Part shown: piece by piece, positions 1-64,000 of the stretch | How the letters are laid out: the number at the start of each line of letters is the position of its first letter | Position numbering within the stretch: the stretch's first letter is position 1 | Origin: Thiobacillus sp. | GTDB taxonomy: Bacteria; Pseudomonadota; Gammaproteobacteria; Burkholderiales; Thiobacillaceae | Direction of reading: 5' to 3' | NCBI GenBank assembly: GCA_016124745.1 | Contig: WGNC01000013.1 | Span: 2,378 to 66,377, forward strand | DNA length: 64,000 bases | Program-made: the position numbers and the translations under genes | Notes under the pieces: model-generated | Seen by the model: only the letters and a program-made list of their open reading frames with translations | What the model was told of the DNA's origin: nothing | Database searches by the model: none

Positions 1-798
1 CTTTGGCCGCCCAGGGCGATTAACGACCTCACCGCCCAATTGATCCCGGCAACGCAGGCCGCCCGCGCCCGCGTGGTCTGCCGCGAACCGGCGGTGATCG
101 CCGGCCGGCCTTGGTTCGACGCCTGTTTTCGGGTGCTCGACCCGGGTTGCGGCATTAACTGGCAAGTTAAGGAAGGCGATTGGGTCGCCACTGGCGCCGT
201 GCTGGTGGAAATCAGCGGCAATGCCCGCGCCCTGCTGACCGCCGAGCGCCCGGCGCTGAATTTCCTGCAGACCCTGTCGGCCGTGGCCACGGCCACCCGC
301 CCCTATGTCGCGGCCGTGGCCGGCACCCATGCCGCCATCCTCGACACCCGCAAGACCCTGCCCGGCCTGCGCATCGCCGAAAAATACGCGGTTCGGGTGG
401 GCGGCGGGCAAAACCAGCGGGTGGGCCTGTACGACGGCATCCTGATCAAGGAGAACCACATCACGGCGGCCGGCGGCATCGCGCCGGTGATGCAGGCCGC
501 TCTAAAGCTGGCAGCCGGCAGGGTCAGCGTTCAAATCGAGGTCGAAACGCTGGCGCAGCTGCGCGAAGCCCTCTCCGCTGGCGCGGAACTGATCCTGCTG
601 GACAATTTCGACCTGGAGCAGATGCACGAGGCGGTCGCACTGACCGCCGGCCGCGCCCTGCTCGAAGCCTCCGGCAACATCACGCTGGAAACCGTGCGCG
701 CGGTGGCCGAAACCGGGGTCGACCGCATCTCCATCGGTGGGCTCACCAAGCATGTCCACGCGGTCGATCTGTCGATGCGCATCGACAGCGATGATTGA
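1..798 (+). CDS. nadC: Nicotinate-nucleotide pyrophosphorylase (carboxylating), 5' end incomplete or at window edge
   Basis: Motifs DTRKTLPG, NQRVGLYDGILIKENH, IQIEVET, ILLDNF, EASGNI; frame 1 is open from base 1. Confidence 0.93.
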   Translation, partial: LWPPRAINDLTAQLIPATQAARARVVCREPAVIAGRPWFDACFRVLDPGCGINWQVKEGDWVATGAVLVEISGNARALLTAERPALNFLQTLSAVATATRPYVAAVAGTHAAILDTRKTLPGLRIAEKYAVRVGGGQNQRVGLYDGILIKENHITAAGGIAPVMQAALKLAAGRVSVQIEVETLAQLREALSAGAELILLDNFDLEQMHEAVALTAGRALLEASGNITLETVRAVAETGVDRISIGGLTKHVHAVDLSMRIDSDD

Positions 799-1273
799 AA
801 TTGTCCGCACCCGCTACGACGATCCGATCCACGCCGCCGCGCTGGTCGACTTGCTGGACGCCTACGCCCGCGACCCGGCGGGCGGCGGCGAACCCCTTTC
901 GGATTTCGCTCGCGCCCATCTGATCAGCCAGCTCGCCGCACGGCCCTTCGTCTTCAGTGTGCTGGCATTCGACGGCGTCACGCCGGTCGGCCTCGTCAAC
1001 GCCATCGAAGGCTTTTCAACGTTTGCCTGTCGCCCGTTGGTCAATGTGCATGACGTCGTGGTCGCGTCGAGGCATCGCGGGCGCGGCATTGCGGTGGCCA
1101 TGTTCGCCGAGGTCGAAGCCATCGCCCGCGAGCGCGGCGCCTGCAAGCTGACGCTGGAGGTTCTGTCCGGCAACCGCGCCGCACGGTCGCTCTACGAAAA
1201 GCTGGGGTTCGACGACTACCGGCTCGACCCGGGCATGGGGCACGCTCAGTTCATGCAGAAATGGCTCGACTAG
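791..1273 (+). CDS. GNAT family N-acetyltransferase
   Basis: Acetyl-CoA motif VNVHDVVVASRHRGRGIA and NRAARSLYEKLGF; ATG at 791 overlaps the nadC end. Confidence 0.85.
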   Translation: MIEIVRTRYDDPIHAAALVDLLDAYARDPAGGGEPLSDFARAHLISQLAARPFVFSVLAFDGVTPVGLVNAIEGFSTFACRPLVNVHDVVVASRHRGRGIAVAMFAEVEAIARERGACKLTLEVLSGNRAARSLYEKLGFDDYRLDPGMGHAQFMQKWLD

Positions 1274-2124
1274 GACGCACGCTGGCTGCGCTGGCGTTGG
1301 CATGGGCTGCGTGGCTGCCGTGTCCGGCCGGAGCCGACACGCCGCCGACTACGGCCCCGGCGATGCTGCTTGCCGAGGTCTATGCCGCCGGTGTCGACGT
1401 CACGCAATACTGGATCAGCGAAAAATTCGACGGTGTGCGGGCCCAGTGGGATGGAAGCGCGCTGCGCTTTCGCGGTGGCGGCATTGTTCCCGCACCGCCG
1501 TGGTTCACCGCGGATTTTCCGGCGGTGCCGCTGGACGGCGAACTGTGGATCGCCCGCGACCGGTTCGACACGCTGTCGGGCACGGTACGCAAACTCGAAC
1601 CGGTGGCTGCCGAATGGCGACAGGTGCACTACCTCGTGTTCGAGTTGCCGGGGGCGGCGGGCGACTTCAGCGACCGCATCCGGCAGATGCAACTGCTCAT
1701 CGAGGAAGCCGCCGTACCCTGGCTGAAAGTCGTCGAGCAATCGCGCGTGGCCGACCATGCCGCACTGAAACACCGGCTTAATACGGTGGTGCGCAATGGC
1801 GGCGAAGGCCTGATGCTGCACCGTGCCGACGCGCCTTATATCACCGGCCGCAGCGACGCGCTGCTGAAGCTGAAACCCTGGCAGGATGCCGAAGCGGTCG
1901 TTGTCGGCCATGTCCCCGGCAAAGGAAAATACCGGGGCATGACCGGCGCGCTGCAGATGGAAATGGCAGACGGAAAACGCTTCCGCATCGGCAGCGGCCT
2001 CTCCGACGCGCTGCGCCGCCAGCCGCCGCCCATCGGCACCCGCATCACCTATCGATATCAGGATCTGACAAAGAACGGCCTGCCCCGCTTTCCGCGCTAC
2101 CAGCGGGTGCGGGAAGACCTCTAG
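1261..2124 (+). CDS. Minimal ATP-dependent DNA ligase with N-terminal signal peptide (Lig E type)
   Basis: KxDG motif (SEKFDGVRA), GEGLMLH, LLKLKP, C-terminal OB fold (FRIGSG, ITYRYQ, PRFPRY); hydrophobic N-terminus ending in PAGA. Confidence 0.88.
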   Translation: MARLGRTLAALALAWAAWLPCPAGADTPPTTAPAMLLAEVYAAGVDVTQYWISEKFDGVRAQWDGSALRFRGGGIVPAPPWFTADFPAVPLDGELWIARDRFDTLSGTVRKLEPVAAEWRQVHYLVFELPGAAGDFSDRIRQMQLLIEEAAVPWLKVVEQSRVADHAALKHRLNTVVRNGGEGLMLHRADAPYITGRSDALLKLKPWQDAEAVVVGHVPGKGKYRGMTGALQMEMADGKRFRIGSGLSDALRRQPPPIGTRITYRYQDLTKNGLPRFPRYQRVREDL

Positions 2125-2257
2125 GGAGACGCTGATTAATTGGGTCCGTTCGCCCTGAGCTTGTCGAAGGGCATTGCATGTGATTAATTTTGTTTGATTT
2201 ATCCTGTTCATGGTTCGACAAGCTCACCACGAACGGAATAAATCAGCGCTCCCCTAG
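2121..2257. mobile_element. MITE/REP-like non-autonomous palindromic element
   Basis: CTAG at both ends; imperfect terminal inverted repeats (17/22 matches, 2121-2142 vs 2236-2257); inner inverted repeat 2146-2168 vs 2214-2236 (20/23); AT-rich core. Confidence 0.7.
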
Positions 2258-2360
2258 GCACACAAGAAAGTTCTGAATGCCTCAGACACAGACTCTTCAG
2301 CCGAACCCCTATATCCAAAAACTAACAAGGGCCAGCGTTTCGATATTCCTTCATCCGATG

Positions 2361-2951
2361 TCACTTTCCCTTTAGTAACTCCCGCTGCTGCTCGGTAAGT
2401 ACGGCGTTGACCTGCTTCTGGGTGCTGAGCAACTGGTCAAACATCTCCTGCCGCAGATCTGTCATCTTCTTGAAGATCGCGCTGAGGGCCGCTTCATCGC
2501 TATTGTTCGAGGCGAGCAACGCGCGCATCTGCAACATCTCGGCCTGCATCTTGCCCATCAGTTCCGTATGCTTCTGCCGCAGATCATTCTGGATCTTGGC
2601 GATCTGGCTGCCTTGCTCTTCGGTGAGACCCAGTTCAGGACCGACACTGTAGAAGCCCATCATGCCGGGGCCCATACCCCGGCCCATCATACCGGGACCC
2701 ATCATCATGCCGGGGCCCATGCCGTAGCCCCCCATCCCGGGACCCATGCCGTAGGGCATCATGCCAGGGGCCATCATGCCAGGCCCCATGCCATAGCCAC
2801 CCATCATGCCGGGGCCCATGCCGTAGCCCCCCATCCCGGGACCCATGCCGTAGCCCGGATAGTAAGGCTGGGCCATCACGTTTGCTGTCACAAGGCTTGT
2901 GCCCATCAATGCGGCAGCGGCAAACGCCTTGCGAAGGTTCATGTATGTCAT
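2361..2951 (-). CDS. Periplasmic Spy/CpxP/ZraP-like protein with Gly/Met-rich repeat region
   Basis: Signal peptide ending NVMA; GYGMGPGM repeats; helical C-domain LGLTEEQ...VLTEQQR typical of the LTxxQ family. Start may be 2942. Confidence 0.75.
   Translation of the reverse strand: MTYMNLRKAFAAAALMGTSLVTANVMAQPYYPGYGMGPGMGGYGMGPGMMGGYGMGPGMMAPGMMPYGMGPGMGGYGMGPGMMMGPGMMGRGMGPGMMGFYSVGPELGLTEEQGSQIAKIQNDLRQKHTELMGKMQAEMLQMRALLASNNSDEAALSAIFKKMTDLRQEMFDQLLSTQKQVNAVLTEQQRELLKGK
2703..2853. repeat. Perfect 52-bp direct repeat (2703-2754 and 2802-2853), period 99 bp, in frame
   Basis: catcatgccggggcccatgccgtagccccccatcccgggacccatgccgtag occurs twice identically. Confidence 0.9.
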
Positions 2952-3084
2952 GTCTAAGCTCCTTTCAGGATTGGAAAATCATGTTCACTGCAACCTCCAT
3001 CAACAACGATTAGCCAGGCTTGGAGTGCGCACAGGCTGCTACCTATACACGACGACATCGTCGTCAATTGGTTCATTTTCCTTG

Positions 3085-3272
3085 TCATCCGATGATCCAT
3101 CCCACCAGGCACGCAACAGCGACCACAAGCAGGATCGTAAACCATGGGCCGCCGTACCCCATCCAGCCGCCGCCCCAGGTGCCACCGCCCATCATGTTCC
3201 GCACTATGCAGAAGAAACACCGCGGGCCAACAGGGGCGCCGCGCCGTGAGTTACAACAAGCAGGTTTTTCAC
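3085..3272 (-). pseudogene. Small exported/membrane protein split by a stop and frameshift
   Basis: GGAG RBS and GTG at 3272 give MKNLLVVTHGAAPLLARGVSSA then TAG (3204-3206); another frame continues MMGGGTWGGGWMGYGGPWFTILLVVAVACLVGWIIG* (3195-3085). Confidence 0.55.
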
Positions 3273-3676
3273 GATTGCTCCAGACTCGAACGAGCCAAAC
3301 AGGAAGCTGACCCGGCCAAGGGCACGAAAGGCTGAATCAAAAGCCGGCCAAACAGCTCGTTCAGTCAATGCAAGCCAACCCCGTCGGGTCTCTTCAACCA
3401 TTGCAGCGACCCCCAGCGCAGGAAGAATCGCACACGCCCCACACCGACTGCTTGAATATAGACTGTCAAATGGCTGCCGTCTGTATGGTATCCAAGTCAA
3501 TCCTGTTTCCAGGCCCGATTTGACTTTTGTTGGCAATGGCGTCGTCGCATTGCTGCAGCGCCATCCGCAGCGGCTTCTGGAGAACGGCTGGTTTCAGACC
3601 ACGGTTTCCAGCCATGTCTCGAAGGCTGCTATCGAACCGACCCGGGGATATTCGCGAGCTCTGACCCAAGTGGGGG

Positions 3677-4411
3677 CTATGGACGCGCGTCCAGCCAGAT
3701 CAATGCCGCCATGCGTCCGGTCACCCCGTCGCGGCGATACGAAAAAAAGCTTTCCGTTTCGCTGAACGTGCAATGACCGCCGCCGTATAACGCCCGCACA
3801 CCGGCATGTTCCAGTCGAACCCCCGCAAGCCGATAGATGTCGGCCAGCCATTTGGGCGAGGCTTCGGACGCGGGCTGCGGGACAAAGGCAGCAGCGGCTG
3901 CGGGGTGCCGGTCGACGAAAGCCTGGCGCACCTCGTCGCCCACCTCGAACGCCTGCGGGCCAATGGCAGCGCCCATCCAGGCGAGGATCTGGTCCGGCGG
4001 CACCTGCATCGCAGCGACCGTGGCCTCCAGAATGCCTGCAGCCAGCCCGCGCCAGCCGGCGTGCGCGGCCGCCACGACGCTGCCGTCGCGGTCGCAGAAC
4101 AGCACCGGCAGACAGTCGGCCGTGAGCACGGCGCAGACCTGCCCTGTCTGCCGGGTGAAGGCCGCGTCGGCTTCCCTGCCCGGATCGTGGCCGAGCTCGA
4201 CCACGCGGGCGCTGTGGACCTGTTTCAGCCACCCCGGCTCGGCCGGCAGTTGCTGGCGCAGGCGGGCTCGGTTGGCAGACACATGGGCCGGCTCGTCGCC
4301 GACATGGTCGCCGAGGTTAAAGCTGGCCCACGGTGGACCGCTCATGCCACCGGTACGGTGGGTCATCAGGCTTTTTACCCCGGGCGGCGCAGGCCAGTCG
4401 GGCCGGAGCAT
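3677..4411 (-). CDS. pgeF: Peptidoglycan editing factor / purine nucleoside phosphorylase (YfiH)
   Basis: SFNLGDHVGD, LKQVHS, LTADCLPVLF, AHAGWRG, FFSYRRDG; follows rluD as usual. Confidence 0.93.
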   Translation of the reverse strand: MLRPDWPAPPGVKSLMTHRTGGMSGPPWASFNLGDHVGDEPAHVSANRARLRQQLPAEPGWLKQVHSARVVELGHDPGREADAAFTRQTGQVCAVLTADCLPVLFCDRDGSVVAAAHAGWRGLAAGILEATVAAMQVPPDQILAWMGAAIGPQAFEVGDEVRQAFVDRHPAAAAAFVPQPASEASPKWLADIYRLAGVRLEHAGVRALYGGGHCTFSETESFFSYRRDGVTGRMAALIWLDARP

Positions 4412-4415
4412 CGCC

Positions 4416-5393
4416 TTACTTGCCCCAGTCGGTGTTTGCGCGCAGGGCGTCGAGCAGCGAGGAAAAGTCGGGGGGAACGGGGCATTCCCACTGCATGTAT
4501 TCCTGGGTGATCGGATGGATCAGCCCCAACCGCTCGGCATGCAGCGCCTGGCGCGGAAACGGAATCTTGTGGTGGCTGCGGCGGCTGGCGGAATAGGTCT
4601 GCTCGCCGACCAGCGGGTGCCCGATGTGCTGCATGTGTACCCGGATTTGGTGGGTGCGGCCGGTTTCCAGCTTGCAGCGCAGCAGCGTCACGCCGGGAAA
4701 GCGCTCGACGACCACGTAATGGGTGACCGCTTCCTTGCCCATGCTGTGCACCGTGCGCTTGGTGCGGTTATGCGGGTCGCGCGCCAGCGGCGCGTTGATC
4801 GTTCCCGCGTTGTCGACTTCGCCGTACACCAGGGCGAGGTATTCGCGCTTGACGGTCCGCGCCTGTAACTGGCGCACCAGGTCGGTGTGTGACTTCAGGG
4901 TCTTGGCCACCACCAGCAGGCCGGAGGTATCCTTGTCGAGACGGTGCACGATTCCGGCGCGCGGCAGTTCGGCCACCTGCGGCACCCGGTGCAGCAGCGC
5001 GTTCAACAGCGTGCCGTGGCGGTTGCCACTGCCGGGGTGGACCACCAGGCCGACCGGCTTGTTGATCACCAGCAACACCGGATCCTCGAACACCACGTCG
5101 AGCGGGATGGCTTCCGGGGCATCGGCGGTGGCATTCGGATCGGGCTCGATTTCGACCCGCACCGCTTCGCCGCCGCTGACCTTCATCTTGGTGGTGCCCC
5201 AGCCATCGTCGACCACTATCTTGCGCGCACGGATCCAGTTCTGGATGCGGTTGCGCGAGAACTCCGGCAACATCGCAGTCAGGGCCTGGTCCAGCCGCTG
5301 GCCGCCCTGTTCGTTGGGGATCACCAGCCGGCGGATGTCGCCTTCGGTATTTCCCTTATAATCGACCGACGAATTTTCTGTGTCTTTTCCCAT
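4416..5393 (-). CDS. rluD: 23S rRNA pseudouridine synthase D
   Basis: S4 domain (RLDQAL), GIVHRLDKDTSG, LETGRTHQIRVH; start taken at ATG 5393, uncertain. Confidence 0.95.
   Translation of the reverse strand: MGKDTENSSVDYKGNTEGDIRRLVIPNEQGGQRLDQALTAMLPEFSRNRIQNWIRARKIVVDDGWGTTKMKVSGGEAVRVEIEPDPNATADAPEAIPLDVVFEDPVLLVINKPVGLVVHPGSGNRHGTLLNALLHRVPQVAELPRAGIVHRLDKDTSGLLVVAKTLKSHTDLVRQLQARTVKREYLALVYGEVDNAGTINAPLARDPHNRTKRTVHSMGKEAVTHYVVVERFPGVTLLRCKLETGRTHQIRVHMQHIGHPLVGEQTYSASRRSHHKIPFPRQALHAERLGLIHPITQEYMQWECPVPPDFSSLLDALRANTDWGK
5357..5362 (+). promoter_or_regulatory. Putative sigma-70 -10 box (TATAAT) for bamD, lying inside rluD
   Basis: Perfect TATAAT about 30 nt upstream of the bamD ATG at 5392. 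Confidence 0.5.
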
Positions 5394-6222
5394 GTTCAAG
5401 CAACGTATTTCCGGTTTTCACGCATTCAATCGGGTGCTGGGCAGTCTACTGCTGACTGCCACGCTTATCCTGGGTGGGTGTGGCCTGTTGCCCAAGGTCC
5501 AGGATGAAACCGCGGGCTGGTCGGCGCAGAAGCTCTACGCCACGGCCAAGGAGGAACTCAATGATGGCAACTACGAACGTGCCGTCAAGCTGTTCGAAAC
5601 GCTGGAAGCACGTTATCCCTTCGGCCGCTATGCACAACAGGCGCAACTGGATATCGCCTACGCCTATTACAAGGACAACGAGCCGATTTCCGCCATCGCC
5701 GCCTGCGACCGCTTCATCAAATTGCACCCCAATCACCCTAACGTCGATTACGCCTACTATCTGAAGGGACTGGCGAACTTTAATGACGACCTCGGCTATG
5801 TGGGCAACCTGGTCGAGCAGAACATGGGGGAGCGCGACCCCGTGGCCTCGCGCGACGCGTTTCTCACGTTCAAGGAACTGGTGACCCGCTTCCCCGACAG
5901 CAAGTACGCGGATGATGCGACCGCCCGCATGAAATTCCTGGTCAACACGATGGCCGATCACGAAGTCTACGTCGCCAGGTACTACCTGAAACGGAAAGCC
6001 TGGGTGGCTGCCGCCAACCGCGCCGCCGAGGTGGTCAAGACCTACCCCAACTCCCCGGCAAGGGAGGAAGCGCTGGGGATCATGATCATTGCCTACGACA
6101 AGCTGGAACTCCCCGAACTCAGCAAGGACGCCCAACGGGTATTGCTGCTCAATTTCCCGAATAGCCTGTATGCCACCCAGGGCGTCAACCTCGAGGGCAA
6201 GGCCTGGTACCGGTTCTGGTAA
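5392..6222 (+). CDS. bamD: Outer membrane protein assembly factor BamD
   Basis: Lipobox LGGC, TPR repeats, YPFGRYAQQAQL, HPNHPNVDYAYYLKG; divergent from rluD. Start uncertain (5380 or 5392). Confidence 0.95.
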   Translation: MFKQRISGFHAFNRVLGSLLLTATLILGGCGLLPKVQDETAGWSAQKLYATAKEELNDGNYERAVKLFETLEARYPFGRYAQQAQLDIAYAYYKDNEPISAIAACDRFIKLHPNHPNVDYAYYLKGLANFNDDLGYVGNLVEQNMGERDPVASRDAFLTFKELVTRFPDSKYADDATARMKFLVNTMADHEVYVARYYLKRKAWVAAANRAAEVVKTYPNSPAREEALGIMIIAYDKLELPELSKDAQRVLLLNFPNSLYATQGVNLEGKAWYRFW

Positions 6223-6239
6223 TCCTGACCCCCGAGTAC

Positions 6240-6272
6240 GCGTGCGGGCCGCCGTTACGCCGACCCGCACGC
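6240..6272. terminator. Hairpin between convergent bamD and glnB
   Basis: gcgtgcggg / cccgcacgc 9-bp stem; no U-tract. Confidence 0.35.
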
Positions 6273-6277
6273 CACGA

Positions 6278-6628
<351 letters not shown>

Positions 6629-6653
6629 TTAATCGGTTTGGGCGTTTCAGTTG

Positions 6654-6691
6654 CCCCCTCTCCCGCTCGCGGGGGAGGGCTGGGGAGGGGG
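6654..6691. repeat. REP-like GC-rich palindrome
   Basis: ccccctctcccgctcgcgggggagggctggggaggggg: hairpin plus G-runs in the nadE-glnB spacer. Confidence 0.5.
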
Positions 6692-6744
6692 AACTCGTTT
6701 TGCATAACTCGCTTTGCATAAGGATTCACGGTGGCTGACTGCAG

Positions 6745-8352
6745 CTAAGCGAGGTCGGGTCGGTATTTCGAGGTAATCGGATAGCGGCGGTCCTTGCCGA
6801 AATTGCGCGGCGAGATGCGCGGGCCGGGCGGTGCCTGGCGACGCTTGTACTCGGCGAGATCGACCATGCGGATGACCTTGCGCACGATCGCCGCGTCGTA
6901 TCCCAACGCGACGATGTCGCGTGCCGGCAGGTCGGCCTCGACATAGGCTGCCAGAATCGCATCGAGTATATCGTAAGGCGGCAGGCTGTCCTGATCGGTC
7001 TGGTCAGGCCGCAGTTCGGCCGACGGCGGCCGATCGATGATGCGCTGCGGGATGACCTGCGACAGGCTGTTGCGGTAATTCGCCAGACGGTACACCCGGG
7101 TTTTCGACACGTCCTTCAGCACCGCGAATCCGCCCGCCATGTCGCCGTACAGGGTAGCGTAGCCGACCGCCATTTCGCTCTTGTTGCCGGTGGTCAGCAC
7201 GAGCGAGCCGAACTTGTTCGACAACGCCATCAGCAGGGTACCACGCGCACGGGCCTGCAGGTTCTCTTCCGTGGTATCGGCCTTCAAGCCGGCAAACTCG
7301 CCCGCCAGCTGCGCCACGAAGGCATCGTAGATGGGCCGGATGGCAATCTCCGAATAGCGCACGCCGAGCCGGTTCACCATGTCGCGCGCATCCTCGACGC
7401 TGATCGACGCCGTGTAGCCCGACGGCATCATCACCGCATGCACCTTGTCCGCCCCCAGCGCATCGACGGCAATCGCAAGCGTCAGCGCCGAATCGATGCC
7501 GCCCGACAGTCCCAGATGCACGCCCTTGAAACCATTCTTGGCGAAATAATCGCGCACCGCCAGCACCAGCGCGTCATATACGGCGGCGTCTTCGCCAGGC
7601 AACGGATGGTGCGGACCGCTGCAGGTGTCGTCCGCGAGTTCGAGATAAAACAGCCCTTCGCGCCAGGCAGGACACTGGACTGCCACATCGCCAGCCGCGC
7701 TCATGGCAAACGACGCGCCGTCGAACACCAGTTCGTCCTGCCCGCCGACCATATTGCCGTATACGATCGGCAAGCCGGCCTCGGCGAGCCGCGAGCGCGC
7801 CACCGCAAGCCGCTCGCGCTCCTTGTTGAGATGGTAGGGCGAGGCGTTCGGCACCAGCAGCCAGTCGGCGCCCGCCTCCATCGCACGCAGCGCCGGCCCC
7901 GGTTCCCAGATGTCGCCGCAGATATTGATGCCGAAATTCAGCCCCCCGCAGGCGAACACACAGGGCACATTGCCGCTGTCGAAAACGCGCTGCTCGTCGA
8001 AGACGGAATGGTTCGGCAGATGGTGCTTGCGGTACACCGTCTCGACCCGGCCGCCGCGGATCAGCGCTGCAGCGTTGAACAGGCCGTCGTCGCTGCGTTC
8101 GGGGTAGCCGACGACCAGGGCCAGCGCTGAGGGGGCCTCGGCAGCCAGTTTCCGGACGGCCGCCTCGCACGCTGCCGTGAAATCACGCCGCAACACCAGA
8201 TCCTCTGCGGGATAGCCGCAGATCGACATCTCGGATGTGAGCAGCAATGCCGCGCCGGCAGCGTGCGCCTCGTTCGCCGCAGCCAGCAGCTTGGCGGCAT
8301 TGCCGGCGATGTCGCCGACGGTGAGGTTGAGTTGGGCGATGCCGAGTTTCAT
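6745..8352 (-). CDS. nadE: Glutamine-dependent NAD+ synthetase
   Basis: Nitrilase domain ([22 protein letters not shown]) plus [33 protein letters not shown]; start MKLGIAQ at 8352. Confidence 0.96.
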
Positions 8353-8362
8353 CGGATCGGTG

Positions 8363-9238
8363 TCAACGCGCGGCCAGCGCTGCCTGCACCGCCTGCCCCA
8401 GCCCCGCGGGACTTTGCGCGACAACGACGCCGGCGGCCTCCAGCGCGCGGATCTTGGCGTCGGCCGTGCCCGCACCGCCGGCGATGATGGCCCCGGCGTG
8501 GCCCATGCGCTTGCCCTTGGGCGCGGTGCGCCCCGCGATATAGGCGGCAACCGGCTTTTTCATGCTGGAACGAATGAACTCGGCCGCTTCTTCTTCGCGG
8601 TTGCCGCCGATTTCGCCGACCAGGATCACCGCTTCGGTCTGCGGATCGGCCTCGAACATCTGCAGGCAATCGATGAAATCCAGCCCCTTGATCGGGTCGC
8701 CACCGATGCCGACGCAGGTCGACTGCCCCAGGCCCAGTTGCGTGGTCTGGTGCACCGCTTCGTAGGTCAGCGTGCCGGAGCGCGAGACGATGCCGATCTT
8801 GCCTTTCTGGTGGATGACACCCGGCATGATGCCGATCTTGCACTCGCCCGAAGTGATGATGCCGGGGCAGTTGGGGCCGATCAGTTTCGCGCCGTTGGCC
8901 TTGAGAGCCGCCTTGACGTTGAGCATGTCCAGTACCGGGATGCCCTCGGTGATGCAGACGATGACCTCGATGCCCGCATCCGCCGCTTCCAGGATCGAAT
9001 CGGCGGCAAACGCGGCCGGCACATAGATCATGGTCGCCTGTGCGTGGGTCTGTCGCACCGCATCGCGCACGGTGTTGAAGACAGGCAGTTCGAGATGCGT
9101 CTGCCCGCCCTTGCCTGGGGTGACACCGCCGACCATCTTCGTGCCGTAGGCGATCGCCTGCTCGGAATGGAAGCTGCCCTGCTTGCCGGTGAAACCCTGG
9201 CAGATAACCTTGGTATTTTTGTTGACCAGAATGCTCAT
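8363..9238 (-). CDS. sucD: Succinyl-CoA synthetase alpha subunit
   Basis: [31 protein letters not shown]. Confidence 0.97.
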
Positions 9239-10395
9239 GCTGCTGCCTCCACCGCGCGCTTGGCTGCGTGAGTCAAACTTTCTGCCGCGATGATTGCCAG
9301 CCCCGATTCGCCCAGCAACTTGCGTCCCAGTTCGGCATTGGTTCCCTCCAGCCGCACGATCACCGGCACTTTCACGCCAACTTCCTTCACCGCCTGGATG
9401 ATGCCCTCGGCAATCACGTCGCAGCGCACGATGCCACCGAAAATATTGATCAGCACCGCACGCACATTGGGATCGAGCAGGATGATCTTGAAGCCCTGCG
9501 CCACGGTCTCAGGAGTCGCCCCACCGCCGACATCGAGGAAATTGGCGGGCGTGCCGCCCTCCAGTTGGATCAGGTCCATCGTCGCCATCGCCAGGCCGGC
9601 ACCGTTGACCATGCAACCGATGTTGCCGCTGAGCGCGACGTAATTCACATTGGCGGCGTTGGCCGCGGCTTCCTTGGCGTCGATCTGGCTGTCGTCGCGC
9701 AGTTCGGACAGCGCCTTGCGGCGATACAGGGCGTTGTCGTCCACGCTCATCTTGCAGTCGAGCGGCAGCATGCGGTTGTCACTGGTGACCACCAGCGGAT
9801 TGATCTCCAGCAGGCTCAAGTCATTGGCGACGAAAACCCTGTACAGCTGCGGCAGCAGGCGACAGAAATCCTTGTAGGCCTCACCCTTCAACTCCAAAGC
9901 GAAGGCCAGCGCCCGGCACTGGAAATCCTGCACGCCCAGCAGGGGGTCGCAGGTCTCGGTCAGCACTTTTTCAGGCATGGCGTGGGCGACTTCCTCGATG
10001 TCCATGCCGCCGGCAGCGGAAGCCACGATCGCGACGCGTTCGGTTTCGCGATCGACCAGCATGGACAGATAGAGCTCGCGTGCAATGGGCAGCGTTTCCT
10101 CCACCAGCACCTGATTCACCGGCTGGCCGTCAGGCGCGTTCTGGTTGGTGACCAGAGGTATGCCGAGCAGCGTTTCGGCCATCGCACGGACCTCGTGGAC
10201 GCTCCTGACCAGCTTGACACCGCCGGCCTTGCCGCGGCCGCCGGCATGGATTTGCGCCTTCACCACCCAGGCTTCGCCGCCCAGTTCGCTGGCAGCGCTG
10301 GCAGCGGCCTCGGCGCTCGCGGCAACGATGCCGCGCGGCGTGTTAATGTTGCCCGACCGCAATATTTGTTTGGCCTGGTATTCGTGCAGGTTCAT
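9235..10395 (-). CDS. sucC: Succinyl-CoA synthetase beta subunit
   Basis: [46 protein letters not shown]. Confidence 0.97.
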
Positions 10396-10397
10396 GT

Positions 10398-11588
10398 TTG
10401 ATGGAAGCTCGCCAAAACGCGCATTTTGAAGCAAACCCCCTTGATGCGGAAGCCGCAGAATCGTTTATTCGCGTGGTGCCGCGCATGGCCGACCTCGATC
10501 CGGCGGCCTGGGACGCGCTGGCCGGCGATTCGCCGTTTCTGCGCCATGCGTTTCTGCATGCGCTGGAAACCACAGGCTGCGTCAAGCCCGACATCGGATG
10601 GGAGCCGGTTCACCTGGCGCTGTTCCGCAACGGCCAGCTCGACGCGGCCATGCCGCTCTACATCAAGCATCATTCATGGGGCGAGTTCGTGTTCGACTGG
10701 GGGTGGGCCGACGCCTACCGTCGCCACGGGCTCAACTACTATCCAAAGCTGGTCTGCTGCGTGCCCTTCTCGCCGGTGCCCGGTCCGCGCCTGCTGGCAA
10801 AAAACGATGCCGACCGTGCCACGCTGATTCAGGCCGCACTCAAGCTGACTCAGGATCTGGGGTTTTCATCGTTCCACATCCTGTTCCCCATCGGGCCGGA
10901 CCATGCCGCACTCCAGGCGACCCCCCTGCTGCACCGCAGCGGCTTCCAGTTCCACTGGCATAACGCGGGCTACGCCAACTTCGATGACTTTCTCGCCGCG
11001 CTGACGCACGACAAGCGCAAGAAAATCCGTCAGGAGCGGAAGAAGCTGGACAAACTGGGCATCACGTTTCGCTGGGTGGAAGGCCGCGACAGCACCGATG
11101 AAGACTGGAATCATTTCATGCGCTGCTACGCCGACACCTACGCCCGCCACCGCAGCGACCCGCATCTGAATCACGCCTTTTTCGCCGACCTGCGCGCCAG
11201 CATGCCGGACAATCTGGTGCTGATCATGGCCGACAGGAACGACATGCCGATCGCCTGCTCGTTCTGCGTCAAGGACGGCCAGCGGCTCTATGGCCGCCAT
11301 TGGGGCACGCTGGAATACGTCCCTGGCCTGCACTTCGAAACCTGCTACCAGCAGGGCATCGAATACGCGATTGCCCATGGCCTGCAGGTCTTCGAAGGTG
11401 GCGCGCAGGGCGAACACAAGCTTGCACGCGGCCTCGTTCCCACCGCCACCCATTCCTGGCACTGGCTGGAGAATGCCGAATTTCGCGAGGCGGTGGATCG
11501 TTTTCTGGAGCGCGAGACCGATGCTGTCAGCCATTACATGGACGAACTCGACGGCCCTTTTCGTCGCGAGCCGCCTACGGGCTCTTAA
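10398..11588 (+). CDS. FemAB-like GNAT protein (DUF482 family)
   Basis: HSWGEFVFDWGWA, YYPKL...PFSPVPGPR, YGRHWG, LHFETCYQQGIE, FEGGAQGEHKLARG; true start probably downstream of 10398. Confidence 0.85.
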   Translation: MMEARQNAHFEANPLDAEAAESFIRVVPRMADLDPAAWDALAGDSPFLRHAFLHALETTGCVKPDIGWEPVHLALFRNGQLDAAMPLYIKHHSWGEFVFDWGWADAYRRHGLNYYPKLVCCVPFSPVPGPRLLAKNDADRATLIQAALKLTQDLGFSSFHILFPIGPDHAALQATPLLHRSGFQFHWHNAGYANFDDFLAALTHDKRKKIRQERKKLDKLGITFRWVEGRDSTDEDWNHFMRCYADTYARHRSDPHLNHAFFADLRASMPDNLVLIMADRNDMPIACSFCVKDGQRLYGRHWGTLEYVPGLHFETCYQQGIEYAIAHGLQVFEGGAQGEHKLARGLVPTATHSWHWLENAEFREAVDRFLERETDAVSHYMDELDGPFRREPPTGS

Positions 11589-12586
11589 ACCAGCACGGCA
11601 GTCAGATAGGCCGCATACAAGGCGCCGTTGACGAACAGGTGCCAGACCCTTAGACCGCCATTCAGCGCCGCCCAGCGCAGCCAGAACGCGGCGACCAGCG
11701 TAACGCCGACGCCGAGCAGAACCTCCTTTTGCGGGATCCAGGGTGTCAGCGATATCCCGATTGCAGGCAGCAGGGTGCCCTGGAACACCATCGCGCCGGT
11801 GATGTTGCCGAACGCCAGCGTGTCCTTGTGCTTGCGGATCCACAGGATCGAATTCACCTTCTCCGGCAGCTCGGTGGCGATCGGGATGATCATCAGCGAC
11901 AGCAGCAGCGCGGAAATGCCGATGACGGGGGCAGCCTCTGATACACCATGAATAAAGCCCTTGGCGCCAGTGACCAGCAACGCCAGCCCCAGCGCCAGTT
12001 GGACCACAATGAAGAGCAGGTTCTGCGGCAGCCCCAGGCGGGTCAGCAGCATCGGCGAACTGGCCTCGGTCGCATGGCCGTCTTCCACCAGCTTGGCCGA
12101 CGCACGCAGGGTCAGCATCACATACACGAAGTAGATCATCACCATGACGAAGGCCAGTGCACCGCGTACCCAGCCGTCGCCGTGCGGCACGAACATGGCG
12201 ACAAACGCCAGCAGGAAGGCCATCAGGAAAAAATCGAGGTCACGCTTGAGACCGGTCTTTTCGGGAGTGAGATGACCCTGGATACCGCGCCGCCTCAGCA
12301 CCGCCACGCTCATCAGGGAAAGTGAAAGCGTCGACAGCATGAGAGGTGCGCCCAGAATGGCACCGACGCCGATTTCCTGGTCGACGGCGTTGTCTCCCGT
12401 GCCGGCAAAGATCGCCAGCAGCGGCACCAGGGTTTCCGGCATCGCGGTGCCGACCGCGGCGAACAGCGAGCCGGTGACGCCCTCCGAAATGTGGAGTTTT
12501 TCGCCCAGGTGTTCGAGCGCGTTGACAAAGATTTCCGCCGCCACGAGGATGAGCAGCAGATAGCCGAGGAGTTCGAGAAACAGCAT
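11585..12586 (-). CDS. Sodium:calcium (CaCA) antiporter family membrane protein
   Basis: Two alpha-repeats (AVGTAMPE; PIATELPE...AFGNITGA); about 10 hydrophobic segments. Confidence 0.87.
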   Translation of the reverse strand: MLFLELLGYLLLILVAAEIFVNALEHLGEKLHISEGVTGSLFAAVGTAMPETLVPLLAIFAGTGDNAVDQEIGVGAILGAPLMLSTLSLSLMSVAVLRRRGIQGHLTPEKTGLKRDLDFFLMAFLLAFVAMFVPHGDGWVRGALAFVMVMIYFVYVMLTLRASAKLVEDGHATEASSPMLLTRLGLPQNLLFIVVQLALGLALLVTGAKGFIHGVSEAAPVIGISALLLSLMIIPIATELPEKVNSILWIRKHKDTLAFGNITGAMVFQGTLLPAIGISLTPWIPQKEVLLGVGVTLVAAFWLRWAALNGGLRVWHLFVNGALYAAYLTAVLV

Positions 12587-12980
12587 GGAAGCCAGCCAGG
12601 AAATAAAGCGCGATTCTATCAGTCCGGACCCGCACGGCCCGGCCGGGTTTTCACGTCTGGCCGAGGGGGATTTCCATGCTCGTCTCGCTGCTGTCCCGGG
12701 TATCGCGGTGGTGCTGTTCAGCGCACCGGGGTGCGGTGCCTGCCGGGCATGGAAGCGCCTGCTGCCGCAAGCGCTGGCCGACATCGCCGATGCCTTTCAT
12801 GAGGTCGATGTCAGCGAAGCCACCGGGCTGGCGCGCTACTACGGCATCTTTCACCTGCCCACGATCTACCTGTATCGCGACGGGAAATTTCATGCCGAAC
12901 TGCAGTCCGAGACGCGGCACGACTGCATCCAGCAAAGCGCGTCAAGACTGCTTGCAGAACCGGCGCAGGACGAACCCTGA
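12585..12980 (+). CDS. Thioredoxin-fold protein
   Basis: CGAC active-site motif, then YGIFHLPTIYLYRDG; start uncertain. Confidence 0.8.
   Translation: MEASQEIKRDSISPDPHGPAGFSRLAEGDFHARLAAVPGIAVVLFSAPGCGACRAWKRLLPQALADIADAFHEVDVSEATGLARYYGIFHLPTIYLYRDGKFHAELQSETRHDCIQQSASRLLAEPAQDEP
12613..12618 (-). promoter_or_regulatory. Putative -10 box TAGAAT for the antiporter gene
   Basis: Minus strand reads gaTAGAATcgcgc, 27 nt upstream of the ATG at 12586. Confidence 0.4.
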
Positions 12981-12999
12981 GGTTCAGCCCGGACCAGGC

Positions 13000-13452
13000 T
13001 CAGACCAACCAGCGTCCCAGAAACACTACGGCAATCGTCAGCAGGCCCAGGCTGAGATTGAGCCCGATCAGCCGGCGGATCTGCGCCAGCGCGGCGCCGC
13101 CGGCCTTCCAGTCCTGGGCGGCGACGGCGCGCTTGAGCTTCTTGTAGGGCGAGAAGAAGACGTGGCCGAAGATCAGCATCATGATCAAGCCGAGCGCGAG
13201 CATGGTCAGCGTGTAGTGCGGCGCGGCGACGCCGCCGAAGACCATGAGCATGTGCAGGCCGCTGAGCAGGATGAGGACGACCGACACCCACACCCAGGGA
13301 AAGAACCTGTCGAACACGCCTGACCACAGGGTGAGGCGCTGCGGTGGCTCGAGCACGGCGGCGGCGACGGGGCGCAGGGCCATGTAGGCGAAGAACATGC
13401 CGCCGACCCAGACGACGACACCCAACAGATGCAGAAACAGGGACAAGATCAT
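13000..13452 (-). CDS. Integral membrane protein, CopD/DUF4149-like
   Basis: LHLLGVVVWVGGMFF start and four hydrophobic helices. Confidence 0.65.
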   Translation of the reverse strand: MILSLFLHLLGVVVWVGGMFFAYMALRPVAAAVLEPPQRLTLWSGVFDRFFPWVWVSVVLILLSGLHMLMVFGGVAAPHYTLTMLALGLIMMLIFGHVFFSPYKKLKRAVAAQDWKAGGAALAQIRRLIGLNLSLGLLTIAVVFLGRWLV

Positions 13453-13539
13453 GGCATTTCCTTTGGTTGATTATTCAAGATGACGTGCGTGAGTACCAAT
13501 CCAGCGGGATTGCTGCCGGCGTGAATTCTGCAAGCAGCA

Positions 13540-14136
13540 TCAGAACAGCACAGCCTGATCGAGTACGAGTTTAACCGGTGCGAAGCTGCGGCGATGCTGC
13601 GGGCAGGCGCCGTGCGCCTTGAGCGCGGCCAGGTGGGCGGCAGTGCCATAGCCCATGTGCCGGTCAAAGCCATAGGCAGGGAATTCTATGTGCAGCCTGC
13701 ACATGAGATGATCGCGCGCCGTCTTGGCCAGAATCGACGCCGCAGCGATCGACGCCACCTTGTCGTCGCCCTTGACCACGGCCTGCGAGCGCCACGCCCA
13801 TTCGGGGCAGCGGTTGCCGTCGACCCAGACTTCGTCGGGTGGGAACCCCAAGCCCGCCACGGCGCGCTGCATCGCCAGCATCGTGGCATGCAGGATGTTC
13901 AGGCGATCGATCTCCTCGACGCTGGCTTCGGCGACACACCACGCCACGGCATGCATGCGAATCTCGTCCGCCAGACGTTCGCGCGCCCTGGCGGAAAGCT
14001 TCTTGGAGTCGCGCAGGCCTTCGATGGGCTTGCCGGGGTCGAGCATGACCGCCGCGGCGACGACCGGGCCGGCCAGCGGTCCCCGCCCCGCTTCGTCGAC
14101 GCCGCACAAGCCCAGCGGTCCCCAGTGCAGTTCCAT
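13540..14136 (-). CDS. rnhB: Ribonuclease HII
   Basis: [27 protein letters not shown]...IAAASILAK; start MELHWG at 14136. Confidence 0.96.
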
Positions 14137-14141
14137 GTGGG

Positions 14142-15266
14142 TCAGGCCAGATAAGGCTGCAAGGCTTCGGCGATGCGCGCACTGGCATCCTGCCGCAGGC
14201 TCAAGTGCATCGTTCGAAAGGTTTTCGTCAACTCGCGCCGCCGCGGCGCATCGTCGAGCCAGGCCAGCACATCGCGCGCCAGATTCGCGGGGGTGGCAAC
14301 CTCCTGCACACGCTCCGGTACCACGAAATCGCGCGCCAGGATATTCGGCAAACCGATCCAGGGCTGCAGGGCCTTTTTTCGCATCAGGTAGGCGGTCAGG
14401 GCGGGCACGCGGTAGGTGATGACCATCGGCTTCTTGAACAGCGCCGCTTCGAGCGTGGCGGTGCCCGACGCCACCAGCGCCACATCGCAGGCTGCCAGGG
14501 CGGCATGCGACTGCCCTGGCAGGATGTGCAATGGCAATGCCAAGCCCTGCATCGCATGCCGCACCCGAAGCGCAGCGGACTCGTTTGCGGCCGGCAGCAC
14601 GAACTGTGCGTCCGGGTGCTGTTGCAGGACCAGGGCTGCCGCGTCGAGCATGAGCCTGGCATGGCGCGACACTTCGCTGGTCCGGCTGCCCGGCAGCAGG
14701 GCGATGACCGGGCCGGTCGCCAGACCCAGCGTCGCACGTGCCGCGGCCGTATCGGGTTCGAGCGGGATCACATCGGCCAGCGGATGGCCGACATAGCTGA
14801 CCGGTATGCCGGCATCGCGATAGATTTGTTCCTCGAACGGGAACACCACCAGCATGTGCGACACCGCTTGCCTGATGCGGTGGATGCGCTCCGGGCGCCA
14901 TGCCCAGAGCGACGGGCTGACGAAATGCACGGTCGGAATGCCTGCGGACTTGAGCTTCGCTTCCAGCGTGAAGTTGAAATCCGGCGCGTCGATGCCGACG
15001 AAGACCCGCGGGCGTTCCCGCAGAAAATGGCGGGCGATGCGCGAACGGATCCATAGCAGCTCAGGCAGGTGACGCAGCACCTCGACATAGCCGTTGACAG
15101 CCAGTTTTTCGCTGGCATAGAGGGCCTCGACCCCTGCATCGACCAGGCGGGGGCCGGCAATGCCCGCTGCGCGCAAATCCGGGTGCGTCTGCTTCAGTGC
15201 GCGGACGAAGTGCGCACCGAGGAGATCGCCGGAAGCTTCACCGGCGACCACACCCAGATCAATCAC
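14142..15266 (-). CDS. lpxB: Lipid-A-disaccharide synthase
   Basis: [36 protein letters not shown]. Confidence 0.96.
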
Positions 15267-16042
15267 CGGATGATGCCGCGCTCGGCGCGTGCGAGGAAAT
15301 CGAGCAACAGCTGCACTTCGGGGTGGTTTGCCGCCTCGGGCGCGAGTTTGGCCTGGGCCTCGGCCAGGGTATTGCCTTCACGGTAGAGAATCTTGTAGGC
15401 GCGCTTCAGGGCCGCCATCGACTCGGCCGAGAAGCCGCGTCGCTTGAGGCCTTCGCTGTTGAGCCCGTAGGGCGCGGCAGGCTGCCCGGACGCCATGATG
15501 TAGGGCGGAATGTCCTTGAGCACCACGCTGGCGATACCGGTCATCACGTGCGCACCGACCTTGCAGAACTGGTGCACGCCGGTAAAACCGCCGAGAATCG
15601 CCCAGTCGCCGATCTCGGCATGGCCCGCCAGCGAGGCGTTGTTGGCGAAAATGGTGCGATCACCCACCAGACAGTCGTGTGCGATGTGGACGTAGGCCAT
15701 GATCCAGTTGTACGAGCCGATGCGGGTGACGCCACGGTCCTGCACGGTGCCCGTATTGAAGGTGCAGAACTCGCGGATGACGTTGTGGTTGCCGATTTCG
15801 AGCCGGGTAGGCTCACCGTCGTATTTCTTGTCCTGCGGCGCTTCGCCGAGCGAGACGAAATGGAAGATCTGGTTGTGCACGCCGATCTTGGTATGGCCCG
15901 TGATCACGGCGTGGGCGCCAACCGTGGTGCCGGCGCCGATCTCGACATGTTCGCCGATGATCGTGTAGGGGCCGACCTCGACGTCATCGGCGAGCTTCGC
16001 GCCGGGTGCGACCAGTGCGGTGGGATGAATCAGGGTCGCCAT
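15263..16042 (-). CDS. lpxA: UDP-N-acetylglucosamine acyltransferase
   Basis: IHPTA hexapeptide repeats, PQDKKY, MAYVHIAHDC. Confidence 0.97.
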   Translation of the reverse strand: MATLIHPTALVAPGAKLADDVEVGPYTIIGEHVEIGAGTTVGAHAVITGHTKIGVHNQIFHFVSLGEAPQDKKYDGEPTRLEIGNHNVIREFCTFNTGTVQDRGVTRIGSYNWIMAYVHIAHDCLVGDRTIFANNASLAGHAEIGDWAILGGFTGVHQFCKVGAHVMTGIASVVLKDIPPYIMASGQPAAPYGLNSEGLKRRGFSAESMAALKRAYKILYREGNTLAEAQAKLAPEAANHPEVQLLLDFLARAERGIIR

Positions 16043-16043
16043 G

Positions 16044-16487
16044 TCAGGGCTTGTCGCGCAGGGTCGCCATCAGTTCGGCTTCGGCGACCATGGCGCCATC
16101 CACCTCGGCACGTCCGGTGTATTTCCAGATGCCGCGCATCTCGCGCACGATGTTGACCTTGAGCACCAGTTGATCGCCCGGCCTGACCGGCTTCTTGAAA
16201 CGCGCGCCGTCGATGCCGGCGAAGTAGACGACGCCGATATCTTCCGGCGCATAGTTCTTGGTCTTGAACGACAGGATCGCAGCAGCCTGAGCCATCGCTT
16301 CCAGGATCAGCACGCCCGGCATCACCGGCGCGCCAGGGAAGTGGCCGGGGAAAAACGGCTCGTTGATGGTGACGTTCTTGATCGCAGTGACGGACTTGCC
16401 GAGCTCCATCTCGGTAATCCTGTCGATCAGCAGGAACGGGTAACGGTGCGGCAGGTACTGCATGACCTGCTCGGTATCCATGATCAT
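16044..16487 (-). CDS. fabZ: 3-hydroxyacyl-ACP dehydratase
   Basis: [34 protein letters not shown]. Confidence 0.97.
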
Positions 16488-17515
16488 GATTGGCTTTCGA
16501 GTTCGTTGAGTCGCTTCTCAAGCTGCTTGACGCGATTCACCAGCTTGTCGAGGTTACGCATGTGGACGGCGTTCTTCTGCCAGACCTCGTGCTCGGAGAA
16601 CGGCAGCGCCGAGGTGTAGGTGCCGGCCTTGGGCAGGGATTTGGTGATCAGGGTATTGGTCGAAATTCTGGTGCCGTCGGCGATTTCGATATGCCCGAAT
16701 ATCATCGCCGCGCCGCCGATCATGCAGTGGCGGCCGATCCTGGTGCTGCCGGCGATCCCGGTGCAGGCCGCGATCGCCGTGTGCGCACCGATCTGCACGT
16801 TGTGCGCCACCTGGATCAGATTGTCGAGCTTGACGCCCTCCTCGATTATGGTGTCCTCAAGGGCGCCGCGATCGATGGTGGTGCAGGCGCCGACCTCCAC
16901 ATCGTCGCCGATCAGCACACGGCCGATCTGTGGAATTTTTTCCCAGCCCCCTGCGCTCGGCGCAAAGCCGAAGCCATCGGACCCGATCACGCATCCCGCA
17001 TGCAGGATGGCCCGATCACCCACTTCGCAGCGGTGATAGATCGTGACGTTGGCGTGCAGCAGACAATCCTCGCCGATGCGGGCCTGGTCGCCGATAACGC
17101 AGTTCGCTCCGACCACCGACCGCGCGCCGATGCGCGCGCCGCTGCCCACAACCGCGCCGGCAGCGATGCTGGCGTCCGCTGCAATTTCGGCATCGGCGGC
17201 GACCGTTGCTGCAGGATGGACACCTGCTGGCGGCCGCGGAGGCGGATTCAACAGCCCTGAAACACGCGCGAAATAGAGATAGGGGTTGGGGCTTAGGATG
17301 CGTGGCAGGTCGGTCGCCTCACGTGCGTCCACTGGCAATATGACCGCACCCGCGCCAGTGCTGGCCAGTTGGTTCAGATACTTGCTCTGTGCGACAAACC
17401 CGATTTCATCAGACGTGGCACGTTCCAGCGGCGCAACCTGCCGGATGATGCGCGCACCATCCCCCACAAGCTCTCCGCCAAAGCGGGCAACCAGCTCTGC
17501 AAGCGATACCGCCAT
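16484..17515 (-). CDS. lpxD: UDP-3-O-(3-hydroxymyristoyl)glucosamine N-acyltransferase
   Basis: Hexapeptide repeats, [26 protein letters not shown]. Confidence 0.97.
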
Positions 17516-17560
17516 GGCGCGACCTTAGTTCTTATAAACGGGACGATTATCCAAGTCGAA

Positions 17561-18061
17561 CTATTTCAGGGATTTCATCACCCGGTCGGTAATGTCGATC
17601 TTGGGATCGAAATACACTGCCTGCTCGACGATCAGGTCGTACTTTTCGGAACGTGCAATATCCTGGATCGCCTTGCGTGCACGTTCCTGAATCTGCCCAA
17701 GTTCCTCGTTGCGGCGCAGGTTGAGGTCTTCCCGAAACTCGCGACCCTGGCGCTGCAACTCGCGATTGAGGTTGCCCAGTTCGCGCTCCTTGTTCTTGCG
17801 CTCGCTGTCTGACATGGTCACGCCATCCTTGTCGAGTTGCGCCTGCAGATCGCGTGCCTGCTTGGCCATTTTCTGCAGTTCCTGATCGCGCGCCGCAAAT
17901 TCGCGTTCCAGTTTCTTCTGTGCGGTGACCGACAATGGCGCCTCGCGCAACAGTCTTTCCGTGTTGACGAAACCGATCTTGGTGTCGGCCGCCAGGGCGG
18001 GAGTCGCGGCAAACGCGGATGCAAGGACAAGGGAGAAAGCAAGTTGCTTGAATTTCATCAT
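17561..18061 (-). CDS. skp: Periplasmic chaperone Skp/OmpH
   Basis: Signal peptide, KIGFVN, coiled coil, DITDRV; between bamA and lpxD. Confidence 0.93.
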   Translation of the reverse strand: MMKFKQLAFSLVLASAFAATPALAADTKIGFVNTERLLREAPLSVTAQKKLEREFAARDQELQKMAKQARDLQAQLDKDGVTMSDSERKNKERELGNLNRELQRQGREFREDLNLRRNEELGQIQERARKAIQDIARSEKYDLIVEQAVYFDPKIDITDRVMKSLK

Positions 18062-18085
18062 GAATCACTCCAGAAACGAACGACC

Positions 18086-20386
18086 TCAGAACGTATTGCC
18101 AAAGGTAAATTGAAAGACTTCGGTCTTGTCGCCCGGCTTGCTATTCAGGGGTTGCGCCACGCTGAATTTCAGTGGGCCCAGCGGCGAAACCCACAATGCC
18201 GCCACCCCGAGCGAATAACGCAAATCGCCAAATGCGAACGACGAGTAACGGCCAAACTCGTCATAAGGACCGAAGGTGGCACCCGTATCGGTAAATACCG
18301 ACATGCGCAGGGACTTGTCATCCTTGAGTCCAGGCACCGGGAAAAAGAGTTCCGCATTGGCGACGAAACGGGTGTCGCCGCCAATTGCATCGCCATTTTC
18401 GTCCTTCGGACCCAGGGTTCCGGCCGTATATCCGCGCACCGAGTTGACACCGCCTGCGTAGAAGTTCTTGAAGAACGGCAACGGCTTGTCGTTCAGCCCC
18501 CGGCCGTACCCCACTTCACCGTTCAGCATCAGCGAAAAACTGTTTCGGAACGGGAAATAATTCTGCAACTGATACGAAAGCTTATAGTACTGCAGGTCGC
18601 CGATGGGCGTGGCCCATTCTGCCGCAAGCCGCTGCAACAGGCCGCTGGTCGGGAACAGAAAATCGTTGCGCGTGTCGCGCGCCCAGGAAGCGCTCAGAAG
18701 AAAGGTCGTGTTGGAATCACCATAATCCTCGACGAACTGGAGGTACTGTGGCGGGCTGTTTGCGAAAGTAGTGACCGTCGTGTTATCGAACGTAATGCCC
18801 GTGGAAATGAAATCACGCTCGTTGATCGGGAAGCCGAAACGAAAACCTGTTCCGATGGTGGAGGTCTGGTAGGCGCCAACGTCCGACTGCGCCTGGGCAT
18901 CGACATCGCGCCGGAAAATATCGTAGCCGAGGCTGACACCATCCAGCGTGAAGTACGGGTTGGTATAGGAGAGGGAGTACACGGTGTTGACGCTGCCCGT
19001 GTTCACTTGCAACGCCAGCCGATTGCCGGTGCCGAACAGGTTGTTCTGCGATACCGAGCCTGACAGCACGAAGCCGTCGGTCGACGAGAAGCCGGCGCCC
19101 AGCATCATGTTGCCCGTTGACTTTTCGGTCACGGCCACGTTGACGTCCACCTGATCCGTGGTGCCGGACACGCTTGGCGTTTCGATATTGACTTCGCTGA
19201 AGTATCCCAGGCGATTCAGGCGCTCGCGCGAACGATTGATCTGTTCTGCATCGTAATAGGCGGATTCCATCTGCCTGATTTCGCGACGAATCACTTCGTC
19301 CTGGGTCTTCGAGTTGCCCGACACGTTGATCCGGTTGACGTAGACGCGGCGACCCGGGTCGATGTACAGGGTGAACGCGACGGTGGCTTTTTCCTTGTCG
19401 AGTTCGGGTACCGCGTTGACGTTGGCGAAGGCATAGCCATCGTTGCCCAGTCGGTCGCCGATTTTCTTGGTGGTCTCGGTCAGGCGGTCGCGCACGAACA
19501 CTTCGCCCGGGACGATCGTGACGAGGGTCTGCAGTTCCTCTTCGGGCACCAGCATCTGTCCCGCTAGTTTGACATCGGAGACCTTGTACTGCGGCCCTTC
19601 TGTCACGTTCACCGTGATGTAGATGTTCAGTTTGTCGGGGGAAATCAACACCTGGGTGGAATCGACGTTGAACTCGAGATAACCGTGGTTGAGATAGAAG
19701 GAGCGCAGGGATTCGATATCCCCGCCCAGGCGGGATTTGGAATACTGGTCGGCCTTGGTATACCAGGTGAGCCAGCCAGGCGTGGAGGAGGAGAACTCTT
19801 TCAGCAACTCCTTTTCCGTGAATGCCTTGTTGCCGACGATGTTGATCTGCCGGATCTTGGCCGTATCGCCCTCGACCACATCGAACTGCACCGCAACCCG
19901 GTTGCGGTCCAGCGGGGTGAGCGTGGTCTTGATTTCGACCGCATACTTGCCCTTGTTGAAGTATTGCCGCTTCAGTTCCTGTTCGGCCTTGTCCAGCAGG
20001 GCGCGGTCAAGCACGCGACCGTCTGCCAGTCCGACCTGCTTGAGTCCGGCCTTCAGGTCCTCTTCGGTAAATTCCTTCGTCCCCGTGACTGTGATCTTGG
20101 CAATCGACTGCCGCTCCTCGACCGTGACGATGACTACCCCGTCGCGTGCCTCCAGCCGCACATCCTTGAAGAAACCGGTCGCGTAGAGCGCCTTGATCGC
20201 CGCCGCGGTTTTCTCGTCCGTCAGCACTTCGCCGACCTTGATGGGCAGATAGTTGAACACCGTACCCGCCTCGGTGCGCTGGATGCCCTCGACCTGGATG
20301 TCCTTGATGACGAAGAGTTCGCCGGCAAGCACGGATTGCCCGGCAAACATGACGGCTAGCGCGAGCGTCAAACGGTTCAGAATCAT
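18086..20386 (-). CDS. bamA: Outer membrane protein assembly factor BamA
   Basis: POTRA domains (IKDIQVEGIQR, LYATGFF), VRGY motif, terminal Phe; start at 20386 or 20404. Confidence 0.97.
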   Translation of the reverse strand: MILNRLTLALAVMFAGQSVLAGELFVIKDIQVEGIQRTEAGTVFNYLPIKVGEVLTDEKTAAAIKALYATGFFKDVRLEARDGVVIVTVEERQSIAKITVTGTKEFTEEDLKAGLKQVGLADGRVLDRALLDKAEQELKRQYFNKGKYAVEIKTTLTPLDRNRVAVQFDVVEGDTAKIRQINIVGNKAFTEKELLKEFSSSTPGWLTWYTKADQYSKSRLGGDIESLRSFYLNHGYLEFNVDSTQVLISPDKLNIYITVNVTEGPQYKVSDVKLAGQMLVPEEELQTLVTIVPGEVFVRDRLTETTKKIGDRLGNDGYAFANVNAVPELDKEKATVAFTLYIDPGRRVYVNRINVSGNSKTQDEVIRREIRQMESAYYDAEQINRSRERLNRLGYFSEVNIETPSVSGTTDQVDVNVAVTEKSTGNMMLGAGFSSTDGFVLSGSVSQNNLFGTGNRLALQVNTGSVNTVYSLSYTNPYFTLDGVSLGYDIFRRDVDAQAQSDVGAYQTSTIGTGFRFGFPINERDFISTGITFDNTTVTTFANSPPQYLQFVEDYGDSNTTFLLSASWARDTRNDFLFPTSGLLQRLAAEWATPIGDLQYYKLSYQLQNYFPFRNSFSLMLNGEVGYGRGLNDKPLPFFKNFYAGGVNSVRGYTAGTLGPKDENGDAIGGDTRFVANAELFFPVPGLKDDKSLRMSVFTDTGATFGPYDEFGRYSSFAFGDLRYSLGVAALWVSPLGPLKFSVAQPLNSKPGDKTEVFQFTFGNTF

Positions 20387-20393
20387 GGTTATT

Positions 20394-21746
20394 TCATCCG
20401 CCAATCAGGCGTTGCAAATCGTTGTACAGGGCAAACGACATGAGTAGCAGCAGGAGCGTCATGCCGATCCGGCTGCCAATTTCCATGGTGCGCTCGGACA
20501 CGGGACGACCGGTCAAGACTTCCGCGACATAATACATGAGGTGTCCCCCATCCAGTAGCGGGACAGGCAGCAGATTCAGGACGCCCAGACTCACGCTCAC
20601 CAGTGCCAGAAAGCTGACGAAACTGATCCAGCCGAGCGTGGCGCTCTGACCTGCGTAATCGGCGATGGTCAATGGCCCTGACAGATTCTTCCAGGAGACC
20701 TGGCCCAGCACCATGCGGCCCATCATCTCCAGCGTGAACAGGCTCATGTCCCAGGTCTTTACTGCAGCGCGCCCCAATGCCTCGAACGGACCATAACGCA
20801 CCTCGGTCATCAACGGCGCCAGCACGGACTCGTCGACCTGCGGGCCGGCACCGATCTTGCCAACGCGCTGCCCGGACTCTTCCACCGCGTCGGGAATGAC
20901 ATCCAGTTCCGCACGCTGTCCCTGCCGCTCGTATTCGATACGCAAGGCCTTGGCCGGGTGCTGGCGGATCAACTGCACCCAGTCCTGCCAGTTTGCGACC
21001 GCTTTGCCGTTGGCTGAAATCAGCCGGTCGCCGGGCTGAAATCCGGCGCGTGCGGCAGCACCGTCAGGCAGCACCTTGCCGATGACCGGCGCGATTTCCG
21101 GATCGTAGCGCACGATGCCGAGCGGGCGCAGGGTGTCCTTTTCAAGGTTGTCGGTTTCAATCGACGTCCCGTCGAGCCGCACGCTGCGGCCATCCGCCAG
21201 CCTCAGCTCAAGAACATCGCCAGCCACCCCGGCACGCAACAAACTCAGACGCAAGTCCTGGAAGGAATGGGTATCCGTGCCATTGACACTGCGGATTTCA
21301 TCGCCCGCAACCAGGCCGGCCTTGGCCGCAGGCGTGTCGGCGGGGGGTTCGCCGATCATCGGTTTCAATGCCGGCATCCCGTGAAGGAACAGCGCAAAAT
21401 AGAACACGATGGCGAGCAGGAAGTTGGCGATCGGACCCGCCGCGACGATGCCGATGCGCCGCCATACGGTCGCGCGATTGAAACTGCGATGCGCTTGCGC
21501 TGCCGGGACTTCGCCCTCGCGTTCGTCGAGCATCTTGACGTAGCCGCCGAACGGCAATGCCGCCAGCGACCATTCTGTCTGGTCGCGGCCAAAGCGCCGG
21601 CTGAGCAGGGGCTTGCCGAACCCGACCGAGAACCGCAGCACCTTGACGCCGGCAAGCCGTGCGGCAAGGTAGTGGCCGTATTCGTGCACCACTACCAGGA
21701 TGCCGATGGCGATCAGGAACCAGAGCACGGTATGCAGCACACTCAC
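20394..21746 (-). CDS. rseP: Intramembrane metalloprotease RseP
   Basis: HEYGH, PDZ domains, [11 protein letters not shown]. Confidence 0.96.
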
Positions 21747-22942
21747 GCGCGCGCACCTTCCAGATACGCCGTGGCCACGCTACGCGCCTGCCGGTCTGCT
21801 TCCAGCAGGTCCTCCAGCGAACTGGCAGCCCCTCCCGCCAGGGCATCCAGCGTATGGGCGATGCTCGCGGCGATCGCATTGAAGGGGACCTCGCCCTCGA
21901 GAAAGCGGGCGACGGCAACTTCGTTGGCGGCATTCAGCACGGCCGCAGCACTGCCACCTGCGGCGAGCGCATCGAACGCCAGTTGCAGACAGGGAAAGCG
22001 TGCTGTGTCCGGTGCTTCGAAGGTGAGTTGCCGACCCATCAGTTCCAGCGCCGAAACACCGGCATCGATGCGCTCAGGAAAACCCAGCGCAAAGGCGATC
22101 GGCGTGCGCATGTCGGGCGTGCCCATCTGCGCGATCACCGAGCCGTCGGCATACTCGACCATCGAATGCACGATGCTTTGCGGATGCACCACCACCTTGA
22201 TCTGCTCGGGGCGTGCATTGAACAGCCAGCGCGCCTCGATGACCTCGAGTCCCTTGTTCATCAGGCTCGCAGAGTCGACCGAGATCTTCTTGCCCATCAC
22301 CCAGTTGGGGTGCGCCACCGCCTGTGCGGGGGTCGCCGCGGCAATGGCCTCGGCCGACAGCGTGCGGAATGGACCACCCGAGGCCGTCAGCCACAATGCC
22401 CTGACGCCGGCCCGCTTGAAATCGCCGTCGAAGTCGCGCGGCAACGCCTGGAAAATGGCGTTGTGCTCGGAATCGATCGGCAGCAGTTCGGCCCCGCTGG
22501 TGGCAATGGCATCCATGAACAACTGGCCGGAAACCACCAGCGTTTCCTTGTTGGCCAACAGGATGCGCTTGCCGGCCTGCGCCGCCGCCAGCGTGGCAGG
22601 CAGGCCAGCCGCGCCGACGATGGCCGCCATCACGGTATCCACTTCGGGCGCAGTCGCCACGTCGGTCAGTGCGGACTCGCCCTCGAGCACGGTCACCGGC
22701 AGCTTCGCTTCCGCCAGCCGCAGGCGCAGCGCAGCGGCAGCTGCCGGCTCATTCATCACCGCGATGCGCGGCCGATGGGTGCGGCACTGTTCGACCATGC
22801 GCTCGACTTGCGTCGCACCGGTGAGAGCAAAAATTTCGAACCGTCCGGGATGGCGTGCCACGACGTCGAGCGTGTTGACGCCGATGGTGCCGGTGGCACC
22901 CAGTACGGTGAGCACGCGCGGTTTCATGCCGCTTGGTTTCAT
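21743..22942 (-). CDS. dxr: 1-deoxy-D-xylulose-5-phosphate reductoisomerase
   Basis: [34 protein letters not shown]; ATGA overlap with the cdsA stop. Confidence 0.97.
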
Positions 22943-23745
22943 GCGGATCGCTCCAGCCACATCAACATCCCTGTGGCAATCGGCAGGGTGGAGGTCAGGG
23001 CGTCGATGCGGTCGAGCACACCGCCATGGCCTGGAAGCAGGTCGCCGCTGTCCTTCTTGCCGGAGACGCGCTTGATCCAGGACTCGAACAGATCACCTAG
23101 AATCGACACATACAGCAGTCCGGACAGCACTAGAAGCAGCGACAGCAGCGGCATGTCGGACAGCGAACTCAAGGCGCCGGCATACAGAGCGAGTGCGGCG
23201 AATGCGCCGCCCACGCCTTCCCAGGTCTTGCCCGGGCTGATGGCAGGGGCCAGCTTGTGGCGCCCGAACCTGCGTCCGGCAAAATAGGCCGCCGTATCGG
23301 CAATCCAGGCGACTGCCATCACGCCGATCAGCATGGCGGCACTGTGGGCGTGGAGATAGAGCAACGCTGCCCAGGTCGGCAGCAGCAGCACGACGCCGAC
23401 CGCGGCGCGCACAAAGGTCTGGGGGGCGTGCCATTGTTGCAGCAACCATAGCGGCGCGACGATGAGCCAGAAACCCACCGCCAGCGCGATCAGCGCGATC
23501 TGGAAAGCCGGCCAGTCCCTATCCAGTGCGTACGGCAAACCCATCGCACAAAGCATCAGCAGCACGGCGTAAATACGCGCCGACAGGGGGGGGAACCGGC
23601 TCAGGCGCGCCCATTCGTATGCGGCCACGCCGACCACGCCGGCCATCAGGATCGCCCATAACCAGGCAGGCGCCCATAGTATGGCCGGCACGAACACCGC
23701 CAGCAGCAGGATGGCCGTCAGCACCCGGCTGAGGACAGGTGTCAT
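22939..23745 (-). CDS. cdsA: Phosphatidate cytidylyltransferase
   Basis: [33 protein letters not shown]; start MTPVLSR at 23745. Confidence 0.95.
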
Positions 23746-23767
23746 GGAAGCAGCGCCCGGGCGCGTC

Positions 23768-24529
23768 TCATGATGCGGCACGCACCTGTTCGCTGGTCCG
23801 GCCAAAACGGCGCTCGCGGGTACGGTAGGAGGCGATGGCGGCATCCAGCGCGTCTGCGTCAAAATCAGGCCACAGGGAGTCCGTGAAATACAGCTCGGTA
23901 TAGGCCAGCTGCCATAGCAGGAAATTGCTGATACGCTGCTCGCCACCCGTGCGGATGAACAGGTCCGGCTCGGGCATGTCGGCCATGCTGAAATGCTGCG
24001 CCAGAGCGGTTTCGCTGATTTCTTCCGGTGTCACGCCTTCCGCCATCAGTTTCTTGACCGCCTGCACGATGTCCCAGCGTCCACCGTAATTGGCGGCCAC
24101 GGTGAAAGTGAGGCGGGTGTTGTTTCGCGTCAGCATCTCGGCATCGCGGATCAAGGCCTGAATGCGTTCGGAAAAACCCGACAGGTCACCGATGACGCGA
24201 AAGCGGATGTCGTTCTCGTGCAGCCGGGCGACCTCGTTCTCCAGCGCACGCAGGAACAGTTCCATCAGTAGCGTGACTTCGTCCTGCGGACGCCGCCAGT
24301 TTTCGGAACTGAAGGCAAACACGGTGAGATGCGTCACGCCCCGCTCGCCACAGGCACGGATAACGCCTCGAAGCGCCTCGACGCCCTTGCGGTGACCGGC
24401 TACGCGTGGCATCAACCGACGCTTCGCCCAGCGCCCATTGCCGTCCATGATGATGGCGATGTGACGCGGCACATCATGGGTTTCACGAATCGCTTGCTTG
24501 TTGCGGGTAGACACGCGGAATAGGCTCAC
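23768..24529 (-). CDS. uppS: Undecaprenyl diphosphate synthase
   Basis: [37 protein letters not shown]. Confidence 0.97.
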
Positions 24530-24538
24530 CAGACATGC

Positions 24539-25108
24539 TCAGACGGCGAGCAGGTCTTTCTCCTTGTCGGCCAGCATCTTGTCGATTTCGCCGATATATT
24601 TATCGGTCAGCTTCTGTACGTCGTCCTGGGTGCGGCGCTCTTCGTCTTCGGTCGCGGTCTTGGACTTGACCATGTCCTTCACAGCGGCGTTGGCGTCGCG
24701 TCGAATATTGCGCATCGCCACGCGTGCGGTTTCCGCCTCGCTGCGCACCACTTTAATCAGGTCCTTGCGACGCTCCTCGGTCAGCGCGGGCATCGGCACG
24801 CGGATGATGTCGCCGTGCGTGGCCGGATTGAGGCCGAGGTCGCCATCGCGAATCGCCTTCTCGATCTTGCCGACCATATTTTTTTCGTATGGCTGAACAC
24901 CCAGTGTGCGCGAATCGACCAGCGAGACGTTGGCGACCTGCGGCACCGGCGTTGGGTTGCCGTAGTAATCGACCATCACGTGATCGAGGATGCCGGCGTG
25001 CGCACGCCCGGTGCGCACCTTGGCAAGATCGTTCTTCAACGCCTCCAGCGACTTGCCCATTTTCTGTTCGGCGGATTGCTTGATGTCGGCAATGCTTGTG
25101 TCAGCCAT
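24539..25108 (-). CDS. frr: Ribosome recycling factor
   Basis: [21 protein letters not shown]. Confidence 0.97.
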
Positions 25109-25117
25109 TTCAACTCC

Positions 25118-25831
25118 TCAACTTAAGGTCACCCGCGTGCCTTCGTCTTCGCCCATGACCACCCGCTTCAACGCGCCGGGCTTGAAGACATTGAACACGA
25201 CCAGGGTCAGTTTCTGTTCGCGGCACAGGGCGAACGCAGCAGTATCGAGCACCCCCAGGTTTTTTGCGATCGCCTCGTCAAACGTCAGCGACTGGTAGCG
25301 CGAGGCCTTTGCATCCTTCTTGGGGTCCGCGGTATACACACCATCGACCTTGGTTGCCTTCAGCAGCAGGTCGGCACCGATCTCGGCCGCACGCAGGGCC
25401 GCTGCTGTGTCCGTGGTGAAGAACGGGTTACCCGTGCCCCCACCAAAAATCACCACCCGCCCTGCTTTCATATGGCGTATTGCCGCATCGCGATCGAAAT
25501 CATCGCCGACATGGGCAATGCTGACAGCCGTCTGCACCCGGGCGTCGATACCCGCCTGTTGCAGCGCATCCTTCAGTGCGAGCGCGTTCATCACCGTGGC
25601 CAGCATGCCCATCGAGTCAGCAGTCGCACGATTCATTCCGGACAGGGCGCCGGTGGCACCGCGGAACAGGTTGCCCCCGCCGACAACGATGCCGACCTGC
25701 ACGCCTGCCGCTGCCACTTCGCGGATCTGACCAACGAAGCCGGCCATGGTTTCAGCGTGATAGCCGAAACCGTCCGGCCCCATCAGGGCCTCGCCGGACA
25801 GTTTCAGGAGGATGCGTCGAGCAGCCGCCAT
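25118..25831 (-). CDS. pyrH: Uridylate kinase
   Basis: [31 protein letters not shown]. Confidence 0.97.
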
Positions 25832-25837
25832 AACGGA

Positions 25838-26710
25838 TCAAACCTGGGAAGCAGCGGCCACTTCGGCGGCAAAATCGGACACCTTCTTCTCGATGCCCTC
25901 GCCCACCACATACATCAGGAAACCGTGGCACTGCGATGCCTTCGACTTCAGCACCTGCTCGACGGTCTGCTTGTCGTCCTTGACGAAGGGCTGCGACAGC
26001 AGGGTGACTTCCTTGAGGAATTTCTGCACCGTGCCTTCGGCGATCTTTTCCAGCATGGCTTCCGGCTTGCCCGCTTCCTTGGCTTTTTCGATCGCCACAC
26101 GCCGCTCGGTATCGATCAGGTCCTGCGAGACGCCGGACGCATCCAGCGATTTTGGCTTGGAGGCCGCAATATGCATGGCGATGTCGCGCGCGAGCGCTTC
26201 GTCACCCGTCACATCGACCAGCACGCCGATCTTGCCGCCGTGAATGTAGCTGGCGAACTCGCCCTTCCCGTCCATGCGGACGAAACGGCGCACCGACATG
26301 TTCTCGCCGATCTTGCCGACCAGTTCGGTGCGGAACGCCTCAACTGTAGTGCCCCTGTAGGGCAGCGCGGACAGCGCAGCCACGTCGGCCGGATTCTGTT
26401 CCAGCACCATCTCGGCCAGCGCGTTCGACAGCGCCAGGAAATCATCGTTCTTTGCCACGAAGTCGGTTTCGCAGTTGACTTCCACCATGGCGGCCGACTT
26501 GCCGTCGGCACTGATGGCAATCGTCACCACACCTTCAGCGGCGACGCGGCCGGCGCTCTTGGCGGCCTTGTTGCCGAAGCGCACACGCAGGATTTCCTCC
26601 GCCTTTTGCATGTCGCCGCCGGCCTCCGACAGTGCCTTCTTGCAGTCCATCATCGGCGCGTCGGTTTTTTCGCGCAGTTCCTTGACCATGCTCGCAGTGA
26701 TTTCTGCCAT
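25838..26710 (-). CDS. tsf: Elongation factor Ts
   Basis: [32 protein letters not shown]. Confidence 0.97.
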
Positions 26711-26759
26711 TTCGTACTCCTTCAGTTCAATTTCAGACCAGCCAGTTTCAATACGGAAA

Positions 26760-26827
26760 GAGGGGCCGACGCCCCTCCTCAAAACACGCCCGCCGGGAGG
26801 GTCTCCCGGCGATGTGACGGCACATCG
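26760..26827 (-). terminator. Three tandem hairpins in the rpsB-tsf spacer; the last one in transcription order is terminator-like
   Basis: Stems 26810-26827, 26792-26810, 26760-26777; the last is followed by tttcc on the minus strand. Confidence 0.5.
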
Positions 26828-26829
26828 CG

Positions 26830-27573
26830 TCATTCAGCGGCGACGTCGCCCTCTTCTTCCACCTCGACAAACTCTTCGCCACCGACGATGTCGCTGATGA
26901 CCTGGGCACGACCTTCCAGGGCCGCATCGGCCATGCCACGCGCATACAAGCGGATCGCACGGGCCGAGTCGTCGTTGCCGGGAATCACGTAATCCACGCC
27001 TTCCGGGCTGTTGTTGGTGTCGACCACGCCAATGACCGGAATACCGAGTTTCTTGGCTTCGGTGACGGTGCCCTTCTGGTAGCCAACGTCGATAATGAAG
27101 ATCGCGTCGGGCAGGCTGCTCATCTCGCGGATGCCGCCCAGGCTGCGATTGAGCTTGTCGACTTCGCGTTGAACGGTCAGGATTTCCTTTTTCGATAGGC
27201 GACCCGGCTCGGCCAGCGAGGCTTCCAGATCGTTCAGACGTTTGATCGATTGCTTGACCGTCTTGAAGTTGGTCAGCATGCCGCCCAGCCAGCGCTGGTC
27301 GACGTAAGGCATGCCGGCACGCTGGGCTTCCTCGCGCACGATGTCACGAGCGGCGCGCTTGGTGCCGACGAACAGCACGTTGCCCTTGTTTGCAGCGAGC
27401 TGGCGAACGAATTTTTGCGCGTCCTGGAACAACGGCAGCGACTTTTCCAGGTTGACGATATGAATCTTGTTGCGATGACCGAAAATGAACGGGGCCATCT
27501 TGGGGTTCCAGAAGCGGGTCTGGTGGCCGAAGTGGACACCGGCTTCCAGCATTTGACGCATGGTGACAGACAT
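26830..27573 (-). CDS. rpsB: 30S ribosomal protein S2
   Basis: [34 protein letters not shown]. Confidence 0.98.
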
Positions 27574-27587
27574 GTATTACTCCTAAA

Positions 27588-27665
27588 GGGTTGAGCCTCC
27601 ACCCGCCAGCAGCCGCGCACGTGCTTGTCTGCGTGCGCCGCCACCCTTTAATGACAGGTGTGCGA
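27588..27665 (-). ncRNA. rpsB 5' leader (S2 autoregulatory / t44-like element)
   Basis: Minus strand shows CACAC...GGGT...GTGGAGGCTCAACCC before the RBS; TAGAAT -10 at 27696-27701 with a GC-rich discriminator. Confidence 0.65.
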
Positions 27666-27737
27666 ATTTGTCCGAACCATTTCGGACAGCCCGCGATTCT
27701 AATTCGAACGGGCCTTCTTTTCAAGGGAAAGCGACGC

Positions 27738-29069
27738 TCAGCCCGCCTTGCCCACCTGCTGCAGCGGAATCTCCAGCCAGGCCGCCAGGCCGCCGCCCTC
27801 ACGCGCCTGCAGCCATGCCTGCCAACCCTGTGCCATCGCCAACTGACGCACGATGGCCAAGCCGAGCCCGGAGCCGCCCGTGTTGACACTGCGCGAGGCC
27901 TCCAGCCGGTAGAACGGCCGGTATACCGTTTCCAGCTCGTCTGGCGGAATCCCCGGACCGCGGTCGAGCACTCCGACTCTGCAGCGGCCGTCCCGGACCT
28001 CAGCCCGCAGGCTCACCGGCTGGTCCCCGCCATAGCGCAGCGCGTTTTCCAGCAGGTTGGCGAGGATGCGGCGCAGCGCACCCGGCGGCACGTCCAGCGT
28101 CACGTCGGCGATCTCGACCCGCACCCTATCCGAGGCTCCAGGAATGGACTGCACCAGCTTTGCACAAAAATCGGACAGCACCACGCGCTGCACGGCCTCA
28201 TGGCCGAGGCCACGCGCCAGCGTCAGCACGTCGCCAATCAGGCGATCCATCGCCTCGATATCGCCCTCCACCTGTGCCGCCAGTTGCGGGCTGGGCTTGC
28301 GTACCAGCATTTCCACCGCCAGCCGCAATCGCGCCAACGGCGTGCGCAAGTCGTGCGACACCCCCGCGAGGAGGACCGTGCGGGCAGCCAGCAACTCCTC
28401 GACCTGCTTCGTCATCTCGTTGAAGCGCCGGCTCAGGGCCGCGATTTCGCGTGGACCGGTTTCAGGCAGGCATTCCGGCGTTTGCCCGCGCCCCAACGAG
28501 GTCACGGCCTGTTCCAGCCGCTGCAGCGGACGGGTGGTGCGGCGTGCCAGCCACCAGGCCGCAGCCAGGGAAAGCAGCATACCGCCCGCCAACGAGACCA
28601 GCAGCGCATGGAGCGGACGCGGACCGATCCGTTCATGCGGCAAGCCTACCGAAAGACGTCCCCCCCCGGCTGGCAACGACACCCAAAACCATTCCTCGTC
28701 GCCGACAGGTTCGAGCGAACTGGCAACCGGCTCCCCCACACGCTCATTCAGCGCCGCCACCAGAAATTTCAGGAAGGGCTCACGCCAGGTGGGCGCTACG
28801 GCGTTCCGGGGCGGCTCGGCCCGCAACGCCAGGGCGTGTGAGCGCACCAGTTCGTACTCGAACGCGGGACGGGTGACAGGGGGCAGTTCGTTCCAGGTCT
28901 GCACGGACAGCGTCATCAGCCCGGAAAGATCGGTCGCCGAGCGGCGCGCCATTGGCAGCATGAGGAAATAGGCGGTGACGACGGTCGTCAGCAGTTCGAA
29001 GGCGATGAAAAAGATCACCAGCAGCAGGGCGTTCTGCTGGGTCAGGCTCAGGCGGGAAGACAGCCTCAC
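27738..29069 (-). CDS. Sensor histidine kinase (EnvZ-like, HAMP-HisKA-HATPase)
   Basis: Two TM helices, H-box SHDLRTPL, N-box NLLENALRY, DRGPGIP, GSGLGL. Confidence 0.93.
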   Translation of the reverse strand: MRLSSRLSLTQQNALLLVIFFIAFELLTTVVTAYFLMLPMARRSATDLSGLMTLSVQTWNELPPVTRPAFEYELVRSHALALRAEPPRNAVAPTWREPFLKFLVAALNERVGEPVASSLEPVGDEEWFWVSLPAGGGRLSVGLPHERIGPRPLHALLVSLAGGMLLSLAAAWWLARRTTRPLQRLEQAVTSLGRGQTPECLPETGPREIAALSRRFNEMTKQVEELLAARTVLLAGVSHDLRTPLARLRLAVEMLVRKPSPQLAAQVEGDIEAMDRLIGDVLTLARGLGHEAVQRVVLSDFCAKLVQSIPGASDRVRVEIADVTLDVPPGALRRILANLLENALRYGGDQPVSLRAEVRDGRCRVGVLDRGPGIPPDELETVYRPFYRLEASRSVNTGGSGLGLAIVRQLAMAQGWQAWLQAREGGGLAAWLEIPLQQVGKAG

Positions 29070-29779
29070 GCCTCGCCGCCACGCGGATTGAATAGATAGC
29101 CCTCGCCCCGCACGGTGCGGATATAAACGGGTTCGCCCGGGTTGGGTTCGATTTTGCGCCGCAGCCGGGTGACCCGGGTGTCGACGCTGCGGTCGTACGG
29201 ATCCCGCTCGTAGCCTTTCAACATGTCGATCAGCGTGTCCCGCGACATCACCCTGAGCGGGTGCTCGAAAAAGATGCGCAACAGGGCGAATTCGGCAGTC
29301 GACAGTTTTACCTCGACCCCGTCCCGGGTCAGCCGATGGCTGCCGACATCCAGTTGGTAAGGGCCGAACGCAGAAACAGGAGGCGAATCCGCAGGCAGTG
29401 TCTGGGCCTGGCTGCGCCGCAACAGTGCCCGCAAGCGCGCCAGCAATTCGCGCGGGCTGAAGGGTTTGGCCAGATAGTCATCGGCCCCCATTTCCAGCCC
29501 GACCACGCGGTCGACTTCTTCGCCCCGTGCCGACAGCATGAGGATGGGCACATTCGACTGGCTGCGCAGCCTGCGCGCCAGGGACAGTCCGTCTTCCCCG
29601 GGCATCATCAGGTCGAGCACGATGGCATCCGGCATTCCCTGCTCGAGGGTTTGCCACATGGTCGTTCCATCCATTGCCGTATCCACGGCAAAGCCGCTGT
29701 CCCCCAGGTAGGCCTGCAGCAATGTCCGCATTCCGGGATCATCGTCCACCACCAGTATGCGTGCCGATTGGCCATCCAT
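29066..29779 (-). CDS. OmpR-family response regulator
   Basis: ILVVDDD, LDLMMPG, GADDYLAKPF, winged-helix DRSVDTRVTRLRRKIE, TVRGEGY. Confidence 0.94.
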   Translation of the reverse strand: MDGQSARILVVDDDPGMRTLLQAYLGDSGFAVDTAMDGTTMWQTLEQGMPDAIVLDLMMPGEDGLSLARRLRSQSNVPILMLSARGEEVDRVVGLEMGADDYLAKPFSPRELLARLRALLRRSQAQTLPADSPPVSAFGPYQLDVGSHRLTRDGVEVKLSTAEFALLRIFFEHPLRVMSRDTLIDMLKGYERDPYDRSVDTRVTRLRRKIEPNPGEPVYIRTVRGEGYLFNPRGGEA

Positions 29780-29966
29780 CAGGCACACCCCCGATGCTTC
29801 GATGCGGCCCTTCTACAGTCTTCCGGTTTGTATGCTTGCATCGATTAATGATTGCAGAGAATGGAAGATGAGTACATACAAGCCGGCCGACGGAGCCAGC
29901 CTGATGGATTGGTCGCGTTGCAATACCGGGTCATCCTACCGTACTTGCGTACCCATCCAGTAAGCA

Positions 29967-30012
29967 GACACACACTGACACACAGTGACACGCGACGCCA
30001 CCCGGCAGACAC
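29967..30012 (+). promoter_or_regulatory. Helically phased GACAC direct repeats, candidate response-regulator operator
   Basis: GACAC at 29967, 29977, 29987 and 30008 (spacings 10, 10, 21) in the divergent intergenic region. Confidence 0.5.
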
Positions 30013-30158
30013 ACCCCTGCCATGGCACACGCAGATAATCCACCCGGCACGGTCAGTTAAGCAGAAAGATATTGTGCAAACAGCCTCATTTTCCTGCTTT
30101 CCCTTCATTCCAGGAAAACCCCGGGTGCAATCAACAACTTAAATCAAGGAGCAACACA

Positions 30159-30785
30159 ATGTTCACGAAAAAAGTATCCCGACGCGAAATGCTTGGCATG
30201 ACCGGTGCGTTGGCCGCCGCTTCCATGCTGCCTGCAGGCGAAGCCATGGCGGCCAGACGCGGCGGAAGCGGTGGCGCGACGCAACTGACGGCTGCGGAAA
30301 AAAACGACCTGGCCTTCATGCGGGAAGAGGAAAAGCTGGCCCGCGATGTCTACCTGACCCTGTATGACATTTGGGGAACACCGGTATTCGCCAATATTGC
30401 CTCTTCCGAACAGCAGCATATGGACGCCATTCTTAATTTGCTGAACACCTACAACCTGCCCGATCCCGCCGCTGGCAATCTGGTCGGCGAGTTCGTCAAT
30501 GCGGAACTGCAGGCGCTTTACGACGCCCTGATCGCGCGCGGCAAGCAGTCAGCCCTGGAAGCCCTACAGGTTGGTGGCGTGATCGAGGAGACCGATGTCG
30601 AGGACCTCGTCGCTGCCATGGCCACCTCGCGTTTGAGCAACATCGACAAGGTGTATCAGAATCTTCTGAATGGCTCCTATAATCATCTGCGCGCCTTCGC
30701 CAAAAACATTCAGTCGCTGACTGGACAACCCTATGTGGCCCAGGTGGTCTCGCAGGACATCGTCGACAGCATACTCGACAGCTAG
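30159..30785 (+). CDS. Tat-exported DUF2202 ferritin-like protein
   Basis: AAGGAG RBS; SRREML twin-arginine signal; MREEEKLARDVY, SEQQH, IEETD, GSYNH. Confidence 0.85.
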   Translation: MFTKKVSRREMLGMTGALAAASMLPAGEAMAARRGGSGGATQLTAAEKNDLAFMREEEKLARDVYLTLYDIWGTPVFANIASSEQQHMDAILNLLNTYNLPDPAAGNLVGEFVNAELQALYDALIARGKQSALEALQVGGVIEETDVEDLVAAMATSRLSNIDKVYQNLLNGSYNHLRAFAKNIQSLTGQPYVAQVVSQDIVDSILDS

Positions 30786-30852
30786 GCAGCATGGTTATCC
30801 AGCGCCCGCCTCGTGCGACCTTGCAATCCAAGCCCGAATCCCGGACAGACTC

Positions 30853-31302
30853 ATGCTGCGCCTTCGACTGATTCTGTTGCCGTCCGCCCTGGCTCTGGTG
30901 TTACCAGGCTGGGCCGATGCAAACCAGAAAACGGCGCCCGTTTCACAAGCCCGCCCGCTCAATCTGTCGCTTCCCCACGACGTGCTGGCGCACTCTTACG
31001 GCAATAGCCCAGTCGATGAGACGGTGCAGCGCAACCTCAGTGCACCTGCTCCGACCGGCCAGGCTCTGGGTTCCCCATCCCGCCCACCCGCCCTGCCTTA
31101 TGGTGCCGGCTACGAGCATCGGCACCAGGAGATGTGGGGGCCGAGCAGTGCGGGTGCGGGTGCGGGTGCGGGTGCGGGTGCGGGTGCGGGTGCGGGTTTT
31201 GGTGCTGGCTCTGGCTTGGATGTTAGCCCTGGAGCGGGCTCCGGGCCCGGAGCAGGATCAGGTACCGGAGCCGGCAGCCGCGCAGGGCGCGGAAAGCGCT
31301 GA
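30853..31302 (+). CDS. Hypothetical exported protein with Gly/Ala-rich tail
   Basis: Signal peptide ending GWADA; RPLNLSLP and PYGAGYEHR motifs; (AG)8 tract. Confidence 0.6.
   Translation: MLRLRLILLPSALALVLPGWADANQKTAPVSQARPLNLSLPHDVLAHSYGNSPVDETVQRNLSAPAPTGQALGSPSRPPALPYGAGYEHRHQEMWGPSSAGAGAGAGAGAGAGAGFGAGSGLDVSPGAGSGPGAGSGTGAGSRAGRGKR
31150..31197 (+). repeat. (GCGGGT)8 hexanucleotide tandem repeat
   Basis: Eight perfect copies, counted directly. Confidence 0.95.
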
Positions 31303-31619
31303 AGGGGCACATGCCGCGGCACACTGCAGCAAGAGCCACGTAACATCTTCCCCTGATCTTGCAGGTCCAATGCCAGGAGCAGCGACGGCAACACGGGCCG
31401 TCTTGACACCCCATCAGCGCACCCGGTCGCGCGAAAGGACTCATTCTGGAATGCGTCAGCAATTTTCACCTCGCGCGCCGACGCGCAGGATCAATTCACC
31501 GTTTTTCGACCAGTAAGCGGATGCGGGCGGGATACCTTCGAGCACCCTCCTGTCCGTCAGCGTTATTCCTGCAGGCATCGGCACGATAGAATGCCACTTT
31601 ATTCCAGACTATCCGTTCC

Positions 31620-32429
31620 ATGACTGTTACCATCAAAACCGGCGCAGAAATCGAAGGCATGCGCGTTGCCGGCCGGCTTGGCTCGGAAGTGCTCGATTAC
31701 ATCACGCCCTTTGTGCAGCCCGGCGTCACCACCGGCGAGCTCGACCGGCTGTGCCATGATTACATGGTGAACGTTCAGGGAACCATACCGGCGCCGCTGA
31801 ACTATGCGCCCTCCGGCCATGCCCCCTATCCGAAGTCGATCTGCACCTCGGTCAACAACCAGGTCTGCCACGGCGTCCCTGGCGACAAGGTGCTGAAGAA
31901 CGGCGATATCGTGAATCTCGACATTACGGTGATCAAGGACGGCTGGCACGGCGACACCAGCCGCATGTTCGTTGTGGGCGAGGCATCGATTCAGGCCAAG
32001 CGCCTGATCCAGGTGACCTATGAAGCGATGTGGGTCGGCATCGCCCAGGTCCGGCCGGGCGCTCGACTCGGCGATGTCGGCCATGCGATCCAGCGTTTTG
32101 CCGAATACCACGGTTACAGCGTGGTGCGTGAATTCTGCGGCCACGGCATCGGGCTCAATTTTCACGAGGACCCGCAGGTGCTGCACTACGGCAAGCCCGG
32201 CACCGGACTGGTGCTGCAAGCCGGCATGACCTTCACCATCGAACCGATGATCAATGCCGGCCGGCGTGACATCCGCCAGATGCCGGACGGTTGGACCATC
32301 GTCACCAAGGATCGCAGCCTGTCAGCGCAGTGGGAGCACACCGTGCTCGTCACCGATAGCGGATACGAAGTACTGACCGTATCGGCTGGCAGCCCGGCGA
32401 TTCCGGATCGCATCCACCAAGTCGCGTGA
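31620..32429 (+). CDS. map: Methionine aminopeptidase type I
   Basis: SICTSVN..VCHGVP, GWHGDTSR, FCGHGIG, FHEDP, FTIEPMIN, SAQWEHT. Confidence 0.97.
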   Translation: MTVTIKTGAEIEGMRVAGRLGSEVLDYITPFVQPGVTTGELDRLCHDYMVNVQGTIPAPLNYAPSGHAPYPKSICTSVNNQVCHGVPGDKVLKNGDIVNLDITVIKDGWHGDTSRMFVVGEASIQAKRLIQVTYEAMWVGIAQVRPGARLGDVGHAIQRFAEYHGYSVVREFCGHGIGLNFHEDPQVLHYGKPGTGLVLQAGMTFTIEPMINAGRRDIRQMPDGWTIVTKDRSLSAQWEHTVLVTDSGYEVLTVSAGSPAIPDRIHQVA

Positions 32430-34978
32430 GAACTCCACCCCTGGCCGACCTGCGCGAGCGTCTGAAATCCGAACGCGCCGCGCTGGCGGCAGCCTTCATT
32501 GAAAGGCCCGCTGCCTCCAGCTACCTGGGCCGCCACGCTGCCTTGGTGGACGGCGTGCTGTTCGAGCTCAGCACCCGGCTGGAATTACCGCACGATTTCT
32601 GCCTTGCTGCCGTGGGCGGATATGGGCGCGGCGAACTCTTCCCGGGCTCGGACGTGGATGTGTTGCTGCTGATGCCGTCCGAGCCCACAGCCGGGCAACA
32701 GGCCAAGCTGGAAAACTGGGTCCAGGCCTGCTGGGATGCCGGACTGGAGATCGGCCACAGCGTGCGGACCATCGAGGCCTGCCTCTCCGAGGCCGACGCC
32801 GATATCACCGTGGAAACCAACCTGCTGGAAGCGCGCTTCGTGTGGGGTGCCTCCGGCTTGTACCATGATTTCGAACGCCGCTTCCTGGCGCGGTTTGATG
32901 CCCAGCATTTTTTTGACGGCAAGCTGGCGGAACAGAAGGCGCGCCACGCGCGTTTCGACGACAGCGCCTACAAGCTCGAACCGAACTTGAAGGACAGTCC
33001 GGGCGGCCTGCGCGATCTGCATACGATTCACTGGATAGCACGGGCGTGTGGGATCACGGGCGGCTGGAATGGCTTGGCCCGTGCCGGCCTGCTGACCCAG
33101 AACGAGGCGCGCCGCATTGCACGCGAGGAGCGCGCGCTGTCTGCGCTGCGCATTCATTTGCATGTGCTGGCCGGGCGCCGCGAAGACCGGCTCGCCTTCG
33201 ACTACCAGACCGAGCTCGCAGCGCGCCTGGGACTTGCGCCCACCGCACACAAGCGGGCGGGTGAGCGCCTCATGCAGGGCTATTACCGTGCTGCCAAATT
33301 GGTCCAGCGGGCCAATGGCATTCTCGTTCAGTCACTGCGGGTCCTGCTGTTTCCGGTGACCGCACCGCCGCAACCGATCGATACCGACTTTCAGGTGCGC
33401 GCCAATCTGCTCGACGCCCGCGATCCCGGTCTGTTCGAACACCGGCCCGATGCCCTTCTGCGCGCCTTCATCGTGTACGCCCAGCATCCGTCGCTTGCCG
33501 GTTTCGAGCCCGTGACCTTGCGCGCACTTTGGCGCGGCCGCACCCGCATCGATGCCGCATTCCGGGCCAACCCCGCACATCGCGCCCTGTTCATGGATTT
33601 GCTGCGCCAGCCGGTCGGCGTCACCCGTGCGCTGCGCGAAATGCATCGCTATGGCCTGCTTGGGCGTTACATCCCGGCGTTCGGCCGCATCGTCGGACAG
33701 ATGCAGCATGACCTGTTCCACGTCTATACCGTGGACGAGCACATCCTCACCGTGCTGCGCAATCTGCGACGCCTCACCGTGCCGGCGCTGGCGCACGAAC
33801 TCCCGCTTGCCAGTCGACTGATCGCGAGCTTCGACAGGCCCGAACTGCTCTATCTGGCAGCGCTGTTTCACGATATTGCCAAGGGTCGCGGGGGCGACCA
33901 CTCCGAACTCGGTGCGGTCGACGCCAAGCGGTTCTGCCGTCAGCATGGCCTCGACGAGACGGAAAGCGAACTGGTCGCCTGGCTGGTCAGCATGCACCTC
34001 GTGATGTCGCGTACCTCGCAAAAGGAGGACATCAGCGATCCCGAGGTGATCACCGCCTTCGCCGCCAGGATCGGCAGCACGCGCCGTCTGACTGCGCTAT
34101 ATCTGCTGACCGTGGCCGACATCCGCGGCACCAGTCCCAGCGTCTGGAACGCTTGGAAGGGCAAGCTGCTGGAAGACCTCTACCATGCGGCGCGGGCGCA
34201 ACTTCTGGGCGACGACGAGGCGGTAGCCAACATTGCCACCAAGCAATCGGAAGCGCGCATCAACCTCGCCCTCTATGGCCTGCCCGGCAGCGCTGCCGAC
34301 GCGCTGTGGCAGCATCTCGACGAGCGTTACTTCATCCGCTTCGACGCCCGTGACATGGCCTGGCAGGCACGCATGCTGTGGCGCCACACCGAGAGTCCCG
34401 GCGCCATCGTGCGGGCGCGGCTCTCGCCCGCCGGCGAAGGCATCCAGGTACTGGTCTACACGCCAGACCGTCCCGATCTGTTCGCACGCATCTGCGGCTT
34501 TTTCGCGCGCATCCAGTACACCATTCTCGAAGCCAAAACCCACTCAACCCGTCATGGCTACGCGCTGGACAGTTTCCAGGTGATGGACTTGGCCAATCGC
34601 GGCATTCATTACCGGGATTTCCTGAGTTTCGTAGAACACGAACTGGCGCGCGACCTCGACCCCTCACGCCCCCTGCAGCCCACGCCACGCGGCCGACTGT
34701 CGCGCCACCAGCGCCATCATCCCTACCCGACAACCGTGCGGCTGCAAGCCGATGCCCCCGGTTACGGTCACATGCTGTCGATCACCTGCCCCGATCGGGG
34801 AGGCCTGCTATTCGATATAGCGAAAGTGCTGATGCGCCATAACGTGAGCGTCTACGCCGCCAAGATCGATACACTGGGCGAACGCGTCGAAGACACCTTC
34901 CTGATCCGGGGAGCAAGCTTGCAGACACCAGCAGGAGTCGAACCGCTGATCGCCGATGTGCGCGCGGTATTGCAGTAA
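32426..34978 (+). CDS. glnD: [Protein-PII] uridylyltransferase
   Basis: AVGGYGRGELFPGSDVD, EPNLKDSPGGLRD, HD domain (YTVDEH, FHDIAKG), ACT domains. Confidence 0.96.
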   Translation: MRTPPLADLRERLKSERAALAAAFIERPAASSYLGRHAALVDGVLFELSTRLELPHDFCLAAVGGYGRGELFPGSDVDVLLLMPSEPTAGQQAKLENWVQACWDAGLEIGHSVRTIEACLSEADADITVETNLLEARFVWGASGLYHDFERRFLARFDAQHFFDGKLAEQKARHARFDDSAYKLEPNLKDSPGGLRDLHTIHWIARACGITGGWNGLARAGLLTQNEARRIAREERALSALRIHLHVLAGRREDRLAFDYQTELAARLGLAPTAHKRAGERLMQGYYRAAKLVQRANGILVQSLRVLLFPVTAPPQPIDTDFQVRANLLDARDPGLFEHRPDALLRAFIVYAQHPSLAGFEPVTLRALWRGRTRIDAAFRANPAHRALFMDLLRQPVGVTRALREMHRYGLLGRYIPAFGRIVGQMQHDLFHVYTVDEHILTVLRNLRRLTVPALAHELPLASRLIASFDRPELLYLAALFHDIAKGRGGDHSELGAVDAKRFCRQHGLDETESELVAWLVSMHLVMSRTSQKEDISDPEVITAFAARIGSTRRLTALYLLTVADIRGTSPSVWNAWKGKLLEDLYHAARAQLLGDDEAVANIATKQSEARINLALYGLPGSAADALWQHLDERYFIRFDARDMAWQARMLWRHTESPGAIVRARLSPAGEGIQVLVYTPDRPDLFARICGFFARIQYTILEAKTHSTRHGYALDSFQVMDLANRGIHYRDFLSFVEHELARDLDPSRPLQPTPRGRLSRHQRHHPYPTTVRLQADAPGYGHMLSITCPDRGGLLFDIAKVLMRHNVSVYAAKIDTLGERVEDTFLIRGASLQTPAGVEPLIADVRAVLQ

Positions 34979-35602
34979 TCGAGCCAGTGCGCTGCACGGG
35001 CGCTGCCTCGGGCAGGTTTCAGTCAAACACTGCAGGTTCACGTCCAGCCCAAGGCGCCAGAAGCTTGTATTTCATATTCATTCCCCTCCGTAGCGGCGGT
35101 TCCTCACCCGGTTCCTGCCGTATGCATTCAAAGGCAGCAGCCTCGTCCTGAGGCTGGCGCGATGCGAACTCCGGGTTCAGAAATCCAAGGTCTCCCGGAT
35201 CCCTGCAAGAAGCCGGTCATATGGACTTTCGGACATTCCACGGCCGGATGAAGCCCGCAACCATGCAGGGAAGCCCCTGTCTGATTGGCAATCGTCAATC
35301 CAAATCGACAGCAGGACGGGACAATGGCATGGAGTGACTTTCGGTCCAGGCTTTTCCGCCCAGGCTTGATCGATTGATTTCAAGTCATGGCGAAATGGCT
35401 CGAAGTCATATCCGGACACAGGAGAAGTACCAGATTGACGCGTCTGGCCTGCGGTCGTGAAGCAGGTCAACGGGAAGCCAGAAACGGAGATTACGGGTTG
35501 CTGTTTATGGATGTGCAGGTTCGCAGGCAGCAGCCAGACGGCTTTGCGCCGTCATGCCGGCAGGAACCGGGGGCTCCGCGTGTGCGGGACGCTCAGACAA
35601 AT

Positions 35603-35839
35603 TCAGGGTACCGGGTGTGCATATTCGTCGACGTAGCGCCCGCGTGACGGCGCCTTGCGTGAAGGCGGCGATTTCCTAGGCACATTGTCGACGGGCTTCC
35701 TGATCTTCTCGTCCTGTTCGGTCTTGGTGCGGTTACGACCGCGACCGGGGCGAACCGATGTACTGACCCCCGCCGGATCGGTCAGCAGCAGGTCCAGATC
35801 CGGAATATGAAATTGCAACGGATTTTTCTGCCCGCTCAT
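35603..35839 (-). CDS. Small hypothetical protein (78 aa), translationally coupled to the FlaF-like gene
   Basis: ATGA overlap at 35836-35839; MSGQKNPLQFHIPDLDLLL...RGRYVDEYAHPVP. Confidence 0.55.
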   Translation of the reverse strand: MSGQKNPLQFHIPDLDLLLTDPAGVSTSVRPGRGRNRTKTEQDEKIRKPVDNVPRKSPPSRKAPSRGRYVDEYAHPVP

Positions 35840-36219
35840 GCTGCCACCTGCCATTCCTTGAGGCTTCCGGCAAGGGAACGGGTCAGCGCGATCAAGCTGC
35901 TCAATCCCTCGGTGCTGGGTGCAGTCTCGCATGCGGCGATTTTGCTGTCTGCATAGACTGACAGGATCAGCAGGTTATGCTGGACTTCCAGCGGCAGTTC
36001 CAGGGTGCCTTCGGCCAGTGCAGCCTGAATCCCATGCCACACGGCACGACTGTCGGCAAGCGCGGCCGTCAGATGGATATGGCGATTGGGCGAACCCCAG
36101 TATCGCTGCACCGCCATCAACTGGGCGGCAATGTCGTCAAGCTGGGTCGCCTCGGCCATCATCACGTCGGCGTGGTCAATGCGGCACTGTGCCTGCTGGA
36201 TCTGTTGTTCCGGGCTCAT
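35836..36219 (-). CDS. FlaF-like flagellar regulatory protein
   Basis: AAGGA RBS before ATG 36219; ALADSRAVWHGIQAAL...LPLEVQHNLLILSVY...LIALTRSLAGSL follows the FlaF pattern as recalled; sigma-28 promoter upstream. Confidence 0.65.
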   Translation of the reverse strand: MSPEQQIQQAQCRIDHADVMMAEATQLDDIAAQLMAVQRYWGSPNRHIHLTAALADSRAVWHGIQAALAEGTLELPLEVQHNLLILSVYADSKIAACETAPSTEGLSSLIALTRSLAGSLKEWQVAA

Positions 36220-36271
36220 TGTTATCCTTGCTGCTTGCTCCTGGACACCTCGCCCATGGATACGCTTCAAG

Positions 36272-36298
36272 TTAGCGGCGAGGACAAGGACAACTTTA
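36272..36298 (-). promoter_or_regulatory. Sigma-28 (FliA) promoter
   Basis: TAAAGTTG-N11-GCCGCTAA vs consensus TAAAGTTT-N11-GCCGATAA: one mismatch per box, exact spacing. Confidence 0.8.
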
Positions 36299-36336
36299 GG
36301 CATGCTAAATGCGTGCCCACGAGCGTTGAAATGCCG

Positions 36337-36870
36337 TCAATCGTCCTGCAGGTTCTGGCCCGGAAACAGGATTTCGGTAAAGCCAAAATGACGCAGGTCA
36401 CGGATACGCATGGGATAGAGCACGCCGTTCAGATGATCGACTTCATGCTGCACCACGCGGGCATGGAATCCCCTGACACTGCGGTCGATCGACTGACCCG
36501 TCGCATCGAAGCCCTGGTAGCGCACGCCCGCATGCCTAGGCACCAGACCGCGCATCCCTGGAACCGACAGACAGCCCTCCCAGCCTTCCTCCACTTCGTC
36601 GGACAATGGGGTCAACACCGGATTGATTAGGACCGTGAGCGGTACTGCTTCGACCTCCGGGTAACGCGGGTTGGTGTCCACCTCGAATAGCACCACCTGC
36701 AGACCGACTCCGATTTGCGGCGCCGCCAGGCCAGCCCCGTTGAGAGATCGCATGGTGTCGTGCATGTCGACAATCAATCGAGCCAGTTCGATGGACGCAA
36801 AATCCTCAACCGGATTCGCGGACACCAGCAGGCGCGGGTCGCCCATTTTCAGGACTTCGCGGATGGCCAT
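36337..36870 (-). CDS. def: Peptide deformylase
   Basis: [25 protein letters not shown]. Confidence 0.95.
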
Positions 36871-37571
36871 GGCTGCTCCAGTTGCTTCAGATCGTTTTCG
36901 TCCAGCCAGCACCATTGGCCAGGTGGCAGGGTCGCGGGCAAGGCATGGTTCCCGATGGCTTCGCGGTGCAGGCGGTCCACACGGTTACCGGTTGCGGCAA
37001 TCATGCGCCTGACCTGATGATATTTGCCCTCGCCCAGGCTCAGGCGCAGCGTGTGGCTGTCGAGAGCCTCGCATGCCAGCGCGGCGATCGGCGCGGGTTC
37101 GTCGTTGAGTTGCACACCAGTACGCAAGGCATCCAGCATGGCGCTGCTCACCGGGTCGGCGCAGGTGGCACGGTACACCTTGGCCACCCCCTTTCTGGGT
37201 GAGATCATGCGGTGGATGAACTGGCCATCATCGGAAAACAACAGCAGTCCCGTGGTGTCCTGATCGAGCCGCCCCACGCATTGCATCCCTCGCTGTATCA
37301 GGGGTGGCGGCAACAGGTCGAACACGCTGGAATGGTGGCTGGGGTGACGCGAGCACTCGTACCCGAGCGGCTTGTGCATCAGCACATAGGCCCTTTCGCG
37401 ATAAACCCAGGCAACGCCGTCGAGCGTCAGCACCAGGCCCGACGGATCGACCTCGGTTTCAGGATTGTCGCAGGGAATGCCGTTGACTTCGACTGCGCCC
37501 GACCGCACGAGCGCCACGCAACCTTTGCGCGAGCCGAATCCTTGTGATTGCAGGGCGCGAACAAGCCTCAT
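36849..37571 (-). CDS. RsuA-family pseudouridine synthase
   Basis: S4 domain, [22 protein letters not shown]. Confidence 0.9.
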
Positions 37572-37592
37572 GCGACCGATTTCATTCGGCAA

Positions 37593-38354
37593 TCAGAATT
37601 CGCACAGTCCGGCGGCGTCGTGGGTAACCAGTTGTTCGAGCAGATGCCGCACCTGCAGCATGACTTCGCCCAGCACGGACTGGATCTCCTCCATCTGGAT
37701 GCCGTCCGCCGACAGCCCGCGGCCGGCAGCGTAGTTCACCACCGCACCCACGGTCGCGTAGCAAATTCCGAGCTCGCGTGCCAGGTAGGCCTCCGGCATG
37801 CCGGTCATCCCCACCATGTCGACGCCGTCGCGCTCCATGCGGTTGATTTCCGCGGCCGTTTCCAGGCGCGGCCCCTGAACTGCGCCATATACGCCGCCAT
37901 CGCGCAGGCTGATGCCGGCGCTGACTGCGGCCTGCAGCAGTGCAGCCCGCATCGCATTGCAATAGGGAAACGTAAAATCAACGTGGGTGACCGGCTTGTC
38001 GTTTCCGACAAAAAATGTCGCGGCACGGCCATGCGTATAGTCAATGATCTGATCGGGAATGATCAGCGTGCCAGGGATCATTTCGGGATGGATGCCGCCG
38101 ACCGTAGCCACCGACACCACGCGGTCGACGCCGTGATCTTTCAGTGCCCACAAGTTGGCACGGTAGTTCACCTCATGCGGCGGAATAGTATGGCCGTAGC
38201 CGTGACGTGCCAGAAAAATCACTTCCTGATCGCAGATGTGTCCGAACGTGAGCGCGCCGGATGGTTCGCCGTAAGGCGTCCGGGCTACTTTGCGATGGGT
38301 GATTTCCAGATTGGCGAGCTGGGCGAGGCCAGTGCCGCCGATGATGCCGAGCAT
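37593..38354 (-). CDS. mtnP: S-methyl-5'-thioinosine/thioadenosine phosphorylase
   Basis: GIIGGTG, FLARHG..H.IPPHEVNYRAN, GPRLETAAE, VGMTGMPEA. Confidence 0.88.
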   Translation of the reverse strand: MLGIIGGTGLAQLANLEITHRKVARTPYGEPSGALTFGHICDQEVIFLARHGYGHTIPPHEVNYRANLWALKDHGVDRVVSVATVGGIHPEMIPGTLIIPDQIIDYTHGRAATFFVGNDKPVTHVDFTFPYCNAMRAALLQAAVSAGISLRDGGVYGAVQGPRLETAAEINRMERDGVDMVGMTGMPEAYLARELGICYATVGAVVNYAAGRGLSADGIQMEEIQSVLGEVMLQVRHLLEQLVTHDAAGLCEF

Positions 38355-38355
38355 G

Positions 38356-38901
38356 TCAGTGTTCCTTCAAAGCGTAGATTGCGGGGAGATTGCGCCACAG
38401 GCCGTAAACATCCATTCCACATCCGAACACGTAGCGGTCGGGCACACTGAGCCCGATAAAATCGGCCCGGATGGGTTTCGCCAGGCCATTGGCCTTGTCC
38501 GTCAATACCGCAGACAGCACGCGCGTGGCGCCGAGCTCCAGCAGCTTTTCACGGACCGCCGCCAGCGTCTCGCCCTCGTCCAGGATATCGTCCAGCACCA
38601 GCACGCTGCGCCCGACCACATTCAGGCCAGGCAGGACCCGCCACTCGATTTCTCCGCCACTGGTCTTGCCGCGATAGCGCGTCACATGCAGATAATCGAA
38701 TTCCAGTGGAAAAGCCAGCCGCGGCAACAACTGGCCGGCAAAAACCACGGCGCCGCCCATCACCGGCAACACCAGCGGAAAATCGTTCGCCAGTTCACGG
38801 GAAATCTCACCCGCCAGCCGATCGAGCGCGAACTGCACCTGTTCGGATGATGCAATGCATTCGGCATTGTCGAGATAGTCTTGCGCTTCAGGCAGGCTCA
38901 T
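38356..38901 (-). CDS. hpt: Hypoxanthine-guanine phosphoribosyltransferase
   Basis: PRPP motif VLVLDDILDEGETL, DRYVFGCGMD; start MSLPEAQ at 38901. Confidence 0.88.
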   Translation of the reverse strand: MSLPEAQDYLDNAECIASSEQVQFALDRLAGEISRELANDFPLVLPVMGGAVVFAGQLLPRLAFPLEFDYLHVTRYRGKTSGGEIEWRVLPGLNVVGRSVLVLDDILDEGETLAAVREKLLELGATRVLSAVLTDKANGLAKPIRADFIGLSVPDRYVFGCGMDVYGLWRNLPAIYALKEH

Positions 38902-39319
38902 GGGCGACCATGGAAATGGGATCGATAAAGTCTGAAGTTTAACCCGGATGTCCGGGCCGCGACGGAGACGAGAATCGTGCTGTTGCTGCGCACCCTGCCT
39001 GAATGACGACACCTCTGCGCCCCCCAGACATGCACAGTCCGGTATCCGGCCGCCTCACATTCGGCGTGGGCCAGTCTCGATGCGGTACGATTGCGGGCGG
39101 TGGGCAAACGCTGAAGGCCGGAAATGACTGCCAACGCTGCACGGCACCCGTTAGACTGCTATAAATTTGCGGCCCCATGACCTGTCCGGGTCGTCGGTCC
39201 CGTGTGGAGAAACCAGCTTGACGAAAATGTCCGCCCCGCCCCCAGTTCTGTCTTCCCAGGTCAGTCCATGTGCGCTCGCATTCGCCTCCCCCCCCACCCT
39301 CGGACCAATCGTTTAGTCC

Positions 39320-39883
39320 ATGTCTCATCGCGTCAGCCAACCCTCAGGATCGGCGGCCATTCTGGACAGCCAGGGCTGGTTCAAACATATGCGGCACCTG
39401 CCCTCGCCCAACTGCGACCCGCGTCCCGAGGGGACAAGCATCCGCCTCATCGTGATTCACAACATCTCGCTGCCCCCGGGGATATTTGACGGGAAGGCGG
39501 TGATCGATCTCTTCACCAACCGGCTCGACTGGGACGCCCATCCTTATTATCAGGAGATACGTGGTCTTCAGGTGTCGGCACATTTTTTCATCCGGCGCGA
39601 TGGCGAGCCGATTCAGTTCGTTCCCTGCCGGTTGCGTGCCTGGCATGCCGGCGCATCCAACTGGCAGGGACAGGAACGCTGCAATGATTTTTCCATCGGC
39701 ATCGAGCTCGAAGGCGCTGACGATATACCTTTTACCGAAGCCCAGTACGACACCCTGATTCCCCTCATCCGCGCCCTCAGACTGGCTTATCCAATCGAGG
39801 CCGTCACCGGGCATTCCGACATTGCGCCTGGCCGCAAGACCGATCCGGGCCCGCACTTCGACTGGCACCGGCTGGAGGCATAA
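39320..39883 (+). CDS. ampD: 1,6-anhydro-N-acetylmuramyl-L-alanine amidase
   Basis: [47 protein letters not shown]. Confidence 0.95.
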
Positions 39884-39951
39884 AGGATTGGATTGACGGC
39901 GTAGCAGCCACGGTAAAATGCCGGCTTTTGCCTTTCCTGATTCTTCACGCC

Positions 39952-41148
39952 ATGCGTCTCGGTACCCCGCTTTCCCCCTCCGCCACCCGCGTCATGCTGC
40001 TGGGTGCGGGCGAACTCGGCAAGGAAGTCATCATTGCCCTGCAGCGACTTGGCGTCGAGGTCATCGCGGTGGACCGCTATGCCAATGCCCCGGGTCATCA
40101 GGTGGCGCATCGCGCACATGTGATCGACATGAGCGACGGTGCTGCGCTGCATTCCCTGATCCAGCTTGAGAAACCACAACTGGTGGTACCGGAAATCGAG
40201 GCGATTGCCACGGAAACCCTGCTGGAAATAGAAGCCGCGGGGCTGGCAGAAGTCATTCCCACCGCGCGTGCCGCCAATCTCACCATGAATCGCGAGGGTA
40301 TCCGTCGGCTGGCCGCAGAAACCCTGGGGCTGCCGACTTCGCCCTACATGTTTGCCGACAGCCTGGCCGAGATGACCGCCGCAGCGGAGAAACTTGGCTA
40401 TCCGGTAATCATCAAGCCGGTGATGTCATCGTCCGGAAAAGGGCAGTCGCGGGTGGACGACGCCAGCCAGTTGCAGACCGCCTGGAACGATGCGGCCCGT
40501 GGCGGCCGGGTGGACAAGGGGCGCGTCATCGTCGAGGGGGTGATCGATTTCGATTACGAAATCACGTTGCTGACCGTACGGGCGCTCGGCGTTTCGGGCA
40601 AGGTGGAGACCCATTTCTGCGCGCCGATCGGTCACGTGCAGATGAAAGGCGATTACGTCGAGTCGTGGCAACCCCAGGCAATGTCGGGCACCGCGCTGGC
40701 GCGCGCCCAGGAGATCGCCGCCGCAGTCACCGGCAACCTCGGCGGACGCGGACTTTTTGGTGTCGAGCTGTTCGTCAGGGGTGAGGACGTCTGGTTCTCG
40801 GAAGTCAGCCCGCGTCCGCATGACACCGGCATGGTCACCCTGGCGACGCAACGGCAGAATGAATTCGAATTACACGCACGGGCGATCCTCGGCCTGCCGG
40901 TCGACGTGTCGCTGCGTGAACCCGGTGCCTCTGCCGTCATTTATGGTGGCATCGACGCGACCGGCATCGCCTTTGAGGGCGTTGCGGAAGCGCTGAATGC
41001 ACCCGGTGTAGATATCAGACTGTTCGGCAAGCCGCAAGCTTTCGTGCGCCGCCGCATGGGGGTCGCGCTCGCCACGGCTGCTACGACCGACAACGCGCGC
41101 CAGCGTGCCAAGGCGGCGGCGGCGGCAGTCAAACCCGTGAAGGCCTGA
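39952..41148 (+). CDS. purT: Formate-dependent phosphoribosylglycinamide formyltransferase
   Basis: [52 protein letters not shown]. Confidence 0.96.
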
Positions 41149-41151
41149 TCC

Positions 41152-41532
41152 ATGCAAACCCATTACGAACGCCTCGGTGGCAGCGAAGCGATTCGACGCC
41201 TGGTCGACCGCTTCTATGACCTTATGGACGAAGATCCGGACTACTACGGCATCCGCAAGTTGCACCCGGCTGATCTGACCGAGTCACGCAACAAACTGTT
41301 CTGGTTCCTTTCCGGCTGGACCGGTGGTCCTCCGGAATACACCGACCGTTTCGGCCATCCGTTTCTGCGGCGCCGCCACATGCCCTTTGCCATCGGTGAA
41401 CCCGAGCGCGACCAGTGGATGGGCTGCATGGCACGTGCGATGCAGGACATTGGCGTGGACGCGGATCTGCGTCAGGAAATGACCGCGGCATTCTTCAAGA
41501 CCGCCGACTTCATGCGCAACCAGCCGCAATGA
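41152..41532 (+). CDS. Group II truncated hemoglobin
   Basis: YERLGG, LVDRFYDLM, WTGGPPEY, GHPFLRRRHMPF, RDQWMGCM. Confidence 0.9.
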   Translation: MQTHYERLGGSEAIRRLVDRFYDLMDEDPDYYGIRKLHPADLTESRNKLFWFLSGWTGGPPEYTDRFGHPFLRRRHMPFAIGEPERDQWMGCMARAMQDIGVDADLRQEMTAAFFKTADFMRNQPQ

Positions 41533-41533
41533 C

Positions 41534-42790
41534 ATGAAGCGACTTCTTGGTTGGAGCGTGCTGTTCACCCTACTGGCGGGGCTTACCGTTCTGCCCTGGC
41601 TGATGCTGGACGACGCGCCGGCGATCGAGTCGCCCACCACATTTCACCGCACCGATCTTGCCTGGATCAAATCGCTGTTCCGGAAACACGACCCGCGTAG
41701 CCAGACGCCGAATGTGGTTTACAGCATCCAACTCGACGAGACCGAACTCAACCGCCTGCTCAATTACGCGGTCGAGCTGCGTCGCGTCAGCGGCATTGCC
41801 GCCGAACTCACCCCCGGCATGGCCACGCTCACCGCCACGATTGCCGTGCCGAAGAACCCGTTTGGGCGCTTTCTCAACATCACGGCCGAACTGACGGATG
41901 TGCCTGGCGGCATCCGGATTCAAAGCCTGCAACTGGGCAGCCTGCCACTGCCCGGGATGCTGGCCAACTGGACGGCGCGTCAGGCGCATCGCTGGCTGCG
42001 CCACGACAAGACCTATGCGGCCATGGCCGATGCGTTCTCCCAGGTCCATTTCGACGAGAGCAGAGCGACGCTGGATTACCGCTGGCAACCTGAATTGCTG
42101 ACCCGGATCGAGCGAAAAAGTGTTGCGTTGCTGATCGCGCCCGCAGACCAGGCGCGCATGCTGGCCTATGCGGAACAACTGGACAGCCTGCTAAAACCTT
42201 ACGCTCGGGGCAGAACCGTACCGCTGGTACGTATCGCCGCCCCCCTCTTCGCATACAGTCCGCCATCTGGTGGCGATGCGGGCGCAGAGAACCGGGCAGC
42301 GCTCACCGCACTGGGAGCGTACCTGGCCGGAATCAGCCTGCCAAAACTGCTTGAAGGCGACAGCCAGTCGATCCGCCGTGCGCCGCGCGTCCTGCTGTCA
42401 CTGCACGGCCGACGTGATTTCGCCGAACATTACACGATTTCGGCTGCATTGTCGGTCAACGCAGGCAGCCGGCTGGCCAATGCCATCGGTCTGTTCAAGG
42501 AAGAAGAGGACGCTACCATGGGCTCGGGATTCAGCTTCACCGACCTGGCCGCCGACCGTGCCGGCGTGCAACTCGGTGAACGCGCCACGGGTGACGCTGC
42601 GGAGAAAGTGCGCGAACTGCTGGCCACCGCCCACAAGGACTCCGATCTGTTGCCGGACTTTCGCAACCTGCCTGAATTCATGCCGCAAGCCGAATTCGAA
42701 CGCCGTTTCGGGCCGGTCGGCGGCCCGCGTTACCAGAAGATCATCACTCGAATCGACGCCCAGTTGGCTGCTCACCCGCTTTCAAAATAA
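41534..42790 (+). CDS. Conserved hypothetical membrane-anchored protein
   Basis: N-terminal TM helix; C-terminal [12 protein letters not shown]...KEEED...[15 protein letters not shown]; genome-like codon usage. Confidence 0.7.
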
Positions 42791-42855
42791 TTGAACGGAA
42801 ATATATAAGCATATCCCTGTTATAATGCCGGGTTTTCCGAATTCCGGCTCCCATC

Positions 42856-44688
42856 ATGTCCCGCAAGCTCCGCAACATCGCCATCATCGCGCACGTCGAC
42901 CATGGCAAGACCACGCTGGTCGACCAGCTTCTCAAGCAGTCCGGCACGTTCCGCGACAACCAGGCAGTAGACGAGCGGGTCATGGACTCCAATGATCTGG
43001 AAAAGGAGCGCGGCATCACTATTCTGGCAAAGAATACAGCGATCACTTACGGCGATACCCATATCAACATCGTCGACACCCCGGGCCACGCCGACTTCGG
43101 CGGTGAAGTCGAGCGCGTGCTCGGCATGGTCGATGGTGTGGTGCTGCTGGTCGACGCCGTCGAGGGGCCCATGCCGCAAACGCGCTTCGTAACCAAGAAG
43201 GCGCTGGCGCTGGGCCTGCGTCCCATCGTCGTGATCAACAAGGTGGATCGTCCGGGATCGCGTCCGAACTGGGTGGTCGATCAGACCTTCGACCTGTTCG
43301 ACAAGCTGGGTGCGACCGATGAGCAGCTCGACTTCCCGATCATCTACGCTTCCGGGCTGAATGGCTGGGCATGCATGGACCTGAAGGACGCGCCGTCGCA
43401 AGGTGGCGCCGCTGCCGACATGGTGCCGCTGTTCGACACCGTGCTCAAGCACGTCCCCACGCCGCCCGGTTCGGCCGATGCACCGCTGCAACTGCAGATC
43501 GCCGCGCTGGATTATTCGACCTACACCGGCCGCCTCGGCGTCGGTCGCGTGCTGAATGGCCGCATCAAACCCGGCATGTCGGTGGTCGTCATGAATCATG
43601 ACGATCAGGTCGCCAGCGGCCGCATCAACCAGGTGCTCGGTTTCAAGGGCCTGGAACGTGTGCCGGTGGACCAGGCCGAGGCGGGCGACATCATCATCAT
43701 CTCCGGGCTGGAGGACATCGGCATCGGCGTCACCATTTGTGACAAGGAAAACCCGATCGGCCTGCCGGTTCTGCCGGTCGACGAACCGACGCTGAACATG
43801 GACTTCATGGTGAACACGTCGCCCTTGGCAGGCACCGAAGGCAAGTTCGTCACCAGCCGCCAGATCCGCGATCGCCTTGCCAAGGAACTGCTGGTCAACG
43901 TCGCGTTGCGGGTCGATGAGACCGGCGACGCCGACGTGTTCCGCGTCTCCGGCCGCGGCGAACTGCACCTCACCATCCTGCTCGAGAACATGCGCCGCGA
44001 AGGCTTCGAACTGGCTGTCGGTAAGCCACGCGTCGTATACAAGGAAATCAATGGCGAGAAGTGCGAACCCTACGAAAATCTCAGCATCGACCTGGAAGAC
44101 GATACCCAGGGTGCGGTGATGGAAGAAATCGGCCGCCGCCGCGGTGAACTCACCAACATGGAATCCGACGGCAATGGCCGCACCCGCCTTGAATATCACA
44201 TTCCTGCACGCGGCCTGATCGGCTTCCAGTCCGACTTCATGACCATGACGCGCGGCACCGGCCTGATGAGCCATGTGTTCGACGACTACGGTCCGGTCAA
44301 GGCCGACCTGCCCGGCCGCCACAACGGCGTGCTGGTGTCGCAGGACAACGGCGAAGCCGTAGCCTATGCGTTGTGGAAACTTGAAGACCGTGGCCGCATG
44401 TTCGTTTCGCCCGGTGACAAGCTTTACGAAGGCATGATCATCGGCATCCACAGCCGTGACAACGACCTGGTGGTCAACCCGATCAAGGGCAAGCAGTTGA
44501 CCAACGTTCGTGCCTCCGGCACCGACGAGGCGGTGCGCCTGACCACGCCGATCAAGCTCACGCTGGAATCTGCCGTCGAATTCATCGATGACGACGAACT
44601 TGTCGAAATCACCCCGAAGTCGATTCGCATCCGCAAGCGCTACCTGCAGGAGCACGAGCGCAAGCGCGCGAACCGCGCAGCCGCCTGA
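42856..44688 (+). CDS. typA: Translational GTPase TypA/BipA
   Basis: [46 protein letters not shown]. Confidence 0.98.
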
Positions 44689-44724
44689 ACCCCGCCGGCA
44701 CCGAGCCGGCGCGGAAGTGACAGC

Positions 44725-44749
44725 AAGCCGGCTTCGCGCCGGCTTTTTT
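44725..44749 (+). terminator. Rho-independent terminator after typA
   Basis: aagccggc-ttcgc-gccggctt followed by a T run. Confidence 0.85.
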
Positions 44750-44776
44750 GTGCGCGGCGCGGGTAAAATCCTGACC

Positions 44777-46069
44777 ATGCACCCAGTCGAAATCGGCCTC
44801 CTCGTCGGCCTGGCCATTCTCATCCTGCTGACCGTCGTCCTGCTGCTGCGCACCCATGCACTGAGCCGGCAGCAATCCGGACTGCCTGGGCTGCTGGCGC
44901 AGGACATGGAAGCCCGTCACCGCGCGGTGCTGACCGATTTGCACGCAGGCTTGTCGCAGCAGTCCGACCGCATGCAGGCCCAGCTGTCGGCCCTGCAGAT
45001 CGCGCAGACCGAGCGTTTGGCGGAAACGCGCGAAACCGTCAGCGGCCAGTTTGGCCAGTTCCAGACCGCGATGCTGGAAAAGCTGATCGAGCAGGGACGT
45101 GCCGAGCAGACCCTTCTGCAGGAAACCCTGAAAGGCATGTCCGCGCACTTCAACGAGCGTGTGCAACAGTTGTCACAGTCCGTTGACGGCCGCCTGAATG
45201 AAATATCGGGCAAGGTAGCCGAGCGGCTCGACGAAGGCTTCAAGAAAACCAACGAAACCTTCACTTCGGTGATGTCGCGACTGGCGGTCATCGACGAAGC
45301 ACAGAAAAAAATCGAAGGGCTGGCATCGAACGTCGTCAGCCTGCAGGAAATCCTTGGCGACAAACGCTCGCGCGGGGCGTTCGGGGAGGTTCAGCTGGAA
45401 GCACTGGTGCGCAACAGCCTGCCGCCCGATGCCTACGCTTTCCAGTACACGCTGAAAGGCGGCGCACGTGCCGACTGTGCGCTCATTCTGCCCGAGCCGA
45501 CCGGCACGGTATGCGTCGATTCCAAGTTTCCGCTTGAGAACTACAGCCGCATGTTCGACGACAGCCTGGTGCAGACCGAGCGCGATGCGGCACGGCGACA
45601 GTTCAAGGCTGACGTCAAGAAGCACGTCGACGACATCGCCGCCAAATACATCGTCGAAGGCGAAACCTCGGACGGTGCAGTGATGTTCCTGCCGGCCGAG
45701 GCGGTATTCGCCGAAATCCACGCCTACCATCCAGACCTGGTCGAACACGCGCAGAAAAAGCGGGTCTGGCTCACCTCGCCGACCACCCTGATGGCGGTGT
45801 TGAACACCGCACGTGCGGTGATCCGTGATTTCGAAACCCGGCGCATGGCGCATGTCATCAAGGACGAACTGGCGAAGCTGGCGAAGGACTTCTTCCGCTT
45901 CGACGAGCGCATGAAGAAGCTTGCCAGCCACATCGAACAGGCCAACAAGGATGTAGGCGAGGTGCGGATTTCCAGCGAGAAGATCAGTCGCCGCTTCCAG
46001 CAGATCGAGCGGGTCGAACTCGACCACCCCGAAGCTGCCGGCGCGCGCCTGATCGATGCTGGGGAGTAA
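44777..46069 (+). CDS. rmuC: DNA recombination protein RmuC
   Basis: N-terminal TM plus coiled coil; RGAFGEVQLE, VDSKFP, FLPAEAVFAE, SPTTLMAVL. Confidence 0.93.
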   Translation: MHPVEIGLLVGLAILILLTVVLLLRTHALSRQQSGLPGLLAQDMEARHRAVLTDLHAGLSQQSDRMQAQLSALQIAQTERLAETRETVSGQFGQFQTAMLEKLIEQGRAEQTLLQETLKGMSAHFNERVQQLSQSVDGRLNEISGKVAERLDEGFKKTNETFTSVMSRLAVIDEAQKKIEGLASNVVSLQEILGDKRSRGAFGEVQLEALVRNSLPPDAYAFQYTLKGGARADCALILPEPTGTVCVDSKFPLENYSRMFDDSLVQTERDAARRQFKADVKKHVDDIAAKYIVEGETSDGAVMFLPAEAVFAEIHAYHPDLVEHAQKKRVWLTSPTTLMAVLNTARAVIRDFETRRMAHVIKDELAKLAKDFFRFDERMKKLASHIEQANKDVGEVRISSEKISRRFQQIERVELDHPEAAGARLIDAGE

Positions 46070-46076
46070 ATGAGTC

Positions 46077-46856
46077 ATGAATTGGTTCGGCCGCTGGCGA
46101 CGCACCCGCATTCTGCACAAGCATAAAATTCCGCATCAAGCCTTCGATACGGCACTCGCCGCTCTGCCAATCCTGCACCGCCTTGACGTATCCGAGCGCT
46201 CGCGGTTGCGAGAATCCGCCAGCCTGTTCATGCACGACAAGACCTTTTCCGCAGCAGGCGGCGCCGAGGTCAATGATGCGACCCAACTTGCCATCGCCCT
46301 GCAGGCCTGTTTGCTGACACTCAACCTCTCCGAGGACAGTTATCGCGGCTGGAACGAAATCATTCTCTACCCCGACGAATTCCTGCGTCATCGCGAGGAA
46401 ATGGACGCGGCAGGCGTCGTCCATCGTTCGCGTGACATCCTGGCGGGCGAATCCTGGCTCGGTGGCCCGCTCGTGCTGTCGATCGCAGATATCGCCGAGA
46501 GCGGTCAGGGCACAGGGATCAACGTGGTGCTCCACGAATTTGCCCACAAGCTCGACATGCTGAACGGCGATGTCAATGGATTTCCACCGTTGCATCGGGG
46601 CATGGATGCCGCAGCCTGGGCACGCGATTTCAGCGCTGCCTATGCGGATCTGTGCGCCCGCGTCGATGCGGGCGAGCACACAGCCATCGACCCTTACGCG
46701 GCCAGCGATCCTGCTGAATTCTTTGCCGTGCTGACCGAGGTGTTCTTCGAGACGCCGCGCCTGTTGGATTCCGAATACCCCTCCATATACCGGCAGCTGC
46801 AGCAGTTTTATCGCCAGCACCCGCTGGCCTGGCAGGAACCCCATGAGCAGGCCTAA
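46077..46856 (+). CDS. MtfA-like zinc metallopeptidase (M90)
   Basis: IILYPDEF, GESW..GP, NVVLHEFAHKLD, YAASDPAEFFAV. Confidence 0.88.
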   Translation: MNWFGRWRRTRILHKHKIPHQAFDTALAALPILHRLDVSERSRLRESASLFMHDKTFSAAGGAEVNDATQLAIALQACLLTLNLSEDSYRGWNEIILYPDEFLRHREEMDAAGVVHRSRDILAGESWLGGPLVLSIADIAESGQGTGINVVLHEFAHKLDMLNGDVNGFPPLHRGMDAAAWARDFSAAYADLCARVDAGEHTAIDPYAASDPAEFFAVLTEVFFETPRLLDSEYPSIYRQLQQFYRQHPLAWQEPHEQA

Positions 46857-48012
46857 GCCCGCCTCCGCTGCGCGTGTCGATTCGATCGCGCCCTTCCACG
46901 TCATGGCCATCCTCGCGCGAGCCAAGGCACTTGAAGCAGCCGGGCGCGATATCATTCACCTGGAAATTGGCGAACCCGACTTTCCCACCCCCCAACCCAT
47001 CATCCAAGCGGGCATCGAAGCGCTGCGCGCCGGACATACCCATTACACGGATGCACTCGGCCTGCCCAGCCTGCGCGAGGCCATTGCCAGGTTCCATCAG
47101 ACGCGCTGGCATGCCACGATCGACGCGGAACGCATCCTGGTCACCCCCGGTGCATCCGGTGCCCTGCTGCTGGCACTGGGGCTTCTGGCAGGACCCGGCG
47201 ATGATGTCTTGATGGCCGACCCGGGCTATCCCTGCAACCGCCATTTCACGGAATTCTGCGATGCGCGGCCCGCGACGGTCCCGGTCGATGCCACAAACGG
47301 CTTCCAGCTCACCCTGGATCTGATCGAGCAGCATGCCACCCCCGCCACCCGCGCCGTACTGATCGCCAGCCCGTCCAACCCCACCGGAACCGCCGTTGCG
47401 CCCGACGAACTCGCACGTATTCATGGCTGGTGCCGCGCGCATGACGTCGCCTTGATTGTCGACGAAATCTATGTGGCACTGACCTATGACGGCACTGAAA
47501 ACACGGCCGCTCATTGGGATGATGTGTTCGTCATCAACAGCTTCTCAAAATACTTTCTGATGACGGGCTGGCGACTGGGCTGGCTGACCGCACCAGCGTG
47601 GGCAGTGCCCGCCCTGGAACGGCTGGCGCAGAATCTGTATCTGGCGGCGTCGACACCGGCTCAGCATGCGGCGCTGGCAGCCTTCCTACCCGACACCCTG
47701 GATGAACTCGAAGCGCGCAAGCACGAGTTGCGCACCCGGCGGGATTTTCTGCTGCCCGCCTTGCGCGAGCGCGGCTTCGTCATTCCGGTCGCGCCCGAGG
47801 GCGCATTTTACCTTTACGCCGATTGCAGCCGTTTTGCGTCGGACAGCCAGGTCTTCGCCAGCCAGTTGCTCGAACTTGCCGGGATTGCCGTGACGCCCGG
47901 AATCGACTTCGGGTCGCATCATGCAGCCCGCCACATGCGGGTTGCCTATACCCAGCCTCTGCCACGCCTGGTCGAAGCGATGGCGCGGCTCGATCGTTTT
48001 CTCCAGACATAA
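46843..48012 (+). CDS. PLP-dependent class I/II aminotransferase
   Basis: IHLEIGEPDF, SPSNPTG, DEIY, NSFSKYFLMTGWRLGW. Confidence 0.92.
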   Translation: MSRPKPASAARVDSIAPFHVMAILARAKALEAAGRDIIHLEIGEPDFPTPQPIIQAGIEALRAGHTHYTDALGLPSLREAIARFHQTRWHATIDAERILVTPGASGALLLALGLLAGPGDDVLMADPGYPCNRHFTEFCDARPATVPVDATNGFQLTLDLIEQHATPATRAVLIASPSNPTGTAVAPDELARIHGWCRAHDVALIVDEIYVALTYDGTENTAAHWDDVFVINSFSKYFLMTGWRLGWLTAPAWAVPALERLAQNLYLAASTPAQHAALAAFLPDTLDELEARKHELRTRRDFLLPALRERGFVIPVAPEGAFYLYADCSRFASDSQVFASQLLELAGIAVTPGIDFGSHHAARHMRVAYTQPLPRLVEAMARLDRFLQT

Positions 48013-48039
48013 AAAAAACCGGCCCGAAGGCCGGTTTTT
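48011..48039. terminator. Bidirectional rho-independent terminator
   Basis: A8-ccggcc-cgaa-ggccgg-T5 between convergent genes. Confidence 0.9.
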
Positions 48040-48057
48040 CTTTACCTGTGCCAGGAA

Positions 48058-48282
48058 TTACTTGGCAGGTTCAGCAGGAGCAGCAGCGTCAGCAGCAGGA
48101 GCAGGAGCAGCTTCCATCGGAGCAGCAGCGTCAGCAGCAGGAGCAGCTTCCATCGGAGCAGCAGCTTCCGGAGCCGGAGCCATAGCAGCAGGCGCTTCTA
48201 CGGGAGCAGCGGCTTCTTCTTTCTTGCCGCAAGCGGTCATGGAAACGGCCAGCAGAGCAGCCAGGAGGACGGAATATTTCAT
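48058..48282 (-). CDS. Small Ala/Pro-rich lipoprotein
   Basis: AAAGG RBS; lipobox MTAC; 36-bp internal repeat (48104-48165). Confidence 0.8.
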   Translation of the reverse strand: MKYSVLLAALLAVSMTACGKKEEAAAPVEAPAAMAPAPEAAAPMEAAPAADAAAPMEAAPAPAADAAAPAEPAK

Positions 48283-48457
48283 TTGATTTCCCTTTACTTG
48301 CAAATATAAAAACCCACACCAGAGATCGGTCCGGGACGTGTAATCCAGCCGACGCGCGGAATTCTAACAAATCGGCAAAAGAAAACCACTATCTACTAAA
48401 AAATTGATCTAGCACTCCTAGGATGTCTCACAATTGCAACAAGCCGCCTTAAATCTC

Positions 48458-48769
48458 TCATTTTCTGGGTGTTTCGATGAACTCGCCCGGCCGTGCAGGC
48501 GAGGGCAATCTTCCCTGATAGATGAAACCGGCACCATAGCGGCGACTGCCATCGGGTGCGGTAATCAGTTCGTTTTCGCTCCAGATCCAGACATGGCCTT
48601 CGCGCGTATCCAGAATGAACGCGCGTCCGCCTCCCCCTCCTTTGCTGCCCACTACGCCTGCCAGTGGAAAAGCCTCGTATCGGCCATCATCGGCGCGTTC
48701 ATCACTTGCCTGCGCAGCGGCCGACAGGGCCAGCACGCCAAATACCATCCATCCTGTGCGCATCTTCAT
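48458..48769 (-). CDS. Hypothetical exported protein
   Basis: Signal peptide ending AAAQA; GRYEAFPL, FILDTREGHVWIW; 21 bp after the hslO-like gene. Confidence 0.65.
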   Translation of the reverse strand: MKMRTGWMVFGVLALSAAAQASDERADDGRYEAFPLAGVVGSKGGGGGRAFILDTREGHVWIWSENELITAPDGSRRYGAGFIYQGRLPSPARPGEFIETPRK

Positions 48770-48790
48770 CCTTCCATTTGCCTGCAGGCC

Positions 48791-49678
48791 CTAAGCGGAA
48801 AAAAGTGCGGCCACGGCCGCCGCATCCAGCACATACTCATGGTTGCAGATATCGTCATGCACCCGGATTTCACCTTGTTCGGCGACAATCGCCTCACATT
48901 CTGCCCGACCGACACTGCGCAGCATGGAATGAATCTTGGGGGGGTCGTACGGGCAGTGATAGGTGACCGGGCGCGGGTCATATACGCGCACGTCTTCTTC
49001 CGGGAACAGGCGTTCAATCAGCTTGATCGAGCCCAATTCGAGCAGTTCGTGTGCTCGCACGGTGTCTGCCAGGACCTGTACCCGGTTCCAACCGTCTGCA
49101 TCGCGCATCGTTGCACCCGGCAAGGCCTGCAGAAACAAACCTGCTGCAGTCTCGTGATTGGCCGCCAGCCACAGGCGGGTAGGCGACTGCTCCGATTGGG
49201 CGAGGTAATGTTCGAATACGGCTGCCAGGGACTCACCCTGCAGCGGTACGTGGCTCTGGTAGGGCTGGCGCATGTCGGCGGTGTCTAGCGTCAGGGTCAG
49301 CGCACCCTCGCCCAGCAAGGCCGAAACGTTTCCCTGTGACAGTTCCTGTGCAGCTCGAGCCATGCCGCGAATTCGCAATTGCTCGTCGCAATCCATCACC
49401 AGCAGCGAGACCGCGCCGTCGCCACGCAGCTGAAAAGTCAGTCGCCCGGCCTGCTTGAGGTTGGCCGTGATCAGCGTGGTCACCACCGCCAGTTGTCCAA
49501 GAAGTTCGAGTACAGGCGCTGCGTAACCGCGCCCTGCCGCCATCTCCTGCCAGGCAGATCCCAGTTGGACCCAGGCACCACGAATGTCGAGTTGTTCGAA
49601 CAGGAAACCGCGCACCCGATTGGGCTGGCTGTGGGCCGGTCTTGATTTATCCGCGTTCAATTTGTCGGTGGCGTTCAA
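48791..49678 (-). CDS. hslO: Hsp33-family chaperone with a degenerate C-terminal Cys motif
   Basis: FLFEQLDIRGAWV, LTFQLRGDG, YQSHVPL, YLAQSEQ; TTG start overlaps the upstream TGA (start uncertain). Confidence 0.82.
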   Translation of the reverse strand: MNATDKLNADKSRPAHSQPNRVRGFLFEQLDIRGAWVQLGSAWQEMAAGRGYAAPVLELLGQLAVVTTLITANLKQAGRLTFQLRGDGAVSLLVMDCDEQLRIRGMARAAQELSQGNVSALLGEGALTLTLDTADMRQPYQSHVPLQGESLAAVFEHYLAQSEQSPTRLWLAANHETAAGLFLQALPGATMRDADGWNRVQVLADTVRAHELLELGSIKLIERLFPEEDVRVYDPRPVTYHCPYDPPKIHSMLRSVGRAECEAIVAEQGEIRVHDDICNHEYVLDAAAVAALFSA

Positions 49679-50931
49679 TTGAGTTGCACCCGCTCTCCCC
49701 AAGGCACCGCGCCCTTGCCCTTGACCAGCCAGACCACCGGGTAATTCGGCGGCAGCTTGGGAAAATCCCCTTCGGCATCGGTGAAATACACCAGCATGTT
49801 GGGACTGCGGTTTTCCTGCTCGACCCAATCGAATACCGGACGGAAATCGGTACCCCCGCCGCCCTCGATATCCTTGGGAAGCTGCATGGTGTCCCAGGGT
49901 TCGTATTCCCACGGCGCATTTTCTGCGACATGGTTGTCACAGGCCAGCAGCGTCACCTTGGCCCTCACCTGCCCTTTCAGCGCATCGAGTTCGGTGACAA
50001 ACTCGCGCAACTCTTCATCGCTGATCGACCCGCTGGTATCGATCGCCGCCACCACGTCCAGGCCTTCGCTCGACAGCCTCGGCAGCAGCGCATCCCCTTC
50101 GCGACGTGAAGGCCGGCGCCACGAATAGTCGTCGCGCTGGTTGACGGCGAAGAAGCGCGCCAGCAAGGCGCGCCACGGCAGGCTGGGAGCCAGGAGGCCA
50201 TCGACCCAGCGCATCATCGATTGCGACAGCTTGCCGGCCTGGCGCGCGGCCTGGGCAGCAGCGGCCAGACGGTTTTTCCATTGCTCGGACAGCTCCTCGC
50301 GTTCGCTCGGCGACAACTCGCTGGGCTTTTTCGAAGCCTGGCTGGCGCTGCCCTGTTGCTGCTCGGCCTCGCTCTGACCTTCCTTGCCCTGGCCACCCGG
50401 CTCGCCGGCGTCGGGGTCATCCTGGCGCTCGTTCTCGTCGGGGCTGGCACCCGATTCGTTGTCGTTGTCGAACAGGTGCTGGTCGAAGGACTCTTCCGGC
50501 GTGTCCTCGGGAATCAACGGGTAGATTTCTTCGGCCGACAGCGTCATGAAATTCTGGTCGGCGAGAATACCGTGCAGTGGCGGCTTCAGGCCTTCCTCTA
50601 TCAGGATGAGATTGACCGCGTGGTCGCATGCCACATCCCACCGACGCTTGACGCGATGGTTGCGTCGATGGGGATGGCCCATGGCGCAGTGCATGGCCTC
50701 GTGCGCCAGCACGAACTGCGTCTGCGCGAGATTGAGATTGTCGATGAACCCGGGATTGAAATAGAACGCCTGTGCATCGGTGCCGGTGGTGGCGCACCAG
50801 TCTCCCCCGACCTTAAGCGGCAGGTGCATCACCAATGCGCCGAGAAACGGCCGCTCCATGATGAGTCGGGTGCGCGCGGCCGCGAGTTTGGTCAGGATGG
50901 GTTCGAGAGCGGGGTCGGGCTGGTCAGCCAT
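49675..50931 (-). CDS. Putative metallopeptidase-vWA protein (DUF2201-like)
   Basis: ATTGTD..AFYFNP, HExxH (HEAMH), WDVACDHAVN, acidic linker, MIDAS DTSGS, GGGTDFRPVF, YFTD. Confidence 0.85.
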   Translation of the reverse strand: MADQPDPALEPILTKLAAARTRLIMERPFLGALVMHLPLKVGGDWCATTGTDAQAFYFNPGFIDNLNLAQTQFVLAHEAMHCAMGHPHRRNHRVKRRWDVACDHAVNLILIEEGLKPPLHGILADQNFMTLSAEEIYPLIPEDTPEESFDQHLFDNDNESGASPDENERQDDPDAGEPGGQGKEGQSEAEQQQGSASQASKKPSELSPSEREELSEQWKNRLAAAAQAARQAGKLSQSMMRWVDGLLAPSLPWRALLARFFAVNQRDDYSWRRPSRREGDALLPRLSSEGLDVVAAIDTSGSISDEELREFVTELDALKGQVRAKVTLLACDNHVAENAPWEYEPWDTMQLPKDIEGGGGTDFRPVFDWVEQENRSPNMLVYFTDAEGDFPKLPPNYPVVWLVKGKGAVPWGERVQLN

Positions 50932-50937
50932 GAAGAA

Positions 50938-51981
50938 TCAGTGCTCGTACAGAACCAGATCGGTAATGCTGTTGGCCCATTCGGCAAATGCCGGCACGGC
51001 GAACAGCGGTCGCCCGACTGCGCGGTGCAGGTCGGACACCAGCATGACGCCCATTTCGCGCTGCGGAAAGCGCTGCGCGTATTTGAGGATGTTGCCGTAC
51101 ACCACTGCCGCATTGCCGCTGTCTGCCGCCTGCAGGGCCTTGCGCACCAGCGCCGCAGCCACGCCGTATTGCAGGTCGATGCCTTCGGGCACCTCAGCGT
51201 CGGCGCCGTTGATGATGGCATCGAGATCCGGCATTTGCGCCATGTTGTCGACGAAGGTTTTCAGTTCCAGTCCGGCCGATTGGCCGACGCAGGCCATCAA
51301 CGCATCAGCCAGCAGGTCAGTCTGGTCGAATTTCTGCAGCGCGCGGTGGGCGTATTCCCACGAGCGGGGGCTGGGAAAGGCAATCGGCGTGTGTGCCGGA
51401 TCGAAGCTGAACAACAGGTCGGGGCGGAAACGCAAGAAGGCGATGACCCGGGGGTCGATCTCCTCGCTGTGCGCCCAGTCCACCCAGTCATCGAGATTCA
51501 CCTCGACTTCGTAATGGGTGAAGCGGTTGGCCAGCGGGGCGGGCATCGCATAGGTCACGCCACGGTCGCCCTGACGGTTGCCCGCGGCGAAGATCACCCA
51601 GCCATCCGGCACCGTGTACTCGCCCAGACGGCGATCGAGGATGAGTTGGTAAGCAGCGGCCGATACCGTCGGCGGCGCCGAGGTGATCTCATCCAGGAAC
51701 AGGATACCTGACGGGCCATGTCGATCGGCATCCGGCAGCACGGAGGGAATCGACCACTCGACCAACTGGCCGCTGCGAAACGGAATGCCGCGCAGGTCGG
51801 TCGGTTCCATTTGCGACAGGCGGATATCGATCAGCTGCACACCATGCTGTTGGGCAATCTTGGCGACGATCTGTGACTTGCCTACGCCAGGCGGCCCCCA
51901 CAGCATGACAGGGGTATGGTGGCCGTCGGCGGCACTTTCGAATTCGCGGTCGAGAATGGTTTCGATGTGGGAGGGACGCAT
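50938..51981 (-). CDS. AAA+ ATPase (MoxR/dynein-related type)
   Basis: Walker A GPPGVGKS, DLRGIP, Walker B ILFLDE, AAGNR, PLANRF, PSPRSWE. Confidence 0.9.
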   Translation of the reverse strand: MRPSHIETILDREFESAADGHHTPVMLWGPPGVGKSQIVAKIAQQHGVQLIDIRLSQMEPTDLRGIPFRSGQLVEWSIPSVLPDADRHGPSGILFLDEITSAPPTVSAAAYQLILDRRLGEYTVPDGWVIFAAGNRQGDRGVTYAMPAPLANRFTHYEVEVNLDDWVDWAHSEEIDPRVIAFLRFRPDLLFSFDPAHTPIAFPSPRSWEYAHRALQKFDQTDLLADALMACVGQSAGLELKTFVDNMAQMPDLDAIINGADAEVPEGIDLQYGVAAALVRKALQAADSGNAAVVYGNILKYAQRFPQREMGVMLVSDLHRAVGRPLFAVPAFAEWANSITDLVLYEH

Positions 51982-52109
51982 GTGTCGTTCAAAACAACGA
52001 TGAATGGCCTTGAATCATAATCGCTCGCGCGTCCGGCTTCCAGCTTCAGCCTTGATCGATGTGGGGAGATTTTGTTACCGTGCACCAACCGGAATGAGGC
52101 GAATGCAGC

Positions 52110-52643
52110 ATGAATTTTTGCAGTGAATGTGGCAGTGCCGTGGTGCTGCGCGTACCGGATGGCGATCACCTGCCGCGTCACGTATGCCCCGATTGCGGGG
52201 CCATCCATTACCAGAATCCCAAAATGGTCGTCGGCTGCATCCCGGAATGGGAGGACAAGGTGCTGTTGTGCCGCCGCGCCATCGATCCAAAGTACGGACT
52301 GTGGACGTTGCCGGCCGGCTTCATGGAAAACGGCGAAACCACGCTCGAGGGTGCGGCTCGCGAAACCTGGGAGGAAGCCGGGGCCCGGATCGAAATGGGC
52401 GGCCTCTACACCCTGTATAACCTGCCGCACATCAATCAGGTGTATCTGATGTTCCGGGCGCGGCTGCTCGATCTGGATTTTCAGCCTGGGATCGAATCGC
52501 TCGAAGCCCGCTTATTCACTGAAGCTGAAATCCCATGGAATGAAATCGCATTCCGCACCGTGCATGCAACGCTGCAACAGTATTTCAACGACCGCCGCAG
52601 CGGGATGTTCGGATTCCATTTCGGGGATATCCGCTCGCGCTGA
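52110..52643 (+). CDS. NUDIX hydrolase with N-terminal zinc ribbon
   Basis: FCSECG...VCPDCG; Nudix box GFMENGETTLEGAARETWEEAG. Confidence 0.9.
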   Translation: MNFCSECGSAVVLRVPDGDHLPRHVCPDCGAIHYQNPKMVVGCIPEWEDKVLLCRRAIDPKYGLWTLPAGFMENGETTLEGAARETWEEAGARIEMGGLYTLYNLPHINQVYLMFRARLLDLDFQPGIESLEARLFTEAEIPWNEIAFRTVHATLQQYFNDRRSGMFGFHFGDIRSR

Positions 52644-52657
52644 AACCTCATCCCGGA

Positions 52658-54172
52658 TCAGGCCGCGACAGCGAACTGCTCCCGCCCCACCACATCCATG
52701 GCCACGCGCAACCAGCCTTCGTGGCTTTCCTGAACTTCGCCCAGCCGCAAGCGATACAGAACGTCGCCATCGCGCAGCAGCAGCGTGGCCCCCAGCTTGT
52801 AATGCGTCCGTGGAACCAGCAGATTGCTGCTCGCTTTTTCGGTGTGGGTCATCGGCAAGAACACCGCCCAGGCCTTTTCCTGTGTGGCATCCGGCATTTC
52901 CGCTTCAAACTGGATTTCCACCCGCTTCGGATGGCGCGACAAGCGTTGCGTGCCGACCAGATGCTGGCCATCCTCTTCGCGAATCCAGCGTATGGCCAGC
53001 AATTGCCAGACATTCTCCATCGGATCCCAACTCACGGCCACCAGGCTGCCATGCGGCAGCGCTTGCGCTTCGGGCAGCGCGAATCCCATGCCCTCCGTGC
53101 TCTCGTCGCGTAGCATCCAGGGCTCCAGAATCGGACGTCCCTTGTCTGCGTCGGGCTTGGCCAGCGCCGCCAGGATGCTATCGATACCCGCAGCCACCCA
53201 TACCCGCCCGAAACGATGCGTACGCGGACGATTGCGGCTTATGCCGCCGCGTTCGATCAGGCTCGCCATCTGGCGGGTGAGTCCATTTTCAGACTCTGCC
53301 GACGCATTCTGATCGAGTGACTTCAGGTAATCGATAAGAGGGCGCAGCGCAAAGTAACGCAGGCGCCGGCCCTGTACATAATCCCCACCCAGTATGCAGG
53401 CGCCTTCCGGCATGGACAGGTCTACCACGTGGGTATGCACGTCACGCTGGGGAACCAGTGCAGGGAGAGGCAAGGGCTCATAGCCCTCGATAATCTGTGC
53501 GATGGATTCGATTTCCTGGGCGCGATAACCCAACGGATGAATCAGGCCCATCATGACCACCTGCGCGTACTCGCGCGCGCAATGGGTGGAGCGTTTATTG
53601 ATCAGGACATCCTGCGTCGCAAAGCCGTCACGCTCGGCCAACCGGTAAATCTTGTGCATGCGGCGCCAGGCGGAGGTTGCCGGATTGCGCGCCTGATGAT
53701 AGTCCCAGCGCATGACCAGGCCGGCGTAGCGTAGCGCCCGGGTGGCGATTTCGGCGGCAAAGGGCTTCAATTCAACGCTTGCCTGGCCTCGATAGGCCTG
53801 CTTCAGCATCACCAGCCAGGCCTCAGCCAGCAGTGACCAGAAAACCCAGGATTCACGCCACAATGCCTGGCGCGCCAGCCGGAAAGTCGCCTGGTTACGC
53901 ACATATTGCTGAACCACGCGTAGTTGCAAAGGCAGACCGATCGCTTCCAGTTTCAGCAGCGCCTTCATGCGATTGAGCGTCGCCGCTTCATTTTCTGCAT
54001 TGAAGCGCTCCAACCCTTCGACCAGCGCATGATGTGCATCGTAATCCGAATCCGCCGGCAAATTTTTCAACCACTTTTCTGTTGCCTTTACGGTTGCGAA
54101 CGGCGAGCCCGCTTCGACTTTTCTGCGTCGGGTCAAGGTATTCAACATTTCGAATAATTCGCTCATGGCCAT
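52658..54172 (-). CDS. FimW-like putative c-di-GMP receptor with PilZ-like C-terminus
   Basis: Long helical N-domain; RNRPR (RxxxR) and DESTEG (DxSxxG) about 40 aa apart; start set from the sigma-54 site (54172 or 54166). Confidence 0.55.
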   Translation of the reverse strand: MAMSELFEMLNTLTRRRKVEAGSPFATVKATEKWLKNLPADSDYDAHHALVEGLERFNAENEAATLNRMKALLKLEAIGLPLQLRVVQQYVRNQATFRLARQALWRESWVFWSLLAEAWLVMLKQAYRGQASVELKPFAAEIATRALRYAGLVMRWDYHQARNPATSAWRRMHKIYRLAERDGFATQDVLINKRSTHCAREYAQVVMMGLIHPLGYRAQEIESIAQIIEGYEPLPLPALVPQRDVHTHVVDLSMPEGACILGGDYVQGRRLRYFALRPLIDYLKSLDQNASAESENGLTRQMASLIERGGISRNRPRTHRFGRVWVAAGIDSILAALAKPDADKGRPILEPWMLRDESTEGMGFALPEAQALPHGSLVAVSWDPMENVWQLLAIRWIREEDGQHLVGTQRLSRHPKRVEIQFEAEMPDATQEKAWAVFLPMTHTEKASSNLLVPRTHYKLGATLLLRDGDVLYRLRLGEVQESHEGWLRVAMDVVGREQFAVAA

Positions 54173-54200
54173 GTCATCAAGGTTCAGGTAGTCCATGACC

Positions 54201-54217
54201 AGCACCATTTGTGCCAG
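54201..54217 (-). promoter_or_regulatory. Sigma-54 (-24/-12) promoter candidate
   Basis: cTGGCAC-AAATG-GTGCT; GG and GC separated by the canonical 10 nt. Confidence 0.6.
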
Positions 54218-54396
54218 CAGACACCGATGCCTGGACTTGCCCGGACTTCTCGCGTTTATTGGTCTTCGCGGAAGCGCCCTGCCGACCCGACATAACCGAT
54301 CCATGAAAATCCGACACTTTCTGTTGACGCAACGACAATGCGGTCTGCTAAGGTGATGCCGCGTGAAGCGCCCCGCACAAACGGGATCGAACCCGC

Positions 54397-54409
54397 TACA
54401 ATGCGCGCC
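54397..54409 (+). promoter_or_regulatory. Stable-RNA-type promoter: -10 TACAAT plus GC-rich discriminator
   Basis: TACAAT-GCGCGCC immediately before the tRNA-like sequence at 54412. Confidence 0.6.
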
Positions 54410-54411
54410 GT

Positions 54412-54500
54412 GGAGGTGTGGCCGCGGGTTTCGAGGCGCCGGTCATGACTCCAGCGCGCAAGTTGCCGCCGGAACCCGATCCGGCGGGCACGGCTCAACA
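54412..54500 (+). pseudogene. Degenerate copy of tRNA-Ser(TGA)
   Basis: GGAGGTGTGGCCG..GGTTT..AGGCGCCGGTCaTGAc aligns to the intact tRNA 99 nt downstream; anticodon TGA kept at 54446-54448; acceptor stem does not close. Confidence 0.6.
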
Positions 54501-54510
54501 ATGAGGTACT

Positions 54511-54600
54511 GGAAGCGTGGCCGAGCGGTTTAAGGCACCGGTCTTGAAAACCGGCGATGGTGCAAGCCATCCGTGAGTTCGAATCTCACCGCTTCCGCCA
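54511..54600 (+). tRNA. tRNA-Ser (anticodon TGA)
   Basis: Acceptor GGAAGCG/CGCTTCC, anticodon stem CCGGT/ACCGG with loop CTTGAAA, long variable arm, GTTCGAATC, encoded CCA. Confidence 0.97.
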
Positions 54601-54728
54601 CCCCTTCGAATCACGCGAAGTGGGCAAGCCCAGGCGCATGGTTGTTTCCCCCCCAATACCAGAGCAATCAGGACGTCCAAGCGGGCGTTATTTGTCGTAC
54701 CGGCCAGACTTGATGAGAAAATCAGCAC

Positions 54729-55586
54729 ATGGCTCAAGCTTTGTCCCTCACTCCCAGCAACCACGACCGCGACAGCGCGAAGATGACCTATGTCTATCCC
54801 GTCGTGTCGCGGCGCGCGGCCGGGGTATCGGTAGGCGTCAACCTAAATCCCAACTCGGCTTGCAACTGGGCATGCGTGTATTGCCAGGTTCCGGAACTGA
54901 AGCGCGGCACCGCGCCGGATATCGACCTGATCCAGCTGGAAGAAGAACTGCGCACGATGCTCGCCTCCATCCTCCATGGCGATTTCATGCAAACGCGCGT
55001 TCCCGCAGGAGCTCGACGCCTAAACGACATAGCCCTGTCGGGCAACGGCGAACCGACCAGCGCCCGGGTCTTTCCGCAGGTCGTCGAACTGATTGGCCGG
55101 GTGATGGCGGATTTCGATCTCGTCGGCCGGATCAAGCTGGTGCTGATCACCAACGGCAGCCTGATCGACCGGCCGCGCGTGCAGGCCGGCCTCGAAAAAA
55201 TGGCGGCATTGAACGGCGAAGTCTGGTTCAAGTTTGACAGCGCGACGGCAAGCGGCATGCGCAGCATCAACCAGACCCGCATCAGCCCTGACAAGCAGTT
55301 CGAGCGCCTGGGCATCGCTGCGCACTTGTGCCCGACCTGGCTGCAAACCTGCGTGTTCGCGCTGGATGGTGCGCCACCGTCGGAAAACGAGCAGGCAGAA
55401 TATCTGGCTGCGGTGACCCGCATGCGGCAGCACCGGCTACCCGTACAGGGCGTGTTGCTGTATGGCCTGGCACGGCCCTCGATGCAGCCGCAGGCTAACC
55501 GCCTGTCGCCACTGCCTGCCGAATGGCTGGATGATTTTGCCGGGAAGATTCGTGCGGCGGGTTTGCCCGTAAAGGTATCGCTGTGA
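54729..55586 (+). CDS. Radical SAM protein of unknown function
   Basis: CxxxCxxC (CNWACVYC), IALSGNGEPT, LITNGS. Confidence 0.88.
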   Translation: MAQALSLTPSNHDRDSAKMTYVYPVVSRRAAGVSVGVNLNPNSACNWACVYCQVPELKRGTAPDIDLIQLEEELRTMLASILHGDFMQTRVPAGARRLNDIALSGNGEPTSARVFPQVVELIGRVMADFDLVGRIKLVLITNGSLIDRPRVQAGLEKMAALNGEVWFKFDSATASGMRSINQTRISPDKQFERLGIAAHLCPTWLQTCVFALDGAPPSENEQAEYLAAVTRMRQHRLPVQGVLLYGLARPSMQPQANRLSPLPAEWLDDFAGKIRAAGLPVKVSL

Positions 55587-55996
55587 TCTACGGTATTGGC
55601 ACCGATCTGTTGGACGCGGAACGTGTCCGCCACGGACTGGCGCGCTTCGGCGAACACTATGCCGACCGCATTCTCGCCCCGGCCGAGCATGCCGGCTACT
55701 ACGCGAGTGCCGACCCGGCGCGGTTCCTGGCCAAGTGCTTCGCCGCCAAGGAGGCCTTTGCCAAGGCAGCCGGCACCGGACTGCGCGCACCGGTGAGCCT
55801 GCGCAATATTGCTGTGCTGCGCGACGCGCATGGCAAGCCGTTGATCGAGTGCGCACCCGAGCTCGCTGAATGGCTGGCAGCGCGCGGGATCACCGCGCAT
55901 CATGTATCGCTTTCGGACGAAGGCCGGTTCGTGCTGGCGTTCGTCGTGCTGGAGCATAGTCCGTCCCCAATTACCCCCGCGGAGAATCCATCGTGA
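55583..55996 (+). CDS. acpS: Holo-[acyl-carrier-protein] synthase
   Basis: MIYGIGTD, FAAKEAFAKA.GTG, GKP, HVSLSDE. Confidence 0.95.
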   Translation: MIYGIGTDLLDAERVRHGLARFGEHYADRILAPAEHAGYYASADPARFLAKCFAAKEAFAKAAGTGLRAPVSLRNIAVLRDAHGKPLIECAPELAEWLAARGITAHHVSLSDEGRFVLAFVVLEHSPSPITPAENPS

Positions 55997-57072
55997 CGCT
56001 TGGCCCCCTGATGCTCGACGTGGCAGGCACCGAACTCACCGACGACGACAGGCGGCGTCTCGGCCATCCGCTGGTCGGCGGCGTGATCCTGTTCAGCCGC
56101 AACTATCGCGACCCGGCCCAGTTGGCCGCGCTGACCACGGAAATCCATTCGCTCAAGCCGGCGCCGCTGCTGATCGGCGTCGATCACGAGGGCGGCCGGG
56201 TACAACGTTTCCGCGAAGGCTTCACCCGCCTGCCGCCGATGCGCACTTTCGGCGAAATCTGGAACGCGCATCCGCAGCAGGCCAGACATCTGGCGCGCGA
56301 AACCGGTTATGTGCTGGCGAGCGAGTTGCGCGCGCATGGCATCGATTTCAGCTTTGCCCCGGTGCTCGACCTCGACTACGGCGCTTCCTCGGTCATCGGC
56401 GACCGTGCCTTTCACGCCGATCCGCATGCCGTATTCGAACTGGGCCAGGCGGTGATGCTGGGGATGAAGGACGCCGGTATGGCGGCCTGCGGCAAGCACT
56501 TTCCCGGCCATGGCTTCGTAGTGGCGGATTCCCACGTGGACATCCCGGTGGACGCACGCACCCTGGCCGATATCGCCATCGCCGACCTGGTGCCGTTCCG
56601 CCTGATGATCGAGGCCGGCCTCACCGCGATCATGCCGGCACACGTCATCTATCCTGAGATCGACGCGCGACCCGCCGGCTTCTCGCGCGTATGGCTGCAG
56701 AAGCTGCTGCGTCATCAACTGCAGTTCGACGGCGCAGTGTTCAGCGACGACTTGTGCATGGCGGGTGCCGCCGTGGCAGGCGGCGTGGTCGAACGCGTGA
56801 TGGCAGCGCTCGAAGCGGGGTGCGACATGGCGCTGGTGTGCAACCGCCCCGACCTGGCCGACGAAGTCCTGGCGAACCTGAAAGTAGACTGGTCCGCCCC
56901 TTCCCGCGCAAGACTGGCCCGCATGCACGGGCATCCTCACCCGCCCACGATGACCCTGCTGCGCGAGTCGACGCGCTATGCCAATGCGCTGCACCATATC
57001 GCCGGCCTGGGTATGGATTCCGCCGACCTCAACCTGCAGGTCGATCCGACGGACTACTGCGGCCGTTCGTAG
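55993..57072 (+). CDS. nagZ: Beta-N-acetylhexosaminidase
   Basis: GGVILFSRN, VDHEGGRVQR, KHFPGHG...DSH, MPAHVIY, FSDDL.M. Confidence 0.95.
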   Translation: MTLGPLMLDVAGTELTDDDRRRLGHPLVGGVILFSRNYRDPAQLAALTTEIHSLKPAPLLIGVDHEGGRVQRFREGFTRLPPMRTFGEIWNAHPQQARHLARETGYVLASELRAHGIDFSFAPVLDLDYGASSVIGDRAFHADPHAVFELGQAVMLGMKDAGMAACGKHFPGHGFVVADSHVDIPVDARTLADIAIADLVPFRLMIEAGLTAIMPAHVIYPEIDARPAGFSRVWLQKLLRHQLQFDGAVFSDDLCMAGAAVAGGVVERVMAALEAGCDMALVCNRPDLADEVLANLKVDWSAPSRARLARMHGHPHPPTMTLLRESTRYANALHHIAGLGMDSADLNLQVDPTDYCGRS

Positions 57073-57172
57073 TCCGGATCGCTTTCCGGCAGCGCTTTCG
57101 CCGCTTCCGTCCTGATCGCCTAGTCCGCCCCCATCCATTGAACCCACCACGCGAAAGGACTTGCATGAACGC

Positions 57173-57203
57173 TTGACTTGTTATTACGAATCGTTATCAT
57201 TCG
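57173..57203 (+). promoter_or_regulatory. Sigma-70 promoter overlapped by a Fur-box-like palindrome (hemP)
   Basis: TTGACT(57173)-N16-TATCAT(57195); CGAATCGTTATCATTCG palindrome at 57187-57203. Confidence 0.75.
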
Positions 57204-57231
57204 CATGCATTACCTGCTGAGCGCATCCTCA

Positions 57232-57447
57232 ATGACGCAGACGAGCAAACCCGCGCGCATCGCCAGGCACCCCGACACCCCAGGCTCGGACCGGCTTTCG
57301 CTCGAACCGGGTCAACAGGCTGCGGCGTCAGGCGCCATTCCGGCTGAACAGTTGTTCAAGGGCGTGCAGGAAATCCGGATCCTGCACAAAGGCGACCTTT
57401 ACCGCCTGCGCATCACCCGCAACGACAAGCTCCTCCTGACCAAATAG
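57232..57447 (+). CDS. hemP: Hemin uptake protein HemP
   Basis: C-terminal LFKGVQEIRILHKGDLYRLRITRNDKLLLTK. Confidence 0.9.
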   Translation: MTQTSKPARIARHPDTPGSDRLSLEPGQQAAASGAIPAEQLFKGVQEIRILHKGDLYRLRITRNDKLLLTK

Positions 57448-57457
57448 GGAGACCGAA

Positions 57458-57655
57458 ATGTACATCTGCATTTGCCGCCAGGACACCGACCGGGACATCC
57501 ATGAAGCCCTGGCACAGGGCGCCTGCCGCATGCGCGACTTGCGCGAAAGGCTCGGCGTGAGTATGCAATGCGGCAAGTGCGCGGAATGCGCGCATACCGT
57601 TCTGAAGGAAGCCTGTGATGCATGCGTAAGCCCCGCATGCACGAAAGCTGCCTGA
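57458..57655 (+). CDS. bfd: Bacterioferritin-associated ferredoxin [2Fe-2S]
   Basis: MYICIC...LGVSMQCGKC; GGAG RBS. Confidence 0.9.
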   Translation: MYICICRQDTDRDIHEALAQGACRMRDLRERLGVSMQCGKCAECAHTVLKEACDACVSPACTKAA

Positions 57656-57795
57656 TGGTTCCCGGTCAAGATTCAACCGCTCACCGCGCAGGTTAAGAAA
57701 GCGCCCCCAGCCCTTTCAGCAATCCGCACCCGCCAGCCAACCCGTCGACTTCGGGCAAGCCAGCAGATTCTCTTACTGACTTGCAAGGAGTTGTC

Positions 57796-58041
57796 ATGAA
57801 TCGATCGCCGCACACTGAATCCGGCATGGGCAATCATGCCGACCTGATGGCCGGCGCCATTCACCATCTTCGCAATGCCATGGAAACCGGATCGCGGCGT
57901 TCATGCGCGGTCGCGTGCCTGCTGTTCGCCTGCCTTGCGCAGGACGAATCGCTCGGCGCGGCCCTTTGCGACGAGTGCAAAGGGCTGGGCGAATGCCTCG
58001 AGGGGCTGTCGGATCAGTCCGCATGGACCATTCAGCCTTGA
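57796..58041 (+). CDS. Small Cys/His-rich hypothetical protein (81 aa)
   Basis: AAGGAG RBS; 6 Cys including CAVAC and CDEC, plus an HH pair; lies within the iron locus. Confidence 0.6.
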   Translation: MNRSPHTESGMGNHADLMAGAIHHLRNAMETGSRRSCAVACLLFACLAQDESLGAALCDECKGLGECLEGLSDQSAWTIQP

Positions 58042-58130
58042 CTCAACACTTCACAACCCAGCCAGCCAACGGAATGCGTTTCTCCACTAGCCAGCCAATC
58101 CGACTGTCTACACATGAAAAGGGAGAAACC

Positions 58131-59579
58131 ATGCAATACAACCGCAACCTGAGGGTCGCGCTGATGCTGGCCGGACTCGCTGCCGCACCGGCCGAAGCCG
58201 CGGAGTCTGCAGTCGACCAGCAGTTGCTCTTGCAGGCCTACGAAAAGCTGCTGCAACGCGTCGATCAGCTCGAAGCCTCCAATAAAAGACTGGAAGCCGC
58301 CCTCGAACAGAACCCCAACAAGCCTCCGGTCGGAAACCAGACCGCGGAGATTGCCGGTCGCGAGGAAGATCTTGAAAACCAGTTACTGGAAATGAAGAAG
58401 CCCAGCGAATCGGGCATCGCATTCGGCGCCTCGATGACCATGGTGGCGCTGGACGCAGTGAGCGGCACCGTCGCGGGCAAGAATGACAGTGCGCTGAATT
58501 ATCTCGCCGACATCGAATTCGTAATTCCAGGCGATGCACTCGGCAAACTGACCAGTTTCGGTTACAGCACGTTCTTCGCCCACCTTCGCGCAGGCCAGGG
58601 CAACAGCCTCGACAGCGTTTACCCCACGCTCACCGGCACGGTCAATTCGACAACTTTCGAGCTCTCCAAGGGCGACGAATCCTCGTTCATCCTCGCGGAG
58701 GCCTGGTATCAACTGGGCATCCCTCTCAACGAGGACAAGGCCGGCCGGCTCGGTCGCGTCGAGATGACGCTCGGCAAGATGGACATCTTCGGTTTTTACG
58801 ACGGCAATGACATCGCCGACGACGAGACCGAGTTCTTCCTCAACAACGTCTTCGTGCACAACCCGCTGCTGGATTCCGGGGGCGATGTCACGGCGGACGA
58901 CTTCGGCTTCGCGCCGGGCCTGAACGTCGCTTACATCAATGACGTCAACAGCGTCAACCAGTGGAAGTTTTCGCTGGGCATGTTCGGTTCGGGCTCGGGC
59001 GCGGCTTTCGACGACAGTTTTTCCGATCCCTTCGTCATCGGCGAGGCCGACTATAGCGGCAACATCCTGTTCGGATTGCCCGGCACCTATCGCTTCTACG
59101 GCTGGTACAACGGCCAGGGCCTGGCCTACGCCAACGAGTTCGACGCCGCCACCGAAAGCCATACCGGCCTCGGGTTTTCCATCGACCAGCAGGTGTCGCG
59201 GCATGTCACCCTGTTCTCACGTTACGGCCACTCGCTCGACGGCCAGGTCAAGTTCGACTGGGCGTTCACGCTGGGTGGACAGCTTGGCGGCACCCCCTGG
59301 GGCCGGCCAACCGACCGTGTCGGCCTGGCCTTCGGCTGGCTGAATCCGAGCAGCGAATTCAAGGCCGCCGCCCCCACGCTTGACGCCGATGGAGACGGCG
59401 AACTGGACTTCGGCTTCACACCCGGCGGTGCGGAGACCCAGGCCGAGTTGTTCTACGCCTGGCAGATCAACAACAACTTCCAGCTCACGCCCAGCGTGCA
59501 GTGGGTCGGCCAGCCGGGCGGCGGCAGCTCGGCCGACGACATCGTGATGCTGGGCCTGCGCGCCAAGGCCGCGTTCTAG
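58131..59579 (+). CDS. OprB-like (carbohydrate-selective family) outer membrane porin with N-terminal coiled coil
   Basis: GGAG RBS; signal peptide; coiled coil; EAWYQL, GKMDIF.FYD.N..ADDE..FF.N.VF..NP, ELFYAWQIN...LTPSVQ, terminal Phe. Confidence 0.82.
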   Translation: MQYNRNLRVALMLAGLAAAPAEAAESAVDQQLLLQAYEKLLQRVDQLEASNKRLEAALEQNPNKPPVGNQTAEIAGREEDLENQLLEMKKPSESGIAFGASMTMVALDAVSGTVAGKNDSALNYLADIEFVIPGDALGKLTSFGYSTFFAHLRAGQGNSLDSVYPTLTGTVNSTTFELSKGDESSFILAEAWYQLGIPLNEDKAGRLGRVEMTLGKMDIFGFYDGNDIADDETEFFLNNVFVHNPLLDSGGDVTADDFGFAPGLNVAYINDVNSVNQWKFSLGMFGSGSGAAFDDSFSDPFVIGEADYSGNILFGLPGTYRFYGWYNGQGLAYANEFDAATESHTGLGFSIDQQVSRHVTLFSRYGHSLDGQVKFDWAFTLGGQLGGTPWGRPTDRVGLAFGWLNPSSEFKAAAPTLDADGDGELDFGFTPGGAETQAELFYAWQINNNFQLTPSVQWVGQPGGGSSADDIVMLGLRAKAAF

Positions 59580-59669
59580 GCGCAAACCATCGCTGCCATA
59601 TTCGGGAGGCCCGGCATGTTGGGGCTTTCGCATGCCCCTAAATTGCCAGCAATTCTGTTTACGCAAAGC

Positions 59670-59701
59670 TTGACTAAAAAATGAGAATGGTTATTATTAA
59701 C
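59670..59701 (+). promoter_or_regulatory. Sigma-70 promoter overlapped by a Fur box (feoB)
   Basis: TTGACT(59670)-N16-TATTAT(59692); GAGAATGGTTATTATTAAC (59683-59701) matches GATAATGATAATCATTATC at 14/19. Confidence 0.8.
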
Positions 59702-59742
59702 ATGCAATTCAAGCAACGCTCCAACTGCCCTACTTGATTCCC

Positions 59743-61683
59743 ATGCAAAGCGCTTCCGCCATCGCCCTCGTCGGCAATCCCAACGTCGGCAAATCCGTCC
59801 TGTTTCACCGGCTGACCGGCGCGTACGTCAACGTCTCCAACTATCCCGGTACCACGGTGGAGGTGGCCCGCGCGCCGGCCCGTTTCGATGCGGCGGTTGA
59901 CCTCGTCGACACACCCGGCGTGCTGACCCTGCCGGCCCGCAGCGACGACGAGCGCGCCACCATGCGGGCGCTGCTGTACGAACCGCTGCAGGCCGTGATC
60001 CAGGTGGGCGATGCAAAGAACCTGCGCCGCACGTTGACGCTGACGGCATTGCTGGCCGAACTCGGCATCCCCGCCGTGCTGGCGCTCAACATGCACGACG
60101 AAGCCAGCGCGCGCGGCGTGACCGTGGATGCGCAGGCGCTCAGCGAAGCACTCGCGATTCCGGTCGTGCCCACGGTGGCCACCGGCGGTGAGGGCATCGC
60201 GCAACTGACGCGCAGTCTGGCCGATGCGCGCACGCTGCAGCCACTGCTGCATTACGACGGCACGGCGGAATCGGCGCTTGCCGAGATGGCAGCGCGCATC
60301 GCCGATCTTGCACCGCATCCGCTTCTGACAGCACGCGGGCTGGCCATTCTGTACCTGGGGCAGGACAGCGAAGTCGAAGCCTGGCTGAAGGAGGCGACGG
60401 GCGACGCCTACACCGAGCTTGCCTCGGCCCGCGATTCTGCCCATGCGCAGGGCGTCACCCCTGCAGCGCTGGCGCACGAACGCGGCGAAGCGGCTGGCAC
60501 GCTAGCCACCCGCGTCACCAAACGCACCGCGCAGGCCAGCCCGCTGCTGGCGCACCGCGTCGGTCAGTGGATCATCCACCGGGTGTGGGCATGGCCGATC
60601 CTGCTCGGCGTGCTGTTTGCGGTGTACGAATTCGTCGGTGTGTTCGGCGCCGGCACGCTGGTCGCCCTGATGGAGAACGACCTGTTCGGGAATGTACTGA
60701 ATCCGGTGGTCACCCAGTTCGCCCACAAGTACATCAGCGTGCCCTGGCTGGCCGACCTGCTGGTCGGACAATACGGACTCTGGACCATGGGCATGACGTA
60801 CGCGCTGGCGCTGATTCTGCCCATCGTCACCACCTTTTTTATCGCGTTCGGTCTGCTGGAAGATTCCGGCTACTTTGCCCGGCTGTCCGTGCTGGCCAAT
60901 CGCCTGTTCAAGCTAATCGGCCTCAACGGTCGCGCCGTGCTGCCGATGGTGCTGGGTCTTGGCTGCGTCACCATGGCCACGCTCACCACGCGCATCCTGC
61001 ACAGCCCACGCGAACGCCTCATTACCATTTTCCTGATGGCGCTGGCGATCCCCTGCTCGGCGCAGCTCGGAGTCGTGCTGGGCCTGCTGGGCGGCATCTC
61101 CTTCTCGGCGCTGCTGGTCTGGGTCGTATCGATGGTCGCCGTGCTGATGCTGGCGGGCTTTCTGGCCGCCAAGCTGATTCCCGGCCGGCGCATTCCGCTG
61201 GTCACCGAAATGCCGCCGATCAGGCTGCCGCTCATGGGCAACGTCGCCAAGAAAACCGTGGGACGCTTGAAGTGGTACCTGATCGAGGTCATTCCGCTGT
61301 TCCTGCTGGGCACCCTGATCATGTTCCTACTCGACCGCTTCGGCGCCCTGCCCGCGATCATCCGCGCCGGCGAACCGCTGGTATCGGGCTGGCTGGGGCT
61401 GCCTCCGGAAGCCAGCGCGGCCTTCGTGATGGGATTCCTGCGGCGCGACTTCGGCGCCACCGGCTTGTTCGCAATGAGCCATCAGCTGTCCCCGATCCAG
61501 GCTGTGGTCGGCATGGTGACCATCACGCTTTTCGTGCCCTGCATCGCCAGCGTGATGATGATCATCAAGGAGCAAGGCATGAAAGTCACCGCCGCCATGC
61601 TGGCGCTCATTATTCCCTTTGCGTTCCTGATCGGCGGGATTCTCAACCATCTGCTGCGTGCGGTATGGGGAGCAGGCGCATGA
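59743..61683 (+). CDS. feoB: Ferrous iron transporter FeoB
   Basis: GNPNVGKS, NYPGTTVE, DTPG, LNMHDE; LEDSGYFAR, LGCV, AIPCSAQL, FVPCIAS. Confidence 0.95.
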   Translation: MQSASAIALVGNPNVGKSVLFHRLTGAYVNVSNYPGTTVEVARAPARFDAAVDLVDTPGVLTLPARSDDERATMRALLYEPLQAVIQVGDAKNLRRTLTLTALLAELGIPAVLALNMHDEASARGVTVDAQALSEALAIPVVPTVATGGEGIAQLTRSLADARTLQPLLHYDGTAESALAEMAARIADLAPHPLLTARGLAILYLGQDSEVEAWLKEATGDAYTELASARDSAHAQGVTPAALAHERGEAAGTLATRVTKRTAQASPLLAHRVGQWIIHRVWAWPILLGVLFAVYEFVGVFGAGTLVALMENDLFGNVLNPVVTQFAHKYISVPWLADLLVGQYGLWTMGMTYALALILPIVTTFFIAFGLLEDSGYFARLSVLANRLFKLIGLNGRAVLPMVLGLGCVTMATLTTRILHSPRERLITIFLMALAIPCSAQLGVVLGLLGGISFSALLVWVVSMVAVLMLAGFLAAKLIPGRRIPLVTEMPPIRLPLMGNVAKKTVGRLKWYLIEVIPLFLLGTLIMFLLDRFGALPAIIRAGEPLVSGWLGLPPEASAAFVMGFLRRDFGATGLFAMSHQLSPIQAVVGMVTITLFVPCIASVMMIIKEQGMKVTAAMLALIIPFAFLIGGILNHLLRAVWGAGA

Positions 61684-61928
61684 GCCCGACCGATCACATT
61701 GCCCGCGTCCCGTTGAGCTTCCTGCTGCCCGGTGTGCAGGCACGCGTGGAGGATATCGATGAGGCCGTCAGCCCAACCCAGCGCGAGCAATTGGTGGCCT
61801 ATGGCCTCGCCCCCAACCGTCCGCTTGTCGTGTTGCAGCAGCGGCCGATGACCATCGTGATGATCGACGAGGTCGAGCTTGCCCTGGAATGCAGCGTGGC
61901 ACGCCACGTCTGGGTCAAGCGACGCTGA
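61680..61928 (+). CDS. feoA: FeoA-family SH3-like protein
   Basis: REQLVAYGLAPN...LALECSVARHVWV; ATGA overlap with the feoB stop. Confidence 0.8.
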   Translation: MSPTDHIARVPLSFLLPGVQARVEDIDEAVSPTQREQLVAYGLAPNRPLVVLQQRPMTIVMIDEVELALECSVARHVWVKRR

Positions 61929-62017
61929 AATCGGTCCGGCTAGTGCGCGGGGTAAGACCTTCGCTGCGCATAAGCCCTACAATGACCTTCCCGATCCCGG
62001 GAGGCCTGTAGTGAATC

Positions 62018-62644
62018 ATGATGCGTTTCGACCCTGACTGCCGCGCCTGCCCGCGCCTGGCAAATTTTCTCAATGAAGTGTGCGCCCGTCACCCCGACTA
62101 TCATGCCCGTCCGGTACCCGCCTTCGGCGACCCCAAACCAGGTCTGTTGATTGTCGGTCTCGCCCCGGGATTGCACGGCGCCAACCGCAGCGGTCGCCCT
62201 TTCACCGGCGACTATGCCGGGGTGCTGCTGTATCAGACCCTGCATCAGTTCGGCTACGCCAGCGCACCGGAATCGGTGTCGGTCGATGATGGCCTGCAAC
62301 TCATCGGCTGCCGCATCACCAACGCAGTGAAATGCCTGCCCCCCGCCAACAAGCCGGAGCCAGCCGAGATCCGCGAGTGCAACCGCTTTCTCGCAGCCGA
62401 ACTGGCCGACGTGCCCGAGCAGGCCAGCATTCTGGCGCTCGGCCAGATCGCACACCAGGCGGTCCTGCGCGCGCTGAACCTGAGGCTCAAGGATTACCCC
62501 TTTGGCCACGCCAGCGACCACCGTCTGCCGGATGGCCGGCGGCTGGTCAGCAGCTACCACTGCTCCCGCTACAATACCCAAACCCGCCGTCTCACCCCCG
62601 AGATGTTCGCGGCGGTATTCACGATGATCCAAGCAAAGGATTGA
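62018..62644 (+). CDS. Uracil-DNA glycosylase, Fe-S type (family 5-like)
   Basis: CRACPRL, VGLAPGLHGANRSGRPFTGD, NAVKCLPPANKP, SYHCSRYNTQT. Confidence 0.9.
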   Translation: MMRFDPDCRACPRLANFLNEVCARHPDYHARPVPAFGDPKPGLLIVGLAPGLHGANRSGRPFTGDYAGVLLYQTLHQFGYASAPESVSVDDGLQLIGCRITNAVKCLPPANKPEPAEIRECNRFLAAELADVPEQASILALGQIAHQAVLRALNLRLKDYPFGHASDHRLPDGRRLVSSYHCSRYNTQTRRLTPEMFAAVFTMIQAKD

Positions 62645-62646
62645 CC

Positions 62647-62835
62647 ATGCCCGTCGTCACCATCAAGCTCGCTGGCAGTCTCAGCCGCGACCAGAAACAG
62701 AAAGTCGCCGAGGAAATTACTGCCACCCTGGAGCGCCATGCAGGCAAACCGGCATCGTATACCTACATTGCGTTCGAGGAACTGCCTGACGGGAACTGGG
62801 CGATAGCGGGCAAGCTGCTCGACGAAGACGACTGA
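62647..62835 (+). CDS. 4-oxalocrotonate tautomerase family protein
   Basis: Catalytic Pro after the initiator Met (MPVVTIK), QKQKVAEEIT, NWAIAGK. Confidence 0.88.
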   Translation: MPVVTIKLAGSLSRDQKQKVAEEITATLERHAGKPASYTYIAFEELPDGNWAIAGKLLDEDD

Positions 62836-62838
62836 ACC

Positions 62839-64000
62839 TTGAGCGTAGACAGGGACTTCCTCGCCTCGCTGCCCACCTTGCCCGGCGTTTACCGCATGGT
62901 CGGCCCGGAAGGGGTCGTGCTCTATGTCGGTAAGGCAAAAGATCTGAAGAAGCGCGTCTCGAGCTATTTCCAGAAAACCGATCAGAGCCCGCGCATCCGG
63001 CTGATGCTCAGAAGCGTCGACCACATCGATACCACAGTGACGCGCACCGAGGCCGAAGCCCTGCTGCTGGAAAACAATCTCATCAAGGGGCTGAAGCCTC
63101 GCTTCAACATCCTGTTCCGCGACGACAAGTCCTACCCCTATCTGCTTCTCACCGGGCACCGCTTTCCGCGCCTTGCGTACTTTCGCGGCACGCCAAAGAA
63201 ATCCGACCAGGCGTTTGGCCCCTACCCCAATTCGTATGCCGTGCGCGAAAGCATCCAGTTGCTGCAGAAGGTGTTTCAGTTGCGCACCTGCGAGGACTCG
63301 GTGTTCGCCAACCGTTCGCGGCCCTGCCTGCTGCACCAGATCAAGCGCTGCACCGCGCCGTGCGTCAACCATATTTCGGCGGAAACCTATGCGCGCGATG
63401 TCGAAGCGGCGGCACAGTTGCTGCACGGAGAGGCGAGTGCACTGAACGAGGCCATCACCGAGCAGATGAACGCTGCGGCGGTCGCGCTCGATTTCGAGAC
63501 TGCCGCCACTCTGCGCGACCGACTGCGCATGCTGGCGACGGTGCGCGAAAAGCAGTTCGTCGACACCACGGGCAGCGATGCCGATGCCGATGTGGTGGCC
63601 GTTGCCGAAGTTGCGGGGGTGATCGCAGTCAATCTCACGATGATCCGCGGAGGACGCCATCTGGGCGACCGCAGCTTCTTTCCGCAACATGGCGAAGGAG
63701 CGACACGGGCCGAAGCACTGGAAGCCTTTGTCGCCCAGCACTATCTCGACCATCCGATCCCGGCGCGCATCCTGGTCAGCGAAGCGCTCGAGACCGATGC
63801 CCTGGAGGCATTGCTTTCCGAGCAGTCGGGGAAAAAGGTCGGCCTCCTGCACCGCGTTACCGGTGAGCGCCGCGTCTGGATCGACATGGCGCAAGCCAAT
63901 GCACGTCTCTCGGCCGAGCGGCGCAGCACCGATCGCACGCATCAGTCGCTAAGGCTGACCGCGTTGCGCGATACGCTGGACCTGCCTCAGCTCAACCGCA
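62839..64000 (+). CDS. uvrC: Excinuclease ABC subunit C (3' end beyond window)
   Basis: LPTLPGVYRM, LYVGKAKDLKKRVSSYF, EAEALLLENNLIK, FRDDKSYPY, RPCLLHQIKRCTAPC; TTG start at 62839. Confidence 0.96.
   Translation, partial: MSVDRDFLASLPTLPGVYRMVGPEGVVLYVGKAKDLKKRVSSYFQKTDQSPRIRLMLRSVDHIDTTVTRTEAEALLLENNLIKGLKPRFNILFRDDKSYPYLLLTGHRFPRLAYFRGTPKKSDQAFGPYPNSYAVRESIQLLQKVFQLRTCEDSVFANRSRPCLLHQIKRCTAPCVNHISAETYARDVEAAAQLLHGEASALNEAITEQMNAAAVALDFETAATLRDRLRMLATVREKQFVDTTGSDADADVVAVAEVAGVIAVNLTMIRGGRHLGDRSFFPQHGEGATRAEALEAFVAQHYLDHPIPARILVSEALETDALEALLSEQSGKKVGLLHRVTGERRVWIDMAQANARLSAERRSTDRTHQSLRLTALRDTLDLPQLNR

Follow-up and report, generated by a model that had tools for sequence, protein, structure and literature searches.

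Why would a bacterium in whose genome no flagellin is found keep a FlaF-family gene behind a promoter of the FliA type? This question is raised by a two-gene operon on the reverse strand of a 64,000-nucleotide stretch of Thiobacillus sp. DNA (contig WGNC01000013.1), the whole of which is called the window in this work. To our knowledge, FlaF has been studied so far as an alphaproteobacterial flagellin chaperone or regulator. The first-pass annotation of this DNA had read the locus as a possible late-flagellar regulatory module wired into the FliA regulon of a betaproteobacterium. The host does belong to such a genus, Thiobacillus, and the arrangement described for the locus is confirmed by our analysis, which points to a different purpose. 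As a tentative preferred reading, the two genes may well form a bicistronic, FliA-dependent late operon whose products are a FliS-like chaperone and the disordered client of that chaperone. The system to which it belongs would be flagellum-independent, and this regulon seems to have been kept by Thiobacillus alongside a reduced export system of flagellar type, the second such system of the genus.

Results

The promoter of the operon occupies positions 36272..36298 of the reverse strand and is composed of the -35 box TAAAGTTG (36298-36291) and the -10 box GCCGCTAA (36279-36272), separated by an 11-nt spacer. A FliA-consensus promoter had been proposed about 50 nt upstream of a 127-aa reading frame (ORF1); the match is exact, it fits the sigma-28 consensus used for comparison, TAAAGTTT-N11-GCCGATAA, and 52 nt separate the end of GCCGCTAA from the ORF1 ATG at 36219, a distance suitable for such a promoter. 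Allowing up to two mismatches, TAAAGTTG-N11-GCCGCTAA has this single match in the window and none in shuffled sequence (0/100 shuffles), while the pattern TAAAG-N13-15-GCCGNTA occurs at three sites in the whole 3.35-Mb genome, the site of the operon being the best of them. No sigma-70-like site was found in the intergenic region between def and ORF1. The site is more than a chance match: of 78 Thiobacillus loci compared at species level, 77 have both boxes invariant around a spacer that varies, a pattern also seen in 21/22 genus loci in the alignment of the upstream regions. Judged from these alignments, the element is a near-consensus promoter of the sigma-28 type, kept genus-wide.

The upstream neighbour in the list of open reading frames is def, the gene of peptide deformylase (36337..36915, reverse strand), and the order def, FlaF-like gene, small ORF is retained even in the distant relative L043, in which PNP_UDP_1, Pep_deformylase, FlaF and a 67-aa ORF follow one another. 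The persistence of this order genus-wide and in a 47%-identical relative would fit a housekeeping role tied to def, for instance in translation or at the ribosome, with the small protein as a ribosome-associated basic peptide and with the sigma-28-like site as one input of several, or read-through from def as the dominant one. The resemblance of the small protein to disordered, basic peptides associated with the ribosome is one of composition only. We regard this explanation as very improbable, since a conserved hairpin lies between def and the promoter, the promoter boxes are invariant next to variable bases, a pattern that read-through would not need, and ORF1 comes from a flagellar chaperone family. 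The hairpin, an imperfect palindrome GGCACGCATTTAGCATGCC at 36299..36318 of the reverse strand, was located in the upstream-region alignment between the def stop codon and the -35 box, and in distant relatives the equivalent position has a GCCGTTCGTCGGC hairpin; the palindrome is possibly a terminator or insulator of def, or else an operator.

Downstream of the promoter, the 5' leader (36220..36271, reverse strand) has a predicted transcription start near 36263-36265 and contains a highly conserved GTAACCGTGGGCGAGGTGCCCCGG and a Shine-Dalgarno sequence, the ribosome-binding site AAGGA at 36229-36225. Among 76 distinct leaders, identity reaches at least 80-90% in most columns, and a candidate 7-bp hairpin shows almost no covariation. 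A search for known RNA elements in the leader and the intergenic region gave no Rfam match at E values up to 1.

ORF1 (35836..36219, reverse strand; 127 aa) encodes an acidic protein of pI 5.0, and its likeness to FlaF, first suspected from the sequence, is borne out by a score of 38 bits against the Pfam family PF07309, above the gathering cut-off of 23.6, which was also obtained in a scan of the whole genome. The alignment covers residues 22-118 of ORF1 and positions 18-111 of the 113 in the profile. Against the NCBIfam equivalog NF009435 the score is 33.4 bits, under the cut-off of 91, so that ORF1 is a FlaF homologue for which functional equivalence is not implied; its identity to canonical FlaFs is about 25-31%. 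In RefSeq its relatives are named 'flagellar biosynthesis regulator FlaF', which for the Thiobacillus proteins probably claims more than is known. The ORF1 gene has dN/dS values of 0.10-0.42.

Regarding structure, the AF2 model of ORF1 consists of four helices (pLDDT 84). The expected relation to FlaF was recovered in Pfam, while the best Foldseek matches in the PDB were FliS chaperones (5maw_E, 6gow_E, 6lea_A, 1orj), FliS-flagellin complexes included, with TM scores of 0.60-0.72, weak E values (0.07-0.2) and other four-helix bundles close behind. By this model, the acidic, FlaF-family ORF1 forms a bundle of four helices, FliS-like in shape. A FliS homology at the sequence level was rejected, as hhalign gave a probability of 2% against the FliS of a flagellated Thiobacillus and no Pfam FliS match was obtained; a sequence-profile search of the PDB with ORF1 also gave no match. 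The generic nature of four-helix bundles, the weak E values and the low hhalign probability count against the reading of ORF1 as a FliS-like chaperone.

The second gene, ORF2 (35603..35839, reverse strand; 78 aa), overlaps ORF1 by ATGA, as had been described along with the ribosome-binding site. Of 78 loci, 74 preserve this overlap, and ORF2 is predicted from it to be translationally coupled to ORF1. Its product is basic (pI 10.2), proline-rich and predicted to be disordered, with an AF2 model devoid of secondary structure (pTM 0.13). The ORF2 proteins span 70-85 aa, of which the N-terminal 15-25 or so are variable and the C-terminal 50 or so conserved, with 18 invariant columns in the alignment and an invariant C-terminal end, RGRYVDEYA; dN/dS is 0.08-0.34 over the C-terminal 55 codons and roughly 0.13-1.2 in the N-terminal part. 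The homologues form 129 clusters, every one unnamed and Thiobacillus-type, and no family match was found in Pfam, NCBIfam, PADLOC, PHROGs or, by sequence profile, the PDB. The earlier call for conservation of both promoter and small ORF in relatives is thereby answered, and the description of the latter as an unknown small partner agrees with these searches: ORF2 is a real, conserved and uncharacterised gene. The candidates FlbT and FlgM were both rejected for it, the first because no FlbT match appeared in the Pfam search, and the second because there was no Pfam or NCBIfam match, hhalign gave 0.7% against the FlgM of this genome (FlgM-A), and this genuine FlgM-A is encoded elsewhere. Set against the traits of flagellar type III export substrates, ORF2 shows predicted disorder throughout, and its N-terminus varies while its C-terminus is conserved. 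The pairing of an acidic ORF1 with a basic, disordered ORF2 is a client-like trait. What speaks against a chaperone and its client is that ORF2 is proline-rich and non-helical, unlike the flagellin segment bound by FliS.

In alphaproteobacteria, flbT adjoins flaF. ORF2 occupies the same place beside the FlaF-like gene, and the two could constitute an intracellular pair of regulator and antagonist in the style of FlaF and FlbT, in which the basic ORF2 would bind RNA, or a sigma factor or RNA polymerase, and the FlaF-like protein would sequester or release it. ORF2 would act on genes of the FliA regulon (a pilG-like operon, a fimV-like gene and flgM) or on the conserved leader of the operon itself. 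Such a pair is consistent with the strongly basic character of ORF2 (pI 10.9 in the C-terminal 50 aa) and its disorder, with the lack of linkage between the operon and export genes, with the unusual conservation of the 5' leader, which suggests post-transcriptional control, and with the lack of FlbT, since PF07378 found 0 matches in this genome, which is 97.8% complete, and did match in the Caulobacter control. Nevertheless, we consider it unlikely, given that ORF2 resembles neither FlbT nor FlgM nor any family of RNA-binding proteins and that the FliA of this genome (FliA-A) already has the canonical FlgM-A. Moreover, the FlaF of Caulobacter has been described as a flagellin secretion chaperone and is now viewed as such, not as a regulator proper (PMC7591256).

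The flagellum itself is missing from the Thiobacillus sp. genome, in which Pfam searches gave 0 matches for flagellin or FlgL (PF00669) and 0 matches for rod and hook proteins (PF00460), and from which FliS is likewise missing. The window had been described as lacking flagellar structural genes, and indeed its contig holds no homologue of those of a flagellated relative (G020) other than a CheY-like receiver. The 52.7-kb flagellar island of G020 is cleanly absent. An artefact of binning or assembly was rejected, since the two genes that flank the island in G020 are found about 100 bp apart within one contig here, and the nearest relative matches this empty-island junction contiguously.

Rod and hook genes occur in 21 of the 31 genus genomes, and flagellin in most. 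Together with the membership of ORF1 in the FlaF family and with the sigma-28 type of its promoter, this distribution would suit a late regulator or chaperone of a true flagellum, serving flagellin synthesis or export, which in aflagellate genomes would be a relic awaiting decay. We judge this to be quite improbable. The operon and its promoter are intact, with omega of 0.1-0.4, in six genomes lacking rod or hook genes; the flagellar island of flagellated relatives supplies its own FliS, FlgM and FlgN; the flagellin promoter of three Thiobacillus species, CTTAACTTT-N11-GACGATTC, looks different from that of the operon; and 16 further genera of the order, 11 of them with a flagellin match, lack the FlaF-like family. 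Among the six genomes are those of two aflagellate species in which the island site is likewise empty; at a dS of 0.55 between these two, ORF1 has an omega of 0.14 and the C-terminus of ORF2 one of 0.12. These ratios indicate that both ORFs are under purifying selection, aflagellate lineages included. The absence of flagellin, FlgL, rod, hook and island, the separate chaperones of the relatives and this selection speak against the late-flagellar module originally proposed.

What the genome does retain is a reduced flagellar-type set. It comprises fliFGHIJ-x-OPQR, whose FliF, FliG, FliH, FliI, FliJ, FliO, FliP, FliQ and FliR were recognised through Pfam domains, a second cluster in the form of an flhB'-flhA'-flhF'-flhG-like-fliA operon, in which flhB' is truncated and without the C-terminal switch domain, and an orphan flgM encoding FlgM-A; no rod, hook, FliE, FliM or FliN genes were detected in the set. 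The genome search for fliA, suggested at the outset, returned one protein above the TIGR02479 cut-off (279.5 bits against 189.6; genome contig C38:50008-50718). FlgM-A scores 67 bits against TIGR03824 (cut-off 40.75) and is found in 30 of 31 genus genomes; when 29 of the regions ahead of its gene were examined, at least 25 proved to carry a sigma-28-type promoter. Promoters of this type are also conserved ahead of a pilG-like chemosensory operon (30/30) and of a FimV_N gene (16/18). As a relaxed genome-wide scan for the sigma-28 motif gave 16 matches, about chance level, only the sites conserved across species were retained, namely those of flgM-A, the pilG-like operon, the FimV_N gene and the FlaF-like operon.

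The reduced fliF-R and flhBA-fliA genes were rejected as leftovers of a true flagellum. The complete flagellated genome, G020, encodes the full flagellar set and the reduced set side by side, the canonical one being flhDC-motAB-flhB (390 aa)-flhA-flhF-flhG-fliA-B, plus fliE-R in the island. In addition, FliF', FliA-A and FlgM-A are distinct genus-wide paralogues, and canonical copies show only 32-43% identity to FliF' and FlgM-A. The short FliF' is present in nearly all genus genomes, and canonical FliF only in the flagellated ones and in other genera. The reduced set as a whole occurs throughout the genus, accompanied by the true flagellum in those genomes that have one.

The earlier view of a FlaF-like regulator in a FliA regulon stands in part: the sigma-28-type promoter is conserved and FliA is encoded, but the operon is better placed in a flagellum-independent regulon tied to the reduced export system. 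The operon never adjoins the reduced export genes, and its link to them is suggested by co-distribution and by the shared promoter type; of 25 genera in the order, Thiobacillus alone has the FlaF-like gene, ORF2 and the reduced set, each of which is confined to it. In G020 the short fliF' is apparently frameshifted and the operon intact, so that the operon may not need the reduced machine. Flagellated species have two FliA paralogues, either of which could use the operon promoter.

Discussion

We hypothesize that the reduced export gate would secrete FlgM-A and thereby release FliA-A, which would then transcribe the FlaF-like gene and ORF2 as a 'late' operon. ORF1, acting as a FlaF- or FliS-like protein, would bind the unfolded ORF2 by its conserved C-terminal part, hold it soluble and inactive, and hand it to FlhA' for export, so that ORF2 would stand where flagellin stands in the true flagellum. 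In the end, ORF2 might act as a secreted factor, or exert feedback control on polar functions or on those of type IV pili. Possible, although somewhat doubtful, is the more extended proposal that a second, stripped-down secretion machine (MS-ring/FliG, FliHIJ, FliOPQR-FlhA, a switchless FlhB, FlhF/FlhG-like proteins and its own FliA/FlgM checkpoint), with no rod, hook or filament, outlives the flagellum, and that its sigma-28 output includes chemosensory genes of type IV pili (pilG-like), a polar-landmark gene (FimV_N) and the present operon, whose FlaF-family chaperone would pilot ORF2, a new disordered basic protein in the place of flagellin, as a late export substrate or secreted signal.

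In this locus a FlaF homologue, accompanied by a new partner and preceded by a FliA promoter that is near-perfect, is retained in bacteria without flagellin. The reduced export set with its FliA and FlgM offers a natural system in which to ask what a hook-less sigma-28/FlgM secretion checkpoint senses and controls, and it bears on how flagellar export machines are repurposed and on the cross-wiring of flagellar and type IV pilus programmes. The operon is found in the cultured strains T. thioparus DSM 505 and T. denitrificans DSM 12475, which makes these predictions open to bench testing.

Among known systems, ORF1 is homologous over nearly its full length to the FlaF (PF07309) of Caulobacter and other alphaproteobacteria, which is likewise small, acidic and all-helical, stands beside a small partner gene and acts late in a flagellar-type hierarchy. 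However, alphaproteobacterial flaF adjoins flbT, whereas the Thiobacillus sp. genome has neither flbT nor flagellin, and the ORF1 gene lies outside a flagellar cluster, next to an unrelated gene for a 78-aa disordered basic protein. The promoters differ as well, since the operon has a sigma-28 promoter and the flagellar hierarchy of Caulobacter is that of CtrA and FlbD-sigma-54.

With the pairs FliS-flagellin, FlgN-FlgK/L and FliT-FliD, ORF1 and ORF2 share an acidic chaperone, an unfolded partner and the C-terminal position of the conserved part of that partner. The predicted fold of ORF1 is closest to FliS, to which it has no sequence relation, and class-3-like sigma-28 control is common to both; nevertheless, the putative client ORF2 is not axial, is proline-rich and has no predicted helices of the kind that FliS clamps. 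The enterobacterial class-3 operon flgM-flgN likewise joins a sigma-28 promoter to a small disordered protein and a helical chaperone, and Thiobacillus sp. shares with the enterobacterial FliA/FlgM checkpoint the pair itself and a sigma-28 promoter on flgM. The differences are that ORF2 is not FlgM, a separate FlgM-A being present, and that a hook-basal body, the completion of which a checkpoint could sense, is missing.

In Lysobacter, a non-flagellated proteobacterium, FT3SS genes have been kept that seem to function and to have been co-opted for other export. They are the remnant of a single flagellar system, with hook-associated genes still included. The reduced set of Thiobacillus, in contrast, has no hook genes detected, a truncated FlhB and its own FliA/FlgM, and it is a paralogous set in its own right, which flagellated species have in addition to a complete flagellar system.

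Results

The unit described in the first-pass annotation, a FliA-type promoter followed by a 127-aa ORF bearing a ribosome-binding site and by an ATGA-coupled 78-aa ORF, was found complete on the minus strand. Its sigma-28-type promoter, read from cctAAAGTTGtccttgtcctcGCCGCTAAc, comprises the -35 box TAAAGTTG (36298-36291), an 11-nt spacer and the -10 box GCCGCTAA (36279-36272). ORF1 (36219-35836) starts at an ATG 52 nt past the -10 box, with the ribosome-binding site AAGGA, and its end overlaps ORF2 (35839-35603). With up to two mismatches allowed, this promoter was the sole match in the 64-kb window and 0 of 100 shuffles gave one; the looser pattern TAAAG-N13-15-GCCGNTA has three sites in the whole 3.35-Mb assembly, that of the operon being nearest to the consensus. 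The 5' leader (36220-36271, minus strand; GTAACCGTGGGCGAGGTGCCCCGG) is unusually conserved, most columns being at least 80-90% identical among 76 distinct sequences, with a possible 7-bp hairpin showing almost no covariation and no match in Rfam. The conserved imperfect palindrome GGCACGCATTTAGCATGCC (36299-36318, minus strand) abuts the -35 box and may be a terminator or insulator of the upstream gene def, or an operator; in distant relatives, a GCCGTTCGTCGGC hairpin replaces it.

Both the promoter and the 78-aa ORF proved to be conserved across Thiobacillus loci. The two boxes are essentially invariant and the spacer is free to vary in 21 of 22 genus genomes and in 77 of 78 further species-level loci, and the ATGA coupling is present in 74 of the 78. 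The FlaF-like/ORF2 family is restricted to Thiobacillus, where T. thioparus DSM 505 and T. denitrificans DSM 12475 are among its carriers; 22 of 25 genus genomes have it, against 0 of 16 further genera in the order. A distant relative of the same gene order, whose ORF1 is 47% identical, has def, the FlaF-like gene and a 67-aa ORF with RGRYVDEYARPPA at its end, under a promoter with -35 TAAAGCCG and -10 TCCGCTAT. No sigma-70-like promoter was found in the 117-bp gap between def and the operon, and a housekeeping role linked to def seems highly improbable.

The FlaF-like identity proposed for ORF1 was upheld at family level, with 38 bits against Pfam FlaF (cut-off 23.6; profile positions 18-111 of 113), while the score against the NCBI FlaF equivalog model stayed below its cut-off (33 bits versus 91). 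Homology places ORF1 in the Pfam FlaF family, and its relatives are named 'flagellar biosynthesis regulator FlaF' in RefSeq. Searched exhaustively, 1.84 billion cluster representatives yielded only 22 relatives at E<=0.001; the Thiobacillus-type proteins form one tight group, 25-31% identical to canonical FlaF-like proteins. AlphaFold2 on the ORF1 alignment predicted a confident four-helix bundle (pLDDT 84, pTM 0.71), for which the best Foldseek matches in the PDB were the FliS flagellin chaperones 5maw_E, 6gow_E, 6lea_A and 1orj (TM 0.60-0.72, at weak E values of 0.07-0.2), other four-helix bundles following close behind; at the sequence level no relation to FliS was found. ORF1 is acidic (pI 5.0).

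ORF2 matched nothing in Pfam, NCBIfam, PADLOC, PHROGs or PDB, and its relatives are 'hypothetical protein' in RefSeq. Despite this, its conservation indicates that it is a real gene, since homologues form 129 clusters and occur at 96 species-level genome loci, the alignment has 18 invariant columns (RPGR and RGRYVDEYA among them), and dN/dS is 0.08-0.34 in the C-terminal 55 codons versus about 0.13-1.2 in the variable N-terminal 20 or so. ORF2 has a longer C-terminal tail in the complete flagellated genome G020 (L021). Identification with FlgM was rejected, as ORF2 bears no likeness to it. The protein is predicted to lack secondary structure (pTM 0.13) and is basic (pI 10.2; 10.9 in the C-terminal 50 aa, with 16% proline). 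If ORF2 were a basic factor that binds RNA or sigma, it would form with ORF1 an intracellular regulator-antagonist pair, a reading that we consider unlikely.

G000, the genome holding the window, is 97.8% complete as assembled and contains no flagellin, FlgL or FlbT; rod and hook proteins number zero, versus six in each flagellated congener. The first-pass annotation described ORF2 as an unknown small partner standing where flbT normally sits. In G020, a 52.7-kb island carries fliC, fliD, fliS, fliE-R, che genes, flgB-L, flgM and flgN. In G000 the island-flanking genes lie about 100 bp apart inside one contig, and G024, its nearest relative, matches this empty junction contiguously; the flagellar absence is therefore real and older than the split of the two species. 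Since that split (dS 0.55), omega has been 0.14 for ORF1 and 0.12 for ORF2, and six genomes that lack rod and hook genes have kept the operon intact. These results weigh against the earlier proposal of a late-flagellar module, a FlaF-like regulator and an unknown partner under FliA. Such a module, persisting in G000 as a relic, is decidedly improbable; the canonical flagellum already has its own FliS and thus no obvious need for a FlaF. The island varies across the genus: 10 of 31 genomes lack rod and hook genes, G002 keeps flgB-L but lacks canonical FliF and any strong match to flagellin (the one Flagellin_N hit there resembles FlgL), and remnants of 2.4 kb (G043) and 9 kb (G008) occupy the site, which indicates, from gene content, repeated loss or decay.

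Outside the window, genes were called by our own ORF and GC3 filter with Pfam/NCBIfam checks, with no curated annotation. A reduced flagellar-type system was found there. The operon fliF' (short, 457 aa)-fliG-fliH-fliI-fliJ-(154-aa unknown, no Pfam)-fliO-fliP-fliQ-fliR (G000:C25:81461-89034; L032:11461-19034) is flanked by ppk/CYTH-CHAD/SixA-like genes and dapA, and its genes share 31-67% identity with their true flagellar counterparts in a flagellated congener. A second operon, flhB'-flhA'-flhF'-flhG-like-fliA (G000:C38:45302-50718), encodes the single FliA that our search found in G000; its FlhG-like ORF appears degenerate. FlhB' (273 aa) covers only positions 2-254 of 348 in the FlhB model, so the autocleaving switch domain at the C-terminus is missing. 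An orphan flgM (FlgM-A, 102 aa; G000:C37:29347-29655, with promoter 29266-29655; TIGR03824, 67 bits, cut-off 40.75) lies between DUF1015-like and copZ-like genes and is 72-98% identical across the genus, versus only 32-40% for the island-encoded FlgM-B. Homologues of the flagellated relative's FliE, FliK, FliL, FliM, FliN, FliD, FliS, FlgA-L and FlgN were not detectable in G000.

Flagellated genomes have two FliA, two FlgM and two FliF, and aflagellate ones the reduced-type copy alone; G020, for instance, holds canonical flhDC-motAB-flhB (390 aa)-flhA-flhF-flhG-fliA-B-motCD plus reduced flhB'-flhA'-flhF'-fliA-A. Given both sets in G020 and these paralogue pairs, an origin of the reduced genes as leftovers of a true flagellum was rejected. 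Short FliF' occurs in nearly all genus genomes and only canonical FliF outside Thiobacillus, so that the reduced set and the operon share a genus-restricted distribution. In G020 fliF' is split over two frames (G020:C1:1149680-1150965; residues 1-351 and 375-457), apparently by a frameshift or sequencing error.

Besides the operon, three genes have sigma-28-type promoters with conserved boxes and variable spacers, which together outline a putative FliA regulon independent of the flagellum. Those of flgM-A read CTAAAGAAA-N11-GCCGATAA or CTAAGGTTT-N11-GCCGTATT at no fewer than 25 of the 29 loci (TAAGGTTT-N11-GCCGTATT in G000). The promoter CTAAAGAAG-N11-GCCGTAAT (30 of 30 genomes; G000:C40:92799-92825, minus) precedes a pilG-like gene, which encodes a single-domain response regulator and is the first of a pilG/pilH-like chemosensory cluster, and CTAAAGTTG-N11-GCCGGAAT (16 of 18; G000:C14:11999-12025, minus) precedes a FimV_N-domain gene (PF25800, 52.5 bits). 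These two promoters suggest that, in Thiobacillus, functions of the type IV pilus or polar functions are under FliA control. We relied on conserved sites alone, because a relaxed genome-wide scan gave matches at about chance level. Among its matches, G000:C30:9670-9697 (+) and C3:52263-52289 (+) directly precede genes for paralogous secreted proteins of DUF4124-like type that share the motif YKW.D..G...Y.DQPP. Flagellin upstream regions of three Thiobacillus (L002, L004, L028:15860-16122) carry the conserved CTTAACTTT-N11-GACGATTC, which is not of the TAAAG...GCCG.TAA type; thus, the two FliA paralogues may differ in promoter preference.

Discussion

We tentatively hypothesize, at somewhat less than even confidence, that the operon encodes a FliA-A-driven chaperone (ORF1) and its unfolded client (ORF2), which is exported or released. 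Removal of FlgM-A, presumably via export through the reduced gate, would free FliA-A to transcribe the operon; ORF1 would bind unfolded ORF2 at its conserved C-terminal part, much as flagellin is bound by FliS or FlaF, and present it to FlhA', and ORF2 would then be exported or otherwise released and act. Several observations speak against this hypothesis: the fold evidence for ORF1 is weak, ORF2 is proline-rich and not helical, the operon is unlinked to export genes on the chromosome, and in G020 it is intact although fliF' appears frameshifted.

In a literature search of limited reach, we found no published description of such a system in Thiobacillus. A precedent exists in the non-flagellated Lysobacter enzymogenes, which retains FT3SS genes (PMC7688988); those, however, are the remnant of a sole flagellar system (PMC7688988), whereas the Thiobacillus set is paralogous and separate and has a sigma/anti-sigma pair of its own. 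Compared with the FlaF/FlbT-flagellin system, the operon misses the defining features, having no FlbT, no flagellin and too low an equivalog score. In its predicted working, it would most resemble a flagellar chaperone-substrate pair or a class-3 operon of the flgMN type.

Follow-up and report, generated by a model that had tools for sequence, protein, structure and literature searches.

Known relatives and layout of the locus

In the MoxR–vWA pairs NorQ–NorD, CbbQ–CbbO, RavA–ViaA and CoxD–CoxE, an AAA_5/MoxR ATPase gene adjoins the gene of a vWA protein with a complete MIDAS, and the Thiobacillus locus described here begins with two genes in this arrangement. NorD, CbbO and ViaA are not known to carry an N-terminal HExxH zincin-like domain. 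The Thiobacillus vWA partner differs from them in having one, and, unlike in those systems, a target enzyme gene was not found near the Thiobacillus pair. Full-length matches with the same domain order are also found in a phage pair, PHROG 1297 plus PHROG 1314 (N4-like phages, Bacillus phage G), at 25–34% identity, whereas the pair considered here is a stable part of the chromosomes of free-living sulfur oxidisers, where its synteny is conserved and phage genes are not found nearby. The third gene of the locus encodes Hsp33, which in E. coli is a zinc-centred redox-switch holdase; E. coli hslO sits after hslR, not after a MoxR–vWA pair. The MoxR–vWA 'ternary' conflict systems consist of a MoxR–vWA core and a variable third gene (Kaur, Burroughs, Iyer and Aravind 2020, PMC7159879). 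The Thiobacillus locus likewise joins a MoxR–vWA core to a variable third gene, but it has no VMAP, inactive STAND, FtsH or beta-propeller component, its neighbours being NUDIX, hslO and an orphan ORF, and it lacks an effector or diversity-generating retroelement context. The combination of a diagnostic third component with the matching MoxR subtype that marks the ternary systems was thus not found at this locus.

The four genes lie on the minus strand at positions 48458–51981 of the window (the whole 64,000-nt stretch of DNA that was analysed), in the order AAA+ ATPase, DUF2201 zincin–vWA protein, hslO and a 103-aa ORF. The junctions measure 6 bp (AAA/DUF2201), a 4-bp overlap (DUF2201/hslO) and 21 bp (hslO/small ORF); all four ORFs were found just as a preliminary description of the locus had reported them. 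The 4-bp overlap holds only if hslO starts at TTG, which overlaps the DUF2201 TGA as TTGA and arises from the conserved Asn-TGA end of the DUF2201 gene. This start is supported because the TTG at −4 is the only possible hslO start codon in several Thiobacillus species. Four Thiobacillus species have an insert of 100–220 bp between the DUF2201 gene and hslO, which could be the site of a separate promoter.

An ATPase paired with a zincin–vWA protein

The first gene of the unit (50938–51981, minus strand) encodes a MoxR-class AAA+ ATPase of 347 aa. The protein matches Pfam AAA_5 at 38 bits (gathering cut-off 22) and Pfam AAA at 35.8 bits, its translation contains intact Walker A (GPPGVGKS) and Walker B (ILFLDE) motifs, and a vWA partner is encoded next to it, which together place it in AAA_5. 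Over its full length it matches PHROG 1297, labelled 'ATPase' (E 4e-95). Among solved structures, the midasin AAA domains and NorQ are closest to it in sequence, a further likeness to the MoxR–vWA pairs. The score against the bpMoxR Pfam model was 19.1, below the cut-off of 27, and PADLOC gave weak partial P-loop matches at most.

The second gene (49675–50931, minus strand) encodes a DUF2201 protein of 418 aa. Its N-terminal domain is zincin-like, with HExxHxxxxH; an acidic, Gly- and Gln-rich disordered linker joins it to a vWA domain at the C terminus, whose MIDAS is complete. The motifs HEAMH (residues 77–81) and DTSGS (residues 298–302), like the Walker motifs of the ATPase, had been noted before and are all present in the translations. 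DUF2201_N (PF13203; E 1e-46, 160 bits, cut-off 23.2) is followed from N to C terminus by the vWA-like PF09967 (E 1e-24, 87 bits, cut-off 26.4), the domain order that assigns the protein to the DUF2201 zincin–vWA family. Across 20 diverse and 42 orthologous sequences, H77, H81, H86, D298, S300, G301, S302, T361 and D385 are invariant, and E78 is kept in at least 90%. In the AlphaFold model (mean pLDDT 75), the C-terminal domain matches vWA/I-domains (ArnB VWA2, E 2e-4) and the N-terminal domain has a weak match in the minigluzincin selecase (4qhi, E 0.04); no solved structure matched the protein by sequence, and PADLOC returned no match to it. A literature search found no functional or biochemical study of DUF2201/COG3864 proteins, peptidase activity included, in agreement with the earlier statement that such metallopeptidase–vWA proteins are functionally uncharacterised. 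The protein also matches PHROG 1314 over its full length (E 5e-85); the label of that family, 'HNH endonuclease', fits poorly with a zincin–vWA architecture.

A two-cysteine Hsp33 and a genus-specific small gene

The third gene, hslO (48791–49678, minus strand), encodes an Hsp33 of 295 aa counted from the TTG start and is present in a single copy, the only Hsp33 gene of the genome. The protein matches Pfam HSP33 (PF01430) at 231 bits (E 2e-68) over profile positions 3–272 of 273; against the NCBIfam HslO equivalog model it reaches 203.7 bits, short of the cut-off of 244. Like E. coli Hsp33 it has the domain over its whole length, with well-conserved N-terminal and linker regions, but two of the four zinc-binding cysteines are gone: where the E. 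coli protein (PDB 1i7f/1hw7) has CxC and CxxC, this one reads C-P-Y and D-D-I-C, changes that correspond to C234Y and C265D (E. coli numbering). The four-cysteine zinc centre of the redox switch is therefore absent, which justifies the label 'atypical' given to this Hsp33 in the preliminary description. In a published survey the second cysteine was missing from fewer than 10 of 1579 Hsp33 sequences, and an algal Hsp33 missing one cysteine has lost zinc binding (PMC7423844). The same two-cysteine pattern was seen in 4/4 other aligned Thiobacillus Hsp33 sequences. It also occurs with unlinked hslO in three genomes of the same family (G057, G108, G153) and three of another (G025, G081, G174), while G196 and every other family sampled have the canonical cysteines. 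Since the cysteine-poor form is also found where hslO is unlinked, it is not an adaptation to the operon. The comparison defines a clade of Hsp33 with half of the zinc switch gone, whose members are candidates for a different activation mode.

The last gene (48458–48769, minus strand), a Thiobacillus orphan, has the ribosome-binding site GGAAGGA and encodes 103 aa, of which the N-terminal part resembles a signal sequence ending AQA|SD. The ORF described earlier as a small exported protein was thus recovered, its putative export resting on a signal peptide read by eye. The ORF occurs in 12/12 of the Thiobacillus genomes sampled and in 0/69 genomes of 14 other Thiobacillaceae genera, and it had no match in Pfam, NCBIfam, PHROG or PADLOC. 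Its mature part is conserved (RYQALPLAG...GHVWIWSENE...RRYGxGFIYQG), and its AlphaFold model has a 4-strand beta core (pLDDT 68) for which a fold search against the PDB gave no match. The distance from hslO ranges from −4 to about +65 nt in most Thiobacillus species and is +162 nt in one.

Linkage across genomes

Among 80 related loci, whose genes were defined by clustering all six-frame ORFs across loci, the AAA gene lies directly upstream of the DUF2201 gene in 76, and the other four begin at a contig edge; wherever the contig is long enough, the two genes are adjacent. There is one chromosomal copy of the pair, in stable synteny with the NUDIX gene across many genera. What lies downstream of it depends on the lineage (soxYZ, M48-TPR, HDOD-adk or an unknown 385-aa gene). 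In Thiobacillus that place is taken by hslO, directly downstream of the pair in 31/31 species (30/30 besides this genome); the pair itself is 79–97% identical among them, and the whole block from the AAA gene to the small ORF is unbroken in all 31, with Hsp33 identity down to 74%, while the genes past the small ORF vary.

Outside the genus no case of hslO beside the pair was found: the counts were 0/56 for genomes of the same order that carry the pair, 0/10 for further Pseudomonadota genomes and 0/64 for the closest non-Thiobacillus loci. The conservation of gene order that had been proposed as a check therefore holds throughout Thiobacillus and breaks down beyond it; the four-gene order did not recur in any independent lineage. 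Moreover, Hsp33 is altogether missing from 12 of the 56 same-order genomes with the pair, several of which are 97–100% complete. With a linkage confined to one genus and partners that occur without Hsp33, the protein quality-control module put forward in the preliminary description is not upheld outside Thiobacillus; the absence of hslO linkage that the description had named as refuting it was observed there.

Because the linkage is limited to Thiobacillus, it looks like a local operon fusion rather than a general protein quality-control machine. We hold with moderate confidence that two units of different age have been joined at this locus and that the fusion co-expresses the genes without making them a dedicated holdase–unfoldase–protease machine, since the pair does without Hsp33 in many genomes and cysteine-poor Hsp33 is unlinked in sister lineages. 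The older unit would be the AAA and DUF2201 genes, a tightly coupled MoxR-type AAA+/vWA pair. By analogy with NorQ–NorD, CbbQ–CbbO, RavA–ViaA and midasin, the ATPase hexamer would dock the vWA protein, the vWA MIDAS site would grip an acidic residue of a client protein and the client would be remodelled through ATP hydrolysis; the zincin domain, whose HExxH and catalytic Glu are conserved in the orthologue group, probably cuts the client or a linker (for the MoxR–vWA literature behind this scheme, see e.g. PMC9976466, PMC13036017 and PMC7159879). The second unit would consist of hslO and the small, putatively secreted orphan. At the base of the genus, the genome's only hslO would have come to adjoin the 3' end of the DUF2201 gene in a single lineage-specific event, and hslO probably rides on the pair's promoter in one transcript, its translation being coupled at the TTGA overlap. 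An attractive four-gene operon would then be a genus-level fusion that should not be generalised. The unbroken block in 31 species could nevertheless reflect selection for co-expression or a real partnership.

Transcription signals

Co-transcription of the four genes in Thiobacillus is plausible from their arrangement. The NUDIX and AAA genes diverge from an intergenic region (51982–52109) that is the likely promoter region of the unit; there, an alignment of 17 Thiobacillus species revealed two conserved blocks upstream of the AAA gene. One block is ACAAAATC(C/T)CCCCA (window positions 52075–52062, minus strand). The other is CTGGA-N17/18-TAT(C/G)AT, whose −10-like box (52019–52014) lies 32 nt before the AAA ATG. 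A strict scan gave no match to a sigma-70-like promoter, and the sigma-32 heat-shock pattern CTTGAA-N12-17-CCCCAT had zero matches in the window. The conserved CCCCAC-like block has no conserved −35 partner and was given no assignment.

The terminator scan found a single terminator-like hairpin before the small ORF, a hairpin with a T-run within the last hslO codons (48806–48824, minus strand). It encodes the conserved hslO C-terminus AAAVAALF, and the T-run is absent in other Thiobacillus species; we therefore judged it a coding by-product and not a functional internal terminator. Elsewhere in the genus, an overlap between the small ORF and the stop codon of hslO is common. No extra synonymous conservation was detected in the last 30 DUF2201 codons (H3 0.77 vs a gene mean of 0.78).

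Alternative readings

The 64 closest non-Thiobacillus orthologues come almost all from sulfur oxidisers (among them Sulfuriferula, Thiodiazotropha, Sedimenticola, Chromatiaceae, Thioalkalivibrio, Thiogranum and a Solemya symbiont), and the pair is enriched in sulfur-oxidising Beta- and Gammaproteobacteria, although a nearest-orthologue sample favours relatives of similar lifestyle. In 21 of the 64 loci soxY–soxZ follow the pair on its own strand at a distance of 0.2–3 kb; both Beta and Gamma lineages are represented, and the genes in between differ. In the order sample, SoxY is present in 55/59 DUF2201-positive and 84/142 DUF2201-negative genomes (odds ratio 9.5, p 6e-7), a statistic uncorrected for phylogeny in an order where SoxY is common anyway (69%). 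The pair might accordingly be a sulfur-oxidation accessory, for example in cytoplasmic maturation or proof-reading of Tat-exported SoxYZ or of another sulfur-oxidiser enzyme, with hslO as an unrelated passenger. Thiobacillus SoxY carries the twin-arginine signal RRNVLK, and in M. tuberculosis a MoxR ATPase is reportedly needed for Tat export of RipA (PMC4810496). However, in Thiobacillus the soxYZ and M48-TPR genes are on another contig, and homologous pairs are common in phages. We regard this role as possible and rather unlikely. The association with soxYZ and M48-TPR in other sulfur oxidisers is nonetheless a more interesting lead than the hslO linkage; being more broadly conserved, together with the association with sulfur oxidisers, it offers a testable lead on the function of the family.

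Alternatively, the four genes may form a dedicated quality-control machine: unfolded clients held by Hsp33 would pass to the MoxR ATPase for unfolding or remodelling, with the vWA protein as adaptor, and then to the zincin for degradation, and the small protein would serve as accessory or substrate. The tight spacing with its 4-bp overlap and the linkage kept in 31/31 Thiobacillus species are consistent with such a machine, and an Hsp33 without half of the zinc switch could need another control. In other lineages htpG lies 1.7–3 kb upstream of the pair in 9 loci and an M48-TPR peptidase gene directly downstream in 18, so that the pair may have a general chaperone/protease theme. Reduced Hsp33 is reported in a preprint to bind EF-Tu and drive its aggregation (10.1101/492876), so that a tie between Hsp33 and client degradation would not be far-fetched. 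Against this stand the 0/130 pair-bearing genomes or loci with the linkage outside Thiobacillus, the 12 pair-bearing genomes without Hsp33, the relatives that carry cysteine-poor Hsp33 unlinked and the 100–220 bp spacer at the DUF2201/hslO junction in four Thiobacillus species. The small ORF, moreover, is a genus orphan, and its signal peptide, seen by eye, suggests that the product would act in a different compartment. We therefore consider a dedicated machine improbable. If the four genes did cooperate, an ATP-independent stress holdase would be linked to an ATP-driven remodeller and peptidase, and a first client pathway would be available for DUF2201/MoxR, a large family, uncharacterised and common among both phages and bacteria. 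A narrower version, in which the two-cysteine Hsp33 was recruited in Thiobacillus as a client-holding third component that passes clients to the vWA MIDAS for ATP-dependent remodelling or cutting, is about as improbable; if true, it would amount to a chaperone-coupled protease pathway not described for Hsp33.

Finally, that the pair is a phage-derived or mobile conflict or defence cassette that landed beside hslO is very improbable: the strong full-length matches to PHROG 1297/1314 and the homologues in 656 phage records, N4-like phages included, speak for it, but PADLOC returned no meaningful match for either protein, the bpMoxR model stayed under its cut-off, integrases or repeats were not seen near the pair in the window, and the pair, with a GC content like that of its surroundings, has kept its place beside the NUDIX gene across many genera and is present in all 31 Thiobacillus species.

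A four-gene locus on the minus strand

Open reading frames and Pfam searches bore out the preliminary description of four minus-strand genes at 48458–51981, including their spacing and motifs. The first (50938–51981) encodes a 347-aa MoxR-class AAA+ ATPase (Pfam AAA_5) whose Walker motifs read GPPGVGKS (A) and ILFLDE (B), and is followed after 6 bp by the gene for a 418-aa DUF2201 protein (49675–50931; Pfam DUF2201_N and the vWA-like DUF2201), which carries HEAMH at residues 77–81 and DTSGS at 298–302. The third gene, hslO (48791–49678; Pfam HSP33), encodes Hsp33 from a TTG start and overlaps the DUF2201 TGA by 4 bp. After another 21 bp comes a small ORF of 103 aa (48458–48769) with a GGAAGGA ribosome-binding site and a signal-peptide-like N-terminus ending in AQA, then SD; searches of Pfam, NCBIfam, PHROGs and PADLOC assigned it to no family. 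The top-scoring homologues bear the name Thiobacillus. The genome's own assembly (3.35 Mb, with the window on contig C35) contains a single DUF2201 gene and a single Hsp33 gene, so hslO here is the housekeeping copy rather than an extra paralogue. Further along the same strand lies an 81-aa lipoprotein-like ORF (48058–48303) with a signal peptide ending ...MTAC and an Ala/Pro/Glu-rich repetitive body. An AT-rich spacer of ~150 bp parts it from the small ORF, a strong hairpin with a T-run lies beyond it at ~48010–48050, and it looks like a separate unit.

Gene order inside and outside Thiobacillus

The same description had read the four genes as a protein quality-control machine of holdase, unfoldase and putative protease. 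That reading is supported in part. Its gene identities and the probable operon stand, but outside one genus hslO was not found beside the AAA–DUF2201 pair, an outcome that the description itself had named as refuting the machine. Within Thiobacillus the order is conserved: all 30 other sampled species genomes carry the DUF2201 gene (79–97% identity), and in all 30 the Hsp33 gene (74–87% identity) comes directly after that gene, sharing its contig and strand. No such adjacency was found outside the genus. Of 201 genomes drawn evenly from the order, 59 carried DUF2201_N, and 56 of the 59 were checked for Hsp33. Hsp33 was present in 44 of the 56, in every case on a different contig or separated by 150 kb or more, with one or two possible exceptions at contig edges; the 44 include four genomes from three other genera of the Thiobacillus family. 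The other 12 had no Hsp33, and several of them are 97–100% complete. A phylum-wide sample yielded DUF2201_N in only 13 of 401 genomes, and Hsp33 never adjoined DUF2201 in the 10 genomes that it newly contributed.

A scan of GTDB species genomes gave 80 homologous loci, 16 of Thiobacillus type (at least 82% identity) and 64 others (49–60%). Fifteen of the 16 reach into hslO, which contig ends shorten in two (L083, L085); the remaining one, L082, is truncated. In none of the 64 others was hslO found within 7 kb of the pair. The small ORF follows the same boundary, being present in 12/12 sampled Thiobacillus genomes and in 0/69 genomes from 14 other genera of the family. The locus is best read as a lineage-specific fusion of an old MoxR/zincin–vWA pair, a housekeeping, cysteine-poor hslO and a genus orphan.

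Neighbors of the pair by lineage

The AAA and DUF2201 genes sit side by side in the same orientation in 76 of the 80 loci, the other four beginning at a contig edge. The flanking genes on both sides vary by lineage. Betaproteobacterial relatives show a divergent NUDIX gene, a 298-aa gene, AAA and DUF2201, then often soxY–soxZ. The Thiobacillus site no longer has the 298-aa gene or soxYZ and carries hslO and the orphan ORF instead, and the hslO genes of sister genera share no neighbor with the window. The most parsimonious history has a single rearrangement at the root of the genus Thiobacillus. Sedimenticolaceae, Thiodiazotropha and Chromatiaceae have a 186-aa gene, AAA and DUF2201, then an M48–TPR peptidase gene and soxY–soxZ. 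Thiogranum-type Gammaproteobacteria have htpG ... AAA, DUF2201, (a 385-aa gene), HDOD and adk. Since htpG and adk are neighbors in E. coli, the pair there looks like an insertion into an older htpG–adk neighborhood. Nine loci carry htpG 1.7–3 kb upstream of the pair (L101, L113, L121, L128, L138, L144, L148, L154, L159), and HDOD and adk genes follow in the gammaproteobacterial ones. The 298-aa gene (L105:5002–5901, directly upstream of AAA in Betaproteobacteria), the 186-aa gene (L142:5024–5629, upstream of the pair in Gammaproteobacteria) and the 385-aa gene (L133:8212–9411, directly downstream of the pair) are conserved companions outside Thiobacillus without a Pfam family; distant homologues lie elsewhere in the window's own genome (C2:52409–53323, C40:28620–29189 and C40:97002–98057).

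The AAA–DUF2201 orthologue group occurs mainly in sulfur oxidizers, and soxY–soxZ lies downstream of the pair on the same strand in 21 of the 64 non-Thiobacillus loci (L099–L156), with an M48–TPR peptidase gene intervening in the gammaproteobacterial ones. The window's own genome has its M48–TPR, cytochrome and soxYZ genes on another contig (C38:80564–83576). In the order sample, SoxY was found in 55 of 59 DUF2201-positive genomes versus 84 of 142 DUF2201-negative ones (odds ratio 9.5, p 6e-7, a statistic not corrected for phylogeny). This tie to sulfur oxidizers and soxYZ is a lead worth following.

Putative co-transcription in Thiobacillus

In several Thiobacillus species, the TTG over the DUF2201 stop codon is the sole available hslO start; it arises from the conserved ...Asn-TGA end of the DUF2201 gene. 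The first 15–20 hslO codons vary in sequence and length across the genus, and four species (L037, L087, L094, L143) carry an insert of 100–220 bp at the DUF2201–hslO junction. The small ORF begins –4 to ~+65 nt after hslO in most species and +162 nt in one. Third-codon-position entropy over the last 30 DUF2201 codons (0.77, against a gene mean of 0.78, in 26 species) gives no sign of a conserved promoter embedded there. The NUDIX–AAA intergenic region holds conserved blocks, one of them a TAT(C/G)AT box that precedes the AAA start by 32 nt. A terminator-like hairpin at 48806–48824 corresponds to codons for AAAVAALF and has a non-conserved T-run. On these observations, co-transcription of the four genes in Thiobacillus is likely. 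One intergenic block, ACAAAATC(C/T)CCCCA (52062–52075, minus strand), is conserved in 17 Thiobacillus species. The junction inserts, with sequence such as ...aaaaacagctttgaaccacagag..., and a 57-bp insert in the NUDIX–AAA spacer, the likely promoter region, of L048, L084 and L143 may be small repeat elements.

Cysteine loss in Hsp33

Alignment to E. coli Hsp33 confirmed that the protein is atypical: two zinc cysteines are replaced, with C-P-Y for CxC and D-D-I-C for CxxC. The pattern HCP[YE]D ... DD[IL]CN also occurs in unlinked hslO genes of three genomes of the same family (G057, G108, G153) and three of another (G025, G081, G174), which makes the loss a clade trait not coincident with the operon. 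The C-P-x ... D-D-x-C variant (window 48791–48960; loci L043, L045, L047, L053, L063, L064) is found in Thiobacillus and, beyond it, in two more genera of the family and in one other family. Another genus of the Thiobacillus family retains all four cysteines, as do all 18 other genomes with an alignable Hsp33. Judged from these alignments, half of the zinc switch is lost at clade level. Such a two-cysteine loss is rare: among 1579 surveyed Hsp33 sequences the second cysteine was absent in fewer than 10, and an algal Hsp33 lacking one cysteine is reported to have lost zinc binding and to be more easily activated (PMC7423844).

Predicted action of the pair

Across 20 diverse and 42 orthologous DUF2201 sequences, H77, H81 and H86 (HExxHxxxxH), D298-x-S300-G-S302, T361 and D385 are invariant; D298, S300, S302, T361 and D385 form a full MIDAS. 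At least 90% of orthologues retain the predicted catalytic E78, which is substituted in some distant paralogues. An AlphaFold model (mean pLDDT 75; acidic linker 156–197 disordered) resembles vWA/I-domains in its C-terminal half (E 2e-4) and, in a weak match, the minigluzincin selecase in its N-terminal half (E 0.04). A literature search found no functional study of the DUF2201 family. By analogy with characterized MoxR–vWA systems (PMC9976466, PMC13036017, PMC7159879), the vWA protein would dock on a hexameric AAA motor, and a client might be captured by the MIDAS site of the vWA domain and cut by the zincin domain. Each of the two proteins matches a phage family along its entire length (ATPase, PHROG 1297, E 4e-95; DUF2201 protein, PHROG 1314, E 5e-85), and 656 phage records, N4-like phages and Bacillus phage G among them, hold a homologue. 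PHROG 1314 is labeled 'HNH endonuclease', a name copied into many phage records and at odds with the HExxH zincin and vWA domain content.

Follow-up and report, generated by a model that had tools for sequence, protein, structure and literature searches.

The window, that is, the whole stretch of 64,000 nucleotides (64 kb) from Thiobacillus sp. that was analyzed here, contains a single tRNA gene, which ARAGORN assigns to tRNA-Ser(TGA), and the sequence of this gene is 100% identical in the related genomes G024, G002, G021, G014, G005 and G007. Between its promoter and its first nucleotide lies a composite block that contains a partial tRNA copy and a remnant of a structured repeat module of about 60 nt, to which we gave the label M. 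The features of the locus are the following:

54397-54402, plus strand: TACAAT, the -10 box of the ancestral tRNA-Ser promoter, recognized by the conserved block ...cccgctacaatgcgcgccgt
54412-54447, plus strand: outer, displaced and decayed copy of tRNA-Ser positions 1-35 (half-tRNA), recognized by alignment, shuffle test and position behind the promoter
54448-54453, plus strand: remnant of the variable hairpin (V/P0) that precedes M; ACTCCA aligns with GCCGCA at the insert start in G002 and G009
54454-54479, plus strand: remnant of M, covering the region of hairpin P3 and the 3′ strand of stem P1 (GCGCGCAAGTTGCCGCCGGAACCCGA), aligning with GCCGCGCAAGCGGCGGCCGGAACTAAAA in G009
54466-54487, plus strand: 8-bp hairpin, seen in the sequence and in the MFE fold
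54480-54488, plus strand: tail, a copy of the tRNA past the insertion point (about positions 38-46; TCCGGCGGG versus ACCGGCGAT)
54489-54510, plus strand: inner leader containing CAACAAT (54496-54502), a degenerate repeat of the -10 region, by sequence likeness
54511-54600, plus strand: intact, functional tRNA-Ser(TGA), by ARAGORN and by Rfam RF00005 (60.3 bits over 54511-54597)
54672-54699, plus strand: terminator-like hairpin with T-rich tail 3′ of the tRNA, by consensus scan only

The terminator-like hairpin lies 72 nt past the tRNA and ahead of a radical-SAM gene (54729-55586).

The original prediction, made from the sequence of the window, had described a partial copy of the 5′ part of the tRNA upstream of the intact gene, and this copy is real. 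It starts 9 nt past TACAAT, and 54412-54448 aligns with tRNA positions 1-37 (GGAGGTGTGGCCGCG-GGTTTCGAGGCGCCGGTCATGA versus GGAAGCGTGGCCGAGCGGTTT-AAGGCACCGGTCTTGA in the tRNA, with one 1-nt gap on each side), the two differing by 6 mismatches and 2 single-base indels. The local alignment score of 32 lies above all 2000 shuffles of the leader (14.5±2.2, maximum 30), and among the other 108-nt windows of the 64-kb window 0/2350 reach it (maximum 27). The D-stem GCC/GGC, the CCGGTC and the TGA are retained as had been noted, and the acceptor stem can indeed not form. Rfam detects no tRNA-like match in 54403-54510, even at E<=10, and ARAGORN calls none there either; the upstream copy is therefore not a foldable tRNA, and the low-score pseudo-tRNA call that had been expected is absent. 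The acceptor strand of the half-tRNA reads GGAGGTG, which is the variant of other species of the genus, as opposed to GGAAGCG in the inner gene. Either different alleles at the time of insertion or two chance substitutions could account for this, the latter being possible because the closest relative, G024, reads GGATGTG.

What the upstream copy is becomes apparent from the orthologous loci. We searched the locus in 40 related genomes and inspected, for each tRNA-Ser(TGA), the 260 nt that precede the gene. The block ...cccgctacaatgcgcgccgt is kept in most genomes of the same genus, and in eleven of them, which are free of an insertion (G013, G018, G001, G004, G003, G010, G011, G006, G017, G023 and G022), it ends exactly at +1 of an uninterrupted tRNA, with TACAAT 9 nt from the gene. 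TACAAT therefore is the tRNA's own conserved promoter, and the half-tRNA, which lies behind this promoter at the same position as the tRNA in the insertion-free relatives, occupies the normal start of the tRNA. A simple sigma-70 scan of the window gave no call at this promoter because its -35 region is weak. In G002 and G009, the same promoter is followed by a 5′ half that ends with GGTCTTG in the anticodon loop, by an insert of about 105-110 nt, and by the intact tRNA. The 5′ half is identical to the intact gene in G002 (36/36) and near-exact in G009, and in both genomes tRNA positions 1-35 are followed by a hairpin, an M of about 60 nt and a repeat of tRNA positions 36-44, behind which a new leader precedes the intact tRNA. 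With R1, a covariance model of M that was built in this analysis, the two inserts score 71 and 64 bits, respectively. G024 has the same layout in a further decayed state, G019 retains the 3′ part only, and G005, G007, G014 and G021 retain the extended leader only.

The spacer of the window is orthologous to these loci with intact M, as it has the same promoter, the same break past position 35, and a matching P3, 3′ end and tail; the half-tRNA ends in the anticodon loop, as do the 5′ halves of G002 and G009. In the alignment with the two genomes (A2), ACTCCA of the window stands opposite GCCGCA, about 50 nt are deleted, and then GCGCGCAAGTTGCCGCCGGAACCCGATCCGGCGGGCAC aligns with GCCGCGCAAGCGGCGGCCGGAACTAAAACCGGCGGGCGC. 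The remnant has thus lost the 5′ half of M (AGGCTAAC and P2), and it was recognized through the alignment with orthologous loci and not through R1, which does not detect the window locus in a search of the window's own genome (G000) at E<=0.01. Rfam assigned the spacer to no known RNA family, neither at the gathering threshold nor at E<=10. The inner leader GGCTCAACAATGAGGTACT followed by GGAAG resembles the promoter block CCGCTACAATGCGCGCCGT followed by GGAGG when both are read directly, and the duplicated segment therefore extended into the promoter; CAACAAT at 54496-54502 is a degenerate copy of the -10 region that was carried along in the duplication. The window locus has a flanking duplication consisting of an outer copy (54412-54447), an inner copy (54511-54545) and the -10-like copy.

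A decayed copy of a tRNA next to an intact one could in principle have a simpler origin, and the original prediction had assumed an old tandem duplication with a degenerated upstream copy. If the whole gene had been plainly duplicated in tandem and the upstream copy had drifted, the hairpin would be a chance or secondary product. The inclusion of part of the -10 region in the duplicated segment would agree with this, and so would a tRNA-Phe locus (L058) in which a 3′ half, albeit decayed, is still present in the upstream copy. That tandem duplications do occur is shown by G029, where tRNA-Ser(TGA) is present as two complete genes in tandem. However, past position 35 the sequence is not a drifted tRNA but is homologous to the M-bearing insert of G002 and G009, and the layout of a 5′ half with M is encountered again at several other genes, for tRNAs as well as proteins, across many genera. 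We therefore regard a plain tandem duplication as unlikely: the partial copy and its degeneration stand, the plain tandem origin does not, as the spacer corresponds to an M insert in the G002 and G009 orthologues. The copy would stop at position 35 because a structured repeat of about 60 nt inserted there, and we consider it probable that the half-tRNA is the decaying leftover of a partial gene duplication that was tied to the landing of M in the anticodon loop.

The perfect 8-bp hairpin that had been described downstream of the half-tRNA is present (CCGCCGGA / ACCCGA / TCCGGCGG, with arms at 54466-54473 and 54480-54487). It had been placed where the T arm should be, but it lies in foreign inserted sequence past tRNA position 35. 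Its arms are the 3′ end derived from the invariant GGCCGG of M and the CCGG of the tail. More precisely, GGCCGGAACTAAAA, which is left over from the 3′ end of the repeat, pairs with CCGGC, a copy of the 3′ strand of the anticodon stem, and the hairpin is what remains of GGCCGGAAC-TAAAA-CCGGC. The counterpart in G002 and G009 is GCCGG-AACTAAAA-CCGGC, and the G024 orthologue has a different sequence at the site. The hairpin thus appears to be a by-product of the pairing between the GGCCGG 3′ end of M and the CCGG of the target copy, and the suggestion that its retention hints at selection on structure is not borne out, as it differs in G024, as the surrounding block diverges fast, and as the folding energy is ordinary: the presumed leader of 102 nt folds with -45 kcal/mol, compared with -41.6±3.7 kcal/mol for shuffles (z = -0.91).

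The fast divergence is evident from the comparison with G024, in which the half-tRNA is 65% and the insert remnant 60% identical and the tRNA 100%, whereas the flanks are 83% (upstream, 135 nt around the promoter) and 82% (downstream) identical. Such free divergence in a close relative had been named as a sign of a neutral relic. It has to be weighed against the idea that the block is a functional leader element under selection, such as a small RNA derived from the tRNA, or a signal for processing or stability. The position between a conserved promoter and a highly expressed gene is suggestive in this respect, the 8-bp hairpin is strong, and G024 too has a long, albeit different, hairpin at about the same place. 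Yet the identity to G024 is below that of the surrounding intergenic DNA, the z-score of the fold is inconspicuous, in several genomes of the same genus such a leader is absent or largely lost, and the core of M is deleted in the window, which makes a selected function decidedly unlikely. Because the block lies directly behind the conserved promoter, the 5′ leader of the pre-tRNA very probably consists of it, and we conclude that it most likely is a neutral relic, as had been considered in the original prediction, which now merely serves as a long 5′ leader that is presumably trimmed off by RNase P. The half-tRNA and the hairpin are thus best seen as an insertion scar in decay, and neither an annotation as functional pseudo-tRNA nor one as small RNA is advisable. 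The locus itself is a case of ordinary decay, and the interest lies in the repeat family M.

The consensus of M, derived from 32 copies (alignment A1), comprises about 60 nt, TTTCAGTGnAGGCTAAC-P2-GTTAAGC-P3-GCGGCCGGAACTAAAA, with the invariant words AGGCTAAC, GTTAAG and GGCCGnA. RNAalifold and pair counting on these 32 copies indicate a three-way junction. P1 consists of P1a, in which AGU/ACU covaries with GGC/GCC, and P1b, which is GGCU/GGCC with a U-G pair in 31 of the 32 copies, and the two are separated by a 3x3 internal loop GNA/GNA. In P2 and P3, the sequence is free to vary while the pairing is maintained, and the loops of P3 are often GNRA or GNA. Altogether, 95.7% of the cells are paired, 10 of the 19 pairs have double changes, and the covariation score is 0.342, whereas shuffles reach 0.114 and slid partners no more than 0.10.

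When the insert of G002 was used as BLAST query, matches were found in 65 of 401 genomes of the order, often several per genome and some in tandem. An exact-pattern scan with one genome per species gave more than 120 M loci among the matches listed; nearly all of these are labelled as Betaproteobacteria or as unclassified proteobacterial MAGs, and the named taxa among them include Gallionella, Sideroxydans, Thiobacillus, Methylophilaceae, Rhodocyclaceae and Burkholderiales. Copies of M are present, for example, in Thiobacillus denitrificans DSM 12475 and in a MAG of Sideroxydans lithotrophicus. R1 detects 0-22 copies per genome in 26 relatives, and at E<=1e-5 it finds no M in 299 genomes of the class outside the order, with 17 candidates scored per genome. 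In G000 there are two intact copies outside the window, at C2:207135-207200 (62.8 bits) and C43:86067-86130 (41.7 bits). The former lies at codon 11 of a gene for an NAD-dependent epimerase-like protein and is associated with a 43-nt duplication (2 differences) that includes the ribosome-binding site and the ATG. Short M-like units of 45-51 nt form tandem arrays with a period of 57-64 nt in G031 (C1:58248-58349, C23:7-121 and C42:48585-48763), and short forms without the P3 hairpin are present in G027. Rfam 15 contains no family that matches M, either in the window (E<=10) or at six related loci (E<=5), and full-text literature searches gave no description of it. The M family thus has apparently not been described so far.

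The most characteristic aspect of M is its surroundings. Direct repeats of 21-89 nt (score >=18) flank 73 of 110 distinct M copies and 0 of 288 control positions, and in 39 of the 73 the downstream repeat copy starts at most 1 base from the terminal (C/T)AAAA of M. In the cases examined, the repeated segment is the end of a gene. At tRNA-Ser(TGA, GGA) and tRNA-Phe genes, M occurs together with duplicated tRNA positions 1-35 and leader, and M also adjoins tRNA-Ser(CGA, GCT) and tRNA-Leu genes; it is found with the duplicated starts of murG and of an epimerase gene, and in G027 with duplicated 3′ ends of genes including the stop codons. At the tRNA sites, M is followed by a copy of positions 36-46 or 36-48 of the tRNA of the same genome, a new leader and the complete tRNA. 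At the intact loci, the sequence after M is always AAAACCGGC(NN), which corresponds to these positions of the own tRNA including lineage-specific variants, as seen at L051, L052, L054 and L073. The above-mentioned tRNA-Phe locus L058, with its decayed 3′ half in the upstream copy, looks like a whole upstream tRNA that was split by M. At tRNA sites, the duplication may have arisen through the insertion of M, or it may be older, with M having landed in one member of an existing tandem pair. Moreover, the stretch immediately 5′ of M tends to repeat, in inverted orientation, the first approximately 13 nt 3′ of M, which extends P1: at least 11 of 14 positions pair across the ends of M in 23% of the copies, compared with 2.4% for permuted partners.

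Two protein-coding sites give information on the origin of the two copies. In the nuoC-nuoD spacer of many betaproteobacterial genera (L092, L101, L113, L124, L141, L148, L183, L196 and others), the ATG and the first approximately 11 codons of nuoD are duplicated around M. The order of elements is the nuoC stop codon, a second nuoD ATG with 10 codons, a reversed M, an inverted target end, a new ribosome-binding site and nuoD, and the outer ATG opens an upstream ORF of 41-48 codons that runs through M and ends just ahead of the real start. In 12 genomes, the outer and inner copies of nuoD differ by 40 synonymous and 2 non-synonymous changes. Selection at the peptide level on the outer copy was considered as a reason for this bias and rejected, since the same synonymous bias is seen at L217, where the dangling 3′-end copy is untranslatable (7 synonymous versus 1 non-synonymous, by eye), and since an allele difference is apparent at an empty epimerase site. 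The epimerase comparison involves one empty and several filled sites of the same genus: the empty site in G004 reads gccgat / aaacccggcggcgccggtgagcaggattttcat / tgttggtcctcc, and the filled site in G006 reads gccgat / aaaaccggcggcgcctgtaacaagaactttcat gatgtctcc gccgg / M / aaaaccggcggcgccggtgagcagaattttcat tgtttggcctcc. The outer copy, beside the old upstream region, is the resident allele, and the inner copy, which now is the head of the gene, represents another allele and has a ribosome-binding site to itself; this inner copy and its ribosome-binding site most likely came with M. Because of the L217 pattern and the empty-site comparison, an allelic origin of the differences between the nuoD copies is favored.

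The tRNA-Ser(TGA) locus is of interest also for other insertions. In G009 (L016/L042, C36:74100-74594), the tRNA-Ser is followed at a distance of about 830 nt by a gene for a tyrosine integrase, and in G004, G019 and G010 AT-rich DNA follows immediately 3′ of the tRNA. The tRNA-Ser of G008 (L038) has a chimeric acceptor stem (5′ GGAGGTG and 3′ CGCTTCC, with two G-U pairs) and a further 5′ half just 7 nt upstream, which suggests a recombination within the gene. Rfam matches beyond the tRNA at the related loci are limited to weak, sub-threshold similarities to sX4, a proteobacterial sRNA, with 33.7 bits at L038 and 22.9 bits at L011 (G002) at a gathering threshold of 70; they span the tRNA-Ser and a shared hairpin, gcgtgccatgcgaaaat..gccatggcacgc, in the region of about 90 nt downstream of it.

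The locus is probably also an integration site for islands, and one could imagine that the half-tRNA is an attL-like scar of a tyrosine-integrase island which had integrated at the anticodon loop of tRNA-Ser before being lost by deletion. The tRNA-Ser(TGA) gene indeed looks like a hot spot in the genus, given the integrase in G009, the AT-rich foreign DNA in G004, G019 and G010, and the chimeric acceptor stem in G008. Islands normally leave 3′ tRNA fragments, however, and not 5′ halves as found here, and no extra 3′ half of the tRNA was found in G000, G002 or G009. The contig of the window (C35) carries no integrase (PF00589), and the spacer belongs to a repeat family that also occurs in nuoC-nuoD, at murG and other sites, and in tandem arrays. 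An origin as island scar is therefore very improbable.

The same anticodon loop can also be interrupted in another way. In G020 of the same genus (L039, C1:772050-772360, minus strand), an insert of about 220 nt interrupts tRNA-Ser(TGA) behind the CTT(G) of the loop, and the core of this insert (GTGTAGAGACTTGACGGCTCCCGCCTAAGGC...) presumably resembles the group I intron of Azoarcus tRNA-Ile; ARAGORN missed this split gene, and Rfam gave no intron match for it. The block of the window might accordingly be imagined as a degenerate copy of a tRNA-Ser with a group I intron in its anticodon loop that became redundant beside an intron-less copy, for which the G020 case would be the precedent. But the inserts of G002, G009 and G000 share nothing with that of G020, M is present also in protein genes, there is no Rfam group I intron match in the window or at the related loci, no intermediates between M and a group I core were seen, and such an origin hardly seems credible. 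M resembles group I introns of the Azoarcus tRNA-Ile type in that it interrupts the same anticodon loop, but it comprises only about 60 nt, has no group I core and has no complete 3′ exon alongside; at M sites the gene is rescued by duplication, in case of group I introns by splicing.

How does M compare with other mobile or repetitive elements? Integrases of the P4 type use tRNA 3′ ends, dusA-specific integrases replace the 5′ end of dusA, and the elements carry the replacement gene end. As with these gene-end-targeting islands, the gene interrupted by M is functional through a second copy of the cut-off end, the resident and incoming copies differ as alleles (epimerase site), and tRNA anticodon loops are used. 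Unlike the islands, the unit of M has about 100-200 nt with no integrase or other gene, the repeats are imperfect and, with 21-89 nt, long, the duplicated segments can be 5′ ends, 3′ ends or tRNA 5′ halves, and there are tandem arrays. Small structured repeats are known in bacteria, such as Correia/NEMIS, ERIC, MITE, REP and BIME elements, and the Rickettsia palindromic elements sit inside genes, including RNA genes. Like MITE, REP and BIME elements, M is short, non-coding and structured, has a low to moderate copy number of 0-22 per genome, and shows an imperfect terminal complementarity (TTTCAG.../...CTAAAA), and genome-specific sub-variants of M suggest that it may have proliferated within genomes. 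In contrast to these elements, M has a three-way-junction core with covariation and an invariant U-G pair, and in contrast to MITEs its duplications are variable (21-89 nt) instead of short and fixed, and its ends are imperfectly complementary.

Similarities to integron attC sites are also apparent. The attC consensus is GTTRRRY for R′ and RYYYAAC for R″, and by eye the GGCTAAC...GTTAAGC hairpin of M is similar, as GTTAAGC fits R′ and GGCTAAC is close to R″. An extrahelical base, a variable middle with conserved structure, and arrays without an integrase nearby (CALIN) are further common aspects. However, the hairpin of M is far shorter than an attC site, which comprises at least about 55 nt with the architecture R″/L″...L′/R′, there are an extra conserved arm (GGCCGnA) and no cassette ORFs, and the gene-end duplications that flank M are not an integron feature. 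In Betaproteobacteria, there is one further repeat to be considered, the BRE, an intergenic repeat that is restricted to this group, often occurs in tandem, sometimes overlaps gene ends, and has no known function (Hot et al. 2011, PMC3110155). M shares with BRE the occurrence as betaproteobacterial intergenic repeat that is often in tandem and sometimes at gene ends, but the two are not identical: BRE reads TTTTTTGGCCGCGGGCCGCCCAAGGCAAAAAAGCCCCC..., its printed copies are unrelated to M, and no core word of M is contained in the published sequence list (PMC3110155).

The course of events that we propose begins with an ancestor in which M became placed within the anticodon loop of tRNA-Ser(TGA), between position 35 and the AAAA of positions 36-39. 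The inserted unit would have consisted of a variable hairpin, M, and a short copy of the target, and, as at most other M sites, a duplication of the gene end that M interrupted would have remained from the event. The result would have been the order promoter, tRNA(1-35), hairpin, M, tRNA(36-44), new leader and complete tRNA, in which the downstream complete copy serves as working gene and the half-tRNA stays on the ancestral promoter. Transcription from this old promoter is presumed, and the upstream block would become part of a 5′ leader of about 100 nt that is removed by RNase P. In the lineage of the window, about 50 nt of M would then have been deleted, and the half-tRNA would have gained its 6 substitutions and 2 single-base indels.

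For the spread to new genomes, we envisage that a unit of gene-end copy, hairpin and M recombines into the homologous site of the new genome, in a Campbell-like or ends-in manner. The crossover could fall wherever homology permits, and the tRNA layout would result from a crossover within positions 1-35. One boundary, the 3′ end of M beside an A-run, is always fixed. The allele pattern of the copies is compatible with such a recombining unit of M and flank.

Enzymatic alternatives were also considered. An insertion by a mechanism similar to target-primed reverse transcription (TPRT) is attractive because the duplication starts at the A-run by the 3′ end of M and has a variable length. Neither reverse transcriptase (PF00078) nor Y1 transposase (PF01797) tracks the copy number of M, and G027 has 22 copies of M and neither of the two. 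As G027, G000 and G002 carry M without an RVT_1 match, TPRT-like retroposition is considered to have a low probability. A REP/RAYT-type or IS200-type Y1 transposase was rejected, as there is no correlation with M.

M is found in many betaproteobacterial genera, has no match in Rfam 15, is distinct from BRE, and is bracketed by duplicated gene ends. Our tentative interpretation is that M may be an undescribed, very small mobile element of Betaproteobacteria without an apparent transposase, integrase or reverse transcriptase of its own, which would enter beside an A-run in or near essential genes, namely at anticodon loops of tRNAs, at approximately the first 11 codons of nuoD, at murG, at an epimerase gene and at some 3′ ends of genes, extend its stem into the target, and bring or create a second copy of the interrupted gene end, so that the gene survives; the half-tRNA of the window would be a fossil of such an event. 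If a specific insertion mechanism is behind this, a tiny non-coding element would have found an unusual route for colonizing essential genes without killing them, and leader peptides, upstream ORFs and long tRNA leaders would repeatedly originate from M.

Follow-up and report, generated by a model that had tools for sequence, protein, structure and literature searches.

An OprB-fold porin in a predicted Fur-regulated hemP-porin-feoBA locus of Thiobacillus

The crossing of the outer membrane by Fe2+ 'through porins' is still largely assumed. To our knowledge, the porin FeoP has not moved beyond genomic prediction since 2007, and we know of no outer-membrane component in the published FtrABCD systems. 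The iron porins of cyanobacteria carry an N-terminal SLH domain, and the manganese porin MnoP is reportedly co-regulated with MntH by Mur.

The idea that a porin serves as the outer-membrane route for Fe(II) was first published in 2004-2008. In Geobacter sulfurreducens, a porin-feoA-feoA-feoB2 operon was predicted to have a role in ferrous iron transport (Rodionov 2004, PMC545781), and for the feoPABC cluster of Acidithiobacillus ferrooxidans the proposal was the same as the one considered here, namely that the porin is the entry for Fe(II) at the outer membrane (Quatrini 2007, PMC1874648; Osorio 2008, PMC2631029). An earlier note on the present DNA had offered this inference as new, and these studies preceded it. 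Binding of Fur was shown for feoPABC by EMSA and in vitro transcription (PMC1874648, PMC2631029), and feoP is repressed by Fur in vitro (PMC1874648). MnoP of Bradyrhizobium japonicum is an outer-membrane protein that transported Mn2+ in proteoliposomes (Hohle 2011, as cited in PMC9334652), and Synechocystis has Fe-selective OprB-type porins, such as Slr1908 (Qiu 2021, as cited in PMC9723758). On the regulatory side, the targets of HmuP/ChuP, with its HmuP-responsive elements (HPREs), are TonB-dependent receptors for haem and viobactin (Amarelle 2019; de Lima 2022, PMC9131926).

The locus that we analysed lies in a window of 64,000 nucleotides of Thiobacillus sp. (GCA_016124745.1, WGNC01000013.1:2378-66377). 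It resembles feoPABC by arrangement, in that an OprB-family porin stands beside Feo genes and Fur boxes lie over the promoters. In A. ferrooxidans the porin comes first in a single cluster with one Fur box, whereas here it comes last in a hemP-bfd-Cys-porin unit, and feoBA has a promoter of its own, the order feoB-feoA, and no feoC that we could find with the two genes. In A. caldus feoP is likewise unlinked from feoABC (PMC2631029). A search with the published A. ferrooxidans primer FeoP-3 gave a single chance match, with no porin or feo gene there. The G. sulfurreducens system also has an OprB-family porin with a Fur box 5' of it, adjoining feoAB, but it belongs to another phylum and is a single predicted operon without hemP, bfd or an HPRE. 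MnoP is comparable, by description and by JGI naming, as an outer-membrane divalent-metal channel; it shows that the proposed function is feasible, although its substrate is Mn2+ and not the Fe2+ proposed here. With the cyanobacterial iron porins the Thiobacillus protein shares an OprB-domain barrel implicated in inorganic iron uptake; unlike them it has a plain coiled coil, with no SLH domain detected by Pfam and no match to the NCBIfam porin models, iron-uptake-porin included, at E 0.01. The commonest partner of this porin family is the system known as FtrABCD in Bordetella, Brucella and Burkholderia, or as P19-FTR1, yet Ftr genes are missing here.

Layout of the locus and its promoters

All six genes of the locus are genuine and lie on the + strand (Table 1), so the six co-oriented genes seen earlier were confirmed by profile matches and by ORFs read from the sequence. 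The flanks consist of housekeeping genes, acpS and nagZ upstream and udg and uvrC downstream. The bfd-like ferredoxin has Cys4, Cys6, Cys38 and Cys41 in place, as read from the sequence, and gives a weak match to NF007803, under the cut-off of that model. In FeoB all three expected domains (PF02421, N-terminal GTPase; PF07670, Gate; PF07664, C-terminal domain) were matched, and the feoA ATG overlaps the feoB stop codon as ATGA, an overlap through which feoA is predicted to be translationally coupled to feoB. As the earlier note had it, the locus contains no TonB-dependent receptor, bacterioferritin or haem transporter; the three TonB-dependent receptors of the genome are on other contigs.

Table 1. 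Features of the hemP-porin-feoBA locus (positions counted from the first letter of the window)
Feature	Positions	Strand	Remarks
hemP-operon promoter (TTGACT, 16 nt, TATCAT)	57173-57200	+	kept in related loci L003, L004, L006
Fur box 1, GTTATTACGAATCGTTATC	57180-57198	+	overlaps hemP-operon promoter spacer and -10 hexamer
hemP, HemP/HmuP-family small regulator, 71 aa	57232-57447	+	PF10636, E 6e-16
bfd-like [2Fe-2S] ferredoxin, 65 aa	57458-57655	+	PF04324, E 3e-8
HPRE-like direct repeat 1 (GCCAGCCAAC, 15 nt, AAGCCAGCA)	57732-57765	+	5' of six-Cys gene
Six-Cys ORF, 81 aa	57796-58041	+	no family; alternative TTG start 57781
HPRE-like direct repeat 2 (CCAGCCAGCCAAC, 17 nt, TAGCCAGCCAA)	58058-58098	+	ends 32 nt before porin ATG
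OprB-fold outer-membrane porin, 482 aa	58131-59579	+	PF04966, 90.4 bits vs cut-off 22.9
feoBA promoter (TTGACT, 16 nt, TATTAT)	59670-59697	+	kept in related loci L002, L003
Fur box 2, GAGAATGGTTATTATTAAC	59683-59701	+	overlaps feoBA promoter -10 hexamer
feoB, Fe(II) permease-GTPase, 646 aa	59743-61683	+	TIGR00437, 379 bits vs cut-off 315.65; alternative TTG start 59734
feoA, 82 aa	61680-61928	+	PF04023, E 3e-9

Between positions 56900 and 62200 there are just two promoter-like sites, directly 5' of hemP and of feoB. Both are of the sigma-70 type and each is overlapped by a conserved Fur box, in agreement with the two Fur-box promoters described earlier. Fur box 1 has six mismatches to the 19-mer consensus GATAATGATAATCATTATC and is weak alone, its score being equalled or beaten by 103 sites genome-wide; its footprint is kept within the diverged upstream DNA of L003, L004 and L006, and a similar box is also found 5' of hemP in L007 and L088-L100. 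Fur box 2, with four mismatches, is tied best and one of the top three in the 3.35 Mb genome, is identical in L002 and has one changed base (position 18) in L003. Both boxes thus form islands of conservation in the otherwise diverged intergenic DNA of related loci. As a control of the consensus, one of the TonB-dependent receptor genes (contig C34) has a similar box 76-100 nt upstream, and the genome encodes two Fur-family proteins. The overlap of the boxes with the hexamers, together with their conservation, predicts that the hemP and feoBA promoters are regulated by Fur. Both the division into two transcription units and the response to iron are predictions from the sequence.

The porin stop codon is followed after 164 nt by the feoB ATG. 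The terminator scan found no terminator in this interval of the window, the folding z-score of the spacer is -0.33, and some read-through from the porin gene into feoB may occur. The genome was assembled from a hot-spring metagenome; of the runs searched, that source metagenome alone has the sequence in full, and none of the RNA-seq runs contains it.

The porin and its genomic partners

The porin is the genome's sole OprB-family gene. It has a signal peptide, an N-terminal coiled coil and a 16-strand barrel, with an acidic loop L3 at residues 219-259. The 16 strands are those of its AlphaFold2 model (pLDDT 78.9), and the top Foldseek match is OprB of P. putida (4gey; E 1e-18, target-normalised TM 0.71). 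Conservation along the protein is highest in the predicted constriction loop L3 (column conservation 0.83), which carries a net charge of -10 (family median -8), within a barrel of net charge -29. Such an acidic L3 implies a preference for cations, without specificity for Fe2+. General porins may also let Fe2+ across.

Membership in PF04966 and the structural match to OprB would, taken by the name of the Pfam family, make this a carbohydrate porin. However, only profile positions 78-372 of PF04966 were matched, the sequence alignment to OprB covers just the C-terminal ~160 residues, and identity in the structural alignment is 18%. In addition, a Fur box lies at the promoter of the unit, and the porin gene has iron genes around it. 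When we collected the loci of 82 porin homologues, none of the 19 named clusters among the 30 commonest neighbour clusters was a sugar-transport gene, and 74 of the 82 loci had iron genes within 5 kb (58 of 63 among loci with adequate flanks). This gene-neighbourhood check sustains the view of the earlier note that the protein is not a sugar porin, a reading that the context largely refutes and that we consider highly improbable. Because so many loci carry iron genes and no sugar-uptake gene recurs, an iron or divalent-cation role for the porin family is well supported by its genomic context, and the porin of the window is probably a metal channel.

The iron genes near these porins are of several kinds. 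The commonest partner, in 53 of the 82 loci, is an Ftr-type set in the order P19, porin, cupredoxin, FTR1, polyferredoxin; imelysin/DHOR genes are found in 13 loci and feoB in 4, while hemP (26/82), bfd (24/82) and bfr (24/82) are frequent companions. One coherent porin clade therefore travels with three different iron-import systems, and the locus of the window appears as a modest, lineage-specific rearrangement of the theme of a porin with iron import. In the tree, the window porin nests among imelysin-linked porins, its nearest sisters being those of L005 and L006; in these loci, and in L004 (78% identical, outside the tree), the porin gene is followed by imelysin/DHOR genes. Since the window porin nests among imelysin-linked sisters, its adjacency to Feo is, by the phylogeny, derived. 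Cultured bacteria carry Ftr-type operons with such porins as well: in Simplicispira and Sulfurisoma the porin belongs to this clade, whereas that of Dechloromonas and Azonexus is more distant (35-39% identical). With these carriers identified, porin knockouts, 55Fe uptake and bilayer selectivity measurements become feasible there.

The metal itself may be questioned, as the porin could be a MnoP-type Mn2+ channel, or a general channel for divalent cations, that stands beside Feo through the clustering of metal-homeostasis genes. Several porin homologues are labelled 'high affinity Mn2+ porin' by JGI, among the proteobacterial metal porins cited here MnoP alone has had its transport of a metal demonstrated biochemically (PMC9334652), and an acidic constriction would not tell Fe2+ from Mn2+. 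Against this, what is conserved around the porin genes is specific to iron (P19, FTR1, bacterioferritin, bfd, hemP and Fur boxes), no manganese transporter was found among the frequent neighbour clusters of the porin loci, and the genome has no Nramp/MntH gene. We therefore regard a manganese or general channel as unlikely.

The earlier note had proposed a dedicated Fe(II) route coupled to Feo. A porin of iron loci stands, given its iron-linked neighbourhoods and acidic L3; the coupling to Feo is no trait of the family, feoB being near so few of the homologues. The feoBA genes have their own Fur-box promoter, kept in related loci, and in relatives whose porins are 88% identical, bfr and a terminator-like hairpin separate the porin gene from feoB, while in one relative feoBA is convergent with the porin gene. 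Thus the FeoP-type arrangement is found in part, as an OprB-family porin adjoins feo genes and a predicted Fur box lies at the hemP-operon promoter, but porin and feo genes probably do not form one operon. The Feo-adjacent arrangement recurs in a small group (L002, L003, L007). When the 80 closest FeoB genes are taken as the starting point, 15 have a porin gene within 5 kb; in 11 of these 15 a whole ftrA-porin-ftrBCD set is directly 5' of feoBA, and L121 is one more, with P19 beyond the end of the locus. The order feoB-feoA was found in 79 of the 80 FeoB loci. Coupling between the porin and feoB thus appears weak. Only a few close relatives share the adjacency of the two genes, which may therefore reflect the clustering of iron genes rather than function in series.

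In this particular genome the situation may be different. Among the families searched, FeoB, encoded by a single feoB copy, was the one Fe(II) importer to be found, and searches of the genome for P19, FTR1, polyferredoxin, imelysin, DHOR and Nramp genes were all negative. With FeoB alone in this role, the porin and FeoB probably work in series; given the absence of P19/FTR1 and imelysin/DHOR, Feo would be the partner of the porin by default and not through conserved coupling. The same absences allow for another reading, in which the porin feeds periplasmic iron processing by imelysin and DHOR, or by P19/FTR1, handles iron species other than free Fe2+, and has lost its partner in this genome. 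Ftr-type or imelysin/DHOR genes are present in 66 of the 82 loci, and the imelysin linkage of the window porin's sisters fits this reading. However, the porin gene is intact, its HPRE and upstream genes are kept, and it is 88-90% identical to its closest relatives, and so appears to be under selection; moreover, the Feo-adjacent group is small but repeated. A porin left without its partner is in our judgement quite unlikely, and we retain the reading in which it supplies FeoB.

HPRE-like repeats and a model for the locus

The hemP gene, which is present as a sole copy in the genome, is followed in its unit by two direct repeats with the sequence AGCCAGCC (Table 1) that resemble the published HPREs of chuR (C. 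violaceum) and vbuA (PMC9131926). The two boxes of repeat 1 do not vary among five related loci, although the spacer around them has diverged, and the repeat just 5' of the porin gene is conserved as well. Over the porin family, the ~220 nt upstream of porin genes show a 5.5-fold enrichment of GCCAGCC, with two or more copies in 22 of 81 loci. The AGCCAGCC element is usually located directly 3' of the hemP stop codon, and it is found 5' of feoB in 7 of 8 relatives with hemP immediately upstream vs 11 of 70 without. A relaxed search of the whole genome for paired GCCAGC boxes had 26 matches. Only the two of this operon were recognised as part of a 5' leader and as having the CCAGCCAAC form, and most of the other 24 apparently lie in coding sequence. 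The element has no Rfam family, the sole match being a sub-threshold one to PrrF on the Fur-box promoter, and RNAalifold on 20 copies gave a short GGG/CCC stem only, with almost no covariation.

As in the HmuP/ChuP systems, hemP is the first gene of an operon with a predicted Fur-regulated promoter, and a GCCAGCC-type repeat precedes a downstream gene for an outer-membrane protein. Unlike in those systems, the candidate target here is a diffusion porin (and feoB in relatives) rather than a haem TonB-dependent receptor, of which the locus has none, and no haem-uptake genes lie beside hemP. We found no published description of an HPRE upstream of a porin gene or of feoB. Because an HPRE-like repeat precedes the porin gene, and feoB in relatives, the analogy suggests that hemP regulates Fe(II)-uptake genes in this locus rather than haem receptors. 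If true, this would make HemP/HmuP a broader regulator of iron uptake and not one for haem only. HemP proteins have been described both as activators that bind DNA and, in Stenotrophomonas (PMC9241770), as a repressor, which leaves the direction of control, and its level, uncertain.

Taken together, these features point to an iron-starvation island, which we hold to be the fairly probable interpretation: two adjacent, independently Fur-repressed units, with HemP-HPRE control, a cation-selective porin for Fe2+, and Feo as a partner by default. Unit 1 would comprise hemP, bfd, the six-Cys gene and the porin gene, and unit 2 feoB and feoA. When iron is scarce, Fur would leave both promoters, as the position and conservation of the boxes suggest. 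HemP would then act on the AGCCAGCC repeats 5' of the six-Cys and porin genes and, by analogy with HmuP/ChuP, raise the expression of these distal genes. The porin, predicted to be exported by means of its Sec signal peptide, would form a 16-strand OprB-fold barrel with its N-terminal coiled coil in the periplasm; with its conserved acidic L3 it would act as a cation-selective diffusion channel through which Fe2+, and possibly Mn2+, could enter the periplasm. FeoB with FeoA would carry Fe2+ across the inner membrane, and Bfd would mobilise stored iron, both functions being established for their families.

One may extend this proposal, more tentatively, beyond the window. The clade of OprB-fold porins with an acidic L3 and a coiled coil could be the missing TonB-independent gate that serves FtrABCD/P19-FTR1, imelysin-DHOR and Feo interchangeably, with HemP-HPRE control of the porin and feoB in Thiobacillus-like bacteria. 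We put this forward as a possibility in which our confidence is limited.

The six-Cys protein

The protein encoded between the two repeats is predicted to be small and cytoplasmic. It belongs to no Pfam or NCBIfam family, with no Pfam match even at E 10, and its homologues (56 clusters, 59-88% identity, 47 of them also 81 aa long) bear informative names in none. In an alignment of 26 sequences, Cys41 and Cys61 are invariant and four more cysteines are kept in at least 90%. By eye, the six-Cys protein seemed to have a counterpart in a small ORF lying between hemP and feoB in L089-L091, which was rejected as BLASTP gave no similarity. The AlphaFold2 model of the six-Cys protein has three helices (pLDDT 68.5), and in L003, L004, L006 and L007 its gene is always directly 5' of the porin gene.

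The iron locus and its promoters

The locus is carried by a metagenome-assembled genome of 3.35 Mb and 62% GC, and the sole sequencing run in which the whole window is found is a metagenome from a hot spring. The closest public loci come from Thiobacillus and from uncultured betaproteobacterial genomes. The six plus-strand genes and two promoters, each overlapped by a Fur box, that the earlier note had described were all recovered (table below), and are flanked by housekeeping genes, acpS-nagZ and udg-uvrC.

Features of the hemP-porin-feoBA locus, in window coordinates
Feature	Position	Strand	Remark
Sigma-70-like promoter TTGACT-16-TATCAT	57173-57200		Fur box overlaps
hemP	57232-57447	+	
Bfd-type [2Fe-2S] ferredoxin gene	57458-57655	+	
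Direct repeat GCCAGCCAAC, 15 nt, AAGCCAGCA	57732-57765		5' of six-Cys gene
Six-Cys ORF	57796-58041	+	81 aa
Direct repeat CCAGCCAGCCAAC, 17 nt, TAGCCAGCCAA	58058-58098		ends 32 nt 5' of porin ATG
OprB-family porin gene	58131-59579	+	
Sigma-70-like promoter TTGACT-16-TATTAT	59670-59697		Fur box overlaps
feoB	59743-61683	+	
feoA	61680-61928	+	ATG overlaps feoB stop

A scan of positions 56900-62200 returned no sigma-70-like promoters beyond these two. The Fur box of feoB differs from the 19-mer consensus at 4 positions, tying for best match in the genome with two other sites, and that of hemP differs at 6; within the diverged intergenic DNA of related loci, each is an island of conservation. As a control for the consensus, a Fur-box-like site (GCAATTGATAATTATTATTGATTTC, C34:13626-13650, on another contig of the same genome) was found 76-100 nt 5' of a gene for a TonB-dependent receptor (704 aa), one of three such genes in a genome that also has two Fur-family genes.

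The porin, its family and its association with Feo

Following its signal peptide (MQYNRNLRVALMLAGLAAAPAEA), the porin is modelled by AlphaFold2 (pLDDT 78.9, from 95 homologues) as an N-terminal helix at residues 30-59, a coiled-coil-like heptad region, and then a 16-strand barrel. Its top structural match is OprB of P. putida (4gey; E 1e-18, TM 0.71, 18% identity), and the sequence alignment with OprB is restricted to the last ~160 residues. The position of L3 in 16-strand porins is taken here by the strand 5-6 loop (residues 219-259, IFGFYDGNDIADDETEFFLNNVFVHNPLLDSGGDVTADDFG), which shows the highest conservation in the family (mean column conservation 0.83). Its net charge is -10, with a family median of -8 and every member at or below -5, and the barrel overall carries -29; such an acidic L3 would fit a cation-selective constriction. 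A separate segment, TLDADGDGELDFG (window 59382-59408), lies within predicted extracellular loop L7 (net charge -5); it is present in most family members and deleted in some (homologues P0065, P0109 and P0115).

With a porin profile, 80 further loci were fetched from species-representative genomes, and neighbours were scored by tblastn and by ORF clustering with Pfam, giving 82 non-redundant loci in total. FtrABCD-type genes occur within 5 kb of the porin in 53 of the 82, usually in the order P19, porin, cupredoxin, FTR1, polyferredoxin; imelysin and/or a di-haem oxidoreductase (DHOR) lies directly 3' of it in 13. Other neighbours are hemP (26/82), bfd (24/82), bacterioferritin (24/82), TonB or ExbB (11-12/82) and, in only 4/82, feoB. 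The proposal that this is an iron rather than a sugar porin agrees well with these neighbourhoods: at least one iron gene is present in 74 of the 82 loci (58/63 where flanks are adequate), and among the 19 identified of the 30 commonest neighbour clusters none is for sugar transport.

A maximum-likelihood tree divides the porins into two clades, one with a core of 47 that are all Ftr-linked (47/47), the other comprising 22 with mixed imelysin, cytochrome-c-peroxidase and Feo links. Imelysin-linked porins make up both the sister of the window's porin (support 100/100) and the branch beyond it, so the adjacency of the window's porin to Feo is derived. On the computational evidence, what is of wider interest is that this porin clade, taken over the whole family, keeps company with Ftr, imelysin and Feo systems. 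Porins of the window's own subclade are recurrently followed by genes for imelysin (PF09375), DHOR (PF06537), one further conserved protein and a protein with a Tat signal (L004-L006, L008-11, L016-17, L075, L078). A similar cluster in Pseudomonas has a proposed role in iron uptake. Loci L072, L076 and L125 come from contigs binned as Methylomirabilis, Chloroflexota (Ardenticatenales) and Bacteroidota, although their sequences are of proteobacterial type and the L076 porin is near-identical to a gammaproteobacterial one (branch length 0.002); mis-binning of the three is probable.

The same association was surveyed from the Feo side in the 80 loci with the closest FeoB proteins (70-92% identity), 79 of which keep the feoB-feoA order. 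A porin lies within 5 kb of feoB in 15, of which 3 are of the window's type and 12, from Dechloromonas and Azonexus genomes, have an ftrA-porin-ftrBCD operon immediately 5' of feoBA (in L121, P19 lies beyond the locus end). In these 12, within L105-L154 (e.g. L109), the genes form one large iron island: P19-porin-cupredoxin-FTR1-polyferredoxin, feoB-feoA, then two bfr genes and bfd. The promoter and Fur box belonging to feoBA itself are conserved. In two relatives with 88%-identical porins, a bacterioferritin gene separates porin and feoB (L002:1463-1942; L003:6618-7109) and is followed by a terminator-like hairpin, whose T-run is clear only in L003. The window has no bfr at this point, and the only bfr-like gene of its genome is distant (31% identity, contig C19). 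In a relative at 60% identity, feoBA runs towards the porin gene in convergent orientation, behind its own Fur box and hemP, and in a 78%-identical relative imelysin-DHOR follows the porin and feoB is absent within 8 kb. Judged from gene order, the physical coupling of porin to Feo is loose.

Within the window's genome, the porin is the sole OprB-family gene and FeoB the sole recognisable Fe(II) importer; searches there found no P19, FTR1, polyferredoxin, imelysin, DHOR or Nramp gene. The two proteins therefore probably act in series, by default and not through conserved genetic coupling. The earlier interpretation of a two-membrane Fe(II) uptake system is thus partly supported: series action is probable, but the genetic coupling it assumed is not conserved, and the locus varies a known theme in a lineage-specific way. 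The interpretation is also a rediscovery of a published, still hypothetical idea, since a Fur-boxed OprB porin adjoining feoAB in G. sulfurreducens was predicted in 2004 to serve ferrous iron transport (PMC545781), with precedents in MnoP, where a divalent metal can pass an outer-membrane channel (PMC9334652), and in OprB-like porins of cyanobacteria reported to be Fe-selective (PMC9723758). In A. caldus, feoP has a Fur box though it is unlinked from feoABC (PMC2631029).

HPRE-like repeats and the six-Cys protein

Alignment of the bfd-to-porin region from five relatives revealed non-coding blocks conserved beyond the surrounding coding sequence. The conserved direct repeat AGCCAGCC, found 5' of both the six-Cys and the porin genes, resembles the published HmuP-responsive element (HPRE), a direct repeat that alpha- and betaproteobacteria have 5' of their haem-receptor genes, with examples at C. 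violaceum chuR (CCCGCAAGCCAGCCGACAGCCAGCCAGCG) and vbuA (PMC9131926; PMC9241770). Whereas published cases precede genes for haem and viobactin TonB-dependent receptors, those of the window precede a porin and a six-Cys gene. In the ~220 nt 5' of porin genes, GCCAGCC is enriched 5.5-fold: these 21.9 kb contain 54 copies, where the background density is 0.45 per kb on each strand. At least two copies occur in 22 of 81 porin loci. The non-Ftr clade accounts for nearly all of these 22, and the usual place of the element is directly 3' of the hemP stop codon. In the window's genome, hemP is single-copy and the only two leader-type paired boxes recognised are both in the hemP-porin operon. No covariation supporting an RNA fold of the element was found, and an Rfam search gave no matching family.

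Thiobacillus relatives whose loci run Fur box, hemP, feoB, feoA have similar boxes just 5' of the feoB ATG; where hemP is the gene directly before feoB, 7 of 8 loci have them, versus 11 of 70 where it is not. HemP may thus control feoB in these relatives. Among loci L089-L100, most Thiobacillus relatives have one or two GCCAGC(C/A) boxes 5-30 nt 5' of the feoB ATG. Because the HPRE literature found all concerns TonB-dependent receptors, an HPRE 5' of a porin gene or feoB appears to be undescribed in the literature searched, and the computational picture would extend the HemP-HPRE link to Fe(II)-uptake genes.

The six-Cys ORF is a real, narrowly distributed gene. Its homologues fall into 56 clusters (59-88% identity), 47 of which are 81 aa long and none of which is informatively named. 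Cys41 and Cys61 are invariant, and four further cysteines are present in at least 90% of sequences. The protein has no signal peptide, matched nothing in a family search, and is modelled by AlphaFold2 as three helices with moderate confidence; one would naturally guess at a small cytoplasmic protein carrying metal or an Fe-S cluster. It may, by sequence similarity, belong to a wider family found in iron loci. A helical protein of ~85 aa, 36% identical to it and without most of the cysteines, recurs in about eight loci (L035, L043, L045, L052, L066, L069, L074 and L080; e.g. L074:12023-12277); in those of Ftr type it is encoded 3' of the polyferredoxin gene.
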